Assembly (NCBI GenBank): GCA_964467915.1
Contig: CAYXSW010000001.1
Location: 70,597-134,596 of the forward strand
Direction of reading: 5' to 3'
DNA: 64,000 bases
From: an uncultured Marinoscillum sp.
GTDB lineage: Bacteria; Bacteroidota; Bacteroidia; Cytophagales; MED-G16
The notes below the pieces were generated by a model. The model was not told the origin of the DNA. It worked only from the letters and a program-made list of their open reading frames with translations, and did not search any database. The position numbers and the translations under genes are program-made. Of the stretch, positions 1-64,000 are shown in pieces (within the stretch, counting starts at the first letter, position 1; each line of letters opens with the position of its first letter).

Positions 1-407
1 ATATTAATTATGGTAGCTTTTTTTCCGGATAACGTTATAATTTCCTTTTCAATAATAGAGGAAGATTTTGTTTTGTGTTTGCTAATTAGTTTATAAGACT
101 CATTCATTAGATTTTTCAGGTGATCAGAAGATGTGATTTTTTTATAGGTTATTAAAAGCTCAGCATTATATTTTAGATAGCTTAAGTTTAACCAACCATA
201 TTTAAGGTTTTCGCTGGTTTTTGTTAGGTTGTTTATTTCAAAAGAATACAAATTGTTATATTCTTTCATTTTGTATTGAGGAGGCGGAAGAAAAATTTGA
301 TTATAACCTTTTGGTTTTGGTTGGAAATTGTTTTCGCAAGCAACACACAGAAAGACAACTATAGTGAGACTAAGTTTTTTTATTATGTTTTTTATAAACC
401 CTAACAC
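1..407 (-). CDS. gldD: Gliding-motility lipoprotein GldD, N-terminal ~135 codons (3' end lies beyond the window edge; absent from the supplied ORF track)
   Basis: My own minus-strand translation from a GTG at 407 gives MLGFIKNIIKKLSLTIVVFLCVAC-ENNFQPKPKGYNQIFLPPPQYKMKEYNNLYSFEINN... This is a lipoprotein signal with a lipobox Cys, followed by the PKPKGY...P..Y pattern I associate with GldD. The frame is open to position 1. The gene lies directly downstream of gldE, as in Flavobacterium johnsoniae. The start codon is uncertain (no in-frame ATG). Confidence 0.55.
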   Translation of the reverse strand, partial: MLGFIKNIIKKLSLTIVVFLCVACENNFQPKPKGYNQIFLPPPQYKMKEYNNLYSFEINNLTKTSENLKYGWLNLSYLKYNAELLITYKKITSSDHLKNLMNESYKLISKHKTKSSSIIEKEIITLSGKKATIIN

Positions 408-1698
408 GTTTTATTCTTTTATTGTCAACAGACATTATTGTAAAAATAAATTTATGAAATTTTATTTTATCACCCTTGTTTGGAATCTTTGAGTTAATTT
501 CAAGTAACAACCCACCAAGAGACTCACTCTCACCTTTAATTTTATTGAAATAATTTTTATCCACCTTAGTTAGCTTACAAAAGTCATTTAAAGAAGTTTT
601 TCCTTCAAATAAATATGTGTTGTTGTCTATTTTCTTAAACAGAAAATTATCCTCAAAATCAAACTCATCTCTAATATCTCCAAGAATTTCTTCTATCACA
701 TCTTCTAAAGTTACAAGCCCAGAGACGCCACCATATTCATCAATAACAATAGCTAAATGCACTCTTTTTTCTTGAAAATCTTTAAATAAAACATCAATAT
801 TTTTACTTTCTGGAACAAAAAAGGCTGGCCTAATCTTTTTTCTCCAATCAAAAGAAACTTCTTTAAGGTGTGGGATTAGATCCTTAACATAAAGCACACC
901 TTCAACATTATCAATAGTTTCTTTGTACACAGGAATTCTAGAGAGTCCAGATTTGTTGATTAGTTTAGATATTTTTTGAAAAGAGTCTTTAAAATCTACA
1001 GCTACAATATCGACCCTAGACCTCATTATTTCTTTAGCTTTGATAGACCCAAAATTTATTATTCCCTCAAGAATATTTTTTTCTTCAGTTGAGGTCTCTT
1101 TATCAATAGTTAAGCTCATTGCCTTATTTAGCTCTTCTTTAGTGCTCTCAAGAAGAACTTTTTTTTTCGTTTTAAAAGAGCTTGAGATGGAAACTAAAAA
1201 TAAAACCAAAGGATTAAAAAGTGTGAATGAAACATTAATTATTGTAGCCGATATTTTTACAAAAAGAAATTTATTTTTGTTTGCATAAACTTTTGGGATA
1301 ATCTCCCCAAAAAAAACAATTACTAGAGTTGTTATCACAGTCAGCATTAAAAAAACAAATGCTGATTTACCAAACATACCCCAAGCGAAATAAGCTGATA
1401 AGGTTATGATTGCAACATTTATAAGGTTGTTTAATATTAAAATTGTAGCTAAGAGTTTTTCAGGCGTTTTAAGGAGCGAAATAACTTTATTTACAGAACC
1501 CTTGTGGTTTTTTTTCAGAGTTTTAATTTCTGAATTTGATAATGAAAAAAAAGCAACTTCTGATCCAGAGATTAGACCAGAAGAAACAAGGAGGGTAATT
1601 AAAATAAAAGCTTGGAATAATATTGTTATTATATTAGACCCAATTAAAGCACTAGATATATAAACAAAGAGTTCGGGTTCGGGTAAATCTATTTCCAA
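370..1698 (-). CDS. gldE: CNNM/HlyC-CorC family membrane protein (DUF21 TM domain + tandem CBS + CorC_HlyC C-terminal domain); GldE-type
   Basis: 442 aa with N-terminal TM helices, a CBS-pair region (IMRSRVDIVAV...GLSRIPVY...) and a CorC/HlyC-type tail. It sits in ssb-gldE-gldD order, as described for F. johnsoniae. Confidence 0.75.
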   Translation of the reverse strand: MEIDLPEPELFVYISSALIGSNIITILFQAFILITLLVSSGLISGSEVAFFSLSNSEIKTLKKNHKGSVNKVISLLKTPEKLLATILILNNLINVAIITLSAYFAWGMFGKSAFVFLMLTVITTLVIVFFGEIIPKVYANKNKFLFVKISATIINVSFTLFNPLVLFLVSISSSFKTKKKVLLESTKEELNKAMSLTIDKETSTEEKNILEGIINFGSIKAKEIMRSRVDIVAVDFKDSFQKISKLINKSGLSRIPVYKETIDNVEGVLYVKDLIPHLKEVSFDWRKKIRPAFFVPESKNIDVLFKDFQEKRVHLAIVIDEYGGVSGLVTLEDVIEEILGDIRDEFDFEDNFLFKKIDNNTYLFEGKTSLNDFCKLTKVDKNYFNKIKGESESLGGLLLEINSKIPNKGDKIKFHKFIFTIMSVDNKRIKRVRVYKKHNKKT

Positions 1699-1707
1699 CT
1701 TTTGTAT

Positions 1708-2121
1708 TTAAAACGGCAAATCATCTTCTTGAACACTTTCTTTTGTTTCTTGATTTGGAGGAGGGGGTGGTTGGTTGCCGCTAGACTCTGGCGCTCTTCC
1801 CAATAACCTTAAATCTCTACCAACAACTTCAGAAACATACTTTTTAACCCCATCTTTATCTTCGTATGAACGATTTGAAATTTTTCCCTCGATATAAACC
1901 TGACTTCCTTTTTTTAAATAATTTTCAGCAATTTCAGCAAGCGGAGACCACAGCACCACATTATGCCACTCTGTGTTAGTGACCTTTTCGCCGGCTTTGT
2001 TTTTATAAGTTTCACTCGTTGCTATGGAAAAATTTGCAACAGCTCGACCATCATCTAATTTTCTTAATTCAGGGTCTTTCCCTAGATTTCCAAGTAAGAT
2101 AGCTTTATTAACTCCAGACAT
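1708..2121 (-). CDS. ssb: Single-stranded DNA-binding protein
   Basis: OB-fold N-terminus (MSGVNKAILLGNLGKDPELR...TEWHNVVLW), a Pro/Gln-rich linker and the canonical acidic tail ending DDLPF. Confidence 0.95.
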   Translation of the reverse strand: MSGVNKAILLGNLGKDPELRKLDDGRAVANFSIATSETYKNKAGEKVTNTEWHNVVLWSPLAEIAENYLKKGSQVYIEGKISNRSYEDKDGVKKYVSEVVGRDLRLLGRAPESSGNQPPPPPNQETKESVQEDDLPF

Positions 2122-2138
2122 ATACTTGAAATTACAAA

Positions 2139-3197
2139 TTAAGATGCGGATTTCAAATAGTTATCAATAACTTTTGGAAATGCGTAGTTAATTAAGTCAC
2201 TTTTTTTAATTAAAATCATATCCAAGGCTTTTTTTAGTTGTTCTAGATTACGATTATTATTAATCTCTAATTTGTAAAAATTAACCTTTATAGTTTGGTG
2301 GCTTAATTTTGTTGTGCTCTCAGACACAAGTTTAATTTTGTCTTTTTGACACACTTTCAAAGTTTTGTAATCAAAGAAATTACCTTGACCCTCAACTAAA
2401 TAAAACTCATTCAAGTTTTCCCATATATCTTTTTTTGTTCTCTTATTAATTAAAATTTGATTCCTGTTTTCTATTATTAAATAATTAAAACACCTTTTTT
2501 TAAGCCTTTTTTTCCTTTCTTTTATTGGGTACATGTTTATTTTGTTTTTCACTTTTGCATAACAGTTTTCTTTAAACACACAACTTTGACAGAGGGGTTT
2601 TTTTGGTAAACAAACTGACCCACCAAAATCCATTATTGACTCGTTATATTCTCCAAAGTCTTTAATTTTATATGAAATTTTTTTATTAAATTTTAAAAAA
2701 CAATTATAAGAAGACACCTTAGAGATATCTTTTTTTATTCCAAAACATCTAGACAAAACCCGAAAAACATTTGCGTCAACGACAAGTTTTTTTTCATTAT
2801 AACAAATTGATGATATTGCAGAGGCTGTATATTTTCCAATCCCAGGCAAACGAATAAGATCATCATAATTTTTAGGAAACTCCCCGTTGTGTTTATTTAT
2901 GATAATTTTCGCAGCCTTATGAAGGTTTTTGGCTCTATTATAATAACCCAAACCCTGCCATAGTGTGTAAATTTTTTTTTGAGAAGCTTTAGCTAAAGAA
3001 TTAATCTCTGGAAAAACAGTTATAAATTTTTTATAATACTTTAAACCAGTTTCCATCTTGGTTTGTTGTAAAATAATTTCGGATAACCACACACGATAAG
3101 GATCTTTACTTTCTCTAAAAGGAAGCATTCTTTTGTTTTTTTTGTACCAGAAGACAAGTGTTTTAGCAAAACTTGTTTTAAAGGTGTCTTTGTTCAT
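2139..3197 (-). CDS. mutY: A/G-specific adenine DNA glycosylase MutY
   Basis: HhH-GPD core (WLSEIILQQT, LPGIGKYTASAI, VDANVFRVLSR), an intact 4Fe-4S loop (CLPKKPLCQSCVFKENC) and a C-terminal NUDIX-like domain. Confidence 0.9.
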   Translation of the reverse strand: MNKDTFKTSFAKTLVFWYKKNKRMLPFRESKDPYRVWLSEIILQQTKMETGLKYYKKFITVFPEINSLAKASQKKIYTLWQGLGYYNRAKNLHKAAKIIINKHNGEFPKNYDDLIRLPGIGKYTASAISSICYNEKKLVVDANVFRVLSRCFGIKKDISKVSSYNCFLKFNKKISYKIKDFGEYNESIMDFGGSVCLPKKPLCQSCVFKENCYAKVKNKINMYPIKERKKRLKKRCFNYLIIENRNQILINKRTKKDIWENLNEFYLVEGQGNFFDYKTLKVCQKDKIKLVSESTTKLSHQTIKVNFYKLEINNNRNLEQLKKALDMILIKKSDLINYAFPKVIDNYLKSAS

Positions 3198-3251
3198 AAT
3201 TAAGATTAAACTAATTTTAACCTAAACTCTAAACAATTAAAATAACAAATA

Positions 3252-3548
3252 GTGAGAAAACTAGAAATAATAAATAAAGTTTCATCCCAAACGGGTATAG
3301 ACAAATCAGATGTGCAAGAAACAATAGAGGCAACGATGATAACAATTAAAGAGGCCCTTAAAAATGGAGAAAGTGTTTATATAAGGGGTTTTGGTTCTTT
3401 TACAAACAAAAAAAGAGCAAGAAAAATAGCAAGAAACATATCTACCAATACGGCAATAATATTAGAAGCACATTATGTGCCACATTTTAAGCCATCTAAA
3501 TTGTTTGTGGACCTAATAAAAGAAAACAACAAAATTGTTGAACAATGA
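3252..3548 (+). CDS. HU/IHF-family DNA-binding protein (GTG start)
   Basis: 98 aa. The pattern KVSSQTGIDKSDVQETIEATMITIKEAL...IRGFGSF...R.ARNI.T is typical of the bacterial histone-like fold. Confidence 0.85.
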   Translation: MRKLEIINKVSSQTGIDKSDVQETIEATMITIKEALKNGESVYIRGFGSFTNKKRARKIARNISTNTAIILEAHYVPHFKPSKLFVDLIKENNKIVEQ

Positions 3549-4003
3549 AATCTCAAAAAATTCAAGTTATAATAGTTTTATTTTCTTTGGCCGCTATTTT
3601 TCTTTTGTATCAACTCCCAACCTCTGTCATTAAAACAAAAAAAAATCAAGGAGAAATTCAAAGTGCCGTTTCTGTAGAACAAGCCCTAGAATTACTTGAG
3701 GGCGAAAACCCAATGGAGGGAGTTTTTATGTTTAGGGAGATACTTGAAAACGATCCACAAAACACAGAAGCTTTATATTATTTAGGTGTTTTGTCAGTTC
3801 AAACAGGCCAATACGAAAATGCCATAGAAAGATTTAATCAACTAATAGCTATTGATTCATCAGATAAAAAGGCATATTTGCAGTTGGGAATTAGCAACTA
3901 CCAACTTGGCTATACTAAAAAAGCAGATTCATTATTTAGTATAGTAAAAGAAACAAAGGACAAGTTGTTAATCAAAGAATTAAATGTTTTTTTAACTAAT
4001 TAA
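3545..4003 (+). CDS. Membrane-anchored tetratricopeptide-repeat protein
   Basis: One N-terminal TM helix followed by TPR-like repeats (EALYYLGVLSVQTGQYENAIERFNQLIAID...AYLQLGISNYQLG). Its ATGA overlaps the HU gene stop. Confidence 0.6.
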   Translation: MKSQKIQVIIVLFSLAAIFLLYQLPTSVIKTKKNQGEIQSAVSVEQALELLEGENPMEGVFMFREILENDPQNTEALYYLGVLSVQTGQYENAIERFNQLIAIDSSDKKAYLQLGISNYQLGYTKKADSLFSIVKETKDKLLIKELNVFLTN

Positions 4004-4016
4004 AGATATTGAAATT

Positions 4017-4106
4017 ATGCCGAGCGGAAAAAAAAGAAAAAGACATAAGATATCGACACATAAAAGAAAAAAAAGATTAAGAAAAAATAGACATAAAAAG
4101 AAATAA
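4017..4106 (+). CDS. 29-aa Arg/Lys-rich micro-protein, bS22 / AURKAIP1-COX24-like small ribosomal protein candidate (below the ORF-track size cut-off)
   Basis: Hand translation gives MPSGKKRKRHKISTHKRKKRLRKNRHKKK followed by a stop. It fills the only gap between the TPR gene and rng. The sequence type matches the small basic peptides annotated in Bacteroidota as AURKAIP1/COX24-domain (bS22-like) proteins. Confidence 0.6.
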   Translation: MPSGKKRKRHKISTHKRKKRLRKNRHKKK

Positions 4107-4117
4107 ACCATAATACT

Positions 4118-5647
4118 ATGAGTAGCGAGCTAATAATTAATTCATCTCGCGACAAAAGTAGAATTGGGCTTCTTAAGGATAAAAAGCTTGTTGAGTTTCA
4201 TCAGGAAAGTGACGAAACGAAATTTAATGTAGGTGATATTTATGTAGGAAAAGTAAAAAAGATCAATAAAAGCTTAAACGCAGCTTTTATTGATATAGGT
4301 TTTGAAAAAGACGCTTTCCTACATTACCTTGACTTAGGACCCCAGTTTTTGTCGCTTAAATCATTTGTAAAAAAAGTAAGATCAAAGGGTAAACCTTCAG
4401 GTTATGACTCATTTAAAAGGCTTGAGGATATAAACAAGTTTGGTAAAATAAACGAAGTCCTTAAAAAAGGAGACGAACTATTAATTCAAATTGTTAAGGA
4501 ACCAATTTCAACCAAAGGGCCAAGGGTAACAACAGAACTTTCTCTAGCTGGAAGGTATTTGATTTTAGTATCATTCTCCGAGGCAATTAATGTTTCTAAA
4601 AAAATAACAAATAGAGAAGAAAGGATACGTCAGATAAATTTAATTAAATCTATCAGGCCAAAAAACTTTGGTGTTATTGTTAGGACCGTAGCGGAGCAAA
4701 AGTCTGTATCAGAGTTAGATAAAGACCTTAAATCATTAACCTCTTTGTGGAAAGAGGGGTTAAAAAACATCAAAAAAGCTAAAGTAGGAGAAAAGGTAAT
4801 AGGGGAAGGAAACAAAGCCACTTCACTACTTCGAGATATTTTAAACTCTTCATTTGATAATATTATTATTGATGATAAAAAATTGTTTGAAGAGATAAAG
4901 GGGTATGTAAAAAAGTTTGAGCCAAAAAAAGAGAAAATTGTTAAATTTTACTCTTCTCCAGCACCAATTTTTGAAGTTTATGGTATTGAAAAACAACTTC
5001 AAGATTTGTTTGGGGAAACCGTGCCAATGTCTAACGGGGGGTATGTTATAATTCAACATACAGAGGCCTTACACGCTATAGATGTAAATAGCGGAAAAAC
5101 AAGTAAAGTATCAAATCAAGAAGAGGCAGCATTAAAAGTGAATCTAGATGCGGCCGAAACTATTGCGAGGCAATTACGACTTAGAGATATTGGGGGTATA
5201 ATTGTCATAGACTTCATTGACCTAAAAAAGACAATGAATAAGCGTAAGCTTTTTGATGCCATGAAGAGAGCGATGAGTGATGATAGGTCTAAGCACACGA
5301 TATTACCTTTATCAAAGTTTTGTTTAATGCAAATAACAAGACAGCGGGTTAGGCAAGAGTTAAAAATGACTAAAGAAGACGCTGATTTAGATCAAGAAGG
5401 GACTGAGGCGGCGGATAAAATTGAACAAAAAATAGAGCACCTTTTTGTGAAACAAAATGAAAAAAATCTCACTCTAGTTGTACATCCTTACCTTTATTCA
5501 TACTTTACAATTGGCGTGCTATCAAGACAGTATAAATGGTTCATCAAACACAGGAGGTGGGTTAAAATAGAAAAAGATAATAACATAGGGGTTAAAGATT
5601 ATGTGTTCTTAGACACAAACAGACAAATCATTCAAACTAAAAAGTGA
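4118..5647 (+). CDS. rng: Rne/Rng-family ribonuclease (RNase G-like)
   Basis: 509 aa. N-terminal S1 domain (GDIYVGKVKKINKSLNAAFIDIG) and a catalytic core with ALHAIDVNSGK and GGIIVIDFID motifs. Confidence 0.9.
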   Translation: MSSELIINSSRDKSRIGLLKDKKLVEFHQESDETKFNVGDIYVGKVKKINKSLNAAFIDIGFEKDAFLHYLDLGPQFLSLKSFVKKVRSKGKPSGYDSFKRLEDINKFGKINEVLKKGDELLIQIVKEPISTKGPRVTTELSLAGRYLILVSFSEAINVSKKITNREERIRQINLIKSIRPKNFGVIVRTVAEQKSVSELDKDLKSLTSLWKEGLKNIKKAKVGEKVIGEGNKATSLLRDILNSSFDNIIIDDKKLFEEIKGYVKKFEPKKEKIVKFYSSPAPIFEVYGIEKQLQDLFGETVPMSNGGYVIIQHTEALHAIDVNSGKTSKVSNQEEAALKVNLDAAETIARQLRLRDIGGIIVIDFIDLKKTMNKRKLFDAMKRAMSDDRSKHTILPLSKFCLMQITRQRVRQELKMTKEDADLDQEGTEAADKIEQKIEHLFVKQNEKNLTLVVHPYLYSYFTIGVLSRQYKWFIKHRRWVKIEKDNNIGVKDYVFLDTNRQIIQTKK

Positions 5648-6621
5648 AACCTTTTATATTTTTTTTTACACTTGTTCTTGTGTCTTGTAACACGAACAGA
5701 TGCCCAAAAACAAATAACCAAGAGTCCTTAAAGCACATTCAAATCAACTATTTAATAGATAAAATAGGTGGTTTAGAATCTAGAAACGATTTTTTAATTT
5801 ATTTAGAAAAAAACAAAGAGGTTTTATATCCATTTTATGAAATAAATGACACAATAAACATAGAATATAAAATAAATAACATTTATTCATTACTAAATAA
5901 TATATTTTTTGATAGTCTCTATATAGATGTTTATGATGAGTTTGGAGCTAAAAAAAACTTCTTCTCTAGTTTAGATTATTCAATAGGACTTTATAATTCA
6001 ACTAATAAAAATCAACTTAATCCTAAGTTGACAGTTTTATTATCTGGTTTTTATAACGACGTTGTTGTAGATAAAGAAAATATAATTTTAGGAGCAGAAT
6101 ACTTTCTTAAAAAAGACAATAAGTATAAGCCAAGAGACCTACCTTCTTATATTTTGGATAGATATACCCCAGAACACATAAATTCAACTATACTTTCAAC
6201 GTATCTATCCCAATTTAATATTGTAGATGAATCAGATAAAACTATGCTAAATGAAATGATATCTTTTGGCAAATTGTATTATGTTGTTGAAAAACTATTA
6301 GTCTGTGAAAATCAAAATATTATATTAGGCTACTCTAAAGAACAGTTTGAAATGATTGAAGAGAATGAGGCTTTTATTTATAGTTTTTTCCTTCAGAACG
6401 AGTTGTTTTTTCAAGAGGGAAATTTAATTAAACAAAAGTATTTATCTGAGAGACCAAGCACCTTTGAAATATCACAGTCAGTTCCTGGAAGAGTTGGTCG
6501 GTGGATGGGGTGGAAAATAGTATCTTCTTTTATGGAAAACAACAAATACACCTTAGAAGACCTTTTAAATGAATATGATTATAAAAAAATTTTTTATAAT
6601 TCTAATTATAAACCCTTGTAA
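5644..6621 (+). CDS. gldB: Gliding-motility lipoprotein GldB
   Basis: Lipoprotein signal (FTLVLVSC). The C-terminal region ...SERPSTFEISQSVPGRVGRWMGWKIVSSFMENN...YKPL closely resembles the GldB C-terminus as I recall it (SPGRVG.WIGWQIV.SYMENN). GTG start overlapping the rng stop. Confidence 0.7.
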   Translation: MKPFIFFFTLVLVSCNTNRCPKTNNQESLKHIQINYLIDKIGGLESRNDFLIYLEKNKEVLYPFYEINDTINIEYKINNIYSLLNNIFFDSLYIDVYDEFGAKKNFFSSLDYSIGLYNSTNKNQLNPKLTVLLSGFYNDVVVDKENIILGAEYFLKKDNKYKPRDLPSYILDRYTPEHINSTILSTYLSQFNIVDESDKTMLNEMISFGKLYYVVEKLLVCENQNIILGYSKEQFEMIEENEAFIYSFFLQNELFFQEGNLIKQKYLSERPSTFEISQSVPGRVGRWMGWKIVSSFMENNKYTLEDLLNEYDYKKIFYNSNYKPL

Positions 6622-6622
6622 G

Positions 6623-7273
6623 GTGAAAAAAAAAGAGAAGGTAAAATTTGTTATTAAAACCTTAGAAAGTCTCTACCCAAAAACAACTATTCCACTAAAC
6701 CATAAAGACCCATACACACTTTTGGTTGCGGTCTTACTTTCTGCGCAAAGCACTGATGCTGGTGTAAATAAAATAACACCAAAACTATTTAAAAAAGCAG
6801 ACACCCCCTACGAAATGGTTAAGCTTTCAATTTCTGAAATTAGAGAAATCATTAAGCCTGTAGGTTTGTCACCAATGAAAGCTAAAGGAATTTATGGTCT
6901 GTCTAAGATTTTAATAAATGAACACAAAGGCAAGGTTCCTTGTGATTTAGAATTCTTAGAATCTCTTCCTGCCGTTGGGCACAAAACAGCTAGCGTGGTC
7001 ATGTCTCAAGCTTTTGGTGAGCCTATGTTTCCTGTAGACACTCACATTCACAGGTTAATGTACAGGTGGGGCCTCTCATCAGGAAAAAATGTAGTAAAAA
7101 CAGAGCACGACGCAAAAAGACTATTTCCTAAAAAACTATGGAACAAACTACACCTACAAATAATTTATTACGGACGAGAAAGATCTCCCGCAAGAGGGTG
7201 GAACATTAAAAACGATCCTATTTCTTTAAAAATTGGAAGAAAGGCAGTAATCACTAAATTAGCTCGAAATTAA
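6623..7273 (+). CDS. nth: Endonuclease III family DNA glycosylase/AP lyase lacking the Fe-S cluster cysteines
   Basis: HhH-GPD core: LLVAVLLSAQSTD, LPAVGHKTASVV (catalytic Lys) and VDTHIHR (Asp). I place the start at the in-frame GTG at 6623, right after the gldB stop, rather than at the track's 6569, which would overlap gldB by 53 nt. The C-terminus contains no Cys. Confidence 0.85.
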   Translation: MKKKEKVKFVIKTLESLYPKTTIPLNHKDPYTLLVAVLLSAQSTDAGVNKITPKLFKKADTPYEMVKLSISEIREIIKPVGLSPMKAKGIYGLSKILINEHKGKVPCDLEFLESLPAVGHKTASVVMSQAFGEPMFPVDTHIHRLMYRWGLSSGKNVVKTEHDAKRLFPKKLWNKLHLQIIYYGRERSPARGWNIKNDPISLKIGRKAVITKLARN

Positions 7274-7515
7274 ACAAAATATTTGCTCGTTTTATCTTTT
7301 GCAAAGTAAGCTTTTATTTTATTTATTATTCTTTCAGAAGGCTCCAAACAAAAAGTATCTAAATGATTTTTTATTTCATCTAATGATTCAATTTTATCTT
7401 TTGTTTTGTGATTTAAAAGAGATTGAATTGTGATTTTATGTTTATTATGTTCTTCTAATTCGTTGTAGATATATTTTATTATATCAAGATTAGTAGAGGT
7501 TTTACTCATAGGCAA
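7270..7515 (-). CDS. Hypothetical 81-aa soluble protein translationally coupled to the upstream sigma factor
   Basis: The ORF overlaps the sigma-factor gene end by 14 nt. No TM segment and no recognisable motif. Confidence 0.4.
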   Translation of the reverse strand: MPMSKTSTNLDIIKYIYNELEEHNKHKITIQSLLNHKTKDKIESLDEIKNHLDTFCLEPSERIINKIKAYFAKDKTSKYFV

Positions 7516-8083
7516 CTTGTTTTGGTTTAATTTTTTTTCTTAATGCTATCAAAGCATATCTCATCCTTCCTAATGCTGTATTAATACTAACGCCTGTTGC
7601 TTCTGCAATCTCTTGAAAGCTCATGTCCATATAGTGCCTCATAACTAACACCTCTCTTTGTTTGTCAGGTAAGTCCTTTATAATTTTTTTTAAATAAAGT
7701 TTGGTTTCTTTTGATAAATTTTCAGATTCAGTAAAATCTTCAGAAAACCTTAAACAGTTAAACACGTCTGAGCCATCAGCCAAGGTAATTTTAGGATATC
7801 TTTTGTTTTTTCTAAAATGATCTATAGCTTGATTGTGAGCAACCCTTAGGATCCATGGCAAAAACTTACCCTGCTCGTTATATTTTTTTTGCTTAAAGAC
7901 ATTCAGTGTTTTAATAAAGACATCTTGCAAAATATCTTCTGCTATATATTTGTCTTTTACAATTAAATAAATTGTTGTGAATATTCTGGACTTATGTCTG
8001 TCAATTAGTGTAGACATTGCCTCTTCGTTACCTTGAGTGTAAAGTGATATTAAACAACTATCACTTAATTCCGTTTTTAACAT
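7502..8083 (-). CDS. RNA polymerase sigma-70 family (ECF-type) sigma factor
   Basis: Region 2 (DILQDVFIKT...FLPWILRVAHNQAIDHFRK) and region 4 HTH (LPDKQREVLVMRHYMDMSFQEIAEATGVSINTALGRMRYAL). Confidence 0.85.
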   Translation of the reverse strand: MLKTELSDSCLISLYTQGNEEAMSTLIDRHKSRIFTTIYLIVKDKYIAEDILQDVFIKTLNVFKQKKYNEQGKFLPWILRVAHNQAIDHFRKNKRYPKITLADGSDVFNCLRFSEDFTESENLSKETKLYLKKIIKDLPDKQREVLVMRHYMDMSFQEIAEATGVSINTALGRMRYALIALRKKIKPKQVAYE

Positions 8084-8189
8084 AATAAGTTATTATAATT
8101 TAGTAACGTAGAGGTCTATACCATATTGTGTTGTTTTGTTAAGAATATTTTAACTAATATAAAGATTGATTTTATAAATTCAAAAAAAC

Positions 8190-10949
8190 ATGTCTGAGCC
8201 AAAAAACATAATTATTAAAAAAGCCAGTGTAAATAACTTAAAAAACATATCCCTTTCTATTCCTAGAAACGAATTAATTGTTATTTCTGGTGTCTCTGGA
8301 TCAGGCAAAACATCTCTTGCTTTTGATACAATTTTTGCTGAAGGACAGAGAAAATATATAGAGAGCTTAAGCTCATATGCCCGACAGTTTTTGAAGAGAA
8401 TGGACAAACCAAATGTCGAACTGATAGAGGGCTTATCACCAGCAATCGCAGTAGATCAAAAAAGAAATAATAAAAACCCCAGATCAACAGTGGGAACACT
8501 TTCAGAGATATATGATTATTTGAAACTATTATATTTTAACATTGGAAAGACCACATCCCCTATATCTGGAAATGTTGTAAAAAAAGATACTTATGAAGAT
8601 GTATTAAAATTTATTCTTAAAAATCAAGGAAAAAAATATTTTATTTCTATAAATAAAAAGTCAACAACAGAAAATTATGTTAGAGACTTAGAGATTTTAT
8701 TGAATAAAGGTTTTACAAGGCTAATTGTAGGAGGAGAGTTTTATACTATAGAGTCTGTGCTTATCTCCAAAAAAGTATATTTGAATTTCCAAGTTCTTAT
8801 TGACAGAGGAATTGTTAGTGGGGGCGATGAGAATTTTAAATTTAAAGTAGTTGAGGTCTGTAAAGAAGCTTTCTTTGAAGGGGAGGGAAGATTGTTAGTT
8901 ACACTGCCAAAAGAGAAAAAAGAGTTTTCAAATAGATTTGAGTTAGACGGAATAAAATTTCTTGAACCATCTATTAACCTTTTTAGTTTCAATAATCCAT
9001 ACGGGGCTTGTGAGGAATGTGGTGGTTTTGGAAACGTTCTAGGTTTTGATGAAAATAAAATTATACCCAACAAAAACCTTTCTGTTCTTTCAAACTGTAT
9101 TGCCCCTTGGAGAACTGAAAAAATGAAAGCGTGGCTTAAGCCTTTAATTTCTAATAATAGAGAATATAAAGTCGATATTCACAAACCATATAACACACTT
9201 TCAGTAGAGGAGAAAAAAATAATATGGGAAGGAAAGGGTGCGTTTAAAGGGATAAATAAGTTTTTTAAATACTTAGAAAAAAAGAGTTATAAAATACAAT
9301 ACAGAATAATTGCCTCTAGATATAAAGGAAAAACAAAATGTAAGATGTGTTTTGGTTCCGGCATAAGAGAAGAGGCTAAATATGTCAAGATAAACAACAA
9401 AAGTATTTTAGACATTGTATTGAGCCCAACAGAGAAAGTTTTAAAATTTTTTAAAGAATTATTTCTAACAGCTAATGAAAAAAAACTTAGCGAAAGGCCG
9501 TTGTTGGAAATTATTACAAGGTTAAATTATATTAATGACATTGGGCTAGGCTATTTAACATTAAATAGAAAGGTTAACTCATTGTCTGGTGGTGAATTTC
9601 AAAGAATTAAGTTAGCCACATCTCTAGGGAGCTCATTAGTGGGGTCTTTATATGTTTTGGATGAGCCCACAGTAGGGCTACACCCCCATAACACTAATAA
9701 ACTCATTGAAATACTACAGTCTCTAAAAAATATAGGAAACACAGTTATAGTAGTAGAGCATGATGAGGACGTTATATTATCTTCTGATTTTTTAATTGAT
9801 ATAGGCCCAGGTGCTGGCAGTAAAGGCGGTGAGGTGATTTATGCAGGAAAAACAAACGCTGTAAGTAAATCTACAAACAGCCCCACAAGCGACTTTATTT
9901 TCAACAAAAAGAAAATAAAAAAACTAGATGTGAGAAAACATTCTAAAAAAATTACTATTTCTCAAGCCAGAGAGAACAATTTAAAAAACATAGACGTTGA
10001 TTTTCCACTTGAGTGTTTGATTGTTGTCACCGGAGTAAGTGGCTCAGGAAAATCAACTCTTGTAAAACAAATTCTCTACCCAGCAATTGCAAAAAGACTA
10101 GATAAAAAATACGAAAAAGAAGGAGATTACGATTCCTTAAAAGGAGATGTTGAAAACATTCAAAACATTGAGATGGTAGACCAAAATCCAGTGGGGAGGT
10201 CCTCTAGATCAAACCCAGCAACATACTCTAAATCATATGATGCGATAAGGAAACTTTTTGCAAATGAAGGTTTTAAGTCTGATAAATCAATTAAACCTTC
10301 AGATTTTTCTTTCAACGTTGACGGGGGTAGGTGCGATGAGTGTCTTGGAGAAGGCACAAAAAAAATTGAGATGCAATTTATGGCAGACTTGTATTTAGAG
10401 TGCAACGCCTGTAAGGGAAAAAGATTTAAAAAGAAAATACTAGATATTATATATAATGGTAAGAATATTTATGATGTGTTAGAAATGACAACAGAGGAGT
10501 CTTTTGTTTTCTTTTCATCATCAAGAGTTATTCAGAAAAAACTTAAACCCATGTTAGATGTAGGCTTAGGTTATTTAAGATTAGGTCAATCTTCCAGCAC
10601 ACTTAGCGGAGGGGAAGCACAAAGATTAAAATTAGCCGCATATCTTTCCGACGAAAAAAAGCTAAATGAAAAAACCCTTTTTATTTTTGATGAACCATCT
10701 TCTGGATTACACAATAAAGACATTTCTTACTTTATGACCTCTGTTTTTCGTTTGATAGACAACGGAAATTCAGTTATAATAATTGAGCACAACACGGAGT
10801 TGATTAAGCAAGCGGATTGGTTAATTGATTTGGGGCCAGATGGTGGAGATGGTGGGGGTATGGTGTGTTTTGAGGGAACACCACAAAGCTTAATTAAACT
10901 AAAGAACAACAAAACGGCAAAATATTTAAAGAAAGAGTTCGTTATCTGA
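8190..10949 (+). CDS. uvrA: UvrA-family excinuclease ABC subunit A (paralog-like; first zinc module cysteines absent)
   Basis: 919 aa. Two ABC ATPase modules (GVSGSGKTSLAFDTIFAEGQRKY; GVSGSGKSTL), signature LSGGEFQRIKLA / LSGGEAQRLKLA, and zinc fingers CEECGGFG and CDECLGEG...CNACKGKR. Confidence 0.85.
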   Translation: MSEPKNIIIKKASVNNLKNISLSIPRNELIVISGVSGSGKTSLAFDTIFAEGQRKYIESLSSYARQFLKRMDKPNVELIEGLSPAIAVDQKRNNKNPRSTVGTLSEIYDYLKLLYFNIGKTTSPISGNVVKKDTYEDVLKFILKNQGKKYFISINKKSTTENYVRDLEILLNKGFTRLIVGGEFYTIESVLISKKVYLNFQVLIDRGIVSGGDENFKFKVVEVCKEAFFEGEGRLLVTLPKEKKEFSNRFELDGIKFLEPSINLFSFNNPYGACEECGGFGNVLGFDENKIIPNKNLSVLSNCIAPWRTEKMKAWLKPLISNNREYKVDIHKPYNTLSVEEKKIIWEGKGAFKGINKFFKYLEKKSYKIQYRIIASRYKGKTKCKMCFGSGIREEAKYVKINNKSILDIVLSPTEKVLKFFKELFLTANEKKLSERPLLEIITRLNYINDIGLGYLTLNRKVNSLSGGEFQRIKLATSLGSSLVGSLYVLDEPTVGLHPHNTNKLIEILQSLKNIGNTVIVVEHDEDVILSSDFLIDIGPGAGSKGGEVIYAGKTNAVSKSTNSPTSDFIFNKKKIKKLDVRKHSKKITISQARENNLKNIDVDFPLECLIVVTGVSGSGKSTLVKQILYPAIAKRLDKKYEKEGDYDSLKGDVENIQNIEMVDQNPVGRSSRSNPATYSKSYDAIRKLFANEGFKSDKSIKPSDFSFNVDGGRCDECLGEGTKKIEMQFMADLYLECNACKGKRFKKKILDIIYNGKNIYDVLEMTTEESFVFFSSSRVIQKKLKPMLDVGLGYLRLGQSSSTLSGGEAQRLKLAAYLSDEKKLNEKTLFIFDEPSSGLHNKDISYFMTSVFRLIDNGNSVIIIEHNTELIKQADWLIDLGPDGGDGGGMVCFEGTPQSLIKLKNNKTAKYLKKEFVI

Positions 10950-10976
10950 TTTTCATAACCAATTAAATATTTAAAT

Positions 10977-10984
10977 TAATTTTG
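10977..10984 (+). promoter_or_regulatory. Candidate Bacteroidota -7 promoter box TAATTTTG upstream of tpiA
   Basis: Exact match to TAnnTTTG, 19 nt upstream of the tpiA ATG, within the 54-nt intergenic gap. No clear -33 element seen. Confidence 0.3.
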
Positions 10985-11003
10985 TTATACAAATAATAAT
11001 AGA

Positions 11004-11768
11004 ATGGCACAAAAAATAATTGCAGCAAACTGGAAAATGAATAACGACGAGTATTCCTCAAAAAAATTAACATATGAGTTTTTAAAATTATTAAACATAA
11101 ATAATAACCCAGAAATATTAAAAATTTTATGTGTCCCACATCCGTTTTTATTGTCTATTGACAACATGTGTGCTGGCGCAGAATCAGTTTTTGTTGGTGC
11201 CCAAAATTGCAGTTCTTTTGAACAAGGCGCTTTCACTGGAGAGGTTTCTGCGTTAATGTTAAAAAGTCTTGGTGTTAAATATGTAATCATTGGTCATAGT
11301 GAACGAAGAGAGTTGTTCTCTGAAAAGAATGAAGAGTTGTTAAATAAAGTTTTACAATCTGTTGAAAAAAACATTTCTCCAATTTTTTGTTGTGGTGAAC
11401 CTCTGTCAATAAGGAACACAAACAACCACATAGAGTATGTCATAAATCAACTCGAGGAGACAGTTTTAAAGTTAAATAAAGAAAATTTTCAAAAACTTAT
11501 AATAGCTTATGAGCCAATTTGGGCAATTGGTTCAGGAAAGACAGCGTTTAATGAAGACATTAAAGAAATGCATATTGCTATTCGAAAGCGAATTAAACAA
11601 AAATACGGATCTTCTGTCTCAAGAAAAACAAGCATACTTTATGGAGGAAGCGTTAAGACTATTAACGCAAAAGAAATTTTTGATATAGAAGACGTTGATG
11701 GGGGCCTTATAGGGGGAGCTTCTCTTAAAGCTCAAGAATTTATTGATATTGTTAACTCAATAAGTTGA
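11004..11768 (+). CDS. tpiA: Triosephosphate isomerase
   Basis: AANWKMN, IIGHSERR, AYEPIWAIGSGKTA and YGGSV motifs. Confidence 0.95.
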   Translation: MAQKIIAANWKMNNDEYSSKKLTYEFLKLLNINNNPEILKILCVPHPFLLSIDNMCAGAESVFVGAQNCSSFEQGAFTGEVSALMLKSLGVKYVIIGHSERRELFSEKNEELLNKVLQSVEKNISPIFCCGEPLSIRNTNNHIEYVINQLEETVLKLNKENFQKLIIAYEPIWAIGSGKTAFNEDIKEMHIAIRKRIKQKYGSSVSRKTSILYGGSVKTINAKEIFDIEDVDGGLIGGASLKAQEFIDIVNSIS

Positions 11769-14700
11769 ATGTTATGAATAAAGGTCAAGCACAAATTAAA
11801 ATAACTTTTAGCCTGATCTTTCTGTTTTCTTGTTTTGTTTCTTTTCCTCAGTCAAAAATCAATTATTCTGTTGATCAATTTAACAATCAAATCAAATCAG
11901 ATTTTAAACTTTTAGGAATTGAGAGCTCTGAAGCACAAATACTAGCTAATACCCTAAACAATTGGAAACAAAATTTTTCTGATGAAGAAAAAACAACTTT
12001 TATTGAAATACTTAATTTTTTATCTTCCTCTAACACTAAAAATTACTTAGACTTTCTTTATTATTCAGATTGGATTATAAATAATTTAGACACCAAATCA
12101 TCATTAGAAGATGTGTTTCTCTATCATTATTATTTTATTTATTCTTCAGATAACCCCACTCAATATTTCCAGTTGTTATGGGAAAAAATAAAAAACAAAT
12201 ACTTTGTTAAAAAGGCTTCTCACACAATACACTATGAGTCGAATTTCACGGTTAGTATAGAGAACTTCTCAAGTTATAATATTTACACAGAAGAGGGTAA
12301 TGATTTGGGCGTTTTGACTTTTAATTTTTATAACTCTGACATTACCTTTAATACATCTGTTGAAAACTTTAAAATTACAAACACAAACTTTAAATTTTAT
12401 CCAGATTTTAATGTTGTAGAGGGAAATAATGGTTTAATTTCATCTTTCATCAATAATGAAAACCTTGAACAGGTTGAATTTTTATTAAGTCGCTTTAATA
12501 TTGATCTTGAAAAAGGGAAAATAGTATCTAATGAGACAAAGTTTAATTCAAAAAAATTCAAAAATATTTTAGGTGGATTTGACTACTTGCCCTCACAAAA
12601 TCTAGGAGGACCCAACAATAAGTTTTCATTTATTTCAAATGAATCCAACATAGATTTTACATTTCAAAATAACATTCGTCTTAAAATGGGATTGGCGCTT
12701 GATGGAGATTACTTAATAACGAAATCTCTTGCCGACGAAGGGTCTGAAATTATATTTAGACTAGATCACGATAAAAACATAATTATATACAGTGAGTCTT
12801 TTAAATTAGACAAAACCACAATTTCATCTCCTTCATCTTATTTTAAAATTACTAATAAGTCTGATTCTTTATACCACCCCCTGGTAGAGTTCAGTTACGA
12901 TAAAATCACAAATATAATTGAAGTCTTAAATTTAGAAGGACCTCTTAAAAACACGCCTTTTTATTCATCATATTTTGATATTGAATTTGACCCTGATTTT
13001 TTACGCTATCATTTAGAAAGTGATAAAGTTGAATTTGGAATGATTGTAGCGCCCAATCAACGTCCAGTCAATGTTTTTTCAACCCAATATTACTCCAATA
13101 ATAAGCTAAATGAGATGACGGACCTTAATGGAATAAATATTTTAAAAGCCACCTATACTTACTTTTCTAAAGTGAAGCGAAAAGATTTTTATTTAACAGA
13201 CTTAGCTTACTTTTTTAAAACAAAACCAACACTTATAGAAGGGGGAATAATTAGCCTTTGGAGAAATGGCTTTATCACTTACGACCGCTCAATTGGTTTG
13301 ATTAAAATATTACCTAAACTTAGGCATTATTATTTCTCACACCTTAAAAGATCAGATTTCGATGAATTTAACTTTACTTCTTTATCTCCAAGTTCTGATA
13401 ATTTAATTTATAACCTATCTAATAACTCAATGCACTTTGTTGGTGTAGAAAGCATCACAATAAGTAAAAAAAACAATATTATAGTCTATCCAAAAAACGG
13501 AAAGGTTGAATTAAATAAAAACAGATCCGTAAAACTTATAGGAGACATTTCAGTTGGAAATTTTGATTTTAATGGTGTAAAAGTCCATTTTGATTATGAC
13601 TCTTATCTTCTAGATTTAATCGAAATCGACACCCTAAAGATGATGACTAAAAATAACTCAAAAGATAGTTATAACTATCTTTTTAACATAGGCGGTGATT
13701 TATTTATTAATCATCCTAAAAATAAATCTTCAAGAAGACAGCTCCCCAGGTTTCCCTCTTTTATTTCTAAAAAAAGCACAAAGGTTTATTTTGATCTTCC
13801 ACAAGAGTATGGTGAAGAATATGACAGCACTTTTTATTTTTCAATTGATCAGTTTCGAATCGATAGTTTAGATAAATCTAGTTTGCCAAAATTTGAATTT
13901 CCAGGCACATTTTATTCGAACAATATTTTTGATCCTATAGAAACAAACCTTATTACAATGCCAGATAACTCTTTAGGCTTCAACATGAAACTTGAAGAAA
14001 AAGGCATACCAGCATATAAAAAGAAAATTAATGTTTACAATAACCTGTTAATGGACTCTACTGGGCTGTACATGTCTGGAAATATTAAATACAAAACCAC
14101 GATGTTATTTTCTGATAGAATAAGATTGTTTCCAGATTCACTAACAGGAGGTTTAGATAAAGGGTTTGTTTATAAGGGCTCTCATAAAAACGAAAAGTTT
14201 AATTATCCTCCGATGGAACTTTCAGATTTAGATTTTACATATTATAATCTTAATAATGATTATGTCTACCTAAATTATGATTCTACAGATAACTCTAAGG
14301 CTTATGTATATGATAAAAATGTAGAGGTCTTTGGAGATATAATTATATCCCCAAAAAAGGTTACTTCAGAAGGGGAAATAAGAACAAATAATTCACAATT
14401 TGTTTCTGATAATTTTTCGTTTAGTGATGAATTATTGATCTCTGAGAACACAGACGTAATACTCTTACACAACAAACACAAATCAGGACTTTTAAACGCT
14501 GAAGGTGTATTTTTTAAATTTGATATTATGGCGAATGAGATGGAATTCAGATCAAGCTTTTTTGATGAGAATAATTTTCTGTTGCCTCATTATAAAGTAA
14601 GCTCCTCTTTGTCTTATGCCAACTGGCTAATCAATGACAATAAAATTTATTTAAGTGCTGAAATTGATGAGAACCACTATTTTTATCCCCTTAGTGAAAA

Positions 14701-16285
14701 GTTTAGCAACTGGAGTTTTAAAGCCACTAACGCTTCAATAGATTTAAATTCTGCTAAATTAATCATTCAAGGTATCCCTGAGTTACAGGTTGCTGATGCT
14801 TACATAATTCCAAAAAAAGGATCTATTTTAGTAAGTGAAGAATTTAATATATTTCCCCTAGTAGAGGCAGATTTGATTTTAGACACTATTAACGAATATC
14901 ATAAGTTTACTGATTCGAATATAATTATTGAGTCTAAAAATAAATTTGAAGGACAAGGTATTTATGAGTACGTAAATTTTAACAATGACACTTTTAATTT
15001 GCCTTTTTCTGAGTTCAAATTAAAATCACTTGACCACGGAGAGATGTCTTCTTTTTCGATGGGAATTGTAGAAGAATCTTCTCCTATTCTTATGGAGCCG
15101 GGCTTTAACTTTTATGGTAAAATAGAACTTATAGCTAACAATGAACAATTACTTTTTAAAGGAAACATTATTCCGTCGGAAATTAAGGAGTTTAGAATTG
15201 AAAACGCCATTCCTTATGATGGGTATTTTTCTCCAGGCGATGAACTTACCTTAAATATTTCTGATGGTGATGGCTTTTACAATGCTGCCATATCAAAAAA
15301 TTCTAACCAGTTGTTTTTTGACTTTTTTAATAACCCAGTTAGCAAAGGCAGCTTGGTCTTTTTTAACCCTTCTGGAAAACTTTCTTATGATTCCTTTACC
15401 GGTGAATACCTTATAGAGACTTTAAATAAAAGAAATCAAGACGTTTATAATGGTAACTCATTATTATATAACCCTAATAAAAATGAAGTAGCCTTCGAAG
15501 GAAAAGTTAAAATGATTGATAATGACAATAATTTTAGAATGTTTTCTTCTATGTCCGCTAAATCATTTGTGGATTCAATGAATGTTAATTCTGATTTGTT
15601 TTTGATTGTAGATATAAATTTAAAGAGATCAATAGTAGACGAGTTAGGATTTGCTTTTAACGATATTATAGAAACATACGGGGCCCCAATAGCTCATGAC
15701 AATGAAGAGGATGTTTTAATGAGGCTCTCAGATATAATTGGACACCAAAAAACTGTAGCGTATGAGAATATAATATTAAGTGAATACCAGTCTTTAACTG
15801 AATCAGAGGCTTTATTGAATAGCACCTTTGTTTTCCCTAACACAAACTTCAGCTGGTCTCAAAAGAATAATTCTTGGCATAATACGTCGATAGTTAACCT
15901 TTCAAATATAGGCTCTAGAGATGTGAATGCATCTATAGACGGTTTTATAGAAATAAAATATTTAAGTGATTATGAGTATGTATTTAGCCTTTTTTTACAA
16001 CCCGCGCCCGAGTTCTGGGTTTACATGAGTTATGATGGGAACTCCCTTAAAACCTTTTCTTCCAACGAAAGATATAATTCAGAAATGATATCAGCCTCTG
16101 GATCAAAAGATAAATTTATATCTGTTAATGTTGTTGATGAAAATCATATTTTAGAGTACATAAACTCTTTTAGGCTAAGATATTTTGGAATTGAGGAGCC
16201 ATATGATTTGATGTCTCCTTCAGATACGTTTTTAGAAGATGAAATTTTCAAAACCGTTACTGATGATGAAGATGATGGCTTTTAA
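11765..16285 (+). CDS. Very large (about 1500 aa) secreted protein of unknown function
   Basis: Uninterrupted 4.5-kb ORF with an N-terminal signal-like segment (ITFSLIFLFSCFVSFPQS). Asn/Phe/Tyr/Ser-rich composition suggests beta-rich structure. Acidic tail ...TDDEDDGF. No domain I can recognise. The start is either TTG 11765 (overlapping the tpiA stop) or ATG 11774. Confidence 0.8.
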   Translation: MNVMNKGQAQIKITFSLIFLFSCFVSFPQSKINYSVDQFNNQIKSDFKLLGIESSEAQILANTLNNWKQNFSDEEKTTFIEILNFLSSSNTKNYLDFLYYSDWIINNLDTKSSLEDVFLYHYYFIYSSDNPTQYFQLLWEKIKNKYFVKKASHTIHYESNFTVSIENFSSYNIYTEEGNDLGVLTFNFYNSDITFNTSVENFKITNTNFKFYPDFNVVEGNNGLISSFINNENLEQVEFLLSRFNIDLEKGKIVSNETKFNSKKFKNILGGFDYLPSQNLGGPNNKFSFISNESNIDFTFQNNIRLKMGLALDGDYLITKSLADEGSEIIFRLDHDKNIIIYSESFKLDKTTISSPSSYFKITNKSDSLYHPLVEFSYDKITNIIEVLNLEGPLKNTPFYSSYFDIEFDPDFLRYHLESDKVEFGMIVAPNQRPVNVFSTQYYSNNKLNEMTDLNGINILKATYTYFSKVKRKDFYLTDLAYFFKTKPTLIEGGIISLWRNGFITYDRSIGLIKILPKLRHYYFSHLKRSDFDEFNFTSLSPSSDNLIYNLSNNSMHFVGVESITISKKNNIIVYPKNGKVELNKNRSVKLIGDISVGNFDFNGVKVHFDYDSYLLDLIEIDTLKMMTKNNSKDSYNYLFNIGGDLFINHPKNKSSRRQLPRFPSFISKKSTKVYFDLPQEYGEEYDSTFYFSIDQFRIDSLDKSSLPKFEFPGTFYSNNIFDPIETNLITMPDNSLGFNMKLEEKGIPAYKKKINVYNNLLMDSTGLYMSGNIKYKTTMLFSDRIRLFPDSLTGGLDKGFVYKGSHKNEKFNYPPMELSDLDFTYYNLNNDYVYLNYDSTDNSKAYVYDKNVEVFGDIIISPKKVTSEGEIRTNNSQFVSDNFSFSDELLISENTDVILLHNKHKSGLLNAEGVFFKFDIMANEMEFRSSFFDENNFLLPHYKVSSSLSYANWLINDNKIYLSAEIDENHYFYPLSEKFSNWSFKATNASIDLNSAKLIIQGIPELQVADAYIIPKKGSILVSEEFNIFPLVEADLILDTINEYHKFTDSNIIIESKNKFEGQGIYEYVNFNNDTFNLPFSEFKLKSLDHGEMSSFSMGIVEESSPILMEPGFNFYGKIELIANNEQLLFKGNIIPSEIKEFRIENAIPYDGYFSPGDELTLNISDGDGFYNAAISKNSNQLFFDFFNNPVSKGSLVFFNPSGKLSYDSFTGEYLIETLNKRNQDVYNGNSLLYNPNKNEVAFEGKVKMIDNDNNFRMFSSMSAKSFVDSMNVNSDLFLIVDINLKRSIVDELGFAFNDIIETYGAPIAHDNEEDVLMRLSDIIGHQKTVAYENIILSEYQSLTESEALLNSTFVFPNTNFSWSQKNNSWHNTSIVNLSNIGSRDVNASIDGFIEIKYLSDYEYVFSLFLQPAPEFWVYMSYDGNSLKTFSSNERYNSEMISASGSKDKFISVNVVDENHILEYINSFRLRYFGIEEPYDLMSPSDTFLEDEIFKTVTDDEDDGF

Positions 16286-16349
16286 TTTATGTTGATTTTT
16301 TTTAACAAATTTTAGTTGTTCATATCTCTGGCTAAATCGTATATATGAT

Positions 16350-16357
16350 TAAATTTG
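16350..16357 (+). promoter_or_regulatory. Candidate -7 promoter box TAAATTTG, 6 nt upstream of the M20 peptidase ATG
   Basis: Exact TAnnTTTG match in the 78-nt gap after the giant ORF. Its proximity to ATG 16364 implies a leaderless or near-leaderless transcript. Confidence 0.35.
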
Positions 16358-16363
16358 CTCCTT

Positions 16364-17728
16364 ATGATAAATAAATATATTAAAAATAATAAAGACAGAT
16401 TCTTAGATGAACTTTTTGAACTTTTAAGAATTGAGTCAGTTAGTGCAGACTCAAAATTTAAAAAAGAAGTTGATAAGGCCGCAGAATGGTTAGTTCATTC
16501 TTTTACCAAACTAAACCTTGATAATGTAGAAAAAATCACAACAAAAGGTCATCCAATAGTTTTTGCTGAAAAAATATTAGACACCTCTTATCCAACCATT
16601 TTAGTTTATGGTCATTACGATGTTCAGCCTGCTGATCCTTATGACTTGTGGAACACCCCTCCTTTTGAGCCTACTATAAAAAACGAAAAAATTTATGCTA
16701 GGGGTGCTTGTGACGACAAGGGACAAATGTATATGCACCTTAAAGCTTATGAGGCTTTACAAGAAACGGCTGAAATAAATTTTAATATCAAATTTATGAT
16801 AGAGGGAGAAGAAGAGTGTGGTTCAGGCAGCCTTGAAGAGTTCGTTTCATCTAACAAAGAAAAATTATCCGCAGATGTGATTGTTATTTCTGATACTAGT
16901 ATAATTAATAACAATAACCCTTCAATTACAGTAGGACTTAGAGGGCTTTCTTATATGGAAGTAGAACTAACTGGTCCTAATAGAGATTTACACTCTGGAA
17001 CTTATGGTGGGGCTGTAAATAACCCAATTAATCAATTATGTGAAATAATTGCATCTCTAAAAGATAAAAATGGTAAAATCCAAATTCCTGGTTTTTATGA
17101 TGATGTTATAGCTTATGAAGACAACAAAAGAGATGAAATTAATAATGTGCCATTTGATTTATCAGAATTTAAATCTCACATTGAAATTGGAGATACTTTT
17201 GGTGAGAAAGGGTATTCTACTATTGAAAGAATTGGAACTCGGCCAACACTAGACGTAAATGGGATTTGGGGTGGATATACTAATGAAGGAGCAAAAACAG
17301 TGTTGCCATCTAAAGCTTATGCTAAAATTTCAATGAGATTGGTTTCTAATCAATCAAGCTCTAAGATATCAAGACTATTTACGGATCATTTAAATAAGGT
17401 TTGTCCTAAATCTTGTAAAGTTAAAGTAACTGAACATCATGGTGGAGAGCCGTGTGTTGTTAACACAGACACCAAAGGATATAGGTCTGCATATAAAGCG
17501 TTTCAACAGGTTTGGAAAAAAGACCCTGTGCCAACTTTTGATGGTGGAAGCATTCCAATTGTTGCCCTTTTTAAAAAAGAACTAGGTTTGGATTCAATAT
17601 TGATGGGTTTTGGATTAGATGAAGATGCTATACATTCTCCCAACGAGTCTTATGGTTTGTATAACTTTTATAAAGGTATAGAAACGATAACGTGTTTCTA
17701 TCAGAATTTTGCTGCTGATGAAAAATAG
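16364..17728 (+). CDS. M20-family dipeptidase / metallopeptidase
   Basis: VYGHYDVQPADP...W.TPPFEP, ARGACDDKGQ and MIEGEEECGS motifs of the M20/M25/M40 family. Start moved to ATG 16364 (the track start at 16355 is TTG). Confidence 0.85.
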   Translation: MINKYIKNNKDRFLDELFELLRIESVSADSKFKKEVDKAAEWLVHSFTKLNLDNVEKITTKGHPIVFAEKILDTSYPTILVYGHYDVQPADPYDLWNTPPFEPTIKNEKIYARGACDDKGQMYMHLKAYEALQETAEINFNIKFMIEGEEECGSGSLEEFVSSNKEKLSADVIVISDTSIINNNNPSITVGLRGLSYMEVELTGPNRDLHSGTYGGAVNNPINQLCEIIASLKDKNGKIQIPGFYDDVIAYEDNKRDEINNVPFDLSEFKSHIEIGDTFGEKGYSTIERIGTRPTLDVNGIWGGYTNEGAKTVLPSKAYAKISMRLVSNQSSSKISRLFTDHLNKVCPKSCKVKVTEHHGGEPCVVNTDTKGYRSAYKAFQQVWKKDPVPTFDGGSIPIVALFKKELGLDSILMGFGLDEDAIHSPNESYGLYNFYKGIETITCFYQNFAADEK

Positions 17729-19670
17729 ATTTTATAGTTTAATAGCACTTTTCTGTTTCTTTTTGGTCTCTATATCTCACGCTCAAATATTAGAGCCAAT
17801 AAAATGGGATATCAGTATTGATAGTTCTGATCACGAATCAAACAACTTATTCAATTTTATCTTTAAACCAACAACCGAGGTTGGTTGGTATATATATTCT
17901 AGCGACAATGATCCAAATAGTGGACCCCGAACTGAGTTTGAGTTTAATGCAAATAAAACCTACACGCTTAATGGTGACGTTATTCCAATAAATGTTAAAA
18001 CAAAGTTTGATGAGGTTTGGGGTTCTGATGTTCGATATTTAGATAATACAGGATATTTTTCACAGGCCATAAAACCAGTTGGTGATAATATCTCTGTAAG
18101 TGGATACATATCTTATCAAGTCTGTTCAGAAATTGAAAAAATGTGTATACCACTAGAAAAAGATTTTATTTTTTTTAATGATTCCCCCACAGAGACACTT
18201 GTCTATAAAGAAGAAATTTTAAGTTTTGAAGAAGAAAAGTCTTTAGTGTCTTTTATGCTGGTCTCTTTTTTTGCAGGCTTCTTAGCTATACTTACTCCTT
18301 GTGTTTTTCCAATGATACCTCTCACTGTGTCATATTTTACTAATAATAAAAGTGATAAAAAATCTTATTTTGACGCTATTTTTTTTGGCTTTTCAATTGT
18401 TTTTATTTTCACCTTTTTAGGTGTTTTTTTGTCTGTACTAATGGGCCCTCAGTCTGCAAATGAGATAGCAACCTCTTGGCTACCAAATATTTTATTTTTT
18501 GTTTTATTTATTGCTTTTGGAATCTCATTAATTGGGTTTTATGAATTAACTCTACCCTCAAGTTTTATTACCTCAATTGATAAAAAGTCTCAGCAAGGGG
18601 GACTTGTTGGCATTTTCTTTATGGCTTTTACGTTGGTGTTGGTTTCTTTTTCTTGTATCGGGCCATTAGTTGGAAGTATATTAGTTCAGTCTGCCAGCGG
18701 ATTACAAATTAAACCAGCTCTCGGAATGCTTTCATTCTCTTTAGCCTTTGCCTTACCTTTTACTTTGTTAGCAATTTTTCCACAGAAATTAAAGAGTTTG
18801 CCTAAATCAGGAAACTGGATGGTGACATTAAGGATTATCTTGGGATTTGTTGTAATAGCTTTTTCACTCAAATTTTTAAGTGTAGTTGACAAGGCCTATC
18901 ATTTCAATATTTTAAATAGAGACTTCTTTTTAATTATTTGGTCTTCTCTGTTTTTTATTTTAGCGTGTTATTTGTTAGGCTTTATGAAACTTTCTGATGG
19001 CTTCATTAAAACAAAAAACTATAAAGTGAGAATTTTAGGAATCTTTTTTGTGTCTTTATCTTTATATTTTGTCAGTGGTTTGTTTGGCAATAGACTACCT
19101 TATTTTGCCGCTTATTTACCCCCAACACAACCTACATACATAGACATAAAAACATTTTCTCGTAAATCTTTTTTTGAAGATGAAGGACGAGAACTTTCAT
19201 CAAATGTTAAATATTCTGATATTTTAAAACTACCCCATAATCTTCAGGGCTTTTTTGATTATATACAAGCTTTAGGTTATGCAAGAAAAGTAAACAAACC
19301 GATACTATTGGATTTTACTGGCCATGGGTGTGTAAACTGTCGAGACATCGAATCAAGAGTTTGGCCTGATGAGAGAGTTAGAAATTATCTAAACAACAAA
19401 TATGTATTATTATCTCTGTATGTTGATGACAAGACAGAGTTACCAAGTTCAGACTGGTACACATCAAAATATGATTCTAAAATCAAAAAAACAATAGGCA
19501 AACAAAATGCTGATTTTCAAATAACAAGATTTAATAATAACGCACAACCCTTTTATGTGATATTAGATCCTTTTTCTGAAAAGATTATTTACAAACCATG
19601 GGGATATGAACTAAACATCGATAAATATTTGTATCACTTAGAAAATGGAATTGAAATTTTTTATGATTAA
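17718..19670 (+). CDS. dsbD: DsbD-family thiol:disulfide interchange protein (N-terminal periplasmic domain, CcdA-like TM core, C-terminal thioredoxin domain)
   Basis: Signal peptide, TM-core cysteines in LTPCVFPMIPL and SFSCIGPLVG, and a thioredoxin motif GHGCVNCR. Confidence 0.8.
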   Translation: MKNRFYSLIALFCFFLVSISHAQILEPIKWDISIDSSDHESNNLFNFIFKPTTEVGWYIYSSDNDPNSGPRTEFEFNANKTYTLNGDVIPINVKTKFDEVWGSDVRYLDNTGYFSQAIKPVGDNISVSGYISYQVCSEIEKMCIPLEKDFIFFNDSPTETLVYKEEILSFEEEKSLVSFMLVSFFAGFLAILTPCVFPMIPLTVSYFTNNKSDKKSYFDAIFFGFSIVFIFTFLGVFLSVLMGPQSANEIATSWLPNILFFVLFIAFGISLIGFYELTLPSSFITSIDKKSQQGGLVGIFFMAFTLVLVSFSCIGPLVGSILVQSASGLQIKPALGMLSFSLAFALPFTLLAIFPQKLKSLPKSGNWMVTLRIILGFVVIAFSLKFLSVVDKAYHFNILNRDFFLIIWSSLFFILACYLLGFMKLSDGFIKTKNYKVRILGIFFVSLSLYFVSGLFGNRLPYFAAYLPPTQPTYIDIKTFSRKSFFEDEGRELSSNVKYSDILKLPHNLQGFFDYIQALGYARKVNKPILLDFTGHGCVNCRDIESRVWPDERVRNYLNNKYVLLSLYVDDKTELPSSDWYTSKYDSKIKKTIGKQNADFQITRFNNNAQPFYVILDPFSEKIIYKPWGYELNIDKYLYHLENGIEIFYD

Positions 19671-20889
19671 TAGATTTATTTTATTTATTCTTTTTTTTTG
19701 TCTTATATCCTGCGATAAGAATAAAAACAAGTTCTTAGAAAAGAATACTAGTGAAGAAGTAATGCTTCAAGAAAAAGAAATTTTACCTACAGAGTTTCGA
19801 TATGGAATAAATTTAGATTCGTTCTCATACACAACTAAAAAAATCAGATGGGGGCAAAGTTTTTCTGATATTTTATCAAAAAATGGGGTTTCAAATAAAG
19901 TTGTCTACGAAGCTTCTCAAAAATCAAAAGGAGTGTTTAATTTAAGAAACCTTAAGAAAGGAAAAGAATATTCTTTATTTTTTAAAAATGGAAGAAAGAT
20001 ACCTTCATATTTCATTTATGAGTCTAGTAAGTACGATTACATTTTATGTAAATTAGATGTCCCTATTTCTTTTGAAAAAATAAGTAAACCTATAATTTAT
20101 AAAGAAAAAAAAATATCTGGAGAAATTAATTCAAGCCTATACCTAAGTTTTTCAGACAACAATTATCCTCTCGACTTAGTTAATTTAATGGTTGATGTTT
20201 ATGCTTGGCAGGTTGATTTTTTTAGAATAATGCCTGGAGATAAATACACAATAATTTATGTTGAAGAAATCATTGACAATAAAGTGGTTGGTGTCCAACA
20301 AATAAAGGCCGCAAAACTTATTCATAATAACAACACTTATTATTCCATAAACTATGATCAAGGATTTGGAAATGATTTTTTTGATGAACAAGGTAAGAGC
20401 TTAAGAAAAACATTTTTAAGGGCACCTCTTAATTTCTATAGAATATCATCAAAATTTCAAAAAAAAAGGTTTCATCCTGTTCTAAAAAGATATAGAGACC
20501 ACTTAGGAACCGATTACGCAGCCCCAAGAGGCACACCAATTATGAGCGTGGCTGATGGTAAAATTATTGAAGCGCGTTACGGAAGAAACAATGGAAATTA
20601 TGTTAAGATTAAACATAATAATATATATACAACCCAATACCTTCACATGTCAAGATTTGGAAAGGGAATTAAAAAAGGAAAAACAATAAAACAAGGAGAA
20701 GTTATTGGATACGTTGGCTCTACTGGCTTAGCTACAGGACCTCATGTGTGTTTTAGATTTTGGAGAAACGGAAGACAGGTGGACCCTTATAAACAAAATG
20801 ATTTACCAGAAGGAGATCCTATATTGAAAGATCATGAAAACGCTTTTCAATATGTAAAAGAAAAATATGTTGAGAGGCTGAAGGGGTAA
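19663..20889 (+). CDS. M23-family metallopeptidase lipoprotein
   Basis: Lipobox FFCLISC. M23 catalytic motifs HLGTDYAAPRGTPI and YLHMSRF...GYVGSTGLATGPHVCF. Confidence 0.85.
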   Translation: MINRFILFILFFCLISCDKNKNKFLEKNTSEEVMLQEKEILPTEFRYGINLDSFSYTTKKIRWGQSFSDILSKNGVSNKVVYEASQKSKGVFNLRNLKKGKEYSLFFKNGRKIPSYFIYESSKYDYILCKLDVPISFEKISKPIIYKEKKISGEINSSLYLSFSDNNYPLDLVNLMVDVYAWQVDFFRIMPGDKYTIIYVEEIIDNKVVGVQQIKAAKLIHNNNTYYSINYDQGFGNDFFDEQGKSLRKTFLRAPLNFYRISSKFQKKRFHPVLKRYRDHLGTDYAAPRGTPIMSVADGKIIEARYGRNNGNYVKIKHNNIYTTQYLHMSRFGKGIKKGKTIKQGEVIGYVGSTGLATGPHVCFRFWRNGRQVDPYKQNDLPEGDPILKDHENAFQYVKEKYVERLKG

Positions 20890-20893
20890 CTTT

Positions 20894-22327
20894 TTAGAAA
20901 AACCCTTCTGCTTTCACCGCAACTTCTTTAATTACTTTAAATAAGAAATCAATGTCTTTTTTATCTCTTCTATGATTTACACAATTAATTCTTAACACAT
21001 ATTCTTTATTTATTTTTGTTCCTGAAAAGAATATCCTACCATCTTCTTCAATCATGTCTGTAATTTTCTTATTCATAAGAGAATCAGAAACATTTTTAAT
21101 TTTGCTCTTGTATTTAAAACAAAATATTGAAAGTTCAGGAAAATGAAGCGGTACAAAAGAAGAGTCATTTTCTGCTATTTCATAGGCGTATCTGGCCATT
21201 GATATATCGTTTTTTATTCCTTTTTTTATGTTTCTATATCCATATGTTTTTATTGTCATCCAAACTTTTAATGCCTTAAAATCTTTTGATAATTGTATGC
21301 TGTAATTCATTAAATCATCTCTTTCTTTGTTTTCTATTCCACCAAGTAGGTACTCAGGGACAAAGCTAAATGTTTTTTTTAGTGCGTCTTTGTCTTTTAC
21401 TATCACACAAGCCACCTCAAAAGGAACAAACATCCACTTATGAGGATTGACTAATATTGAATCAGCTCTTTCTATTCCTTCGAAAACACTATTTAATTTT
21501 TTAATGCTTGCGGCTGGCCCACCGTAGGCAGCATCAACCATAAACCAAAGGTTAAATTCATTACTTATTTTAGCTAATAATTTTAACGGGTCTACTGATC
21601 CGGTATTTGTTGTCCCGGCTATACCAATAACTCCTATAGGTTGGTGTCCTTTTCTGATATCTTCTTTTATTGTTTTTGTAAGCAAATGGGTATCAATTTT
21701 AAAATTTTTAGTTTTTATTTTAATTAGATTATTGGTTCCCAAACCAAGAACATCCATCGCCTTATCAATGCTGGAATGTGCTTCTTGTGACACATAGACT
21801 CTCATTCTCTTGTTTCCATAAATTCCTTCTTTAGAAAGATTTGAGGCCCCTTTCATTTTTCGCATTACCGCAATATTCATAAGGTTAGCAACAGATCCAC
21901 CACTTACTAGCACTCCACCGCTTTTCTTATGATTATAACCTATAAATTTAGAGATCCATTCTATTGTAATTTTTTCTATTTCACTATTTGCTGGAGCACT
22001 ATGCCACTTTAAATTATTTTGATTCAACGCACTTTTTATAAACTCACCTAGTATTCCTATTTGATTTCCACCTCCGGTTATATACCCATAATAATTTGGG
22101 CTAGGATTAAAATTAGAATACTTTATGAGATTTTGGTTAAGGTGTTCTATGACCTCTGAAGGGTCGGTTTTTTTGTTTTTAGTATTTATTTTAAATGTCT
22201 TTCTTATTTCTTTTGGTGAACTGTTATTATATATTTTTTTTCCTCTTAAATTATTTGAGTACCAATCTTCAATCATTCTATATGATTGGTCTAATAGTTT
22301 ACTAAACTTTTTGTTTGAAAAATCCAC
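20894..22327 (-). CDS. Group II pyridoxal-phosphate-dependent amino-acid decarboxylase, substrate unknown
   Basis: 477 aa. SGGSVANLM, a DAAYGG segment and the PLP-lysine motif NPHKWMFVPFE, typical of the aromatic/DABA/glutamate decarboxylase fold. Confidence 0.85.
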   Translation of the reverse strand: MDFSNKKFSKLLDQSYRMIEDWYSNNLRGKKIYNNSSPKEIRKTFKINTKNKKTDPSEVIEHLNQNLIKYSNFNPSPNYYGYITGGGNQIGILGEFIKSALNQNNLKWHSAPANSEIEKITIEWISKFIGYNHKKSGGVLVSGGSVANLMNIAVMRKMKGASNLSKEGIYGNKRMRVYVSQEAHSSIDKAMDVLGLGTNNLIKIKTKNFKIDTHLLTKTIKEDIRKGHQPIGVIGIAGTTNTGSVDPLKLLAKISNEFNLWFMVDAAYGGPAASIKKLNSVFEGIERADSILVNPHKWMFVPFEVACVIVKDKDALKKTFSFVPEYLLGGIENKERDDLMNYSIQLSKDFKALKVWMTIKTYGYRNIKKGIKNDISMARYAYEIAENDSSFVPLHFPELSIFCFKYKSKIKNVSDSLMNKKITDMIEEDGRIFFSGTKINKEYVLRINCVNHRRDKKDIDFLFKVIKEVAVKAEGFF

Positions 22328-22328
22328 G

Positions 22329-22655
22329 TTACTTATTTTTATACTCTTCTCTGGGTGGAGTAAAAATATCTATTAACTCACATTCGGTAAGTGCTTTTCC
22401 AGAGTGATTGACATTAGACGGTATAATTATAACCTCATTTTCTTTTAACACTTCTTTTTTTGATTTAACTGTTAACTCAAACAACCCCTTTTTTACATAA
22501 AGGCATTGTTCATGAAAATGATTGTGAAGAGGAACTGTTGCGTTTTTTTTTACACTCCAAAAGGCTAAGCTCATTTTATTTCCATGAATAAACTTCCCTA
22601 GGAAGCCAGGTATTATTTCATTTTCTGAAATTTTATTTAGTTTATTTATTTTCAT
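22329..22655 (-). CDS. Small metal-binding cupin-domain protein
   Basis: 108 aa. Cupin motif 1 PLHNHFHEQCLYVKKG and motif 2 IIIPSNVNHSG. Confidence 0.75.
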   Translation of the reverse strand: MKINKLNKISENEIIPGFLGKFIHGNKMSLAFWSVKKNATVPLHNHFHEQCLYVKKGLFELTVKSKKEVLKENEVIIIPSNVNHSGKALTECELIDIFTPPREEYKNK

Positions 22656-23532
22656 GTTTTTTGTGCCAATATCTTTTTATTCCAGACACACTCATATACG
22701 GTGGGTTTGCGGCAAAGTATTGATCAATTAATTTTTTTTCTATTTTTTCTTTTTTTAATTCACTTAAAACGTATTCATTAAATTTAGTTGTTAATAGACT
22801 ATTGGTTCTATACTTTAAACTATTAATCTTAATCCAATCAAACCATAGTTTTAAAGTTTTTCTTAGTTCACCAAAATGGACTTTAATATTGTGGTGCTCT
22901 CCAAAATGAGTTAAATACAACTTCTCTGGTTTTTCTTTCTCAATAGTTTTTATACTTTTCTCCCATAACTCTAAATTTATATCGGGCGGAGGGCAAGCTG
23001 GCATCACTGGGCCGTTTTCTATTTTAGCTCCAGCCACATCTCCTGTAAAAATTATATTATTAAGTTTCCACGCTATATGATGATTGGCGTGTCCAGGAGT
23101 ATATAATGCCTTGAAATTATAGTTGTCAATTTTTATGAACTCATTATCTTTTACTCTATAAATTCTTTTTGAGTCTATTTTCTCGACTTTACCCCATAAT
23201 TTATCCATTTTGTCTCCATAGATCCTAGTGGCAGAAGCAATAAGTTTTTCCGGATTTTCTAAGTGCGTGGCTCCTTTTGGGTGGACATATATATTTGCTC
23301 CGTTCTTAGCGAATCTCCATGCCCCACCTGAATGGTCTAAGTGTATATGTGTGACAAACACGTGTTTAATTTTATTAATGTCTTCACCTAATTCTAAAAT
23401 TTTTTTTTCAATTTGAGAATATGAATTAGATGGCCCCGTCTCTACTAGGATAAGATTTGCCTCTGATTTTATTAAAAAACAAGCAACTGCTGATTTGAAA
23501 CCTTGAAAATTTATATCAATAATTTTAATCAT
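22642..23532 (-). CDS. MBL-fold metallo-hydrolase
   Basis: THIHLDHSGG (HxHxDH) motif, later YTPGHANHH and TGD...LTHFG elements. Confidence 0.8.
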   Translation of the reverse strand: MIKIIDINFQGFKSAVACFLIKSEANLILVETGPSNSYSQIEKKILELGEDINKIKHVFVTHIHLDHSGGAWRFAKNGANIYVHPKGATHLENPEKLIASATRIYGDKMDKLWGKVEKIDSKRIYRVKDNEFIKIDNYNFKALYTPGHANHHIAWKLNNIIFTGDVAGAKIENGPVMPACPPPDINLELWEKSIKTIEKEKPEKLYLTHFGEHHNIKVHFGELRKTLKLWFDWIKINSLKYRTNSLLTTKFNEYVLSELKKEKIEKKLIDQYFAANPPYMSVSGIKRYWHKKHENK

Positions 23533-23557
23533 ATTTACTAAAATTAATTAAGTATTT

Positions 23558-24055
23558 ATGTTATCAAAAAATTCACCTCAAATTTTTCAAGATTTTATGC
23601 CTGGAAACATCTGTTTCGGTTGTGGTAAAAACACCAAAAATGGCCTCCATGTAAAAAGTTTTTGGGATGGAAAAACGTCACTATGTGAATGGGAGCCAAA
23701 AAATTATCATCAAGGTTGGCCCAAAATCATGAATGGCGGGATAATAGCTACAATAATAGATTGCCATTCGATGGGTACAGCAATGGCTTATGCTTTAAAA
23801 CACGAGAAAAGGAGACTAGGGTCTTTGCCCGAATACAAATACGCAACAGGTATGCTGAGTGTGAAATATATTACCCCCACCCCTAACTTGCCAGTCAGGC
23901 TTAAAGCTTCCGTCATGTCATATTCAGATACAAAGGTTTTAATAGGATGTGAGTTAATACCTATAAAACTTGATAGGGTTACAGTGACGGCAGAAGTTGT
24001 AGCTTTTAGGGTTTATGATAGCAGTAAAGCAACGGACAATGAGTTTCAATCTTAA
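23558..24055 (+). CDS. PaaI-family hotdog-fold thioesterase with N-terminal zinc-ribbon-like CxxC
   Basis: NICFGCGKNTKNGLH followed by MNGGIIATIIDCHSMGTAM, as in PaaI/YbgC-type thioesterases. Confidence 0.7.
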   Translation: MLSKNSPQIFQDFMPGNICFGCGKNTKNGLHVKSFWDGKTSLCEWEPKNYHQGWPKIMNGGIIATIIDCHSMGTAMAYALKHEKRRLGSLPEYKYATGMLSVKYITPTPNLPVRLKASVMSYSDTKVLIGCELIPIKLDRVTVTAEVVAFRVYDSSKATDNEFQS

Positions 24056-24801
24056 TTTTCAGAGACGTAAATAATTCCCCCTAAAAGCATTTTAATAAAC
24101 CTCTCGTCCGCATAAACCTCACTCCTATGTCCTAACCCCGTATAAAACGATCTTCCTCCATCATACTCTTGAAACCAAGTGATGGGGTGATTTGTTCCGT
24201 TCTCCCCACCATTATAGCTTGACTCGTCCAAGCTAAGTAAAACATTTATATCAGGCTTTATATCTTTATAGTTATACCATTCATCAGTAATTTCCCAACT
24301 CTCATCTAGGTGAGCAGTCGCAATATGTTTAAGGTTTGACGTGATAACTCTTGCCTTCTGAATTGCAGGGTGACTTTTAAAATATCCACCTACAAGCTTT
24401 CCGTACCATTCCCAATCATATTCAGTGTCTGCAGCAGAGTGTATTCCAACATAACCACCCCCTGTCTTTATAAACTCTTCAATCATGGCTTGCTCTTCTT
24501 GGTTTAACACATCTAATGTCGTGCACAAGAAAACAATAACATCTGTTTTTTTTAATTCTTTTTTTGAAATAAACTTTGAACTGTTTGTGTGGGTAACATT
24601 AAAGTTGTTTTCAGAGCCAAGCTTTGTAATAAGCTGAGTTCCTTCTCTAATTGCATCGTGATGAACAAAACCTTGGGTTTCAGTTAAAATCAAAACGGTA
24701 AAGTTGCTATTACTTGATTTATATGTTTCTTTAATAAACTCTTTTACTTGTGTGCAGTTTATTAAACTTATAAGAAGAATTAGGGAAAGTTTTGAAATCA
24801 T
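24052..24801 (-). CDS. ThuA-domain (class I glutamine-amidotransferase-like) lipoprotein
   Basis: Lipobox LISLINC. GGGYVGIHSAADTEYDWEWYGKLVGGYFKSHP and TWFQEYDGGRSFYTGLGH are typical of the ThuA family. Confidence 0.75.
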   Translation of the reverse strand: MISKLSLILLISLINCTQVKEFIKETYKSSNSNFTVLILTETQGFVHHDAIREGTQLITKLGSENNFNVTHTNSSKFISKKELKKTDVIVFLCTTLDVLNQEEQAMIEEFIKTGGGYVGIHSAADTEYDWEWYGKLVGGYFKSHPAIQKARVITSNLKHIATAHLDESWEITDEWYNYKDIKPDINVLLSLDESSYNGGENGTNHPITWFQEYDGGRSFYTGLGHRSEVYADERFIKMLLGGIIYVSEN

Positions 24802-24826
24802 TTTTAATGTTAACTTTATAAATATA

Positions 24827-25708
24827 ATGAAATTACAAGTTTTAATTCTGGTAGTTCTCTTGGGCTGTAATAATAATGCTATCGCCCCCTTCGAATATGA
24901 AGAGTGGAAAACAAAAAGAAAGTCTGCACTTTATGCTGAAGATGGATATTTAAATCTTGCTGGGCTATATCCAATTGAAGGCGGCACCTATACAATTGGC
25001 TCAGGTAAATATAATGACATAAAGTTTCCTGAAAGTTTCCCTGAAAATTTTGGAACAGTTTTAGTGCAAGACTCTATTATTAATTTTAATTTCAACGAAC
25101 ACGTATACATGAATGACTCTATTGTATCTAAATTATTCAAATATAATTATTACAAAAAATCAAATAATTTTAAATATGGTCCTTTTGTTTGGTATGTTCA
25201 CATGGATTCGGGAGTTAAAGGGCTCAGGCTTAGAAACATTCAACATCCGTTGTTAGATAATAATTTAAATATTGAGTTTTACCCTTATGACCCAAACATG
25301 ATTATAAAAGCAAAATACAAAAAGTATAATCAGCCAGTAATAAAAAAATTAAATAATATTCAAGGGGGGTTTTTTAATGACACTATTCCTGGGGTTATTC
25401 ATTTTGCATTTAACAATGTGCAGCACACACTACAACCAACATTATCTTCTTCTGGTAAATTTTTTATTGTGTTTGGAGATAAGACGAATGGTAAAGAAAC
25501 TTATGGGGGAGGTAGATTTTTGTATCTTTTTCCTCCCGAAAAAGAAGAGGATTTAATTATTGATTTTAACAAAGCTTATAATCCTCCTTGTGTTTTTTCA
25601 ACATTTACAACTTGTCCAGTTCCATCAAAAGAAAATATTTTAACTTTTGAAGTTAATGCTGGGGAAAAAAAGTATAATGGAATTCTTTTTAGTAGTGTCT
25701 ATCAATAA
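24827..25708 (+). CDS. DUF1684-domain lipoprotein
   Basis: The internal ATG at 24827 gives MKLQVLILVVLLGCNNN (lipobox). The C-terminal GGGRFLY...IDFNKAYNPPCVFSTFTTCPVPSKEN matches the DUF1684 signature as I recall it. The track's longer start at 24704 would overlap the divergent ThuA gene. Confidence 0.65.
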   Translation: MKLQVLILVVLLGCNNNAIAPFEYEEWKTKRKSALYAEDGYLNLAGLYPIEGGTYTIGSGKYNDIKFPESFPENFGTVLVQDSIINFNFNEHVYMNDSIVSKLFKYNYYKKSNNFKYGPFVWYVHMDSGVKGLRLRNIQHPLLDNNLNIEFYPYDPNMIIKAKYKKYNQPVIKKLNNIQGGFFNDTIPGVIHFAFNNVQHTLQPTLSSSGKFFIVFGDKTNGKETYGGGRFLYLFPPEKEEDLIIDFNKAYNPPCVFSTFTTCPVPSKENILTFEVNAGEKKYNGILFSSVYQ

Positions 25709-25728
25709 TTTGTTATAAATTTAATGCA

Positions 25729-26667
25729 ATGTTAAGAAGAACTTTTATTCAAAAATCCCTTTTCTCTTTACCCTTAATTTCTTCGGGTTCGTTATATAGT
25801 TTTGATAAAAACACATCTGATTTACAAATTGGACTTGCACAGTGGTCTTTTCATCGAACAATTCGATCCGGCAAATTAGATAACTTGGATTTTGCTAAAA
25901 CAGCCAAGGAAAAGTTTGATATTAATGTTGTTGAATATGTAAATCAGTTTTTTTTTAATAAGGCAAAAGACTTAAGCTACTTGTCAGATATGAAAAGCAG
26001 AGCTCATGATGTTGGTGTTAAAAACTTATTGATTATGATAGATGACGAAGGCAGCTTAGGGGATTCCAATAAAAACAAAAGAAATAAAGCAATTGATAAT
26101 CATAAAAAGTGGGTAGAGGCAGCAAGACACCTTGATTGTGATAACATTAGAGTTAACGCCCAGGGAGACGGAACTGAACTAGAGGTTTCTAAATTTGCAT
26201 CTGAGTCTCTTTCAGTACTTGGTGAGTTTGCGAGTCCTTTTGATATTAATGTTATAGTAGAAAACCACGGGGGGTATTCCTCAAACGCAAAATGGTTAGT
26301 AGGCGTAATTAAAAATTCAGGCGTAAAAAACGTGGGGACGCTTCCTGATTTTGGAAACTTTTGTGTCAAATCAAAGCCTAATCAACTTTCGGACTGGGGA
26401 GGATTAGATGGTTGTGCAGTCGAGTATGATAAATATTTAGGAGTTGAAGAAATGTTGCCTTATGCTAGGAGTGTAAGCGCAAAATCATTAAGCTTTGATA
26501 AGGACGGAAATTCAGTTGAAATAGATTTTTATAAAATGATGAAAATAATTAAAAACTTTGGTTACAATGGGTGTATTTCTATAGAGTATGAGGGCACTAG
26601 TCATTCTGAATCTGAAGGGATCATGTTAACAAAGAAGTTATTACAAAAAGCGTGGGATTCTGCCTAA
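25729..26667 (+). CDS. Xylose-isomerase-like TIM-barrel protein (sugar phosphate isomerase/epimerase family) with Tat-type signal
   Basis: N-terminal MLRRTFIQKSLF...; the IRVNAQGD and VIVENHGG pattern is typical of the AP-endonuclease-2/xylose-isomerase-like TIM family. Confidence 0.75.
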   Translation: MLRRTFIQKSLFSLPLISSGSLYSFDKNTSDLQIGLAQWSFHRTIRSGKLDNLDFAKTAKEKFDINVVEYVNQFFFNKAKDLSYLSDMKSRAHDVGVKNLLIMIDDEGSLGDSNKNKRNKAIDNHKKWVEAARHLDCDNIRVNAQGDGTELEVSKFASESLSVLGEFASPFDINVIVENHGGYSSNAKWLVGVIKNSGVKNVGTLPDFGNFCVKSKPNQLSDWGGLDGCAVEYDKYLGVEEMLPYARSVSAKSLSFDKDGNSVEIDFYKMMKIIKNFGYNGCISIEYEGTSHSESEGIMLTKKLLQKAWDSA

Positions 26668-27542
26668 TTTTTTCTTCCATTTATAAATACTCCAATTAAA
26701 ATCAATGCCATACCAAAAAGCTGTATTTCGTTAATCTTTTCTCCATCGATCACACCTAAGGAGATTGCAACCAGAGGCATTAAATAAGTTACCATTGAAG
26801 CAAATACGGTATCTTTAATTTTAATCAGATTATAAAAAATGATTGTTGCCATTGATGTGCCTATAACCCCAAGCAAAAAAACATAACCAAATTCAACTTT
26901 AAAATCATTAAAATCATTTAAGTGGGATTGAAAGGGAGACAGAAAAAATAATATATAAATAGATATAGGTAGAATAGAAACTATAGAAAAACTTGTAATA
27001 GTAATGGGTTGCAAATGATTTAAGTGATATTTTACTAAGTTTAGGTTTATACCATACAACATGGTGGCGGCAACAACAAATAAACCAAATAAATCAGCAT
27101 TGAAACCATCTGAGGTACCGGTAAATAAAATTAAAAGTAAGGTCCCTATAAACCCAGTTATTAATCCAACGATATTGTTTTTTGTGGCTTTTAATTTGTA
27201 GAATATAATTCCAATAATTAAAGCAAAAAAAGGAGTTAATGATGTTAATACTCCTGAAGTAGCGCTATCTATTTTTGTTTGCGCTATTGGGTACAAAAAA
27301 TAAGGTATAACATTACCGACAACACCAGATATAAAAAGAATAGTATAGTCTTTTTTTTGAATTTCTTTTAAGTTCTTTAAAAGAAAAGGCATTAAAACAA
27401 AAGATGCTAATGCTAATCTTAGAGCTCCAATTTCAAAAGGATCTAACGAAACTAAAGCTTTTTTTATTAGTATCGGAGAACTCCCCCATATTAAGGCAAG
27501 AAGAATTAATAAAGTCCAAGCCATTATGTTTTTATTCTTCAT
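26664..27542 (-). CDS. EamA/DMT-family transporter
   Basis: 292 aa, about 10 TM helices in two EamA-like halves. Confidence 0.8.
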   Translation of the reverse strand: MKNKNIMAWTLLILLALIWGSSPILIKKALVSLDPFEIGALRLALASFVLMPFLLKNLKEIQKKDYTILFISGVVGNVIPYFLYPIAQTKIDSATSGVLTSLTPFFALIIGIIFYKLKATKNNIVGLITGFIGTLLLILFTGTSDGFNADLFGLFVVAATMLYGINLNLVKYHLNHLQPITITSFSIVSILPISIYILFFLSPFQSHLNDFNDFKVEFGYVFLLGVIGTSMATIIFYNLIKIKDTVFASMVTYLMPLVAISLGVIDGEKINEIQLFGMALILIGVFINGRKN

Positions 27543-28537
27543 ACAATCGTGTTCTCCTCTATTGAGCTAAACTTCCGTGAGATTTCATTTAAGACTTCTA
27601 ACGAATAATCTAAAGATTCACTAAGTATTAGTTTCATCCTATACTCTTTAAAATTTTCAATTGCTCTAAAGTAATTAGTATAGTGCCTTCTCATTTCTAT
27701 CAGACCTAGCTTTTCACCTTTCCATTTAATAGAAAACTCGAGGTGTTTCTTTACAACATTAATTCTCTCGTTTATATCTGGTTTGCTTAAAAATTTCCCT
27801 TCATGAAGATAAGATTTTATTTGATTAAAAATCCACGGGTTTCCTATTGCGGCTCTTCCTATCATGATTCCGTCAACACCATATTTTTCTTTATATTTCT
27901 TTGCTTTATCTGGAGAGTCTACATCTCCATTTCCAAAAATTGGGATTATGATGTTAGGATCGTTTTTTACCCTAGCTATATAATCCCAGTTTGCGGGTCC
28001 CTTATACATTTGTTTTCTTGTTCTTCCGTGAATTGTAAGAGCTTGAATCCCGACATCTTGTAACCTCTTGGCAACCTCTACAATTTTAATTGAGTTATCG
28101 TCCCACCCAAGTCTAGTTTTTACTGTAACGGGAATGTCTACTTGCTTTACAATTTCTTCTGTCATCTTTTGCATTTTATCAAGATCCAAAAGTATTCCTG
28201 CACCAGCACCCTTACAGGCAACTTTTTTGACAGGACACCCATAATTTATGTCTAGAATTTCAGGTTTAGCTTCTTCAGAAATTGAAGCTGCTTTTTTCAT
28301 AGACTCTATATTGTCTCCAAATATTTGAATTCCTATTGGCCTCTCGGAATCATATATGTCAAGTTTTTGAACACTTTTTTCAGCATCTCTTATTAGCCCC
28401 TCAGAGGATATAAACTCTGTATACATCAAGTCAGCACCATTTACTTTGCAAACAGATCTAAACGGAGGATCACTAACGTCTTCCATGGGTGCCAGGAGTA
28501 AAGGAAAATCACCTAATTCAATATTGCCTATCTTCAT
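27539..28537 (-). CDS. dusB: tRNA-dihydrouridine synthase
   Basis: LLAPMEDVSDPPFR, DINYGCPVKKV, VTVKTRLGW and LTIHGRTR motifs. Start placed at the internal ATG (MKIGNIELG...); the track's longer ORF starts at a GTG at 28570. Confidence 0.9.
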   Translation of the reverse strand: MKIGNIELGDFPLLLAPMEDVSDPPFRSVCKVNGADLMYTEFISSEGLIRDAEKSVQKLDIYDSERPIGIQIFGDNIESMKKAASISEEAKPEILDINYGCPVKKVACKGAGAGILLDLDKMQKMTEEIVKQVDIPVTVKTRLGWDDNSIKIVEVAKRLQDVGIQALTIHGRTRKQMYKGPANWDYIARVKNDPNIIIPIFGNGDVDSPDKAKKYKEKYGVDGIMIGRAAIGNPWIFNQIKSYLHEGKFLSKPDINERINVVKKHLEFSIKWKGEKLGLIEMRRHYTNYFRAIENFKEYRMKLILSESLDYSLEVLNEISRKFSSIEENTIV

Positions 28538-28584
28538 AAAAAGAAGTATTTTAACCTTAAAATATTTCACAAAGAAAAAAATAA

Positions 28585-29427
28585 ATGAGCAAACACTTAC
28601 AAGAATTAATAGTTATTATTTTATCTGTTTCTCCTTTACTTCTTATGAGCATAATATCTAATGTAATAGAAACACCTACGGACATGTCATACGAAGGGAT
28701 TGACAGAAAAATGCTAATGATATCAAATTCCGTTTTTTTATTATTGTTTCTTGTCCCATATTTTGTGATAAGAAATAATACAAATTATGATTTGGGAATG
28801 AAAAAAGTTAGAGTTTACCCTTTAGCTCTTGTAATATCATCAACCATTTTTTTTATAATTATAAACTCACCGATAATAGAGCTAAATAAAGCACTTAATT
28901 TTCCTGATTTTTTATCTTCTTTTGAAGTGTGGGCACAAGCTAAAGAAAAACAACTTGAAGCTGTAACTATTCACTTAGTTTCTTTTGAAAATAAGTTAGA
29001 ATATTTAATAGGAGTCCTAACTATAGCGGTCATTCCTGGATTTTGTGAAGAATATTTTTTTAGAGGGGTATTGCAAAAAAACCTAAGTTTACTAATAAAA
29101 AATCATCATGTAGCAATAATTATTAGTGCTTTTATTTTTAGCGCTTTTCACTTACAATTTTACGGATTTTTTCCAAGATTATTGTTGGGAGTTTTGTTTG
29201 GCTATTTTTATTATTGGTCAGGAAGTTTAACCTACTCTATTATTGCCCATACCCTAAATAATTTTTTTGGATTAACATTTTTTTATATTGCGAGCAAAGG
29301 AGTATTTGGTGAAAACATTGAATTATCAGTAAATTCATCTCCAGACATACCTCTTGTTATCATAGCCGGTGCTTTTATTGTGTTTTGTTATCTTATTTTC
29401 CTTCTTAAAAAAATATTAAAAAATTAG
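28585..29427 (+). CDS. CPBP-family (CAAX-type) intramembrane metalloprotease
   Basis: EEYFFRG, FSAFH and HTLNN motifs in a polytopic membrane protein. Confidence 0.8.
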   Translation: MSKHLQELIVIILSVSPLLLMSIISNVIETPTDMSYEGIDRKMLMISNSVFLLLFLVPYFVIRNNTNYDLGMKKVRVYPLALVISSTIFFIIINSPIIELNKALNFPDFLSSFEVWAQAKEKQLEAVTIHLVSFENKLEYLIGVLTIAVIPGFCEEYFFRGVLQKNLSLLIKNHHVAIIISAFIFSAFHLQFYGFFPRLLLGVLFGYFYYWSGSLTYSIIAHTLNNFFGLTFFYIASKGVFGENIELSVNSSPDIPLVIIAGAFIVFCYLIFLLKKILKN

Positions 29428-29428
29428 A

Positions 29429-30253
29429 ATGAATAGAAAAAATTTAAAAAACAGAGTTATAACAGGAATGATTGGAGGATTTCTTTTGCTTTCTTCAACT
29501 TTAAATGAGTGGTCTTATCTTATTGTTTTTGTAATAATTATTTTTTTATCTTCCCGGGAATATTTTAAGATTTTATCTGAAAACGGTTTTACTCCTAACT
29601 ATAATTTGGGAGTCTTTTTATCTGTCATTATTTTTATTTCATCTTTTCTTTATGCCAGTAAAGCCAGCCTCATTGGCATTCATTTTGTCTTAATTCCTAT
29701 TCTGCCATTGGTTTGTCTTTCTGCACTCTATAGCTCAAATAATAAAGAAACCATATCAAATGTTTCTGTTACGTTTTTTGGAATTTTATATATATCATTA
29801 TCTATTTCTCTACTAAACTTTATTGTATTTAATGATTATGTATACAATTCTGTTTTTTTAATTGCTACTCTTTTGTTTTTATGGACTAGTGAGTCTGCCG
29901 CATATTTAGGGGGAACATTATTTGGTAGAAAAAAGCTTTTTGAATCAGTTTCACCTATGAAAACCTGGGAAGGTGTTTTGTTTGGTTTGTTAGCTAATAT
30001 TGTTTTAGCTTATTTTATTTGGAAATATTTACTAATAAAAACTTTTTTCTTTTGGTTAGGCTTCTCTCTTATTGTCTTAATTTCAGGAATTTTTGGAGAC
30101 TTGTTTGAGTCATTATTGAAAAGAAATTTTAACATGAAAGATAGCGGAAACAAACTGCCTGGACATGGTGGTTTTTTGGATAGGTTTGATAGTTTCTTTT
30201 TTGTAATACCTTATGTTTATTTTTACCTTAAAATTATAAATCAGCTAGCTTAA
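29429..30253 (+). CDS. cdsA: Phosphatidate cytidylyltransferase
   Basis: Polytopic protein with the C-terminal signature SLLKRNFNMKDSGNKLPGHGGFLDRFDS. Confidence 0.85.
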   Translation: MNRKNLKNRVITGMIGGFLLLSSTLNEWSYLIVFVIIIFLSSREYFKILSENGFTPNYNLGVFLSVIIFISSFLYASKASLIGIHFVLIPILPLVCLSALYSSNNKETISNVSVTFFGILYISLSISLLNFIVFNDYVYNSVFLIATLLFLWTSESAAYLGGTLFGRKKLFESVSPMKTWEGVLFGLLANIVLAYFIWKYLLIKTFFFWLGFSLIVLISGIFGDLFESLLKRNFNMKDSGNKLPGHGGFLDRFDSFFFVIPYVYFYLKIINQLA

Positions 30254-30290
30254 AAATTGTACATTTACATAATAAAACCCAAAACAAGAT

Positions 30291-31595
30291 ATGAGTTATA
30301 AAGAACCAGCTCCTATCATGCACGATAAAGATCCTCTTGAATCAATGATGAAGAGGTTCCATATAGCCGCTGAATATTTAAATCTTGACGAAGAAGTTTA
30401 TAATGTCTTAAAGTCCTCTGTTAAAAAAATCATAGTATCCTTGCCTATTTCTATGGATGACGGTACAATTAAAGTGTTTGAGGGTTATAGAGTTATTCAT
30501 TCTAATATTTTGGGACCCTCTAAGGGAGGATTAAGATATGATCCGGGGGTTGATTTAAATGAAGTAACCGCGTTAGCGGCTTGGATGACCTGGAAGTGTG
30601 CTGTTGTAGATATTCCTTATGGGGGAGCAAAAGGGGGAGTTTGTTGTAACCCAAGAAAAATGAGTAAATCAGAATTAGAGAGGTTAACTAGGGCTTATAC
30701 TCAAGCGATGCATGATGTGTTTGGTCCAGATAAAGATATTCCAGCTCCTGATGTTGGTACAGGACCTGACCAAATGGCTTGGTTGATGGATGAATATTCC
30801 AGGGCAAGGGGTACTACTGTTAATGCCGTGGTAACAGGAAAGCCTATTATTTTAGGTGGGTCAGTTGGGAGAATAGAGGCAACAGGAAGAGGAGTAATGG
30901 TAGCAACACTAGCAGCTTTAACAAAAATTAAAATTAACCCATTCAGTGCCACTGTTGCAGTGCAGGGATTTGGAAATGTAGGCTCATGGGCGGCACACCT
31001 TTTAAAAGAAAGAGGATCTAAGGTGGTGGCCATATCAGATATTTCTGGGGGATACTTTAATGAGAAAGGAATAGATGTGGGCAGAGCTATAAAGTTTAGA
31101 AACGAAAATAAGGGGTCTCTTGAAAACTTTGATGGCGGAAAGAAAATTTCAAACGAAGAGTTATTATCTCTAGATGTTGATGTTTTGATTCCGGCAGCAT
31201 TAGAAAATGCTATTACTGAAAAAAACGCAGATAAAATTAGGGCAAAGTTAATTGTAGAGGGGGCTAACGGGCCAACATCTCATGAAGCAGATTCAATTTT
31301 AGATAAGAAAGGAATTATTGCTGTTCCGGATATATTAGCTAATGCTGGAGGCGTTATTGTTTCTTATTTTGAATGGGTCCAGAACAGACTTGGGTTTAAA
31401 TGGACTAAAAACAGAGTATACAGGAGAAGTGATTCAATAATTAAACAAGCTTTTAATAATGTGTTTTCAATATCTAAAAAATATAAAATTTCTTTAAGAA
31501 CAGCGGCTTACATTGCAGCTATAGACAAAGTTTCAAGAACATACAAGTACAGAGACGGCTCTTTTACTTTTCAAAAAAATGATAAAGATTCATAA
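30291..31595 (+). CDS. gdhA: Glutamate dehydrogenase (Glu/Leu/Phe/Val dehydrogenase family)
   Basis: GPSKGGLRY, PYGGAKGGV and the Rossmann motif VQGFGNVGS. Confidence 0.9.
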   Translation: MSYKEPAPIMHDKDPLESMMKRFHIAAEYLNLDEEVYNVLKSSVKKIIVSLPISMDDGTIKVFEGYRVIHSNILGPSKGGLRYDPGVDLNEVTALAAWMTWKCAVVDIPYGGAKGGVCCNPRKMSKSELERLTRAYTQAMHDVFGPDKDIPAPDVGTGPDQMAWLMDEYSRARGTTVNAVVTGKPIILGGSVGRIEATGRGVMVATLAALTKIKINPFSATVAVQGFGNVGSWAAHLLKERGSKVVAISDISGGYFNEKGIDVGRAIKFRNENKGSLENFDGGKKISNEELLSLDVDVLIPAALENAITEKNADKIRAKLIVEGANGPTSHEADSILDKKGIIAVPDILANAGGVIVSYFEWVQNRLGFKWTKNRVYRRSDSIIKQAFNNVFSISKKYKISLRTAAYIAAIDKVSRTYKYRDGSFTFQKNDKDS

Positions 31596-32238
31596 GGAGG
31601 GTTGGAGTTTTTTGACAAAACTATTCACTTTTCTTCTGGTAGTGAATGTTGTTTTATTTTATTTGTATAGTTTATCTTTTTATTTACTATTGATTTCATG
31701 TGCTGCTTCACTGCTAATTTTTCTTTTTTTTCTTCAATTTTTTAGAAACCCCAAAATAATTAAAACCATTGATGAAAAATCTGTTATTTCTCCTGCAAAT
31801 GGTGAAGTGGTACATATTGGTGAAACCTTTGAAGGGGAGTATTATAAAGATAAAAGACTTCTAATTTCAATTTTCATGTCTCCCTTTGATGTACATATTA
31901 ATAGAAACCCTATTTCTGGGGAAGTTAAATATTATCAATATCATAAAGGAAAATATCTTGTAGCCTGGCACCCTAAGTCTAGCACTAAAAACGAAAGAAC
32001 CACTACTGTTATAGCTAACAATAAAATTTCAATTTTAGTTAGACAAATTGCAGGGTTAGTTGCGAGAAGGATAATAAATTATTCTGTTGTTGGTAAAAAA
32101 GTTAGTCAATCAAATCAATTGGGGTTTATTAAGTTTGGATCTAGGGCAGATATTTTTTTACCTGTAGACTTTAAGCTGGATGTTAAACTAAAACAAAAAA
32201 CTAAAGCAGGAGTTACAGTGTTAGGAAAATTTAACTAA
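31579..32238 (+). CDS. psd: Phosphatidylserine decarboxylase (short membrane-anchored type)
   Basis: N-terminal TM helices. HINRNPISG and the self-cleavage-site-like FGSRADIFLP. Confidence 0.85.
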   Translation: MIKIHKEGWSFLTKLFTFLLVVNVVLFYLYSLSFYLLLISCAASLLIFLFFLQFFRNPKIIKTIDEKSVISPANGEVVHIGETFEGEYYKDKRLLISIFMSPFDVHINRNPISGEVKYYQYHKGKYLVAWHPKSSTKNERTTTVIANNKISILVRQIAGLVARRIINYSVVGKKVSQSNQLGFIKFGSRADIFLPVDFKLDVKLKQKTKAGVTVLGKFN

Positions 32239-32712
32239 ACAGGTTTTAATAGTAGATATTATTTTTTCTAAATACTTTTTATCAGTTTTGTTGAAGGTGT
32301 TTAACTTATCGCTGTCTATATCTAGAACACCCAAAACCTTATCATTATTAACAATTGGAACAACAATTTCGGATTTTGATAAAGAACTGCAGGCTATATG
32401 TCCCGGAAATTTTTCTACGTCTGGTACAAGAATTGTTTTTTTCTCTTTCCATGAAGCACCACACACCCCTTCACCTTTTTTTATTCTAAAACAAGCGACA
32501 GGACCTTGAAAGGGACCAAGTACAAGTTCATTGTCTTCAACCAAATAAAAACCAACCCATAGCCAATTAAATGTTTGAGATATTGCAGCGGCAACATTTG
32601 ACAGAATAGCTGTAGTATTTTTCTCGCCTCTAATTAAAGATCGTATTTGTCCCTCAAGACTAATATATTTTTTTTCTATATCACTTTCTTTTGGAGTATT
32701 AAAATCACGCAT
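32221..32712 (-). CDS. GAF-domain protein of the free methionine-(R)-sulfoxide reductase (YebR/fRMsr) type
   Basis: WVGFYLV...LVLGPFQG..AC..I..GEGVCG...PDV..FPGHIACSS.SKSEIVVP pattern. Start placed at the internal ATG 32712 (MRDFNTPKE...), which avoids a 50-nt overlap with ribD. Confidence 0.7.
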   Translation of the reverse strand: MRDFNTPKESDIEKKYISLEGQIRSLIRGEKNTTAILSNVAAAISQTFNWLWVGFYLVEDNELVLGPFQGPVACFRIKKGEGVCGASWKEKKTILVPDVEKFPGHIACSSLSKSEIVVPIVNNDKVLGVLDIDSDKLNTFNKTDKKYLEKIISTIKTCLVKFS

Positions 32713-33727
32713 ATTTTTTAACTTTAAAAAGTATATCAGAGCCAATTTTTTCAAATGGTTTTTTTCTTATACCTGGGCCCTTGATTCCTTTAACAAATTT
32801 AATTTTAGATTTAAATATTCTTGCCTCATCCCAAAGACCTTTTTCTATAATTTTATTTAAAGTAATTCCGCCCCCTTCAACTAATAAACTATTAATTCCT
32901 CTTTTGTATAAATCTTCATATATATCCTCTAATTTAAATGGGTGTATTTTTATAAAGTGTTTATGTCCAGTTGTTTTGTTTGATGTTTTATTATAAATCA
33001 AAGAAATTGATTTATCATTCAATAGATTAGTGGTCTCCAATAATTTGTTGTTTGGATCAATCACAACCCTTACCGGGTTTCTTCCTTTCCATAGCCTTAC
33101 ATTTAGAAGCGGATTGTCTTTATTTGCAGTGTTAACTCCAATTAGAATCCCCGTCTCCTCAGACCTCCATTTGTGTACTAAAGCTCTAGATAATTTGTTA
33201 GATATCCATTTTGAACTACCATCTTCTCTTGCAATAAAGCCATCAGATGTTTCAGCCCATTTTAAAACGACATAAGGCCTGTTTTTATAATGGTTGATAA
33301 AAAACCTTTTATTTAGGGTTTTCCCTTCTTCTTCTAATATCCCAGAAACAACTTTTATGTTGTTTTTTTTTAATTTTTTTATTCCCTTACCATTAACATC
33401 AGGGTTAGGATCAATATTTGAAATAATAACTTCTTTTGGTTTATATTCAATCAATTTATCAGAGCATGGAGGAGTTTTACCAAAATGACTGCAAGGTTCT
33501 AAGCTTACATATACCGAAGCTCCTTCAATTTCTTTTTTGTTATGAACGTCATTTATTGCATTTATTTCTGCATGATTCCCTCCAAATTTTTTATGGTAAC
33601 CTTCTCCAATTATCTTATTTTCTTTAACAATAACACACCCAACCATTGGATTTGGAAAGACATAGCCCAACCCCTTTTTTGCAAGATAAAAGGATCTTCT
33701 AATGAATTTCTTGTGTTTATTTTCCAT
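32705..33727 (-). CDS. ribD: Bifunctional riboflavin biosynthesis deaminase/reductase RibD
   Basis: CMP/dCMP deaminase zinc motif HAEINA...LEPCSHFGKTPPC followed by a RibD C-terminal reductase domain. Confidence 0.9.
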   Translation of the reverse strand: MENKHKKFIRRSFYLAKKGLGYVFPNPMVGCVIVKENKIIGEGYHKKFGGNHAEINAINDVHNKKEIEGASVYVSLEPCSHFGKTPPCSDKLIEYKPKEVIISNIDPNPDVNGKGIKKLKKNNIKVVSGILEEEGKTLNKRFFINHYKNRPYVVLKWAETSDGFIAREDGSSKWISNKLSRALVHKWRSEETGILIGVNTANKDNPLLNVRLWKGRNPVRVVIDPNNKLLETTNLLNDKSISLIYNKTSNKTTGHKHFIKIHPFKLEDIYEDLYKRGINSLLVEGGGITLNKIIEKGLWDEARIFKSKIKFVKGIKGPGIRKKPFEKIGSDILFKVKKYA

Positions 33728-33737
33728 ATTTATATCT

Positions 33738-34574
33738 ATGCCTGATATAGAATCAAATTCAATTTATAATGAATTACTTAACAAAGTAAATTATTATTCT
33801 GGTAATGATCTAAAAAATATTTCTTTAAAATATCTATATCAAAAATATAATTTATCTAATTCTGACCTATTACTTAACAAAAAGATTAAATGGAACAAAA
33901 AAGTCAAAATATCATTTTATGAAGACATTGAAAAAATAAATGGAGGAATACCTGTTCAGTATATAGCAAAATCTCAGTTTTTTTATGATCAGAATTTTTA
34001 TATTGATGAAAATGTTTTAATACCTCGTCCTGAAACTGAAGAATTGGTAAGTCATATTATAAGTTTAGAAAAAAGTAGTAAGAAAAAAAATATTTTAGAT
34101 ATAGGCACAGGTTCTGGTTGTATTGCTATATCGTTATATAAACATTTAGAAGCTGACGTTTTTGGTATTGACTCATCTAAAGAAGCAATTAGGGTAGCAA
34201 ATAAAAACAATAAAATAATTCATAAAAAAGTGAACTTTATCCACTCAAGCATTGAAGAGTATATTCCAGAAGTAAACTTTGACGTTATTGTTAGCAATCC
34301 CCCTTATATTTCTTTTGATGACAAAAAAAAGGTTGATGAAAATGTTTTAAAACATGAACCTCATGAAGCTCTTTTTGTAGGTAAGGATCCTTTATATTTT
34401 TATAGAAAGATATTAGAGTTCTGTAAAAATAATTTAAACAAAAAAGCAAAGATGTATTTTGAGATTAATGATAAATATGTAAATGAATTGGGAACTCTTT
34501 TTTTAGAGTATGATCATAAATTCATGAATGATATTTACGGAAAGAAAAGGTTTTTATTTGTTGGTGTAGCTTAA
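33738..34574 (+). CDS. prmC: Release-factor glutamine N5-methyltransferase PrmC/HemK
   Basis: LIPRPETE, SAM-binding DIGTGSGCIA and catalytic NPPY. Start placed at ATG 33738 (the track start at 33702 overlaps ribD). Confidence 0.85.
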   Translation: MPDIESNSIYNELLNKVNYYSGNDLKNISLKYLYQKYNLSNSDLLLNKKIKWNKKVKISFYEDIEKINGGIPVQYIAKSQFFYDQNFYIDENVLIPRPETEELVSHIISLEKSSKKKNILDIGTGSGCIAISLYKHLEADVFGIDSSKEAIRVANKNNKIIHKKVNFIHSSIEEYIPEVNFDVIVSNPPYISFDDKKKVDENVLKHEPHEALFVGKDPLYFYRKILEFCKNNLNKKAKMYFEINDKYVNELGTLFLEYDHKFMNDIYGKKRFLFVGVA

Positions 34575-34823
34575 GGTTCCTTTACCTAGTTTAAAAATAA
34601 AAACAGATCTGTATTTATTCATATATTCTTTAATTTCTTCATTAAGTAATAACATAATATCATTATAGTCTCCGTAAATTATTGAACTTAAACCATTAGT
34701 TTCAATTAGAAGGTTTTTTTTATTAGAAATGTCCTTTAAAAACATTTTAACAATTTTTTTATAGCCTTTCTCTTTGTTTTTTTGGAGCAAAGGATACACA
34801 CTTATCTCTAAAGTTACTTTCAT
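34554..34823 (-). CDS. MTH1187/YkoF-family (thiamine-binding fold, DUF77) small protein
   Basis: 89 aa. The N-terminal MKVTLEISVYPL... and ...T.GLSSIIYGDYNDIM... pattern is characteristic of the UPF0045/MTH1187 family. It starts 1 nt after the TonB-receptor stop, so it lies in the riboswitch-controlled unit. Confidence 0.65.
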   Translation of the reverse strand: MKVTLEISVYPLLQKNKEKGYKKIVKMFLKDISNKKNLLIETNGLSSIIYGDYNDIMLLLNEEIKEYMNKYRSVFIFKLGKGTLSYTNK

Positions 34824-34824
34824 G

Positions 34825-37233
34825 TTAGATTTTAATATTAATTGTAAACATATAATTTCTTCCAGCCTGTGGGTAAAAATAATTTTCTCTTATCTCATAA
34901 TTTATCCCCCCATAATAGCCAAAGGTATAACCGTTACTAGAATACATTTTATTAAAAATATTATTTATTGAAAACTTTATGTATAAATTTTTGAAAATAT
35001 TATTATTAAAACTCGCACTTAGTTCAAGATCATTTACTAAAAACGAATCTATTAGTCTTTGATTATTAGATGTGTTGTCCAAAAACTGTTTTCCTACATA
35101 TTTAGAATTAAACGTTAAAATAAATGGTTTTTTAAACTGCCAAATCATTGAATTGTTAAATATAATGTTAGGTGAAAAAGAGATGTCAGTTTTTTTATAT
35201 TTATTAACTATGGTATTAAATTCATCGAAATCACTTCCATAATCATAAATGAATTCATTAAAATTAAACACATAATTTTTTGATAAGGTCAAAGATGAAT
35301 TAATGTTTATCTTCTGTTTGTTGACAGTGTTAGATAATTCTAACCCATACCTTCTGCTTTTTTTCACATTTGTCTTGATGTTAGCGCCAACGTCATTAAT
35401 CTCTCCTGTAGTGATAAGTTGATTATTATATTCCATCCAGAAAAAATTAATGTTTACCTGTCCTCTTTTATAATTAAAGTTGTTCCCTAATTCTAAGTCA
35501 TATAGTGTCTCATGTTTTGGAGGTGTTTTGGAATCAATAAAATCACTTCTTGTTGGCTCTCTATTTGCAATTGACAATGAAGCATACACATTTATCTTTT
35601 CATTTATATCATTTGTAATTCCAGCTTTTGGATTAAAAAACCAATTTTTAGAATCAATATTGATTTCTGTTCTGTCATTGTCTGTTCCATTACTTTGGTG
35701 TGAGTAACCCCTTATTTGTAATTCAGCAAACAGCTCTGTTTTATTTGAGATATTTACATTATACTTTGTGTAAACATTACCATCTTTTTTTGTTGATCCT
35801 GAAAAATAATATGGGCTTTGAAAAAACATATTTACTGAGTTTGATGAAATTATTTCTCCAAAGTGATCTCCGTCATATTTATTTATAGCTCCCCCTATAT
35901 TAAAAGAACTATTATTAAACTTTCTTAAAAAAGAATAAGTTACTCCATAAAAATGATTTTTAAGCCATCTTCTTCTTACCAGGTTTGTGATTTTATTTTC
36001 TTGGTTTTCATAATAATTTTTTAAATTGTCACCTTCCCTAAATTGTTCGTAATAACCTCTTCCAAAAGTATAATGAAAAGCTAAACTTAAATTTGTTTCT
36101 TTAGAAAAAGAATGATTCATGTGTGCTTGGTAGTGGTCTTGTTGATAGTTATCAGTCTCATTTTTATACGTGTAATAATTAAAAGTTCTTCCTGCACCTA
36201 ATAAATTTTCGGCTTGTGTTTCACTATATCCATTATTGTTAATTACCTGTTCCATGCCATCTATATCATTTATTAACCTTGACTCTGGCGTCCCCCACCA
36301 AGATTGATATGTTTTTTCTTTTCCTGAAAAGTTAATAAAGTCTATTGAGGTATTTTTTGAATAATAACTTGCTGAAGCATAGTAAGATTTTAGATTTGAA
36401 AATGCTCTATCAACATAACCATCAGATGTAATTTTTGAGAGTCTTAAATTAAAGTTCAATTTATTATTAATAAGCCCAGAATTAACTTCCATGGAATTTT
36501 TTATAGTGTTGAATGATCCGACAGAAGACAAGTAGTTTATTCTAAATTTTTCTGATAAATTTCCAGTCTTAATACTGACCGTTCCCCCGAAAGCTCCGCC
36601 TCCATTAGTTGATGAGCCAACTCCTCTTTGAACCTGTATACTATTAGAAGAAGAGGCAAGGTCAGGTGTGTTTACCCAGAACACACCATGTGATTCTGAA
36701 TCATTATAAGGAATTCCGTTTATAGTAATGTTTATTCTTGTGGCATCACTACCTCTAATCCTGATTCCTGTATATCCAACACCATTTCCAGCATCAGAAG
36801 TTGAGTAGGCAGAGGGTGTTGATTGAAGGATAAATGGAATGTCTTTAGCTATATTATTTTCTTCTATAAATTTTCTTGAAATATTTGTGAAGGCAAAAGG
36901 ACTCTTTTCTTTTACCCTTGTTGAGGTAACTTTAATCTCATCACTTAATAAGATACCGTCTTCGAGATTTACCTCATAATATTTGTTTTTGCTTGGGGTT
37001 ATTTGAATGTTTTTTGTTATGTAACCAACATGCGATATAGATATGTTAAAGTTTTCTGATTTTTTATTAATATAAAAATCACCCCTAGAATTAGTATAAA
37101 AAACCTCATTAGTAGAGGGAATAAATATATTTGCTCCAGGTATAATACTCCCTTCAGTATCTTTAACAACAATTTTTATAGATTCTTGAGAATACCCAGT
37201 AAAACTTAACCAAAAAAATAAAAGAATCCTCAT
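34825..37233 (-). CDS. TonB-dependent outer-membrane receptor (CarboxypepD_reg-like N-domain + plug + barrel)
   Basis: 802 aa with a signal peptide, plug motifs (DIPFILQSTPS, IRIRGSDATRINITINGIPYNDSE, VQRGVGSSTNGGGAFGG) and a C-terminal aromatic-ended barrel. No SusD partner. Confidence 0.9.
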   Translation of the reverse strand: MRILLFFWLSFTGYSQESIKIVVKDTEGSIIPGANIFIPSTNEVFYTNSRGDFYINKKSENFNISISHVGYITKNIQITPSKNKYYEVNLEDGILLSDEIKVTSTRVKEKSPFAFTNISRKFIEENNIAKDIPFILQSTPSAYSTSDAGNGVGYTGIRIRGSDATRINITINGIPYNDSESHGVFWVNTPDLASSSNSIQVQRGVGSSTNGGGAFGGTVSIKTGNLSEKFRINYLSSVGSFNTIKNSMEVNSGLINNKLNFNLRLSKITSDGYVDRAFSNLKSYYASASYYSKNTSIDFINFSGKEKTYQSWWGTPESRLINDIDGMEQVINNNGYSETQAENLLGAGRTFNYYTYKNETDNYQQDHYQAHMNHSFSKETNLSLAFHYTFGRGYYEQFREGDNLKNYYENQENKITNLVRRRWLKNHFYGVTYSFLRKFNNSSFNIGGAINKYDGDHFGEIISSNSVNMFFQSPYYFSGSTKKDGNVYTKYNVNISNKTELFAELQIRGYSHQSNGTDNDRTEINIDSKNWFFNPKAGITNDINEKINVYASLSIANREPTRSDFIDSKTPPKHETLYDLELGNNFNYKRGQVNINFFWMEYNNQLITTGEINDVGANIKTNVKKSRRYGLELSNTVNKQKININSSLTLSKNYVFNFNEFIYDYGSDFDEFNTIVNKYKKTDISFSPNIIFNNSMIWQFKKPFILTFNSKYVGKQFLDNTSNNQRLIDSFLVNDLELSASFNNNIFKNLYIKFSINNIFNKMYSSNGYTFGYYGGINYEIRENYFYPQAGRNYMFTINIKI

Positions 37234-37261
37234 GGTGAAAACATTTAAATGTACAGGACCT

Positions 37262-37365
37262 TAAAAAAGAGGAATGAAAATAACTTTCTTTTTTCTACGC
37301 CAGAATTACCTGGGTCAGTTTTAAGAGTATAATCTCAGCCCTTATATAAGGCACCCCTATGACAA
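37262..37365 (-). promoter_or_regulatory. TPP (THI-box) riboswitch, aptamer core about 37358->37295 plus putative expression platform
   Basis: The minus-strand RNA reads AGGGGUGCCUUAUAUAAGGGCUGAGAUUAUACUCUUAAAACUGACCCAGGUAAUUCUGGCGUAG. It has the conserved GGGGUGC, a P3 hairpin, CUGAGA, ACUGA, a CCAGG-UAAU-UCUGG P5 hairpin and GCGUAG, in the canonical order of the TPP aptamer (compare E. coli thiM). It lies in the only large intergenic gap, 5' of the TonB receptor. Confidence 0.85.
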
Positions 37366-37371
37366 AATTAA

Positions 37372-37875
37372 TTATTTATTATTAATAATATTTAAGGATG
37401 AATTTATTCTGTTAACAAGAGAACCTTCTATTATATAATAGTTTAGTTTTCTTTCTTTCATAGCTGACCTAAATTCTTCATAAATCATATCTCTATTATT
37501 CTGGTTCTCTCTCAATTTGTCATATTCCCAGGGGATATCAGGCTTACACAAAAGATAAATGTCAAACTCTTCTTTTTTTGATAGGCGTAGTATTTTTTTT
37601 TTAACTCTATTAAATTTTATTCTGCTCCAAAGCTCAATGTCTAATATGGACGTGTCAGCTATAATATAATCTCCCCCTCTTTTTATTGCGTCTTCTATTA
37701 TTATGTTTTGTTTTTTAGCTATTATTTCGAGATCAAGAATATTGTAAATTGATTTTTTTTCTAAGTATTCTCTTGCATACTCATCACAGAGTTCGCATTC
37801 TAATGTTTTGGAAAGAGATCGTGCCAAAGTACTTTTTCCTGAAGATTCTGGACCAACTACACTAATCTTGATCAT
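37372..37875 (-). CDS. P-loop ATPase resembling the ribosylnicotinamide-kinase domain of NadR (stand-alone)
   Basis: 167 aa. Walker A VVGPESSGKSTLA (NadR RNK-type GxESSGKS). Overlaps pnuC by 14 nt. Confidence 0.7.
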   Translation of the reverse strand: MIKISVVGPESSGKSTLARSLSKTLECELCDEYAREYLEKKSIYNILDLEIIAKKQNIIIEDAIKRGGDYIIADTSILDIELWSRIKFNRVKKKILRLSKKEEFDIYLLCKPDIPWEYDKLRENQNNRDMIYEEFRSAMKERKLNYYIIEGSLVNRINSSLNIINNK

Positions 37876-38422
37876 TTTCTAACTTTTTTTTCCATTCAAA
37901 ATACCCGGATACAGCTAAAATTAAAAAAACAAAATATTGACCACTAGTAATATAAAGTCCTTTGTATATAAATAGTGGTATATATATAATGTCTGCAATT
38001 ATCCAAAAAATCCAATTCTCTAATTTTCTTCTTGCCAACAGTAGCATAGCCGTTAAACTAAAAGCTGTGGTTATACTATCTAAAAAAACCACATCGCTAT
38101 CTGTCATTTTAAGAATAAAAAATAAGATGATAAAAAAACTGATAAATAAGATTACATAGTTTACGTTTTCTGATTTAGTGTTTTTTGAAATATGTTTTTT
38201 GATTTTAGTGTTTTTGGATGTCCATAATATCCAACCATACACACTCATCACAAAGTAATATAAATTTATACCCGCTTCAGCATATATTTTATTTTCATAT
38301 GTAATAAAAACATAAATTAAAACACTCACTATCCCAGTTGGGAAAACCAGGACGTTATTTTTTCGTGCAAACCATACACTTAATACGCCAGCCGTCGCTG
38401 CAATTATTTCAAGAGTTGACAT
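37862..38422 (-). CDS. pnuC: PnuC-family vitamin (nicotinamide riboside-type) transporter
   Basis: 186 aa, about 7 TM helices. SVWFARKNN, GWILW and NWIFWIIADIIYIPLF motifs of the Pnu family. Confidence 0.85.
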   Translation of the reverse strand: MSTLEIIAATAGVLSVWFARKNNVLVFPTGIVSVLIYVFITYENKIYAEAGINLYYFVMSVYGWILWTSKNTKIKKHISKNTKSENVNYVILFISFFIILFFILKMTDSDVVFLDSITTAFSLTAMLLLARRKLENWIFWIIADIIYIPLFIYKGLYITSGQYFVFLILAVSGYFEWKKKLENDQD

Positions 38423-38464
38423 TTAATAATATAAAAAGAATTTTTTAACTCAAGTATAATACAT

Positions 38465-38472
38465 TAGTTTTG
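38465..38472 (+). promoter_or_regulatory. Candidate -7 promoter box TAGTTTTG upstream of guaB
   Basis: Exact TAnnTTTG match 30 nt upstream of the guaB ATG, in the 80-nt divergent intergenic region. Confidence 0.3.
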
Positions 38473-38475
38473 CTT

Positions 38476-38502
38476 GGCAAATAGATAAATCTCTTATTTG
38501 CC
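38476..38502. promoter_or_regulatory. Perfect 8-bp inverted repeat GGCAAATA-N11-TATTTGCC abutting the guaB start codon (5'-UTR hairpin or operator)
   Basis: Read directly from the sequence: arms at 38476-38483 and 38495-38502 are exact reverse complements. The 3' arm ends at the base before ATG 38503. Confidence 0.35.
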
Positions 38503-39963
38503 ATGAAAAACAACACAAAATTTCAAAACGAGGCTTTAACATTTGATGATGTCCTCTTAGTACCTTCTTACTCAGAAATAATTCCAACAGACACGGACGT
38601 TAGGTCTTTATTGACAAGAAATATTAATATTAATATACCTATTGTGTCTGCGTCTATGGACACAGTTACAGAGTCAAAATTAGCAATTGCTATTGCCTTG
38701 AAAGGTGGCATGGGAATAGTACACAAGAACATGAGTATTAAAAAACAAGCCGAGGAAGTTAGGAGAGTTAAAAGATCTCAAAGCGGTATGATTAAAGACC
38801 CAATCACTATGGATAAAAACTCTAATGTTAAAGACGCATTATCTATAATGAAAAAACATCAGATTGGAGGAATTCCTATTATCAATGCTTCAAATGAGTT
38901 AATTGGAATAGTTACCAATAGAGACCTTAGATTTCAAAAAGACAGTTCGATCGAGATTTCTAAGATAATGACAAAGAAGTTGGTAACAGCTAAAGTTGGG
39001 ATTAGTCTTGATAGTGCTGAAAAAATTTTAAAAAAGCATAAAATTGAAAAACTACCTATAGTTGAAGGGAAAAAGTTTGTTGGCTTAATAACATATAAGG
39101 ATATTTTAAAAAACAAATCCATGCCTGATGCTTGTAAAGATTTGCTGGGTAGATTAAGAGTGGGAGCCGCAATTGGTGTTTCTGGGGATTGGGAGGAGAG
39201 GATAGATAAATTAATTGATTCTGGTGTAGATGTTTTATCTATAGACACTGCACACGCTCACTCAAAGTTAGTAATAGAGGTTCTAAAAACCATCAAATCA
39301 AATTACTCGATAGATGTTATCGTTGGTAATATTGCTACGGGAGAAGCGGCAAAAAAACTTGTTGACTCTGGTGCAGATGCGGTTAAGGTTGGTGTGGGCC
39401 CTGGAAGTATCTGCACTACTAGAATTATAGCTGGAGTAGGTATGCCTCAACTCTCGGCAATATATGATGTTTCTAAAAAAATTATAGGTTCGGGGGTGCC
39501 CGTAATAGCTGATGGGGGAATTAGATTTTCTGGAGATGTTGTGAAGGCTCTAGCAGCTGGAGCAAATTCAGTTATGATAGGTTCATTATTGGCTGGTACA
39601 GAAGAGACCCCTGGCGATATAATTTTATATGAGGGTAGAAAATACAAGGCTTATAGAGGAATGGGATCAGTAGAAGCCATGGAAGCAGGAACAAAAGACA
39701 GGTATTTTCAGCAAAATGAAAATGATCCAAAGAAATTAGTTCCTGAAGGAATTGTTGGCAGGGTTCCATATAAGGGGGATGTTTCGGAAGTCATTTATCA
39801 AATTACAGGTGGTTTAAGAGCAGGAATGGGTTATGTGGGGGCAAAAAATATATCAAAGCTTCAACAAGCTAATTTTGTAAGGATAACAAATGCGGGTTCA
39901 ATAGAGGGTCATCCTCACGACGTATTTATTACAAGAGAGTCTCCAAATTATTCAAAAAAATAA
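38503..39963 (+). CDS. guaB: IMP dehydrogenase
   Basis: TIM barrel with an inserted CBS pair. Catalytic loop [23 protein letters not shown] and YRGMGS motifs. Confidence 0.95.
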
Positions 39964-39975
39964 TTTATTCTTTTA

Positions 39976-39983
39976 TACTTTTG
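39976..39983 (+). promoter_or_regulatory. Candidate -7 promoter box TACTTTTG only 4 nt upstream of the PP2C-phosphatase ATG
   Basis: Exact TAnnTTTG match inside the 24-nt guaB/phosphatase spacer. Confidence 0.35.
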
Positions 39984-39987
39984 AAGG

Positions 39988-41535
39988 ATGACCGCTAGAA
40001 TTAACCCGAATGTTTATTTAACAACCGGAACTTTATTTTGGGTTCTGTTTTCATTTTTTCATATAACACTTTTATTTGAAGACCAAGCGGGTTATTCTCC
40101 AGCCTATAGACTTATATACCTTGTCATGTTAGGTTCATTTATATTATCATTTTATAAATACTACGACTTAGTTTTTCCTAAGATTAGTAGAAAGATAATA
40201 TTCAACAATTTTTTTAAACTTTTTATATATAGCCTCAAGGCAATTTTTCCTGTCGTTTTAATATATGTTTTGTATTTTTTTAGAGTAGGAGAAAATTTTA
40301 TTTATTCTCAAATTTTTTCAAACCTAATAAATGAATTTGTTACAGGAATATCCTTATTATTTCTAATTATAAATTTCATTTTTTTTAAGAGGCTCATATT
40401 GTTTGAATCTACTTCAATTATGAAATCTATTTTTTTGATCTTTAAATATGGAGCCGCTCTTGTTTTTATTTTTGATATAATTTATAATTTTTATCCCTCA
40501 GTTTTTTATCAATATTTATTTGGCGCTTTGTTTTTGTTAGGTGGTATTTTGTTTTATAATCAGAAGTGGATTGCTTATTTACATTTTGATCAGAAATGGA
40601 AAACAATTCTAATATGCTTCTTTCTATTAGCATCTAATATAGTAATATATCAATTTTTTTCTTTAAATAATGAGTTTTTCATTCCACGCTTTGATATTCA
40701 GAATTTACTTTTTTTTGTGTTATTGATAGGTTTTAATTTTAGTTACTTATCCATATCTGTTCTCATTAACATTTTTAATTTACCAACTTCTCCTGTTTTT
40801 GATGACATTCAAAATGAAAGATATATTGCAAGAAGGGTTCAAGAAAACTTAATTCCCAGCTCACTTCCAAATTCTAAAAAATTAAAAATCACATCTTCAT
40901 ATATGCCACATTATGCTTTGGGGGGGGATTATTATGATTATATATCTTTAGGTGATAATAAATTTTTAATTTGTATTGCTGATGTTTCAGGCAAGGGTAT
41001 TCCTGCAGCCTTATTAATGTCCAACGTTCAGGCCTCTCTTAGAACAATGGCAAGGCACTCTCAAAATTTAAAAAAAATTGTTAAAGAATTAAACTTTCAA
41101 ATTAATTTAAGGGGCTTAAGCGAAAGGTTTGTAAGTATCTTTATTTGTGTGTATGATTTTAAGTCAAAAATTTTAGAATATGTTAATTGTGGACATCCTC
41201 ATCCCATAATTTATTATGATAATAAAGTGGACTCTTTAGATAAAGGCTCAACCGTGTTGGGAATGTTTACTAAATTACCAAAGCTTAATGTTTCAAAAAT
41301 TAAAATAAAAACAAACTTTAATATTTTCTGCTATACTGATGGGCTGACAGAAACGCAAAACGATTTTGGTGAATTTTATGGTTATAAAAGATTATTGAAG
41401 TTATTTTCAGATTCTAAAAACAGACCTCAAAAGTTTATAAAGTCTGTGATTGCAGATCTTAATGACTTCAGGGGAAATAATTTAACTGATGACGATATAA
41501 CTCTTTTGATGACTAAAGTAAAAAATGAAAAATAA
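39988..41535 (+). CDS. Membrane-bound PP2C/SpoIIE-family serine phosphatase with large polytopic N-terminal domain
   Basis: About 8 N-terminal TM helices, then the SpoIIE-type region ...GGDYYDYI...LICIADVSGKGIPAALLMS...CGHPHP...YTDGLTE. Confidence 0.8.
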   Translation: MTARINPNVYLTTGTLFWVLFSFFHITLLFEDQAGYSPAYRLIYLVMLGSFILSFYKYYDLVFPKISRKIIFNNFFKLFIYSLKAIFPVVLIYVLYFFRVGENFIYSQIFSNLINEFVTGISLLFLIINFIFFKRLILFESTSIMKSIFLIFKYGAALVFIFDIIYNFYPSVFYQYLFGALFLLGGILFYNQKWIAYLHFDQKWKTILICFFLLASNIVIYQFFSLNNEFFIPRFDIQNLLFFVLLIGFNFSYLSISVLINIFNLPTSPVFDDIQNERYIARRVQENLIPSSLPNSKKLKITSSYMPHYALGGDYYDYISLGDNKFLICIADVSGKGIPAALLMSNVQASLRTMARHSQNLKKIVKELNFQINLRGLSERFVSIFICVYDFKSKILEYVNCGHPHPIIYYDNKVDSLDKGSTVLGMFTKLPKLNVSKIKIKTNFNIFCYTDGLTETQNDFGEFYGYKRLLKLFSDSKNRPQKFIKSVIADLNDFRGNNLTDDDITLLMTKVKNEK

Positions 41536-42361
41536 CATCTTTATAGTGCTTATTGGGTTCTTGAGCTCTTGTGACTTGCTACTTAATCAAAACACAGAAC
41601 AGAAAGGAGTAATTGCAAAAGTTGGAGATGCTTACTTATACAATGATGATATAATATATAACTCTTCTCTTGGAGATAGTGCCATTATGTATAGAAGTCA
41701 AATGAATGCATGGATAAAAAAACAACTTCTTTTAAATTCTGCTTTTCAGAATGAAAGTGTTATGAATCAAATTGACAGAAAGGTTGAGGATTATAAAGAA
41801 AGCTTAATACTATTTGAGTTTGAAAAATATTTATATGCCACGTCTATAGGGTTCAAAATATCAGATGATGAAATATCAAAATATTATAATGACAATAAAG
41901 ACGATTTTATTTTGCCTTTTAATTTAATTAAAGCTATTTACGCTAAAGTTCCTTTAGACGCCCCTTCTTTAAGTGTTTTTAGAAATAATTTAAAGAAATA
42001 TCCAAATGCTGATACCGCTGAAGTTATTTCCTATTGTTTTCAGTTTGCTGAAAAATCTTTTTTAGAGGATACAACATGGATTAAGTTTGATGACATTATA
42101 TTGAACTTACCTTTTCCTCAAAATTTAGACAAGTCTGTCTTTTTAAAAAACAGAACGTTTTATGAAATAAGAGAAGGTGATTTCATACACTTTATAAGAA
42201 TATTAGACAAAAAATTAATAGGGGATTATTCCCCCCTTTCTTTTGAGGAAGATATAGTCAATACAATCTTATTAAATAATAGAAAACAAGAATTATTTGA
42301 TAACTTGCGGGATAGTATTTTTAACAACTCTGTCAGAGGTGTAGATTATGAAATATATTAA
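41525..42361 (+). CDS. Lipoprotein with SurA-N-like chaperone region / degenerate PPIase
   Basis: Lipobox GFLSSC. ISDDEISKYYNDNKDDF resembles the chaperone-domain region of SurA/PpiD-type proteins. Directly precedes a SurA-like PPIase. The assignment is weak. Confidence 0.45.
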   Translation: MKNNIFIVLIGFLSSCDLLLNQNTEQKGVIAKVGDAYLYNDDIIYNSSLGDSAIMYRSQMNAWIKKQLLLNSAFQNESVMNQIDRKVEDYKESLILFEFEKYLYATSIGFKISDDEISKYYNDNKDDFILPFNLIKAIYAKVPLDAPSLSVFRNNLKKYPNADTAEVISYCFQFAEKSFLEDTTWIKFDDIILNLPFPQNLDKSVFLKNRTFYEIREGDFIHFIRILDKKLIGDYSPLSFEEDIVNTILLNNRKQELFDNLRDSIFNNSVRGVDYEIY

Positions 42362-43691
42362 AGTAACATATCTCTATTTTTTAATTATTATTTTATCATA
42401 TTCTTTTAAGGGAATTTCTCAAGAAAGCACAGGCGTTATTGTTGATGAAATAATTGGAAGGGTTGATGATTATATTGTTTTACGATCAGAACTAGAGAGC
42501 ACATACCTAGATATATTGTCAAGAGGAGAGAGAATTTCAGGTAACACAAAATGCGGTGTTTTAAAAGATTTAATTACTAATAAACTCTTAGTTGCAAAAG
42601 CAGAAATAGATTCTATTATGGTTGAAGATAATCAAGTCGACCAAGAGTTAAACTCTAGAATGGCCTTAATCATAAACCAGGTTGGGTCCGAAGATGAAAT
42701 TGAGAAATATTATAATAAAACTATAGCCGAATTTAAAAAAGAACTCTTTGACGATATAAAAGAACAACTAATTGTTAGGAAGATGCGTCAAGAAATTCTA
42801 GCTGATATTGCCGTGAGCCCAGAAGAGGTAAAAGACTTTTATGAGAGTGTGCCAAGAGACAGCCTGCCTTACTTCTCCACTCAAGTTAAAGTTTCACAAA
42901 TAGTTAAGGTCCCTGAAGTTGGTAAAGAACAAAAGGATAAGGTAAGAGGAGAATTACTTGAAATTAGAGATAAAATTATGAACGGGGAAAGTTTTGAAAT
43001 TTTAGCTACTCTTTATAGTCAAGATCCAGGAAGTGCTCAGAATGGAGGGAATTTAGGTTTTGTTGGAAGAGGCATGTTTCAGCCAGAGTTTGAGGCTGCT
43101 GTTTTCAAACTAAAAGAAGGAGAAGTATCTATGCCTGTGGAGACGGAGTTTGGATTTCATCTAATTCAATTGATAGAAAAAAGAGGAAATTTATTTAACT
43201 CTAGACATATACTTTTACAACCTGAGTTTTCGGATTCAGATATTAAGAGAACTAAAGATTTTTTAGATAGTTTGAAGGGTTTGGCTTACTCAGATTCTGT
43301 TACCTTTGAAGAGCTTGCTCGTGAATATTCTGATGATAAGTTCACTTCTTCTTTTGGTGGATACTTTACTGATGCAATGGGTTCTGAAAATGTCCTAGTA
43401 GAAGAGTTGGACCCGGTAATATTTTTTACAATTGACACTATGGATGTTGGCCAGATATCTATTCCTTTTGAGAGCAGAACAGATGACGGTAAAATTGCGT
43501 ACAAATTAATTTTTTTTAAAGAGAAAATTCCACCACACCTTGGGAATCTTGAAGAAGATTATCAGAGATTTAGAAATTTTACCCTAAACAGGAAACAAGT
43601 TGTTGAGTTAGATGAATGGTTTGAGAAGGCAAGGAAGGAAGTCTTCATTAATATTGATCCAGAGTATAATTCTTGTAATATTGTTAACTGA
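42348..43691 (+). CDS. SurA-like periplasmic chaperone / parvulin-type peptidyl-prolyl isomerase
   Basis: Signal peptide, SurA N-terminal domain, and a parvulin domain (GGNLGFVGRGMFQPEFEAAVFKLKEGEVSMPVETEFGFHLIQL). Confidence 0.8.
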   Translation: MKYIKVTYLYFLIIILSYSFKGISQESTGVIVDEIIGRVDDYIVLRSELESTYLDILSRGERISGNTKCGVLKDLITNKLLVAKAEIDSIMVEDNQVDQELNSRMALIINQVGSEDEIEKYYNKTIAEFKKELFDDIKEQLIVRKMRQEILADIAVSPEEVKDFYESVPRDSLPYFSTQVKVSQIVKVPEVGKEQKDKVRGELLEIRDKIMNGESFEILATLYSQDPGSAQNGGNLGFVGRGMFQPEFEAAVFKLKEGEVSMPVETEFGFHLIQLIEKRGNLFNSRHILLQPEFSDSDIKRTKDFLDSLKGLAYSDSVTFEELAREYSDDKFTSSFGGYFTDAMGSENVLVEELDPVIFFTIDTMDVGQISIPFESRTDDGKIAYKLIFFKEKIPPHLGNLEEDYQRFRNFTLNRKQVVELDEWFEKARKEVFINIDPEYNSCNIVN

Positions 43692-44140
43692 TGAAATCTT
43701 ATTTCATTTTATTCTTTTTTACTACTAATGTTTTTTCTCAAGATCTGACGTATAAACAAATTAAAGAGTGGAATAATTCAGACTATTTTGCAGAGACAAT
43801 GTTTGAAAACTATTGGAGTGTTAACCAAAGTGGAAAATTTTTTATTAAGGCCACCCACTCTGAATTAGGAGAAATTTATTATTATAAAGAGGATACACCT
43901 CAACATGTAGCTAATACTTTTGAGGTTAGGCTTTTCGATAAGACATTGATGATGGAAATTCGAAAAGAAATTCTAGAGGAATGTGGTTTTCTAAGAAGGT
44001 TTAAGCTTGAAGAAAATGTGTATTCTTTCTATGATTGTAAAGACAAGAAATACTTTGGGGTTATTGGTATTGGTATTATTTCTGATGAAAATGGAAATGA
44101 CATCTATTCTATTCTTAATAAAGAATCTTTCATAGATTAG
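43691..44140 (+). CDS. Hypothetical secreted 149-aa protein
   Basis: N-terminal signal-like segment (YFILFFFTTNVFSQ). Its start overlaps the SurA stop by 1 nt. No recognisable domain. Confidence 0.5.
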   Translation: MKSYFILFFFTTNVFSQDLTYKQIKEWNNSDYFAETMFENYWSVNQSGKFFIKATHSELGEIYYYKEDTPQHVANTFEVRLFDKTLMMEIRKEILEECGFLRRFKLEENVYSFYDCKDKKYFGVIGIGIISDENGNDIYSILNKESFID

Positions 44141-45353
44141 AGTCTGCTGACGCTATAGAGTATATCCCGTCTTGTATTGCTACACTTGAAAATGTTATAA
44201 CATCACCAGAAGCACTGTCCCCTGTTTCTACTTCAGAGAAAGTACAGAATTCACACGTCTTAAAAAGAAGCTTGTAATTTGACGCTGCACTTATCGATCC
44301 GCTGTGACCTGTGGCCTCACTGATATCTATCTTAATGTCCGCTGTCACTGTCCCCTTTTCATCACAGTTCCACTCTCTTTTAGATCTCTTTGATATTCCA
44401 GACAAACTTGATGAAGTTGTCCCGGTGTCATCGTTGTTATTTCCAAAAACAACAAAGTTCGCTTCTGCTAAGGCAGAACTCACACTCATAGATAATCCAT
44501 CAGAAGCTTCGCTGTCAGAGGTTCCAGTGTGTTCCCAAAATCCTTCTACATCAGTTTGATATGAGTTTAACAAATCACCCAAAGGAGCATTTGAGGTAAC
44601 CCAATCACTGTCATTCATATTAACCATTGTCCCTGAGTTAGAATTTGAGCTATTATCAGTAACGGTAGTACCTGATCCATTTGTCATTTTATAGTAAGCT
44701 ACAAGACCATTTTCATTTCCGGAAAGCTCTTTAAACATATTTGACTTTATCTCTGAGGGTGTTCTTTTATCATTCCAAATTCTAACCTCATCTAACTCTC
44801 CATTGATTGTTCTTACCGATTTACCAATAATATTCCAATATAGTATAGCTCCATTTGCCAAAGGGCCTCTACTAAAAGTAGTTCCTAAATTTTCGCCATT
44901 AATATATACTGTAACAAGATTATTCTCATAAGTCCATGCTACATGCTCCCATTTTCCTATATCAAGATTTGCTTTCGTGTCGTTTATATAATAGTCTTTG
45001 ACACCATATTTTGTTATTCCAACTTTATAAATATTATTCCACTGGCCAAGTCTTAGTGCCCAAGTACCGCTATTATTAGAATTTTGACTGTTAGTTAAGT
45101 TTATTGCTGACTGATTGCCGGCTTTTTTGTACCATACTTCAAATGACCAAGCAGTTGATATTGTCCCACCATTTGTAACTAAATGGTCGTTTGACCCATC
45201 AAAGTTTAACGAATAATTTGTAGATGCGTTTTCTTTTTTATTATGAAATCCGTGCAGTGAAGGTAAGGTTTGTGATTGTGAGTTTGTATAGAGAAAAACT
45301 AAAATTAACAATCTAATGAACACCCCTAAACTGCTTAAGAAATCTTTTATCAT
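44130..45353 (-). CDS. Secreted LamG-like (concanavalin-A-type lectin/glucanase fold) domain protein
   Basis: Signal peptide, then the Laminin_G_3-type pattern FDGSNDHLV...WSFEVW...GKWEHVAWTY...VYINGE...ELDEVRIWN..RT..EI. Ser/Thr/Gly-rich C-terminal half. Confidence 0.7.
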   Translation of the reverse strand: MIKDFLSSLGVFIRLLILVFLYTNSQSQTLPSLHGFHNKKENASTNYSLNFDGSNDHLVTNGGTISTAWSFEVWYKKAGNQSAINLTNSQNSNNSGTWALRLGQWNNIYKVGITKYGVKDYYINDTKANLDIGKWEHVAWTYENNLVTVYINGENLGTTFSRGPLANGAILYWNIIGKSVRTINGELDEVRIWNDKRTPSEIKSNMFKELSGNENGLVAYYKMTNGSGTTVTDNSSNSNSGTMVNMNDSDWVTSNAPLGDLLNSYQTDVEGFWEHTGTSDSEASDGLSMSVSSALAEANFVVFGNNNDDTGTTSSSLSGISKRSKREWNCDEKGTVTADIKIDISEATGHSGSISAASNYKLLFKTCEFCTFSEVETGDSASGDVITFSSVAIQDGIYSIASADSNL

Positions 45354-46296
45354 TTTCAGAAAATAATCTTAAATCATCAATTCCATATTTCAACATAGCT
45401 ATTCTCTCAATTCCCATGCCAAAAGCAAATCCAGAATATTCTTTAGGGTCAATCCCACAATTCTTTAGCACATTAGGGTCAACAAGTCCTGAACCTAAAA
45501 TTTCTAACCAGCCATCTTTCCATGATATATCCATCTCAGCGCTAGGCTCAGTGAAAGGAAAATAGGAAGGTCTAAAACGGACCTTAGTTTCTTCACCAAA
45601 CATTTCCTTAGCAAAGTAATATAAGGTGTCTTTAAGGTCCCTGAAACTTACATTTTTATCTACGTATAACCCTTCAACTTGGTGAAAGAAGCAATGTGAT
45701 TTAGCAGATACTGTTTCATTTCTATAAACTCTTCCTGGAATAATTACTCTCATTGGTGGTTTCTCTTTTTCCATTAGTCGAATCTGAACATTTGAGGTGT
45801 GAGTTCTAAGCACAACATCAGGATTTTTAGATATAAAGAATGTGTCTTGCATCTCTCTTGCTGGATGATTTTCTGGAAAGTTAAGAGCTGTAAAATTATA
45901 CCAGTCTTCTTCTATCTCTGGACCATCTTCTATGCTAAAACCAATATCTCTAAATATTTTAGTTATTTTATTTCTAATTATTCTTATCGGATGGAGAGAA
46001 CCTACTGTGTCATCCTCTGCTGGTAAGGTATAGTCTATTGAATTATTTTTTGAATTTTCTTTCTTTGACGAATTAGCAAATGAAGAAAGCGTCTCTTTTG
46101 CTGCAGTCTTTAATTTATTGAGTGTTTGGCCATATTTCTTTTTATCTTCTACAGGGAGTTTTTTGAACTCTTCAAACAAGTCATTTATAATACTTTTTTT
46201 ACTTATATATTTTACCCTAAAAGCTTCTATATCTTCATCAGATATTCCAGAAAACCCATTTATATCAGCCTTAATTTTTTCTATTTTTTCTAACAT
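45313..46296 (-). CDS. pheS: Phenylalanine--tRNA ligase alpha subunit
   Basis: HPARDMQDTF-like HPAREMQDTFF, LRTHTS, and class II motifs FRPSYFPFTEPS and GFAFGMGIERIAM. Start placed at ATG 46296 (the track's 46323 is a GTG extension). Confidence 0.95.
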   Translation of the reverse strand: MLEKIEKIKADINGFSGISDEDIEAFRVKYISKKSIINDLFEEFKKLPVEDKKKYGQTLNKLKTAAKETLSSFANSSKKENSKNNSIDYTLPAEDDTVGSLHPIRIIRNKITKIFRDIGFSIEDGPEIEEDWYNFTALNFPENHPAREMQDTFFISKNPDVVLRTHTSNVQIRLMEKEKPPMRVIIPGRVYRNETVSAKSHCFFHQVEGLYVDKNVSFRDLKDTLYYFAKEMFGEETKVRFRPSYFPFTEPSAEMDISWKDGWLEILGSGLVDPNVLKNCGIDPKEYSGFAFGMGIERIAMLKYGIDDLRLFSENDKRFLKQFRGVH

Positions 46297-46302
46297 GAAT
46301 AT

Positions 46303-46310
46303 CAAATATA
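46303..46310 (-). promoter_or_regulatory. Candidate -7 promoter box TATATTTG (minus strand) 6 nt upstream of the pheS ATG
   Basis: The reverse complement of 46303-46310 (caaatata) is TATATTTG, an exact TAnnTTTG match. Confidence 0.3.
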
Positions 46311-46356
46311 CATGACTAAACACTCTATTTCAAGGAAAAAGACATATTACAACTTG

Positions 46357-47127
46357 TTATGCTTTTATAATAAAATATGGATTAAGTAAATTCTCTTTGT
46401 TGTAAGAGAGTTCTCTGCCTGTCTCTAAATTTATAACACTAATATCTAAAGCGTTTAGTATAGAGTGTGCTGCGGCGGTATCCCACTCCATTGTCGGACC
46501 AAACCTTGGGTAAATATCAGCCTTATTATCTGCTATATATAAAAACTTTAAGGAACTCCCGCAAGAGATAAGTTCAGGTTTTGTCAGTTTATTTACATAA
46601 TCAGAAGTTTCTTCACTCATATGAGACCTTGAAACCACAACCCTTAGCCCCTCTTCGTTTTCATTCACAGGCACCCTTCTTTTTAACTCAAGTTGATTTC
46701 CCCCCTCTTTTTTAAAGACTTTTTTTTTATGATCATTCCAATAAAGTATCTTTTTTACAGGGCAATAAACTACTCCTAGGTGTGGTTTGTTGTTTTTGAT
46801 TAGAGCAATATTAACAGTAAACTCCCCGTTTTTTTTTATGAATTCTTTAGTCCCGTCTAAGGGATCAATAAGCCAATACTCCTCCCAGTTTTTTCGTTCA
46901 TGATACTCTATACTTTTACTTTCTTCACTTATAATATTAATATTGGTATCTCTTAGAAAATCAATTATTGTGTTATGAGATTTTTTGTCAGCTACAGTTA
47001 GGGGCGAATCGTCTGCTTTTTTTTCGTAGTTTATTGACTCAGTAGTATTATATACCTCCATTATTTTCTCTCCAGCATTTACAGCAGCACTTAATGCTAA
47101 TTCTAACTCTTCTGAATATCTTGACAT
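46357..47127 (-). CDS. cysQ: 3'(2'),5'-bisphosphate nucleotidase CysQ (inositol monophosphatase family)
   Basis: SPLTVADK and WLIDPLDGTKEF motifs, and a WDTAAAH C-terminal motif. Confidence 0.85.
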   Translation of the reverse strand: MSRYSEELELALSAAVNAGEKIMEVYNTTESINYEKKADDSPLTVADKKSHNTIIDFLRDTNINIISEESKSIEYHERKNWEEYWLIDPLDGTKEFIKKNGEFTVNIALIKNNKPHLGVVYCPVKKILYWNDHKKKVFKKEGGNQLELKRRVPVNENEEGLRVVVSRSHMSEETSDYVNKLTKPELISCGSSLKFLYIADNKADIYPRFGPTMEWDTAAAHSILNALDISVINLETGRELSYNKENLLNPYFIIKA

Positions 47128-47723
47128 TATTTAATTTTGCTTTTTATAGCAGTATAAACTTTTTCAACTGATTGGTTGATAGTCTCTTTTTCTGTATCAA
47201 CAATTAAACTGGGCGATTTAGGGATTTCATAAGGTGAATCAATCCCGGTAAAATTTTTAATTTCACCCATTCTTGCTTTCTTATATAATCCTTTAACATC
47301 TCTTTCTTCACATTTTTCTACAGAACATTCAACGTGGACAAGAAAATAATTGTCTTTTTTGACCAAACTTTTAGCGAGCTCCCTCTCTTCATCAAAAGGA
47401 GAGATAAATGCTGTTATAACAATTAACCCAGCATCTAACATTAACCTTGAAACCTCTGATATTCTCCTGATATTTTCTTTTCTGCCATCATCTGAAAATC
47501 CCAAGTCTTTATTCAGCCCAATTCTTATGTTGTCCCCATCAAGTAGGTAGGAAAGAAACCCGTTTTCGTAAAGTTTTTTTTCAAGACCATTTGCAATTGT
47601 TGATTTTCCTGATCCAGAAAGACCTGAAAGCCAAATTAATATGGGTTTTTGATTGATGAGTTTTCGTCTCAGTTTGGCGTCAACAAAATGTTTATGAGGA
47701 AATAAATTTTTTGATGTATCCAT
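47127..47723 (-). CDS. cysC: Adenylyl-sulfate (APS) kinase
   Basis: LSGLSGSGKSTIA, LDGDNIR and FISPF motifs. Confidence 0.95.
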   Translation of the reverse strand: MDTSKNLFPHKHFVDAKLRRKLINQKPILIWLSGLSGSGKSTIANGLEKKLYENGFLSYLLDGDNIRIGLNKDLGFSDDGRKENIRRISEVSRLMLDAGLIVITAFISPFDEERELAKSLVKKDNYFLVHVECSVEKCEERDVKGLYKKARMGEIKNFTGIDSPYEIPKSPSLIVDTEKETINQSVEKVYTAIKSKIK

Positions 47724-47738
47724 TTGGTGTTATAATGT

Positions 47739-47746
47739 TAATTTTG
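47739..47746 (+). promoter_or_regulatory. Candidate -7 promoter box TAATTTTG 7 nt upstream of the ccmB ATG
   Basis: Exact TAnnTTTG match in the 30-nt divergent spacer between cysC and ccmB. Confidence 0.35.
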
Positions 47747-47753
47747 CTCAGCA

Positions 47754-48416
47754 ATGATAAATAAAATATTATATATTTTATACAAAGATTTTAAAATTGA
47801 GATGAGTCAAAGTCATCTTCTTTTTTCTGTGACTTTATATGTTGTGTCTTCTATATATATAGTATATATATCTTTTCAGCCAGTAGGAATTTTAAATTCA
47901 GAGCACTGGGTATCAATTTTTTGGATAATTGTTCTTTTTAGCTCTATATCTTCAGTCTCAAAAAGCTTTTTTCAAGAATCCGAAAACAGAAATTATTATT
48001 ACTATTATGTACTGAGTCCAGACGAACTTATATTTTCTAAGCTAATTTATAATTTCATTTTTATTTTATTTGTATCCTTTCTTACCTTTGGTTTATTCAC
48101 ATTTTTGCTTGGCAATTATATTATATCATTACCGTTCTTTTTTTGCCTCTTATTTATTGGAGCTCTTAGTATATCTAACTGTTTAACTCTAATTGCAGCT
48201 ATAGCTCATCAGGTAAAAAATAATTCTGCTCTTATAAGTATCTTGAGCTTTCCTGTTATTATACCTATATTTTTGCTGTTAATTAAGTTAAGCAAAATTT
48301 CCTCCTCAGAATTCTCTTGGATTCTTGTTCAAAATGACATCTATCTTTTAATTTTGCTTAATATAATATTAGTATCTCTCACTAAAGTTCTGTTTGGCTT
48401 TTTATGGAGAAATTAA
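47754..48416 (+). CDS. ccmB: Heme exporter membrane protein CcmB (by context and topology)
   Basis: 220 aa, about 6 TM helices, immediately upstream of and overlapping ccmC. The sequence itself is poorly diagnostic. Confidence 0.6.
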   Translation: MINKILYILYKDFKIEMSQSHLLFSVTLYVVSSIYIVYISFQPVGILNSEHWVSIFWIIVLFSSISSVSKSFFQESENRNYYYYYVLSPDELIFSKLIYNFIFILFVSFLTFGLFTFLLGNYIISLPFFFCLLFIGALSISNCLTLIAAIAHQVKNNSALISILSFPVIIPIFLLLIKLSKISSSEFSWILVQNDIYLLILLNIILVSLTKVLFGFLWRN

Positions 48417-49066
48417 ATATGAGAATAGTAAAGACACTTTGCATAACACTTTTGCTTTATACTGCTATGGCGGGGATACTTTTTGATGTCCCTCTATTAC
48501 CAATTCTTAATGAGACAATTAGAGTGCTTTATTTTCATGTCCCAATGTGGTTTACAATGATTTTTCTACTTTTTCTTTCATCTATAAACGCATATAGGTT
48601 TATTAATACAGGAGATTTATCTTATGATTTAAAATCGTATAATTATTCTAAGGTTGGTGTTTTTTTTGGTGTTTTAGGTATTATTTCAGGAATGATTTGG
48701 GCTAAATATACTTGGGGTACTTACTGGACAAATGACCCTAAACTAAATGGGTCTGCGATTGGTTTGCTTATATATTTTAGTTATTTTGTATTAAGAAACT
48801 CAATAGAAGATGAATCAAAGAAAGGTAAAATATCTTCGGTTTATAACGTTCTGTCCTTTTCGATGCTTATCCCCTTAATTTTTATTCTGCCAAGGTTGAC
48901 TGATTCGTTGCACCCTGGAAATGGCGGTAACCCAGGATTTAATGTATATGATCTAAACTCCCAGCTTAGAATAGTGTTTTATCCAGCCGTTATTGGATTT
49001 ATTTTGCTTGGTATTTGGATTGCTGATTTAAGACTTAGAGTTTTAAAATTAAAGAACAAGTTATGA
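48404..49066 (+). CDS. ccmC: Heme exporter / heme-handling protein CcmC
   Basis: WWD-type motif WGTYWTNDPKLNGS in a polytopic protein with conserved His-containing loops. An alternative start is ATG 48419. Confidence 0.85.
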   Translation: MEKLNMRIVKTLCITLLLYTAMAGILFDVPLLPILNETIRVLYFHVPMWFTMIFLLFLSSINAYRFINTGDLSYDLKSYNYSKVGVFFGVLGIISGMIWAKYTWGTYWTNDPKLNGSAIGLLIYFSYFVLRNSIEDESKKGKISSVYNVLSFSMLIPLIFILPRLTDSLHPGNGGNPGFNVYDLNSQLRIVFYPAVIGFILLGIWIADLRLRVLKLKNKL

Positions 49067-49242
49067 TTAATTATATATTTAGTTTGATTTTATTTTTACA
49101 AGACGTTACAATGGCTGATATCCTTAGGAGCGAAGGTAAAATTTATGTCGTTGTGTTAATTTTTTTAATTATTATTTCAGGTCTATTTTTATATTTATTT
49201 AGATTAGAAAGAAAGATAGACTCTATGGAGAAAGAAAAATGA
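49063..49242 (+). CDS. CcmD-like small membrane protein (59 aa; below the ORF-track cut-off)
   Basis: Hand translation gives MINYIFSLILFLQDVTMADILRSEGKIYVVVLIFLIIISGLFLYLFRLERKIDSMEKEK. It has ATGA overlaps with both the ccmC stop and the ccmE start, and a single TM helix followed by a charged tail, like the alternative CcmD family found between ccmC and ccmE in Bacteroidota. Confidence 0.6.
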   Translation: MINYIFSLILFLQDVTMADILRSEGKIYVVVLIFLIIISGLFLYLFRLERKIDSMEKEK

Positions 49243-49643
49243 AAAACTCAAACGTGATCTTTATTGTGTTCATTAGCGTAGCCATTATCATTATTATTTC
49301 AACTTTTGGTGACGCAAGCACATACGTAACTTTTAATAAGGCAAAGGATATGTATGAGTCAGGAAGTATGACTAAGTTTCACGTTGTTGGGAAATTAAAT
49401 AAAGATAAAAACAACCAAATATCAGGTGTATCGACAAGTGAAGATATGCTTACATTCTCATTTGAGATGATTGATGAAGAAGGGAAAAAAGAAAATGTAT
49501 TCTATGGAGAACCGATGCCATCAGACTTTTTACTTTCAGAACAGATAGTCGTAATTGGTGGTTACGAAAATAATAATTTTGTCGCAAATGAGATATTATT
49601 AAAGTGTCCGTCTAAATATACTGAGGAGGATATAAAAATATAA
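49239..49643 (+). CDS. ccmE: Cytochrome c maturation heme chaperone CcmE, Cys-type (CxxxY) variant
   Basis: N-terminal anchor plus OB-fold. The C-terminal ...ILLKCPSKYTEE has Cys where canonical CcmE has the heme-binding His of the HDENY motif. Confidence 0.85.
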   Translation: MKNSNVIFIVFISVAIIIIISTFGDASTYVTFNKAKDMYESGSMTKFHVVGKLNKDKNNQISGVSTSEDMLTFSFEMIDEEGKKENVFYGEPMPSDFLLSEQIVVIGGYENNNFVANEILLKCPSKYTEEDIKI

Positions 49644-49647
49644 TACC

Positions 49648-52131
49648 ATGTTTACCACAGGCAACATTGGCCACCTATTAGTTTTATCTTCTTTTGTTTT
49701 TTCTTTTGTTTTTCTCATTAGCTATTTAATATCTGAAAAGTCTAGAGATAAATTTTTATGGATAAAATTTGGCAGAGTTAGTTTCTTACTGCACTCCTTT
49801 TTCCTAATTAGCGTGATATTGACTTTATATTATATTATAATATCTGATGACTTCAGATACTATTATGTTTTTCAACATTCCTCATCCCTACTACCAATCT
49901 ACTACAAGATTTCTTCATTTTGGGAAGGTCAGGAAGGTTCTTTTTTGTTATGGATGTTTTGGAATGTAATTATAGGAATATATTTTGTCTTGAAACCAAA
50001 TTCTAAATGGAATACTTCTTTTATGATTGTTTTGGGTTTTACCCAATTTCTTCTTTCGTCTATGATATTAGGCGTTGTAATCTATGATTTAAAGATTGGG
50101 AGCTCTCCTTTTATACTTTTGAGAGAGGCAATCTCTGCTCCAATTTTTCAGTTAGATCCAAATTATATACCTGATGACGGCTCAGGTCTTAATCCCCTAT
50201 TACAGAATTATTGGATGGTTATTCACCCTCCGACTCTTTTTTTAGGGTTTGCTATTTGCATAGTCCCCTTTTCGTTTGCTGTTTCTTCACTTCGTCTTAG
50301 GGATTATAAAGCGTGGATAGATCCCGCTAAAAAATGGCTTATTGTTTCTATAATTGTATTAGGAGTAGGTATTATGATGGGTGCCTATTGGGCGTATGAG
50401 ACTTTAAATTTTGGTGGTTATTGGAATTGGGATCCTGTAGAAAATGCGGTTTATGTTCCTTGGTTGTTTTTAGTAGCCTCCCTTCATTCTATAATTTTAA
50501 CTAAAAAAAACAAACAACACTATAAGATGTCATTGATATTATCTTTGACAAGCTTTATACTTATACTTTACTCCACATTTTTGACTAGAAGCGGCATCCT
50601 TGGAGATAGTTCTGTTCATTCTTTTACGGATTTGGGCTTAAGTGGACAACTTCTTATTTACCTGTTCTCTTTTATGCTTATAAGTGTTTATTTACTTTTA
50701 ATTAGATGGAAAGAAATTCCTTACTCTGATCAAGAAGCTAAAGCTTATACGGCGGATTTTTGGTTATTTATAGGGGTGTATACTTTAATATTAATGTCTT
50801 TTCAAGTAATATTTCCTACTTCTATACCGGTATATAATGCTATTGTAGAGGTGTTTGGTGGTTTTTCAAATTTAGCACCTCCAATTGAGAAAGAACTTTT
50901 TTATTCTAATGCACAAATTTGGTTTGCTTCTTGTCTGGCTATATTTTCATCAGTGGCTCAGGTCTTATGGTGGAGGGGTAAACAAACTAAAGAAAAATTT
51001 GCTTTATTTTCAAAATCTCTTGTTTTTACCATGATAACTTCTAGCCTCATTATATTATTTTATCCGATAACAATACCGTCTTATATGGTACTAATTACCG
51101 CCTCGTTATTTTCTATATTTTCAAATGGTAGTGTATTAATATTCTTCTTAATGAAAAAAGATCTGTTGTCTTCTGGCTCAATAGCTCATATAGGCTTAGC
51201 TATTATGCTTATAGGAATTTTGTTTTCATCAGGTTACTCTTCTATACAATCAAATAATTATACCGGACTTGTTTGGAATAGTGATTTCCCTGATGAGGTT
51301 AACAATAACAATATGCTATTATTTTTACATGAAGAAAGGAGAGTTGGCGGGTTTGATGTTAATTATCTTGGGCAAAGAAAAAAAATTAAAGGTAATAGTG
51401 AGTATGTCAACTCAAATTATTTAGATTATTTGCCATTGTCTAATGTGCATACTTTAAAAAAGGAGATGTCTATAGGCGGAAAGTTTTATAAAGAAAATGA
51501 TACAGTAGTGGTTGATAACAATGATATAACTTATTTTGAGCTTAAATTTGAGGACGAGTCTTCATCATTTAATTTATATCCTAAAGTTCAAACCGACCCT
51601 AATTCAGATATGATTGTGTTCTCTCCTGACATACAAAATAACATTCTAGAAGATTTTTATGTTCATGTTAGAACATATCCTGACCCTGAGCAGGAGACTG
51701 TCTGGTCCGGAAGAGATTCAGTCTCAGTTGCTCTAAAAGAAACCTTTTTTCTCAATGACTTTATATCTTCAATAGATAAGGTGATAACTAAAAATGAAAA
51801 CAATGATAGAAATCAATTTATAGCTGAAGCTCACATAAAAATATTGTCGGAAGGCCAGGAATATATAGCTAGACCAGCGTTTTTAATTGATAATAATAAG
51901 GTTGGTTTAATACCAGACATAGTGGAGGATTTAGGTGTCAAGGTATACTTATCATCAATATTACCTAAAGAAGAAAAGTTTACAATTTCATTTGAGACAA
52001 CTCAAAAAAATTGGATTATTATAGAAGCCATGAAAAAACCACTTATAAATCTTATGTGGTTAGGGTTTTTTATTATGATTTTTGGGTTATCATTATCATT
52101 TTTTAAAAGAAATATTAAAGTATCATTATGA
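49648..52131 (+). CDS. ccmF: Cytochrome c-type biogenesis protein CcmF
   Basis: 827 aa, polytopic. WWD motif GGYWNWDPVENAVYVPWL and a C-terminal periplasmic CcmF_C-like region ending in a TM helix. Confidence 0.9.
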   Translation: MFTTGNIGHLLVLSSFVFSFVFLISYLISEKSRDKFLWIKFGRVSFLLHSFFLISVILTLYYIIISDDFRYYYVFQHSSSLLPIYYKISSFWEGQEGSFLLWMFWNVIIGIYFVLKPNSKWNTSFMIVLGFTQFLLSSMILGVVIYDLKIGSSPFILLREAISAPIFQLDPNYIPDDGSGLNPLLQNYWMVIHPPTLFLGFAICIVPFSFAVSSLRLRDYKAWIDPAKKWLIVSIIVLGVGIMMGAYWAYETLNFGGYWNWDPVENAVYVPWLFLVASLHSIILTKKNKQHYKMSLILSLTSFILILYSTFLTRSGILGDSSVHSFTDLGLSGQLLIYLFSFMLISVYLLLIRWKEIPYSDQEAKAYTADFWLFIGVYTLILMSFQVIFPTSIPVYNAIVEVFGGFSNLAPPIEKELFYSNAQIWFASCLAIFSSVAQVLWWRGKQTKEKFALFSKSLVFTMITSSLIILFYPITIPSYMVLITASLFSIFSNGSVLIFFLMKKDLLSSGSIAHIGLAIMLIGILFSSGYSSIQSNNYTGLVWNSDFPDEVNNNNMLLFLHEERRVGGFDVNYLGQRKKIKGNSEYVNSNYLDYLPLSNVHTLKKEMSIGGKFYKENDTVVVDNNDITYFELKFEDESSSFNLYPKVQTDPNSDMIVFSPDIQNNILEDFYVHVRTYPDPEQETVWSGRDSVSVALKETFFLNDFISSIDKVITKNENNDRNQFIAEAHIKILSEGQEYIARPAFLIDNNKVGLIPDIVEDLGVKVYLSSILPKEEKFTISFETTQKNWIIIEAMKKPLINLMWLGFFIMIFGLSLSFFKRNIKVSL

Positions 52132-52697
52132 ATACATTAGCTCTATTTGCTTCAGGGAGTGGATCAAACGTTGAAAATATATATAATTATTTTAAGGGCA
52201 GTGATAATATTAAAGTGGGGCTTGTTTTAACAGATAATAAAAATGCATATGTTTTAGAGAGAGCAAAAAAATTAAATATTCCTCACATATATTTTAATTA
52301 TAAAAAAACTTCTTCGGATAATATTTTAAAGGTCTTGTTTAGTCACAATATTACCTATATAGTTTTGGGTGGATATTTAAGGTTGATTCCAAAAAAAATT
52401 ATAAAAAGTTTTAATAATAAAATATTAAATATTCATCCATCTTTGTTGCCCAAATTTGGGGGTAAAGGATATTATGGAGATTTTGTTCATAAGAGCGTAT
52501 TAATGAATAACGAAAAGAAATCAGGTGTAACAATACACTTGGTTAATGAGGAGTATGATAAAGGAAAAATTTTGTTTCAAAAGTCTATCTCTATTTTAGC
52601 TGAAGATTCTATAGAGACTTTAAGCTCAAGGATTCATAAGCTAGAATACAAATTTTTCCCCCAAATAATTGAAAAGTATATATTAAATAAATTATAA
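52128..52697 (+). CDS. purN: Phosphoribosylglycinamide formyltransferase
   Basis: FASGSGSN, NIHPSLLPKFGG and HLVNEEYDKG motifs. Confidence 0.9.
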   Translation: MNTLALFASGSGSNVENIYNYFKGSDNIKVGLVLTDNKNAYVLERAKKLNIPHIYFNYKKTSSDNILKVLFSHNITYIVLGGYLRLIPKKIIKSFNNKILNIHPSLLPKFGGKGYYGDFVHKSVLMNNEKKSGVTIHLVNEEYDKGKILFQKSISILAEDSIETLSSRIHKLEYKFFPQIIEKYILNKL

Positions 52698-52700
52698 TAT

Positions 52701-52708
52701 TACTTTTG
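52701..52708 (+). promoter_or_regulatory. Candidate -7 promoter box TACTTTTG 3 nt upstream of the purH ATG
   Basis: Exact TAnnTTTG match inside the 14-nt purN/purH spacer. Confidence 0.3.
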
Positions 52709-52711
52709 TGG

Positions 52712-54202
52712 ATGAAAAAAATTAATTCTGCTTTAATTTCAGTTTTTAGTAAAGATGGTATTGATGAGTTATGCAAAGAATTACACAGAAATGGGATTAA
52801 TATAATTTCCACAGGAGGTACCCAAAATCACATTGAAGGCTTAAATATTCCTGTAATTCCTGTAGAATCTCTCACCGATTATCCTTCAATACTTGGAGGT
52901 AGAGTTAAAACCCTTCATCCAAAGGTTTTTGGTTCAATACTTTCTAGGTCTAACAACAAATCTGACTTAGTTGATGAAAAAACACATAATTTATCAAAAA
53001 TTGATCTTGTGGTGGTAGATCTTTACCCTTTCCAGAATACTGTTGAATCAACTAATGATGAATCTGAAATAATTGAAAAAATAGATATTGGAGGAGTCTC
53101 TTTGGTTAGGGCAGCCGCAAAAAACTTTATAGATGTAGTAACTATCTCCTCAAAAACTCAATATAAAGAAGTCCTAGAATATCTTTCTCAAAATAAATTT
53201 GAAACTGAGTTAAAATTCAGAAAAAAGTTAGCCTTCCAAGCATTTTCTAATATTTCAACATATGATATTGAAATTGAAGAGTTTTTTGGTAGAAGCGTTG
53301 GGGTTTATAAAGAGTTGAGATACGGTGAAAACCCACATCAATCTGCTATTTTTAAAGGTGATATAGATGCAATATTTGATAAATTAAACGGCAAAGAACT
53401 TTCTTATAATAATTTACTTGATGTTGATTCAGCGTTAAGATTAATATCAGAATTTAGTTCTCCAACTTTTGCTATTTTAAAACACAATAATGCTTGTGGC
53501 ATTTCATCTTCATCCGATGTATCAACATCTTACACCGAGGCGCTTGAGGCTGACCCGCTATCTGCTTTTGGAGGCGTTTTGATTACAAATAAGACAATTG
53601 ATAAAGATACTGCTGAAAAAATGAATTCATTATTTTTTGAAATCATTATTGCTCCAGAATATACTGATGATGCTGTTTCAATTTTGAGATCTAAAAAGAA
53701 CAGAATAATATTAGTACAAAAAACACAAGTACAAAAAACGTTTACTTTTAGAAGTATATTAAATGGTTCGCTAAAACAAGAATCAGATAATATTCAGAAT
53801 TTATCTCAAAATTGGGAATCGGTCACCAAAACTAGATGTAATAAAAAACAGTTAAGAGATTTAGAGTTTGCAAATAAAATTGTTAAACACTCCAAATCTA
53901 ATGCAATTGTTTTAGTTAAAGATCAGCAGATGCTTTCAAGTGGGGTTGGTCAAACTTCTAGAATTGACGCTCTCAAGTTTGCTATTGAGAAAGCTAAAAC
54001 TTTTAATTTTGACCTTTCTAATAGCGTTATGGCTTCGGATGCCTTTTTCCCTTTTCCTGATTGTATAGAAATTGCTTCGGAAGCTGGAATTAGTGCAGTT
54101 GTTCAGCCGGGAGGGTCAATAAAAGATGACCTTTCTATAAATGCTTGCGATGAAAGAAAAATTGCTATGTATTTATCTGGGGTAAGACATTTTTATCATT
54201 AG
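52712..54202 (+). CDS. purH: Bifunctional AICAR transformylase / IMP cyclohydrolase
   Basis: ALISVFSKDG, STGGT, GGRVKTLHPK and YGENPHQ motifs, and a C-terminal VQPGGSIKD. Start placed at ATG 52712. Confidence 0.95.
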   Translation: MKKINSALISVFSKDGIDELCKELHRNGINIISTGGTQNHIEGLNIPVIPVESLTDYPSILGGRVKTLHPKVFGSILSRSNNKSDLVDEKTHNLSKIDLVVVDLYPFQNTVESTNDESEIIEKIDIGGVSLVRAAAKNFIDVVTISSKTQYKEVLEYLSQNKFETELKFRKKLAFQAFSNISTYDIEIEEFFGRSVGVYKELRYGENPHQSAIFKGDIDAIFDKLNGKELSYNNLLDVDSALRLISEFSSPTFAILKHNNACGISSSSDVSTSYTEALEADPLSAFGGVLITNKTIDKDTAEKMNSLFFEIIIAPEYTDDAVSILRSKKNRIILVQKTQVQKTFTFRSILNGSLKQESDNIQNLSQNWESVTKTRCNKKQLRDLEFANKIVKHSKSNAIVLVKDQQMLSSGVGQTSRIDALKFAIEKAKTFNFDLSNSVMASDAFFPFPDCIEIASEAGISAVVQPGGSIKDDLSINACDERKIAMYLSGVRHFYH

Positions 54203-54225
54203 TAAAACTATAACATATATTTTCT

Positions 54226-54233
54226 TACTTTTG
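54226..54233 (+). promoter_or_regulatory. Candidate -7 promoter box TACTTTTG upstream of mreB
   Basis: Exact TAnnTTTG match 28 nt upstream of the mreB ATG, in the 59-nt gap. Confidence 0.35.
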
Positions 54234-54261
54234 TAGGTGTAAACCAATTAACAAAATACAT

Positions 54262-55287
54262 ATGGGTTTTTTTGATTACTTTAATAATGATTTAGCTATT
54301 GATTTGGGTACAGCAAACACCCTAATTATAAGCAAGGGGTCGGTTGTTGTCGATGAACCCTCAATTATTGCTATTGATAGAATAACCAGTAAAGTGTTAG
54401 CAGTAGGATCCGAGGCTATGCAAATGCATGAAAAAACCCACGAAAACATTAAGACGATAAGACCACTTAAGGATGGGGTTATTGCTGATTTTCATGCGGC
54501 TGAACATATGATAAGGGGATTAATTAAAATGATCGATAGTGGTAAAAGATTTATGCCCGTTTCTCATAGGATGGTAATTTGTATTCCATCTGGAATTACC
54601 GAGGTGGAGAAAAGAGCGGTAAGAGATTCAGCTGAACATGCGGGAGCAAAAGAAGTTTATATGATTCATGAACCTTTAGCAGCAGCAATTGGTATTGGCA
54701 TAAATATAGAAAGGCCTGTAGGCTCTATGATTGTTGATATTGGAGGCGGTACTACAGAAATTGCAATTATTGCACTCTCTGGAATTGTTACTGACCAGTC
54801 AATTCGTGTTGCGGGAGATAGTTTTACTGATGACATATTGGACTATATGAAAAGACAGCATAATCTTTTAATTGGCGAAAGATCAGCAGAAAAAATTAAA
54901 ATTGAAGTTGGTTCCGCAATGACTGAGCTTAAGGATGCTCCGGAAGACTTAGATATAAGAGGAAGAGATTTAGTGTCTGGAATACCTAAAATTGTTAAAA
55001 TTACTTATTCAGAAATTGCTTTTGCAATGGATAAATCAATTTCTAAAATAGAAGAAGCAGTTCTTAAAGCACTTGAGAGTTCTCCACCTGAGCTTTCTGC
55101 AGATATTTATGATAACGGAATTTATTTAACAGGAGGGGGAGCCTTGCTCAGAGGATTAGATAAGAGATTAAACTTGAAAACAAAATTACCAATACATATT
55201 GCTGAAGAACCACTAAGGGCTGTTGTTAGAGGAACAGGAGTAGCTCTAAAAAACATTGAAGGTTTCAGGACTGTATTAATGTCATAA
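54262..55287 (+). CDS. mreB: Rod-shape-determining actin homolog MreB
   Basis: DLAIDLGTANT, DIGGGTTEIA and GIYLTGGGALLRGLD motifs. Confidence 0.97.
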   Translation: MGFFDYFNNDLAIDLGTANTLIISKGSVVVDEPSIIAIDRITSKVLAVGSEAMQMHEKTHENIKTIRPLKDGVIADFHAAEHMIRGLIKMIDSGKRFMPVSHRMVICIPSGITEVEKRAVRDSAEHAGAKEVYMIHEPLAAAIGIGINIERPVGSMIVDIGGGTTEIAIIALSGIVTDQSIRVAGDSFTDDILDYMKRQHNLLIGERSAEKIKIEVGSAMTELKDAPEDLDIRGRDLVSGIPKIVKITYSEIAFAMDKSISKIEEAVLKALESSPPELSADIYDNGIYLTGGGALLRGLDKRLNLKTKLPIHIAEEPLRAVVRGTGVALKNIEGFRTVLMS

Positions 55288-55293
55288 CTTATA

Positions 55294-56112
55294 ATGCGTA
55301 ATCTTATAAAATTTATAAGTTTATATAACTACTCAATAACATTCTTAATTCTTTTTATTATCTCAAGTTATTTTCTAATTAATGAAAATTTCATTTTGAA
55401 AACAAAATATTTTAACTCATCAAATTATTTAAGCGGCACCATTTTTTATTATCAATCATCAACAATTAATTACTTTAATTTGGAAGAAAAGAACGTCCAA
55501 CTTGAAAAAGAAAATAAGATATTAAATGAGAAAATTATAAACTCATATTATTCTGATAAAACAGATACGACTTCTGCTCTAAATAATAATTATAAATATA
55601 TTAAGGCTTTGGTTATTAATAATTCAGTTAGAAAATCAAAAAATTATATTACAATAAACAAAGGATCAAGAGCTGGAATTAAAGAAGGCATGGGAGTAAT
55701 CTCATCAACCGGGATAGTTGGAAAAGTAAAATATGTATCAGAAAATTTTTCTACAGTTATATCCTTGCTCAACACATCTTTTTATATTTCTTCTATCTTA
55801 AAAAAAACTAATACGCTATCTTCTGTAAACTGGGGTGGTGTTGATTCCAAAACATTAAAATTGCTTTATGTTCCTAAGCATATTGAGATTAATAAAGGTG
55901 ATGAGATTCTAAGCTCATCATTTGATTCAGTGTTTCCCAAAGGAATTCTAATTGGGAAAGTGAATAATATTAGAAGAGACGTTAACTCTAACTTTTATGA
56001 TATTGATATATTATCAACTCAAAATTTTTATAATTTATCTAATGTATATATTGTAAATTATTTGCTTGTTGATGAGAAAGTTGAATTAGAAAAGATAACA
56101 GATGAAGAATAA
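55294..56112 (+). CDS. mreC: Rod-shape-determining protein MreC
   Basis: N-terminal anchor, a coiled-coil (LEKENKILNEK) and beta domains with GVISSTGIVGKV and FPKGILIGKV. Confidence 0.8.
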   Translation: MRNLIKFISLYNYSITFLILFIISSYFLINENFILKTKYFNSSNYLSGTIFYYQSSTINYFNLEEKNVQLEKENKILNEKIINSYYSDKTDTTSALNNNYKYIKALVINNSVRKSKNYITINKGSRAGIKEGMGVISSTGIVGKVKYVSENFSTVISLLNTSFYISSILKKTNTLSSVNWGGVDSKTLKLLYVPKHIEINKGDEILSSSFDSVFPKGILIGKVNNIRRDVNSNFYDIDILSTQNFYNLSNVYIVNYLLVDEKVELEKITDEE

Positions 56113-56614
56113 TTTTTTGTTATTTGTTTTTTTATTGTTTCTGCAAGTTTTTTTTCTTAATAAAATTTTGTTTTTTGATTATATCATATTATCTCCAATT
56201 ATTATTATTTTAATTTTGTATAAATACCAAAAAGATTCAAAAAAAAGTCTTTTGGTTGCATTTTCATTAGGCTTATTTGTTGATATATTTAACAATTCTT
56301 TAGGCACTTATTCTATAATATGTCTTGCCCTAATGTATTTTAGAAATTCTTGGGTTCTTAAGATAATAGGGGAGGAAAAAACAGAAGAACTTAATTTATT
56401 GTCAGTTCAAGAACTTGGTAACTTTCAATTTTTGTACTATTCTTTTCCAATTTTATTTTTATTTTATTCCTTGTTGTCTTTTTTCGAGTTTGAGTCTTTT
56501 GTTTCTTTAGAAAATATATTATTTATAGTTTTATCGGCAGGTACTAATTATTTTTTAATGTTAATTTTTCAATATTTATTTTTAAAATTTAATCTTAAAA
56601 ATGAGTGGAGATAA
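56102..56614 (+). CDS. mreD: Rod-shape-determining protein MreD (by position and topology)
   Basis: 170-aa polytopic membrane protein between mreC and mrdA, with overlapping starts and stops. Confidence 0.6.
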   Translation: MKNNFLLFVFLLFLQVFFLNKILFFDYIILSPIIIILILYKYQKDSKKSLLVAFSLGLFVDIFNNSLGTYSIICLALMYFRNSWVLKIIGEEKTEELNLLSVQELGNFQFLYYSFPILFLFYSLLSFFEFESFVSLENILFIVLSAGTNYFLMLIFQYLFLKFNLKNEWR

Positions 56615-58406
56615 AACATTTATATTTAAGCTATTACTTTTTGGTGTCTTTTTTGTTTTATCTTCTCGACTATTTTATCTTCAAATCTATGAAGATAAAT
56701 ATCGTGAGTTATCAGAAAATAATACTGTTCACCTAGAGTCAATTTACCCATCTAGAGGGATTATTACTGATAGATATGATTCTGTAATTGTAGAAAATCA
56801 ACCAACATATGATTTTTATATTATTCCAAAGCAGTTTTGGATAAGGGACACCAGCCAGTTGCTTAATTCTTTTTCAATTTCAAAAAGTCAGTTTTTTGAA
56901 AAATTTAATAAAGCTAAAAGTTACTCCTTATATAGGCCTTCTATATTTTATAAGGGAATGGACCATTTTACTTTTGCTTCTCTACAAAGTAAATTATATG
57001 ATTTTAAAGGGATATATCACTCTCCAAAACCAACAAGATATTACCCTAATTCTATCTTACCTCACATTTTAGGTTATGTGGCAGAAATTAATTCACATCA
57101 ACTGCACAAAGATTCTTCCGAATATTATTCTGCCGGAGATTTGGTGGGTTACTCTGGGATAGAACGTTCATATGAAAGTTCACTAAGAGGAGTTAAAGGG
57201 TATAAACTTAAACTTTATGATGTAAATGGGGTGTCTGCTGGTAGCTTTAATGATGGGAAAGAAGACGTGTTGGTTTCTAATGGTAAAAAAATAAAACTAA
57301 CTATTGATTCAGGCCTTCAGTCATATATTGAAAGTTTATTAAAAGGTAAAGTGGGAAGTGTTGTAGCTATTGAACCCAAATCGGGACACATTTTAGCAAT
57401 TGCCTCCTCTCCATCTTATGATCCTAATTTATTGTCAGGCAAAGAGTTTTCAATAAATTATTTAAACCTTCAGGTTGATACGCTTAAGCCAATTTATAAT
57501 CGTGCACTCATGGCTACTTACCCTCCAGGTTCTATGTTTAAATTAATTCAGGGGTTAATTGCCCTAGAGGAGGGTCTAGTAAATTATGATGATCAGTTAT
57601 ATGTGGATCTAAAAAGTATTGGTGACTTAGCTCCTGCAGGTAATTATGACTTAAAAAAAGCTATAGTCAAATCTTCAAATAATTATTTTTTTAAACTTTT
57701 TAGGAAAATAATAAATCAAAATGTTAATCGTAATACTTTTGTTGATTCTAACATTGGCTTAAACAAATGGTCTGAATATGTTAAAATGTTTGGACTTGGT
57801 TCAAATTTAAATTTTAATATTTCTTCTGTTAATTCAGGTTATATTCCTAATTCAAAATATTATGATACCTACTACGGAAAGAATCGTTGGAAATTTTCAA
57901 ACGTATATTCTTTAAGTATTGGTCAAGGTGAGTTGTTGGTGACACCACTTCAAATGGCAAACTTTGCAGCAATAATGGCTAATAGAGGACATTATTACAC
58001 TCCAAACCTAGTATTAGAGGTTGATGGAATCCCTCTCGTTAAAAATCCAATAAATAAACTTAATATATCAAGTGATCATTTTGATTATGTTGTTGATGCT
58101 ATGGAGGAAGTTGTTAAGTTATCTGCCCGTAGAGCTTATATGTTTGGTTTGGATATTTGTGGGAAAACGAGTACGGTAGAAAACCCTCACGGTTATGATC
58201 ACTCTGGCTTTATTGGGTTTGCACCAAAAGAAAATCCTCAAATCGCGATAGCAGCATATATTGAAAATTCAGGTTGGGGCGGAAGAGCAGCAGCTTCTAT
58301 TTCAAGTTTAGTAGCTGAAAAATATATATTTAAAAATATTAAAAGAAAGTGGTTAGAAGAGTATGTAATTAAAGGAGATTTTATAGATGAGGAAGATAAG
58401 CTATAA
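56601..58406 (+). CDS. mrdA: Penicillin-binding protein 2 (elongasome transpeptidase)
   Basis: PBP dimerisation domain plus transpeptidase motifs SMFK (SxxK), SSN and KTS(T). Confidence 0.9.
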   Translation: MSGDKTFIFKLLLFGVFFVLSSRLFYLQIYEDKYRELSENNTVHLESIYPSRGIITDRYDSVIVENQPTYDFYIIPKQFWIRDTSQLLNSFSISKSQFFEKFNKAKSYSLYRPSIFYKGMDHFTFASLQSKLYDFKGIYHSPKPTRYYPNSILPHILGYVAEINSHQLHKDSSEYYSAGDLVGYSGIERSYESSLRGVKGYKLKLYDVNGVSAGSFNDGKEDVLVSNGKKIKLTIDSGLQSYIESLLKGKVGSVVAIEPKSGHILAIASSPSYDPNLLSGKEFSINYLNLQVDTLKPIYNRALMATYPPGSMFKLIQGLIALEEGLVNYDDQLYVDLKSIGDLAPAGNYDLKKAIVKSSNNYFFKLFRKIINQNVNRNTFVDSNIGLNKWSEYVKMFGLGSNLNFNISSVNSGYIPNSKYYDTYYGKNRWKFSNVYSLSIGQGELLVTPLQMANFAAIMANRGHYYTPNLVLEVDGIPLVKNPINKLNISSDHFDYVVDAMEEVVKLSARRAYMFGLDICGKTSTVENPHGYDHSGFIGFAPKENPQIAIAAYIENSGWGGRAAASISSLVAEKYIFKNIKRKWLEEYVIKGDFIDEEDKL

Positions 58407-59649
58407 TATATTTTCAAATGATTTTATTATAACAGGAATTTATTTTTTCCTTTTATTGATAAGTTTTATATCTATTTACTCATCACAAAACTCAGATGAT
58501 TATAGTTTTTTTACCCTTCAGAATGAATCATTTAAACAGCTCATTTGGATGATTGTTTGTCTAATCGTATTTTTTACCGTCTCTATTTTGGAGTATAGAT
58601 TTATTTTTAATTTGGCGGTCCCTTTATATATTATTTCAATAGCTCTATTAATTCTTGTTCTTTTTGTGGGACAAGAGGTTAATAGTCACTCGTCGTGGTT
58701 TAATTTTTTTGGTTTCAAATTTCAACCATCTGAGTTTTCAAAGTTTTCTACAGCTCTTTTTTTAGCAAAAGCTTTTGACTCTTACTCTATAGATTTAAGA
58801 AAATTCAAACATATTGTTCTAACATCCTTAGTGTTTTTATTTCCTTCTTCAATTATTTTGATTCAAGGAGATGCTGGTACAGCAGTAGTTTATTTTGCCT
58901 TTTTTTTAGTTTTTCTTAGGGAAGGGTTGTCGATAAAATTTTTAATTATAGCTTTTTCTTTAATTTTTATTTTTATTCTTGGTTTGTTGCTTGAACCCTA
59001 TATCCTATATATTTTAATTACTGCTGTTTTTCTAATTGTAGTAGGTTTATCCATTAAAGATTTCAAAAAAATTATTAATTCTACTGTTTTTTTTACTCTA
59101 GCAATTTTAATTGTTAATGGACAGGGTTTTGTTTTGAATAATGTCTTGACTCCTAAGCAGAAGCAAAGGGTAGAGACACTAATTAATCCTAGTTCAGATC
59201 CTTTAGGTTCTGGGTGGAATATAACTCAGTCAAAGATTGCTATTGGATCGGGAGGGTTTTTTGGTAAAGGGTTTTTGCAAGGAACCCAAACTGGATTAAA
59301 CTTTGTTCCCATACAAAGTACAGACTTTATTTTTTCAGTAATAGGTGAAGAATTTGGATATTTTGGCTCCATGATCTTTTTAATATTGTATTTAATTTTT
59401 TTATATAGAATTCTAATTTTATCTGAGAACCAAAAAGATAAATTTGCTAGAGTGTTTGGATACTCAACTTTTTCGGTTTTCTTGTTTCACTTTACTGTAA
59501 ATGTTTCGATGACATTAGGTTTGTTTCCTGTGATTGGCATACCCTTGTCTCTAATCAGCTATGGCGGCTCCTCTCTTCTTTCTTTTAGCTTGATGTTGTT
59601 TGTTTTTCTAAAACTTGATAGTGTTAGGCCTTCGATATTAGCTAGATGA
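58387..59649 (+). CDS. rodA: SEDS-family peptidoglycan polymerase RodA
   Basis: 420 aa, polytopic. FQPSEFSKF, TDFIFSVIGEEFG and SYGGSS motifs. Confidence 0.9.
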   Translation: MRKISYNIFSNDFIITGIYFFLLLISFISIYSSQNSDDYSFFTLQNESFKQLIWMIVCLIVFFTVSILEYRFIFNLAVPLYIISIALLILVLFVGQEVNSHSSWFNFFGFKFQPSEFSKFSTALFLAKAFDSYSIDLRKFKHIVLTSLVFLFPSSIILIQGDAGTAVVYFAFFLVFLREGLSIKFLIIAFSLIFIFILGLLLEPYILYILITAVFLIVVGLSIKDFKKIINSTVFFTLAILIVNGQGFVLNNVLTPKQKQRVETLINPSSDPLGSGWNITQSKIAIGSGGFFGKGFLQGTQTGLNFVPIQSTDFIFSVIGEEFGYFGSMIFLILYLIFLYRILILSENQKDKFARVFGYSTFSVFLFHFTVNVSMTLGLFPVIGIPLSLISYGGSSLLSFSLMLFVFLKLDSVRPSILAR

Positions 59650-60435
59650 CACGTAACTTTTTTTTATTTCATGTAGCAACTTTTTTACATCATCTGATAA
59701 TAAATTTTTTTTATAGTGTTCGTTTAAATTGTCTAATATTAAAACAGCTGCGGTCTCAAAGTTTTCTTTCGATATAACTTCTTTCAACAGACTATCTACT
59801 TCGTTGTTGTTTAAAGAAAAAAGAGAATAAAACTGAAATTTGTTATTCTTTTTTATGTGTGATATTTCTTCCGGATTACAATCTATTATTTTACTAACTT
59901 CTAATACTAATGCATGGTTTTTTTCGATGGTAATCTCATCTATATATTTATTTATTTCGGAAGACTTGATAGAAATTTCTTTGTTTTTTTCTACTTTATC
60001 TATTAAAATACTAAATAGGTCCCTAAAGTATTCATAGTATTTAGACCTCATCTTAATTCTCTCTAAATCATACCATTTTAAATTAAGAAAATCTTTTTTT
60101 AAAAAATCTTTGGGGTTAGAAGCTAGTTCTACAATTTCACTCACCGACTTATAAAATAATTTTTTAAATTCATCAAATTCAATAGAAATATTATTTGATA
60201 AAACATTCATCATATTATCTGTAGCTTCTACAACTTCTGTTGAATCATAACTAAAGTAAGGCATTTTGATGTTTTTGAAATTATCATTCCATTTATCATA
60301 GATATTTTTGATTAAAAATAGATTTAATTGTTTTGACTGTGTGATTTTCATTAAGTCTTTACCTTTAACTTTATTTAATGAAATTTTTTTTTCTATTTTT
60401 TTTAGTTGATTTTCACATGATCTATTTAAATCCAA
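59638..60435 (-). CDS. Hypothetical 265-aa Lys/Glu/Asn-rich (probably helical) cytoplasmic protein
   Basis: Long ORF with no signal peptide, no TM segment and no recognisable motif. Its 3' end overlaps the rodA 3' end by 12 nt. Confidence 0.5.
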   Translation of the reverse strand: MDLNRSCENQLKKIEKKISLNKVKGKDLMKITQSKQLNLFLIKNIYDKWNDNFKNIKMPYFSYDSTEVVEATDNMMNVLSNNISIEFDEFKKLFYKSVSEIVELASNPKDFLKKDFLNLKWYDLERIKMRSKYYEYFRDLFSILIDKVEKNKEISIKSSEINKYIDEITIEKNHALVLEVSKIIDCNPEEISHIKKNNKFQFYSLFSLNNNEVDSLLKEVISKENFETAAVLILDNLNEHYKKNLLSDDVKKLLHEIKKSYVSSS

Positions 60436-60515
60436 TTTTTTAATTTTTTTTCGTTATATAATTTAAAAATAATTGTTTTAATATCTTTCAAAATAAAAAT
60501 AATAATAAATGAGGT

Positions 60516-62651
60516 ATGATCTTTAATAGAGTTTTTGTTTTTCTTCTTTTCTGTTATATGCAGGTGCCAGCACAAAGCTTTATAGATATAGATGATTGGA
60601 GATATCATGCTAATTTAAAGAATATTAAATCAGCTAGCATATATGACAATAAAATTTATTGTTTTGGTGAGAGGGGGCTGTTCTTTTTAGATCTTTATGA
60701 TTATAGTATAGTAAGTGATTCTGAATCCTTTGATTTTAAAAGCATAGAGATTGATGTTTCTTTCTCAAACGCACACTATTTAGTTTCTGGTAATAACTCT
60801 GGTTTAATTCAGGTTGTTAAAACTGATGAAACCTTTTTTTTAAATTTACCTGATCTCAACAGTGACTTTAAAATCAACTCTTTTATGGTTCATGAAGAGA
60901 ATCTTTATGTTTCTTCTTCGGAAGGCCTATTTATAATTGATTTAGAAAATAAATTAGTTAAAGACAAATATTATAATATAGGTGTTGGGGGAACTCCTGT
61001 TGAGATTTTAGATTCTCATATAATTAATGACACACTTTATGTTGTCTCAGAAAAAAACATATACTTTATTTCTGTTGAATCTAACCTTTTGGATTTTAAT
61101 TTATGGAAATCTAAATATTTTAATGACATAGAACTTAAGGGATCTTTTATTAAAGACGATGAAATTTATTTTTTTTCAAGTCAGTCTGTTTTTAATATTA
61201 ATAAAGAAACTCTCTATTTTCAAAAAAACATTGACATCCAAAAAGTTTTAACTTATAACTCAGAGATTCATATGATTTTTTTATCCGATAATAGACCTAA
61301 CTACGGAATTTTAAATAACAACAGTCTTAGCGTAATAAGGTTATCTGAAAAAATTTCAGAAATAAATGACATTTTAATTGTAGGCAGTGATGTTTGGTTA
61401 GTTGGCAATAATTTTAGTTTATACAACTTACATCAAGATCAGTTTTTTTCTCCCAACAATAAATTATCATTTGATGTAAAAAGAATAGCATCCTTAAATG
61501 ATTTTGTTTATGCATTTTCTCATACAGAAAAAATTGCGTATACATCAGAATATAGTTGGAAAAATGAGTCTTTTGAAACTTTCTCTAATATTACATCTTT
61601 ATCATATTTTAATAATTTTTTATTTTTTGGTTCAGAAACAGATGGGATTTTAAACAAATCTGAAAATTATATTATTGACAATAACTTTGAGGGCTCTTTA
61701 TTATTTGAACTTTCAGATAACACAATACACGTTTCAGACCTAAAAGCTTTTGAAAAAAAGATGTGGATTTTAAATTATGGTTCTAAAAACCCTTTGATTT
61801 CTATTGATAATAATTATAATTGGAATTCGTATAGTTTAGGGAACCTGAATGAAATTTTTCCGGTCCAGTTTGAGTTTGCGGGAGAAGAAGCTCTTTTTGT
61901 TGTTTTGGATAAGTCACATGGAGGCGGTGTATTGTTTTTTAATATTCAAACATCTGAATCAAAAAGCTTATCTGTAGGAAACGGGAGTTTGAGCTCTAAT
62001 TTAGTTAATGATATTGCTATAGATAAAAACGGATTGGTTTGGGTTGCATCTGATAAAGGGTTAATATTTTTTTTATCACATAAAGTTTATGATATAGATG
62101 ATTATTTTATACCTAATGATGGGGTGCAAAATATATTTCAGGGTATCAACATTTCTTCTTTATTAGTAGATAATTCTAATAATATTTGGGTTGGTTCAGA
62201 TGATGGATTATTTGTTTATGACCATGACAAGAATCAGATTCTTTATCAGTTTACTTCTGCTAACTCTTCCTTATTATCAAATAAAATTGTTGATATTAAG
62301 ATGAGAAAAGATGGAGAGGTGTATGTCTTAACAGAAAAGGGACTTTTATCGATAAGCACCTATATAAAGACACCAGAGGACTCATATGATAATTTAATAT
62401 TTTATCCAAACCCTTTAAGGCTAAAAGAGGATAATAAAATGGTTTTTTCTGGATTACAATCGGAGAATTTCATAAAGATAGTTTCTCTTTCAGGACAAGA
62501 GATCATTCAATTTAAGACAATCGGTGGAGGTTTTTTATGGAATTTAAAAAACGAAAGTGGCACAAAAATTACCACAGGAACATATTTGATTTTTATTTTA
62601 AATGAAGATGGCAGCGAAGATAAATTAATAGGAAAATTTTTAGTGCTATGA
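60516..62651 (+). CDS. T9SS-sorted beta-propeller protein (two-component-regulator-propeller-like repeats + type A C-terminal sorting domain); PorZ-like
   Basis: Signal peptide. Repeated NG(L)VWVASDKGLIFF / NNIWVGSDDGLFVYD / GEVYVLTEKGLLSI blades. C-terminal LIFYPNPL...FSGL...IKIVSLSGQEI...GTYLIFILNEDG...GKFLVL matches the Por_Secre_tail pattern. The size and architecture resemble PorZ; the PorZ call itself carries only about 0.45. Confidence 0.6.
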   Translation: MIFNRVFVFLLFCYMQVPAQSFIDIDDWRYHANLKNIKSASIYDNKIYCFGERGLFFLDLYDYSIVSDSESFDFKSIEIDVSFSNAHYLVSGNNSGLIQVVKTDETFFLNLPDLNSDFKINSFMVHEENLYVSSSEGLFIIDLENKLVKDKYYNIGVGGTPVEILDSHIINDTLYVVSEKNIYFISVESNLLDFNLWKSKYFNDIELKGSFIKDDEIYFFSSQSVFNINKETLYFQKNIDIQKVLTYNSEIHMIFLSDNRPNYGILNNNSLSVIRLSEKISEINDILIVGSDVWLVGNNFSLYNLHQDQFFSPNNKLSFDVKRIASLNDFVYAFSHTEKIAYTSEYSWKNESFETFSNITSLSYFNNFLFFGSETDGILNKSENYIIDNNFEGSLLFELSDNTIHVSDLKAFEKKMWILNYGSKNPLISIDNNYNWNSYSLGNLNEIFPVQFEFAGEEALFVVLDKSHGGGVLFFNIQTSESKSLSVGNGSLSSNLVNDIAIDKNGLVWVASDKGLIFFLSHKVYDIDDYFIPNDGVQNIFQGINISSLLVDNSNNIWVGSDDGLFVYDHDKNQILYQFTSANSSLLSNKIVDIKMRKDGEVYVLTEKGLLSISTYIKTPEDSYDNLIFYPNPLRLKEDNKMVFSGLQSENFIKIVSLSGQEIIQFKTIGGGFLWNLKNESGTKITTGTYLIFILNEDGSEDKLIGKFLVL

Positions 62652-63313
62652 TAAGTAAGACTAAAGGGTTGGTTTTAAGTTATATTAAATATGGCGACAC
62701 GTCTATTATTTGTAAAATTTTTACAAACTCATTTGGCCTCCAATCTTATATAATAAATGAGATTAGAAACACAAAAACTAAAAATATTGCATTATACCAA
62801 CCGCTTAATATTCTTGAAATGGTTGTTTATCATAAAAAAAATTCAGGATTACAAAGAATAAAAGAGGCTAAGCTAGATGTTATTTATACCTCAATTCATA
62901 ATGACATGAAAAAGATATCCGTATGTTTTTTTTTATCTGAATTCTTATCTAAAATTTTAAATAACGAAAGTAATCAAGAAGATAAATTTGATTTTATCCA
63001 AAACTCATTAATTGAGTTTGATAGATTAAACAATAAATTTTCAAATTTTCATGTACAGTTTTTAATAAAGTTTTCAAAATACTATGGAATAAATATAATA
63101 TCTTCTGATCAGTTACTTGTATCAAATAATACGGACGAATTACTAGGTGTTTTTATTCAAAAGTGTATAGATGAGAGTTATAAAGGAAATATAAACTCAA
63201 ATAACATTTTAAGAAATAAAGTGATAAATTTAATTATAGAATACTTTAGTTTCCACCTTGAAATAAATATCAAGCTTAAATCAACTGAAGTATTGAAAGA
63301 AATTTTTAATTAA
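62648..63313 (+). CDS. recO: DNA repair protein RecO
   Basis: N-terminal OB-fold pattern KTKGLVLSYIKYGDTSIICKIFT...G and size/position typical of Bacteroidota RecO. Confidence 0.8.
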   Translation: MISKTKGLVLSYIKYGDTSIICKIFTNSFGLQSYIINEIRNTKTKNIALYQPLNILEMVVYHKKNSGLQRIKEAKLDVIYTSIHNDMKKISVCFFLSEFLSKILNNESNQEDKFDFIQNSLIEFDRLNNKFSNFHVQFLIKFSKYYGINIISSDQLLVSNNTDELLGVFIQKCIDESYKGNINSNNILRNKVINLIIEYFSFHLEINIKLKSTEVLKEIFN

Positions 63314-63320
63314 TTAGAAT

Positions 63321-63755
63321 ATGAGAATTTTAATAATTAGTTCATTTGCTTTTATTTTTTCTTGTTCAGATAAAAAAAAGAATACTAGCTCTACTAATGA
63401 AATTGTTGAAGTTGTTGAAACTACTAATAAGGTGTTTTTTAAATGGCCAAAAGATGGCTCAACTGTTGCCAGTCCAGTTTTTATAGACATGGGGCTAGAA
63501 GGAATGTTAATTGAACCAGCCGGTGTAGTAAAAGAAGGTTATGGACACCATCATATTTTAATCAACCAAAAATTTTGGCCAGAAGGTGAAGTTATTCCAA
63601 CAAGTGATACAACACTTCACTTTGGTATGGGGCAAACAGATGCTACTATAGAGCTTGATCCCGGAAGATATATTGTTTCTCTTCAGTTTGCAGATGGGGT
63701 CCACGTTTCCTTTGGTGAGTTAATGTCAGAATCAATAGAAATAAATGTAGAATAA
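63321..63755 (+). CDS. DUF4399-like small lipoprotein
   Basis: Lipobox FIFSCSD. The GYGHHHILIN motif is as I recall it for DUF4399 proteins. Confidence 0.5.
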   Translation: MRILIISSFAFIFSCSDKKKNTSSTNEIVEVVETTNKVFFKWPKDGSTVASPVFIDMGLEGMLIEPAGVVKEGYGHHHILINQKFWPEGEVIPTSDTTLHFGMGQTDATIELDPGRYIVSLQFADGVHVSFGELMSESIEINVE

Positions 63756-63756
63756 T

Positions 63757-64000
63757 ATGAGCAATTTTTTAAGCAAAGTACCAACACTTGATGTCTCTAA
63801 ATTTAATAGTGGAGATGATAATTTGATTCAAGAGTTTTCTAATGATCTTGGCACTTCATTTAACCAAACTGGATTTGCAATAATTAAAAATCATGGGCTA
63901 ACAGAGGAAATGACTAAAAACTTATACTCCTCAATAAAGTCTTTTTTTGACTTAGAAGATAATAAAAAGATCAAGTATTATTATCCTGAACTTTATGGTC
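63757..64000 (+). CDS. 2-oxoglutarate/Fe(II)-dependent oxygenase (isopenicillin-N-synthase-like), N-terminal fragment running off the window
   Basis: Hand translation gives MSNFLSKVPTLDVSKFNSGDDNLIQEFSNDLGTSFNQTGFAIIKNHGLTEEMTKNLYSSIKSFFDL... This has the typical DIOX_N pattern (P.IDlS.f......f...l..a....GFf.i.nHGi). Not in the ORF track because it is truncated. Confidence 0.55.
   Translation, partial: MSNFLSKVPTLDVSKFNSGDDNLIQEFSNDLGTSFNQTGFAIIKNHGLTEEMTKNLYSSIKSFFDLEDNKKIKYYYPELYG

Follow-up and report, generated by a model that had tools for sequence, protein, structure and literature searches.

A candidate vitamin B1 acquisition module in Bacteroidota with a NadR-RNK-like kinase next to a PnuT-type facilitator

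Introduction

Thiamine uptake in gut Bacteroidetes has been described as a route formed by OMthi (BT2390), PnuT (BT2396) and Tnr3/TPK (BT2397) together with TPP riboswitches (Costliow & Degnan 2017, PMC5613172), and the receptor is named omr1 in the marine B1 literature (PMC10881298, PMC12442306). In PnuT of Shewanella woodyi the Asp of the WxxW(x)3D motif is essential, since the D166A exchange abolishes thiamine binding (Jaehme et al. 2018, PMC5749112), and PnuT has been published with thiamine kinases or thiamine pyrophosphokinase (TPK) as partners. The PnuC-NadR system for nicotinamide riboside (NR) salvage of E. coli, Salmonella and Haemophilus (4QTN, 1LW7) combines a Pnu facilitator with an RNK-type P-loop kinase. 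Further, YkoF of B. subtilis (ykoFEDC) is placed with the MTH1187/TM0486 proteins (PF01910, PF07615) and appears as a thiamin/HMP-binding protein in the title of Devedjiev 2004, as cited in PMC5037267. In our literature search no publication connected PnuT with YkoF or with a NadR-like kinase; key reviews lay outside this search, so an earlier description is possible.

In our study, a locus of a 64 kb stretch of DNA (the window) of a marine member of the Bacteroidota has been compared with these systems. As in OMthi-PnuT-TPK, a TonB receptor under predicted TPP riboswitch control, a Pnu facilitator and a cytoplasmic kinase are present in one locus. Whereas, the window is without a TPK and has an AAA_28/NadR-RNK-like kinase in its place, the pnu-kinase pair precedes the riboswitch instead of following it and an extra YkoF-like gene is found 3' of the receptor. 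With PnuC-NadR the locus has in common the Pnu facilitator paired with an RNK-type P-loop kinase, the kinase fold and catalytic motifs, and the metabolic-trapping logic. On the other hand, the kinase is without the NMNAT or HTH domain of NadR, the Pnu protein is 23-26% identical to PnuC and has Asp rather than Asn in TM6, and the two are grouped in the genome with a TPP riboswitch and a YkoF-like protein, and in relatives with TPK, but not with NAD genes.

Results

Organization of the locus

The five elements lie on the minus strand in the order Pnu, P-loop kinase, TPP riboswitch, TonB-dependent receptor and 89-aa protein, and the ORF map matches exactly the coordinates at which the original prediction had placed them. 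The features of the locus are as follows:

38423..38502, minus strand: 80-nt spacer separating pnu from the divergently oriented guaB, in which the pnu-kinase promoter is presumed to lie (ORF map, sequence)
37862..38422, minus strand: Pnu-family inner-membrane facilitator of PnuT type, predicted thiamine channel, 186 aa (PF04973, E=1.5e-57)
37372..37875, minus strand: stand-alone NadR-RNK-like P-loop kinase (AAA_28), predicted thiamine-trapping kinase, 167 aa (PF13521, E=4e-23)
37274..37368, minus strand: TPP riboswitch aptamer (RF00059; Rfam score 57.7 bits, gathering threshold 54.3, E=1.1e-8)
37234..37273, minus strand: short expression platform from the aptamer to the receptor start codon, 40 nt, T-rich, with the small palindrome ACATTTAAATGT
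34825..37233, minus strand: TonB-dependent outer-membrane receptor, omr1/OMthi-like, 802 aa (CarbopepD_reg_2 and Plug domains, weak full-length match to a receptor model)
34554..34823, minus strand: single-domain MTH1187/YkoF-family protein (thiamine-binding fold), 89 aa (profile matches, predicted fold)

The kinase ORF overlaps pnu by 14 nt, and the 89-aa ORF starts 1 nt past the receptor stop, a gap at which the two genes are probably translationally coupled. The Rfam scan found no element in the 80-nt pnu/guaB spacer, and a sigma-70 promoter scan, which excludes Bacteroidota promoters, gave matches no more frequent than in shuffled sequence. The nearest public relatives are labelled Cytophagales / Flammeovirgaceae / Marinoscillum and not Flavobacteriaceae, so that the earlier assignment to a flavobacterium has to be corrected. 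No homologue of thiC, D, E, F, G, H, L, M or S or of TPK was detected by tblastn in the 64-kb window. The earlier statement of their absence thus holds for the window, whereas it bears little on auxotrophy, as a search of 64 kb is silent on the remaining genome.

TPP riboswitch and receptor

RF00059 is the sole Rfam match in the window; it spans model positions 1-105 of 105 and exceeds the gathering threshold by a small margin. This significant match bears out the TPP aptamer of the original prediction, of which the interval 37358-37295 turned out to be the core rather than the full extent (37368-37274), and its start lies 3-4 nt past the kinase stop instead of the 10-15 nt proposed. The P1 helix of the window aptamer is weak, with 2 non-canonical pairs. 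A covariance model from relatives gives the window aptamer 100.4 bits, the window itself being in the training set, and finds a TPP element upstream of every homologous receptor. In an alignment of 30 homologous elements, which was fitted to the model, 93.7% of the cells are paired and 8 pairs carry compensatory changes, which is reached by 0 of 500 shuffles; slid controls have 33-62% paired. The elements of the relatives and their covariation therefore back up the marginal Rfam score. At its gathering threshold Rfam misses the receptor elements of Flavobacteriaceae (L065, L078, L079 and L085, three of which carry a long insertion) as well as that of L009, and the TPP calls in these five loci come from our own model at 41-54 bits, with L009 in its training set. 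A strict regular expression for the TPP core missed the window aptamer and most others, and the covariance model was used instead.

The riboswitch is predicted to bind TPP and to repress the receptor gene. The distance from aptamer to ATG is 29-63 nt in relatives, no intrinsic terminator was found in the leader of the receptor gene, and the single-sequence fold of the leader (z=-0.7) is uninformative. A TAATTTTG box just 5' of the aptamer resembles the Bacteroidetes -7 box; it is unconserved in L001, L009 and L010 and was dropped. As a separate observation, the window locus is a clean example of a riboswitch abutting the stop codon of the preceding gene.

The receptor has a signal peptide-like N-terminus, and its architecture and the riboswitch 40 nt ahead of its start codon agree with those of omr1/OMthi. 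A TPP element lies directly upstream in 20/20 loci with a strong receptor homologue. The protein of about 205 aa which follows the receptor in Cytophagales was compared with TPK, giving an hhalign probability of 56%, E of about 1 for 2OMK and no Pfam match.

Pnu transporter

The Pnu family model PF04973 is matched over its full length (positions 1-175 of 175). Sequence identity of the window Pnu to PnuC is 23% (E. coli) and 26% (N. mucosa), in comparison to 47-55% for TPK- or TPP-riboswitch-linked Pnu proteins. In the tree the window Pnu groups with the TPK-linked members in a single clade, to which the PnuC of E. coli and N. mucosa are distant outgroups; by tree and identity it thus falls outside the characterised NR-specific PnuC, a grouping which the original prediction had named, together with unconserved adjacency, as adverse to a single route. 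The TM6 motif W137-x-x-W140-x-x-x-D144 (WIFWIIAD) conforms to WxxW(x)3[D/N], and the Asp is found in the window Pnu and in 72 of the 81 aligned sequences, whereas the two NR transporters among the 81 have Asn. This suggests the PnuT type, yet one residue is no proof of specificity. The likeness to S. woodyi PnuT, drawn from the motif and the published description, lets facilitated diffusion with trapping by phosphorylation be expected, with an RNK-like enzyme as partner rather than the thiamine kinases or TPK of the published cases.

On TIGR01528 (NCBIfam 'PnuC equivalog') the window Pnu scores 108 bits, TPK-linked Pnu proteins 98-118 and E. coli PnuC 249; the 'PnuC' label is therefore non-discriminating, as TPK-linked proteins score the same as that of the window. 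No NAD gene is recurrent among the annotated neighbour clusters of the 80 loci compared below, and adjacency to a TPP riboswitch and/or a thiamine kinase or TPK is found across the clade (L012, L039 and 6 further TPK loci). In the window the riboswitch is downstream of pnu and not upstream. By this context and the one motif, the protein is predicted to belong to the PnuT class.

P-loop kinase

The HMM search of the 167-aa protein confirmed the AAA_28 assignment (PF13521) that had been proposed earlier, and NadR models are partially matched in their RNK part. On TIGR01526 the protein scores 71.6 bits (cut-off 341), at model positions 164-318 only, and it is stand-alone, without the NMNAT and HTH domains of the RNK-class fusion. 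By sequence, its best matches in the PDB are RNK domains of NadR, and its AF2 model (pLDDT 95.5) has NadR 1LW7 and 8X7F as top Foldseek matches (TMq 0.81-0.89). Walker A, Walker B and the lid arginines are kept (GPESSGKST, DT, W..D.LR.....R), and almost every NadR RNK motif is retained, EYxRxY included. Judged by sequence and predicted model, it is an RNK-type P-loop kinase. NR is possible as its substrate, because NR kinases top both its sequence and its fold matches and the RNK motifs are kept. As an AAA_28 protein it is no TPK, though it may trap thiamine like one, and thiamine is its presumed substrate. A P-loop kinase transfers a single phosphate, so that ThiL would still be required to form TPP. 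Sampling from the kinase side gave paralogues downstream of sprA without Pnu and one Pnu-kinase pair without thiamine markers, so the family is not exclusively thiamine-linked. JGI labels the kinase homologues 'nicotinamide riboside kinase'.

YkoF-like protein

The 89-aa protein has no signal peptide. As a single sequence it stays below the Pfam threshold for PF01910 (E=0.14, 12.6 bits, cut-off 24.9), whereas its profile matches MJ1052 (E=0.0017) and the wider profile of the family matches MJ1052 (E=6.7e-9) and B. subtilis YkoF (E=6.6e-8); 80/99 family members match PF01910 (E<=0.01) and 68/99 match PF07615. The AF2 model (pLDDT 75.5) has a beta-alpha-beta-beta-alpha-beta, ferredoxin-like fold, and its nine best PDB matches in Foldseek (E<=0.001; ranks 1-10) are chains of MJ1052, SP2199 and TM0486. 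The earlier YkoF-like assignment is thus upheld by profile and fold, not by the single sequence, and these data indicate a divergent member of the MTH1187/YkoF family. Thiamine binding has been shown for some members of this family and not for all. With YkoF and MTH1187 the protein has in common the ferredoxin-like fold, the motifs S-x-Y-P and S-T/S-x-x-x-G and the (here predicted) TPP-riboswitch control. At 89 aa it comprises one domain, in contrast to the 200-aa tandem repeat of YkoF, and its partner is a Pnu/TonB route and not an ECF/ABC-type transporter.

Comparison of 80 Bacteroidota loci

The close relatives L001-L008 keep the five-element order, but their neighbourhood is wholly syntenic from guaB to ribD, so they were set aside as linkage evidence and genomes were sampled at species level instead. 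In the resulting 80 loci with the same Pnu clade, the kinase is 3' of Pnu in 62, and 53 of these 62 also have a YkoF-like gene and/or a TPP riboswitch (YkoF-like in 34, TPP riboswitch in 25). In 35 of the 80, a YkoF-like homologue immediately precedes pnu. The order is pnu-kin-[TPP]-receptor in Cytophagales and Chitinophagales, ykoF-pnu-kin in Bacteroidales, where no TPP riboswitch was detected, and ykoF-pnu-kin-x-x-[TPP]-receptor in Flavobacteriaceae. As the gene orders vary among lineages, shared synteny alone is insufficient to account for the association. In L039 a TPP riboswitch (Rfam 68.4 bits) immediately precedes ykoF-pnu-kin, and the receptor has a second TPP element before it. The distance from kinase stop to aptamer is <=25 nt in 12 of the 16 pnu-kin-[TPP]-receptor loci.

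The same Pnu clade adjoins TPK in 7 loci, from Balneolaceae/Gracilimonas and one Chitinophagaceae MAG (L012), none of which has the AAA_28 kinase; as TPK and kinase segregate largely by lineage, this mutual exclusion amounts to few independent events. L012 is exactly [TPP]-receptor-TPK-Pnu, the known layout of gut Bacteroidetes (PMC5613172), with a receptor only 28% identical to that of the window. No thiamine marker is present within the sampled flanks of 9 of the 62 Pnu-kinase loci and of L097 and L098. The linkage of all four proteins and the riboswitch is conserved across Bacteroidota, and the adjacency, whose conservation in relatives had been proposed as a check, is kept in several gene orders far beyond the close syntenic relatives.

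Discussion

We consider it fairly likely that the five elements form a single thiamine (vitamin B1) acquisition module across both membranes, with the kinase in place of TPK. The original prediction had called the locus a candidate for vitamin scavenging and offered both two abutting salvage units and one B1 route; the candidate status is supported and the comparative evidence favours the one route. Neither of the outcomes it had named as adverse, a missing RF00059 match or a Pnu within NR-specific PnuC combined with unconserved adjacency, was observed. For the parts identified above, we infer the substrates of the Pnu, kinase and YkoF-like proteins, the direction of regulation and the transcript structure as follows. 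The TonB-dependent receptor of omr1/OMthi type would carry thiamine through the outer membrane, and the riboswitch would lower the expression of the receptor and the 89-aa gene once thiamine pyrophosphate suffices. Thiamine would then diffuse across the inner membrane through the PnuT-type facilitator, and as a facilitator is unable to concentrate its substrate, the cytoplasm must trap it. The stand-alone NadR-RNK-like kinase would be this trap in place of TPK, its product most likely being thiamine monophosphate, and the cytoplasmic YkoF-like protein may bind the incoming thiamine as a sink or hand-over factor. Either the pnu-kinase transcripts would run into the aptamer, forming an operon-internal switch, or the receptor promoter would be inside the kinase gene.

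That two unrelated salvage modules abut, with Pnu and kinase importing and phosphorylating NR for NAD salvage and the riboswitch, receptor and YkoF-like protein serving B1, appears unlikely. The Pnu does score above the cut-off of TIGR01528 'PnuC', but this model is non-discriminating, and the distance of the Pnu to NR transporters equals that between NR transporters, the PnuT-type Asp being present. The kinase also speaks for this explanation, with its matches to the RNK part of NadR models, its best PDB sequence and fold matches in NadR RNK domains, the conserved RNK motifs and the JGI name of its homologues; some Pnu-kinase pairs are also without a nearby thiamine marker. The genomic context points the other way: the YkoF-like gene is directly 5' of pnu-kinase in 34 loci of varied surroundings, the TPP riboswitch of L039 stands immediately before ykoF-pnu-kin, the riboswitch and receptor follow <=25 nt past the kinase in many unrelated genomes, the same Pnu clade partners TPK, and the annotated neighbour clusters show no recurrent NAD-metabolism gene. 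An adjacency without function, four genes in a row by chance in a compact genome, is disfavoured and hardly credible: the closest relatives, being syntenic from guaB to ribD, alone prove nothing, but the association survives other orders and flanks across several Bacteroidota orders.

A single module could also import and phosphorylate a thiamine-related vitamer (HMP, a degradation product or thiazole alcohol) and not intact thiamine, which we regard as quite improbable. The use of HMP or thiazole requires ThiD/ThiE/ThiM. They were seen neither in the window nor in the 80 loci, and the Pnu clade pairs with TPK, an enzyme on intact thiamine. Such a vitamer would be in keeping with the thiamin/HMP binding given for B. 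subtilis YkoF in the title of Devedjiev 2004 (in PMC5037267), the specificity of the marine omr1 receptor stated as unclear (PMC12442306), the tolerance of PnuT for thiamine analogues (PMC5749112) and the kinase substrate, which is a prediction only.

Returning to uptake of intact thiamine, a wider proposal can be made, for which we see an even chance: that the stand-alone NadR-RNK-like AAA_28 kinases adjacent to Pnu in most Bacteroidota are an unrecognised thiamine kinase family displacing TPK as the trap of PnuT, with the YkoF-like protein as a dedicated cytoplasmic thiamine acceptor.

Conclusion

Most marine bacterioplankton are unable to make vitamin B1, and surveys of B1 cycling depend on marker genes. 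If Pnu, kinase and YkoF-like protein are a B1 route, a pair adjacent in 62 of the 80 sampled Bacteroidota species has been miscounted as NAD salvage or left uncounted. Some Bacteroidota MAGs have been reported without known B1 transport systems (PMC10881298), and a part of these might be explained in the same way. Further, the kinase would represent a new thiamine-phosphorylation enzyme family, testable directly with one purified protein, and the riboswitch arrangement would gate just the outer-membrane part of an uptake route across two membranes. In this Bacteroidota clade, 'PnuC' and 'nicotinamide riboside kinase' are probably mislabels; under the wider proposal above, the genes which carry these names throughout the phylum would be vitamin B1 genes and not NAD genes.

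Organization of the locus

The open reading frames of the window were taken from a six-frame list, the protein domains from Pfam and NCBIfam and the RNA elements from an Rfam scan covering all 64 kb. The four minus-strand genes of the original prediction were reproduced exactly, and the aptamer that it had placed between the kinase and receptor genes was found above the gathering score as a TPP riboswitch, the single Rfam hit in the window. The components, in the order of transcription, are:

38422-37862, minus strand: Pnu transporter, 186 aa (NMN_transporter, PF04973, E=1.5e-57)
37875-37372, minus strand: kinase, 167 aa (AAA_28, E=4e-23), with a 14-nt overlap with the pnu gene
37368-37274, minus strand: TPP riboswitch (Rfam 57.7 bits, gathering score 54.3)
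37233-34825, minus strand: TonB-dependent receptor, 802 aa (CarbopepD_reg_2 and TonB Plug domains)
34823-34554, minus strand: YkoF-like protein, 89 aa, starting 1 base past the receptor stop

The kinase also gave partial matches to the ribosylnicotinamide kinase (RNK) portion of the NadR models of NCBIfam. The G+C content of the locus is 25-37%. The 89-aa gene and a prmC-like methyltransferase gene on the plus strand (33702-34574) converge and overlap at their 3' ends by 21 nt (34554-34574). As had been stated, no homologue of thiC/D/E/F/G/H/L/M/S or of thiamine pyrophosphokinase (TPK) is present in the window, but auxotrophy is not established by 64 kb. The label of flavobacterium has to be corrected, as the nearest named relatives belong to Cytophagales, Flammeovirgaceae and Marinoscillum and not to Flavobacteriaceae.

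Recurrence of the partners in other genomes

Such a string may represent either two modules, for nicotinamide riboside (NR) and vitamin B1, which simply abut, or a single thiamine route. The same five elements were found in eight loci of close metagenomic relatives (L001-L008), with the small protein down to 57% identity. These loci were rejected as proof of functional linkage, because their entire guaB-to-ribD neighbourhood is syntenic with the window, and therefore a species-level scan was made using one genome per GTDB species and an alignment of Pnu homologues as the query. It yielded 80 loci spanning Cytophagales, Chitinophagales, Balneolales, Bacteroidales and Flavobacteriales, with Pnu proteins 41-74% identical to that of the window, which were annotated by tblastn, ORF clustering, an HMM of the YkoF-like family and a covariance model from eight TPP elements of the group.

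The AAA_28 kinase gene was found to lie directly after pnu in 62 of the 80 loci, and 53 of these 62 also carry the YkoF-like gene (34 loci), a TPP element (25 loci) or both. A strong receptor homologue is present in 20 loci, each time with a TPP element directly upstream (20/20). The window's own order (pnu, kinase, TPP element, receptor) recurs in Cytophagales and Chitinophagales; ykoF, pnu, kinase is seen in Bacteroidales and Lentimicrobiaceae; and ykoF, pnu, kinase, DUF4301, RF1-like, TPP element, receptor in Flavobacteriaceae. Among the 80 loci, ykoF follows the receptor in the window's own lineage only. The partners thus recur beyond the syntenic kin and in differing orders and surroundings, which is expected from functional coupling and not from chance juxtaposition. 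In a Parvicella MAG (L039) a TPP element (6563-6655, Rfam 68.4 bits) is followed by ykoF, pnu, the kinase gene, a second TPP element and the receptor gene, with all genes abutting; kinase and Pnu are placed within a TPP-controlled operon there.

TPK was identified next to Pnu in a smaller set. A Chitinophagaceae MAG (L012) has the order TPP element (69.9 bits), receptor, TPK (PF04263 and PF04265) and Pnu, which is the OMthi-pnuT-tnr3 organisation of gut Bacteroidetes (PMC5613172), and TPK is divergently adjacent to Pnu in six Balneolaceae/Gracilimonas loci. The AAA_28 kinase is missing from all seven TPK loci, and no TPK lies within the flanks of any of the 62 kinase loci. This exclusion looks like non-orthologous displacement, with few independent events, since the split tracks lineage.

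Other neighbours were also noted. A DUF4301 protein (PF14134, ~430-517 aa) is encoded after the kinase, between it and the TPP-receptor unit, in nine loci (L065, L066, L069, L070, L079, L081, L084, L085 and L088), followed in L066, L070, L079, L085 and L088 by a small RF-1-domain protein, which occurs without DUF4301 in L078 and L086. These neighbours may reflect either functional linkage or plain synteny. In ten loci, most of them from Cytophagales (L013:5819-6403, L017:10706-11314, L018:11456-12091, L033, L041, L046, L054, L056, L068 and L080), the gene of the TPP-controlled receptor is followed by that of a conserved ~205-aa protein. Its N-terminus, MSSHH...QEP, is invariant. It also has a LLEW-P motif, no Pfam match and no GDxDS-like motif, and its likeness to TPK is weak (hhalign probability 56%; 2OMK, E ~1). 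It may be a TPK-like protein that binds thiamine and has degenerated.

Position of the riboswitch

A gap of 3-4 nt separates the stop codon of the kinase gene from the start of the aptamer, and one of 40 nt separates the aptamer end from the ATG of the receptor gene. Among the 16 loci with the order pnu, kinase, TPP element, receptor, the kinase stop is within 25 nt of the aptamer in 12, and the distance from aptamer end to receptor start is 29-63 nt. In the 30 TPP elements found by the group covariance model, 93.7% of cells are paired and eight pairs show compensatory changes, in an alignment fitted to that model; no shuffle reached this pairing and slid controls gave 33-62%. Independent confirmation at the Rfam gathering threshold was obtained for the window and nine loci. 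At this threshold Rfam misses the elements of the scanned L065, L078, L079 and L085 (Flavobacteriaceae receptors) and of L009, which the group model finds at 41-96 bits, L009 being one of its training sequences.

Flavobacteriaceae receptor leaders are 165-185 nt long due to a large insertion (L079:10130-10300, L085:10107-10285, L088:10049-10218, L078:8705-8870 and L086:13435-13619; group model 36-44 bits). The three of these five that were scanned with Rfam (L078, L079 and L085) all fall under the TPP gathering score, and surveys using RF00059 at the gathering threshold would overlook such leaders. In a single-cell genome of Bacteroidota, tandem TPP aptamers (L062:1845-1937 and 1951-2047; Rfam 62.0 and 60.1 bits) follow the kinase gene directly, on a contig that ends before the downstream gene. 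A DUF805 RNA motif (L070:2079-2143, 63.7 bits) and a Flavo-1 RNA (L079:3642-3720, 46.4 bits), Rfam matches in Flavobacteriaceae flanks, are unrelated to the thiamine genes.

No intrinsic terminator was detected across 34400-38600, and the single-sequence fold of the leader was uninformative. An operon-internal OFF switch close to the receptor start codon would be the likeliest arrangement, gating the receptor and ykoF while pnu and the kinase gene stay on; alternatively, a promoter inside the kinase gene may drive the receptor.

Nature of the Pnu, YkoF-like and kinase proteins

In a neighbour-joining tree, with the PnuC proteins of E. coli and N. mucosa (4QTN) as the characterised references, the window Pnu and all 80 others form one clade with the TPK-linked members nested inside, and the two NR transporters fall on a long outgroup branch. 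The window Pnu is 23% and 26% identical to the E. coli and N. mucosa proteins and 47-55% identical to TPK- or TPP-linked members. At the TM6 motif WxxW(x)3[D/N] it has Asp144; Asp is found in 72 of the 81 aligned sequences, which include both NR transporters, where the position is Asn. The corresponding D166A mutation in PnuT of S. woodyi ends thiamine binding (PMC5749112). The NCBIfam model TIGR01528 ('equivalog', NR transporter PnuC; cut-off 42 bits) scores 108 bits on the window Pnu, 249 on E. coli PnuC and 98-118 on TPK- or TPP-linked Pnu. It does not separate PnuC from the latter, and automated 'PnuC' names in Bacteroidota are therefore unreliable.

The 89-aa protein alone stays below the Thiamine_BP cut-off of Pfam (E=0.14, 12.6 bits against 24.9), and a profile of its 11 close homologues from a word-indexed search reached MJ1052, a UPF0045/MTH1187-family structure, with E=0.0017. 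Exhaustive HMMER searching gave 272 cluster representatives; in an aligned subset of 99, PF01910 is matched by 80 and PF07615 (YkoF) by 68, and the profile of these 99 finds MJ1052 (6.7e-9) and the YkoF of B. subtilis (6.6e-8), with the S-x-Y-P and S-T-x-x-x-G motifs in common. The AlphaFold model (pLDDT 75.5) has a beta-alpha-beta-beta-alpha-beta fold, whose nine top-ranking PDB matches (E<=0.001) all come from three family members, MJ1052, SP2199 and TM0486, followed more weakly by YBL001c and the B. cereus DUF77 protein. Profile and fold comparison settle it as an MTH1187/YkoF-family member; the original assignment was right, at a significance that the single sequence could not have given. 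The protein has no signal peptide and is therefore cytoplasmic.

The best solved sequence relatives of the kinase are NadR RNK domains (9X6F, 2e-10; 1LW7, 3e-4). Its AlphaFold model (pLDDT 95.5) superposes best on NadR 1LW7 and 8X7F (TMq 0.81-0.89), and thymidylate and deoxynucleoside kinases are the next fold matches. The Walker motifs A (GPESSGKST) and B (DT), together with the lid arginines, are kept across 52 Pnu-linked homologues and, like the EYxRxY motif, are shared with E. coli NadR. Owing to this NadR-like fold and these conserved motifs, the protein very probably acts as an RNK-type kinase on a small molecule. Sequence alone gives no answer on NR versus thiamine preference.

The kinase family was also sampled from the kinase side. 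Shorter AAA_28 paralogues of 155-161 aa (L094:6001-6468 and L096:6001-6486), 35-39% identical to the window kinase, are encoded directly after sprA, a gliding-motility gene, and have no Pnu gene in their vicinity; they appear to be a separate subfamily. The Pnu-kinase pair of L097/L098 has no thiamine marker (TPP riboswitch or YkoF-like gene) nearby. Hence the family is thiamine-linked in part, not exclusively. An APH-family (PF01636) gene (L097:6512-7372) is convergent to the kinase gene, beside a SIR2 gene. ThiK, the thiamine kinase of E. coli, is a member of the same broad APH family; this proximity may be a coincidence.

Proposed thiamine uptake and trapping

The candidate vitamin-scavenging locus is confirmed as an observation, and the recurrence of its partners in varied orders favours one thiamine module, probably the correct reading, over two abutting salvage modules. 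That the kinase phosphorylates thiamine stands at about an even chance, from genomic context (the linkage, the L039 and L012 layouts and the Pnu type) and chemical analogy. NR and thiamine are each a cationic N-heterocycle with a primary alcohol. We infer that a shift of the channel from PnuC to PnuT would plausibly be accompanied by a shift of its partner from RNK to thiamine kinase. A P-loop kinase would give thiamine monophosphate (TMP), and trapping in this form would work because TMP is not bound by PnuT (PMC5749112); ThiL would still be required to convert TMP to TPP.

TPP-controlled TonB receptors (omr1/OMthi), PnuT and TPK as the PnuT partner are established or currently used (PMC5613172, PMC5749112), and 'omr1 and pnuC' have already been tallied as Bacteroidetes B1 uptake genes in marine studies (PMC12442306). 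Compared with the described OMthi-PnuT-TPK system, the regulatory RNA, receptor and channel of the window are ordinary members of known families, and the differences lie in the trapping enzyme and in the accessory binding protein. In the literature searched, the foundational comparative papers lying outside it, no description was found of this Pnu clade being paired as a rule with a NadR-RNK-like kinase, or of a YkoF-like protein with a single domain serving as third component in the cytoplasm. A thiamine-kinase variant would replace one part of an uptake scheme that is well understood and would be no new kind of system; the claim is testable and, if true, would correct a widespread annotation.
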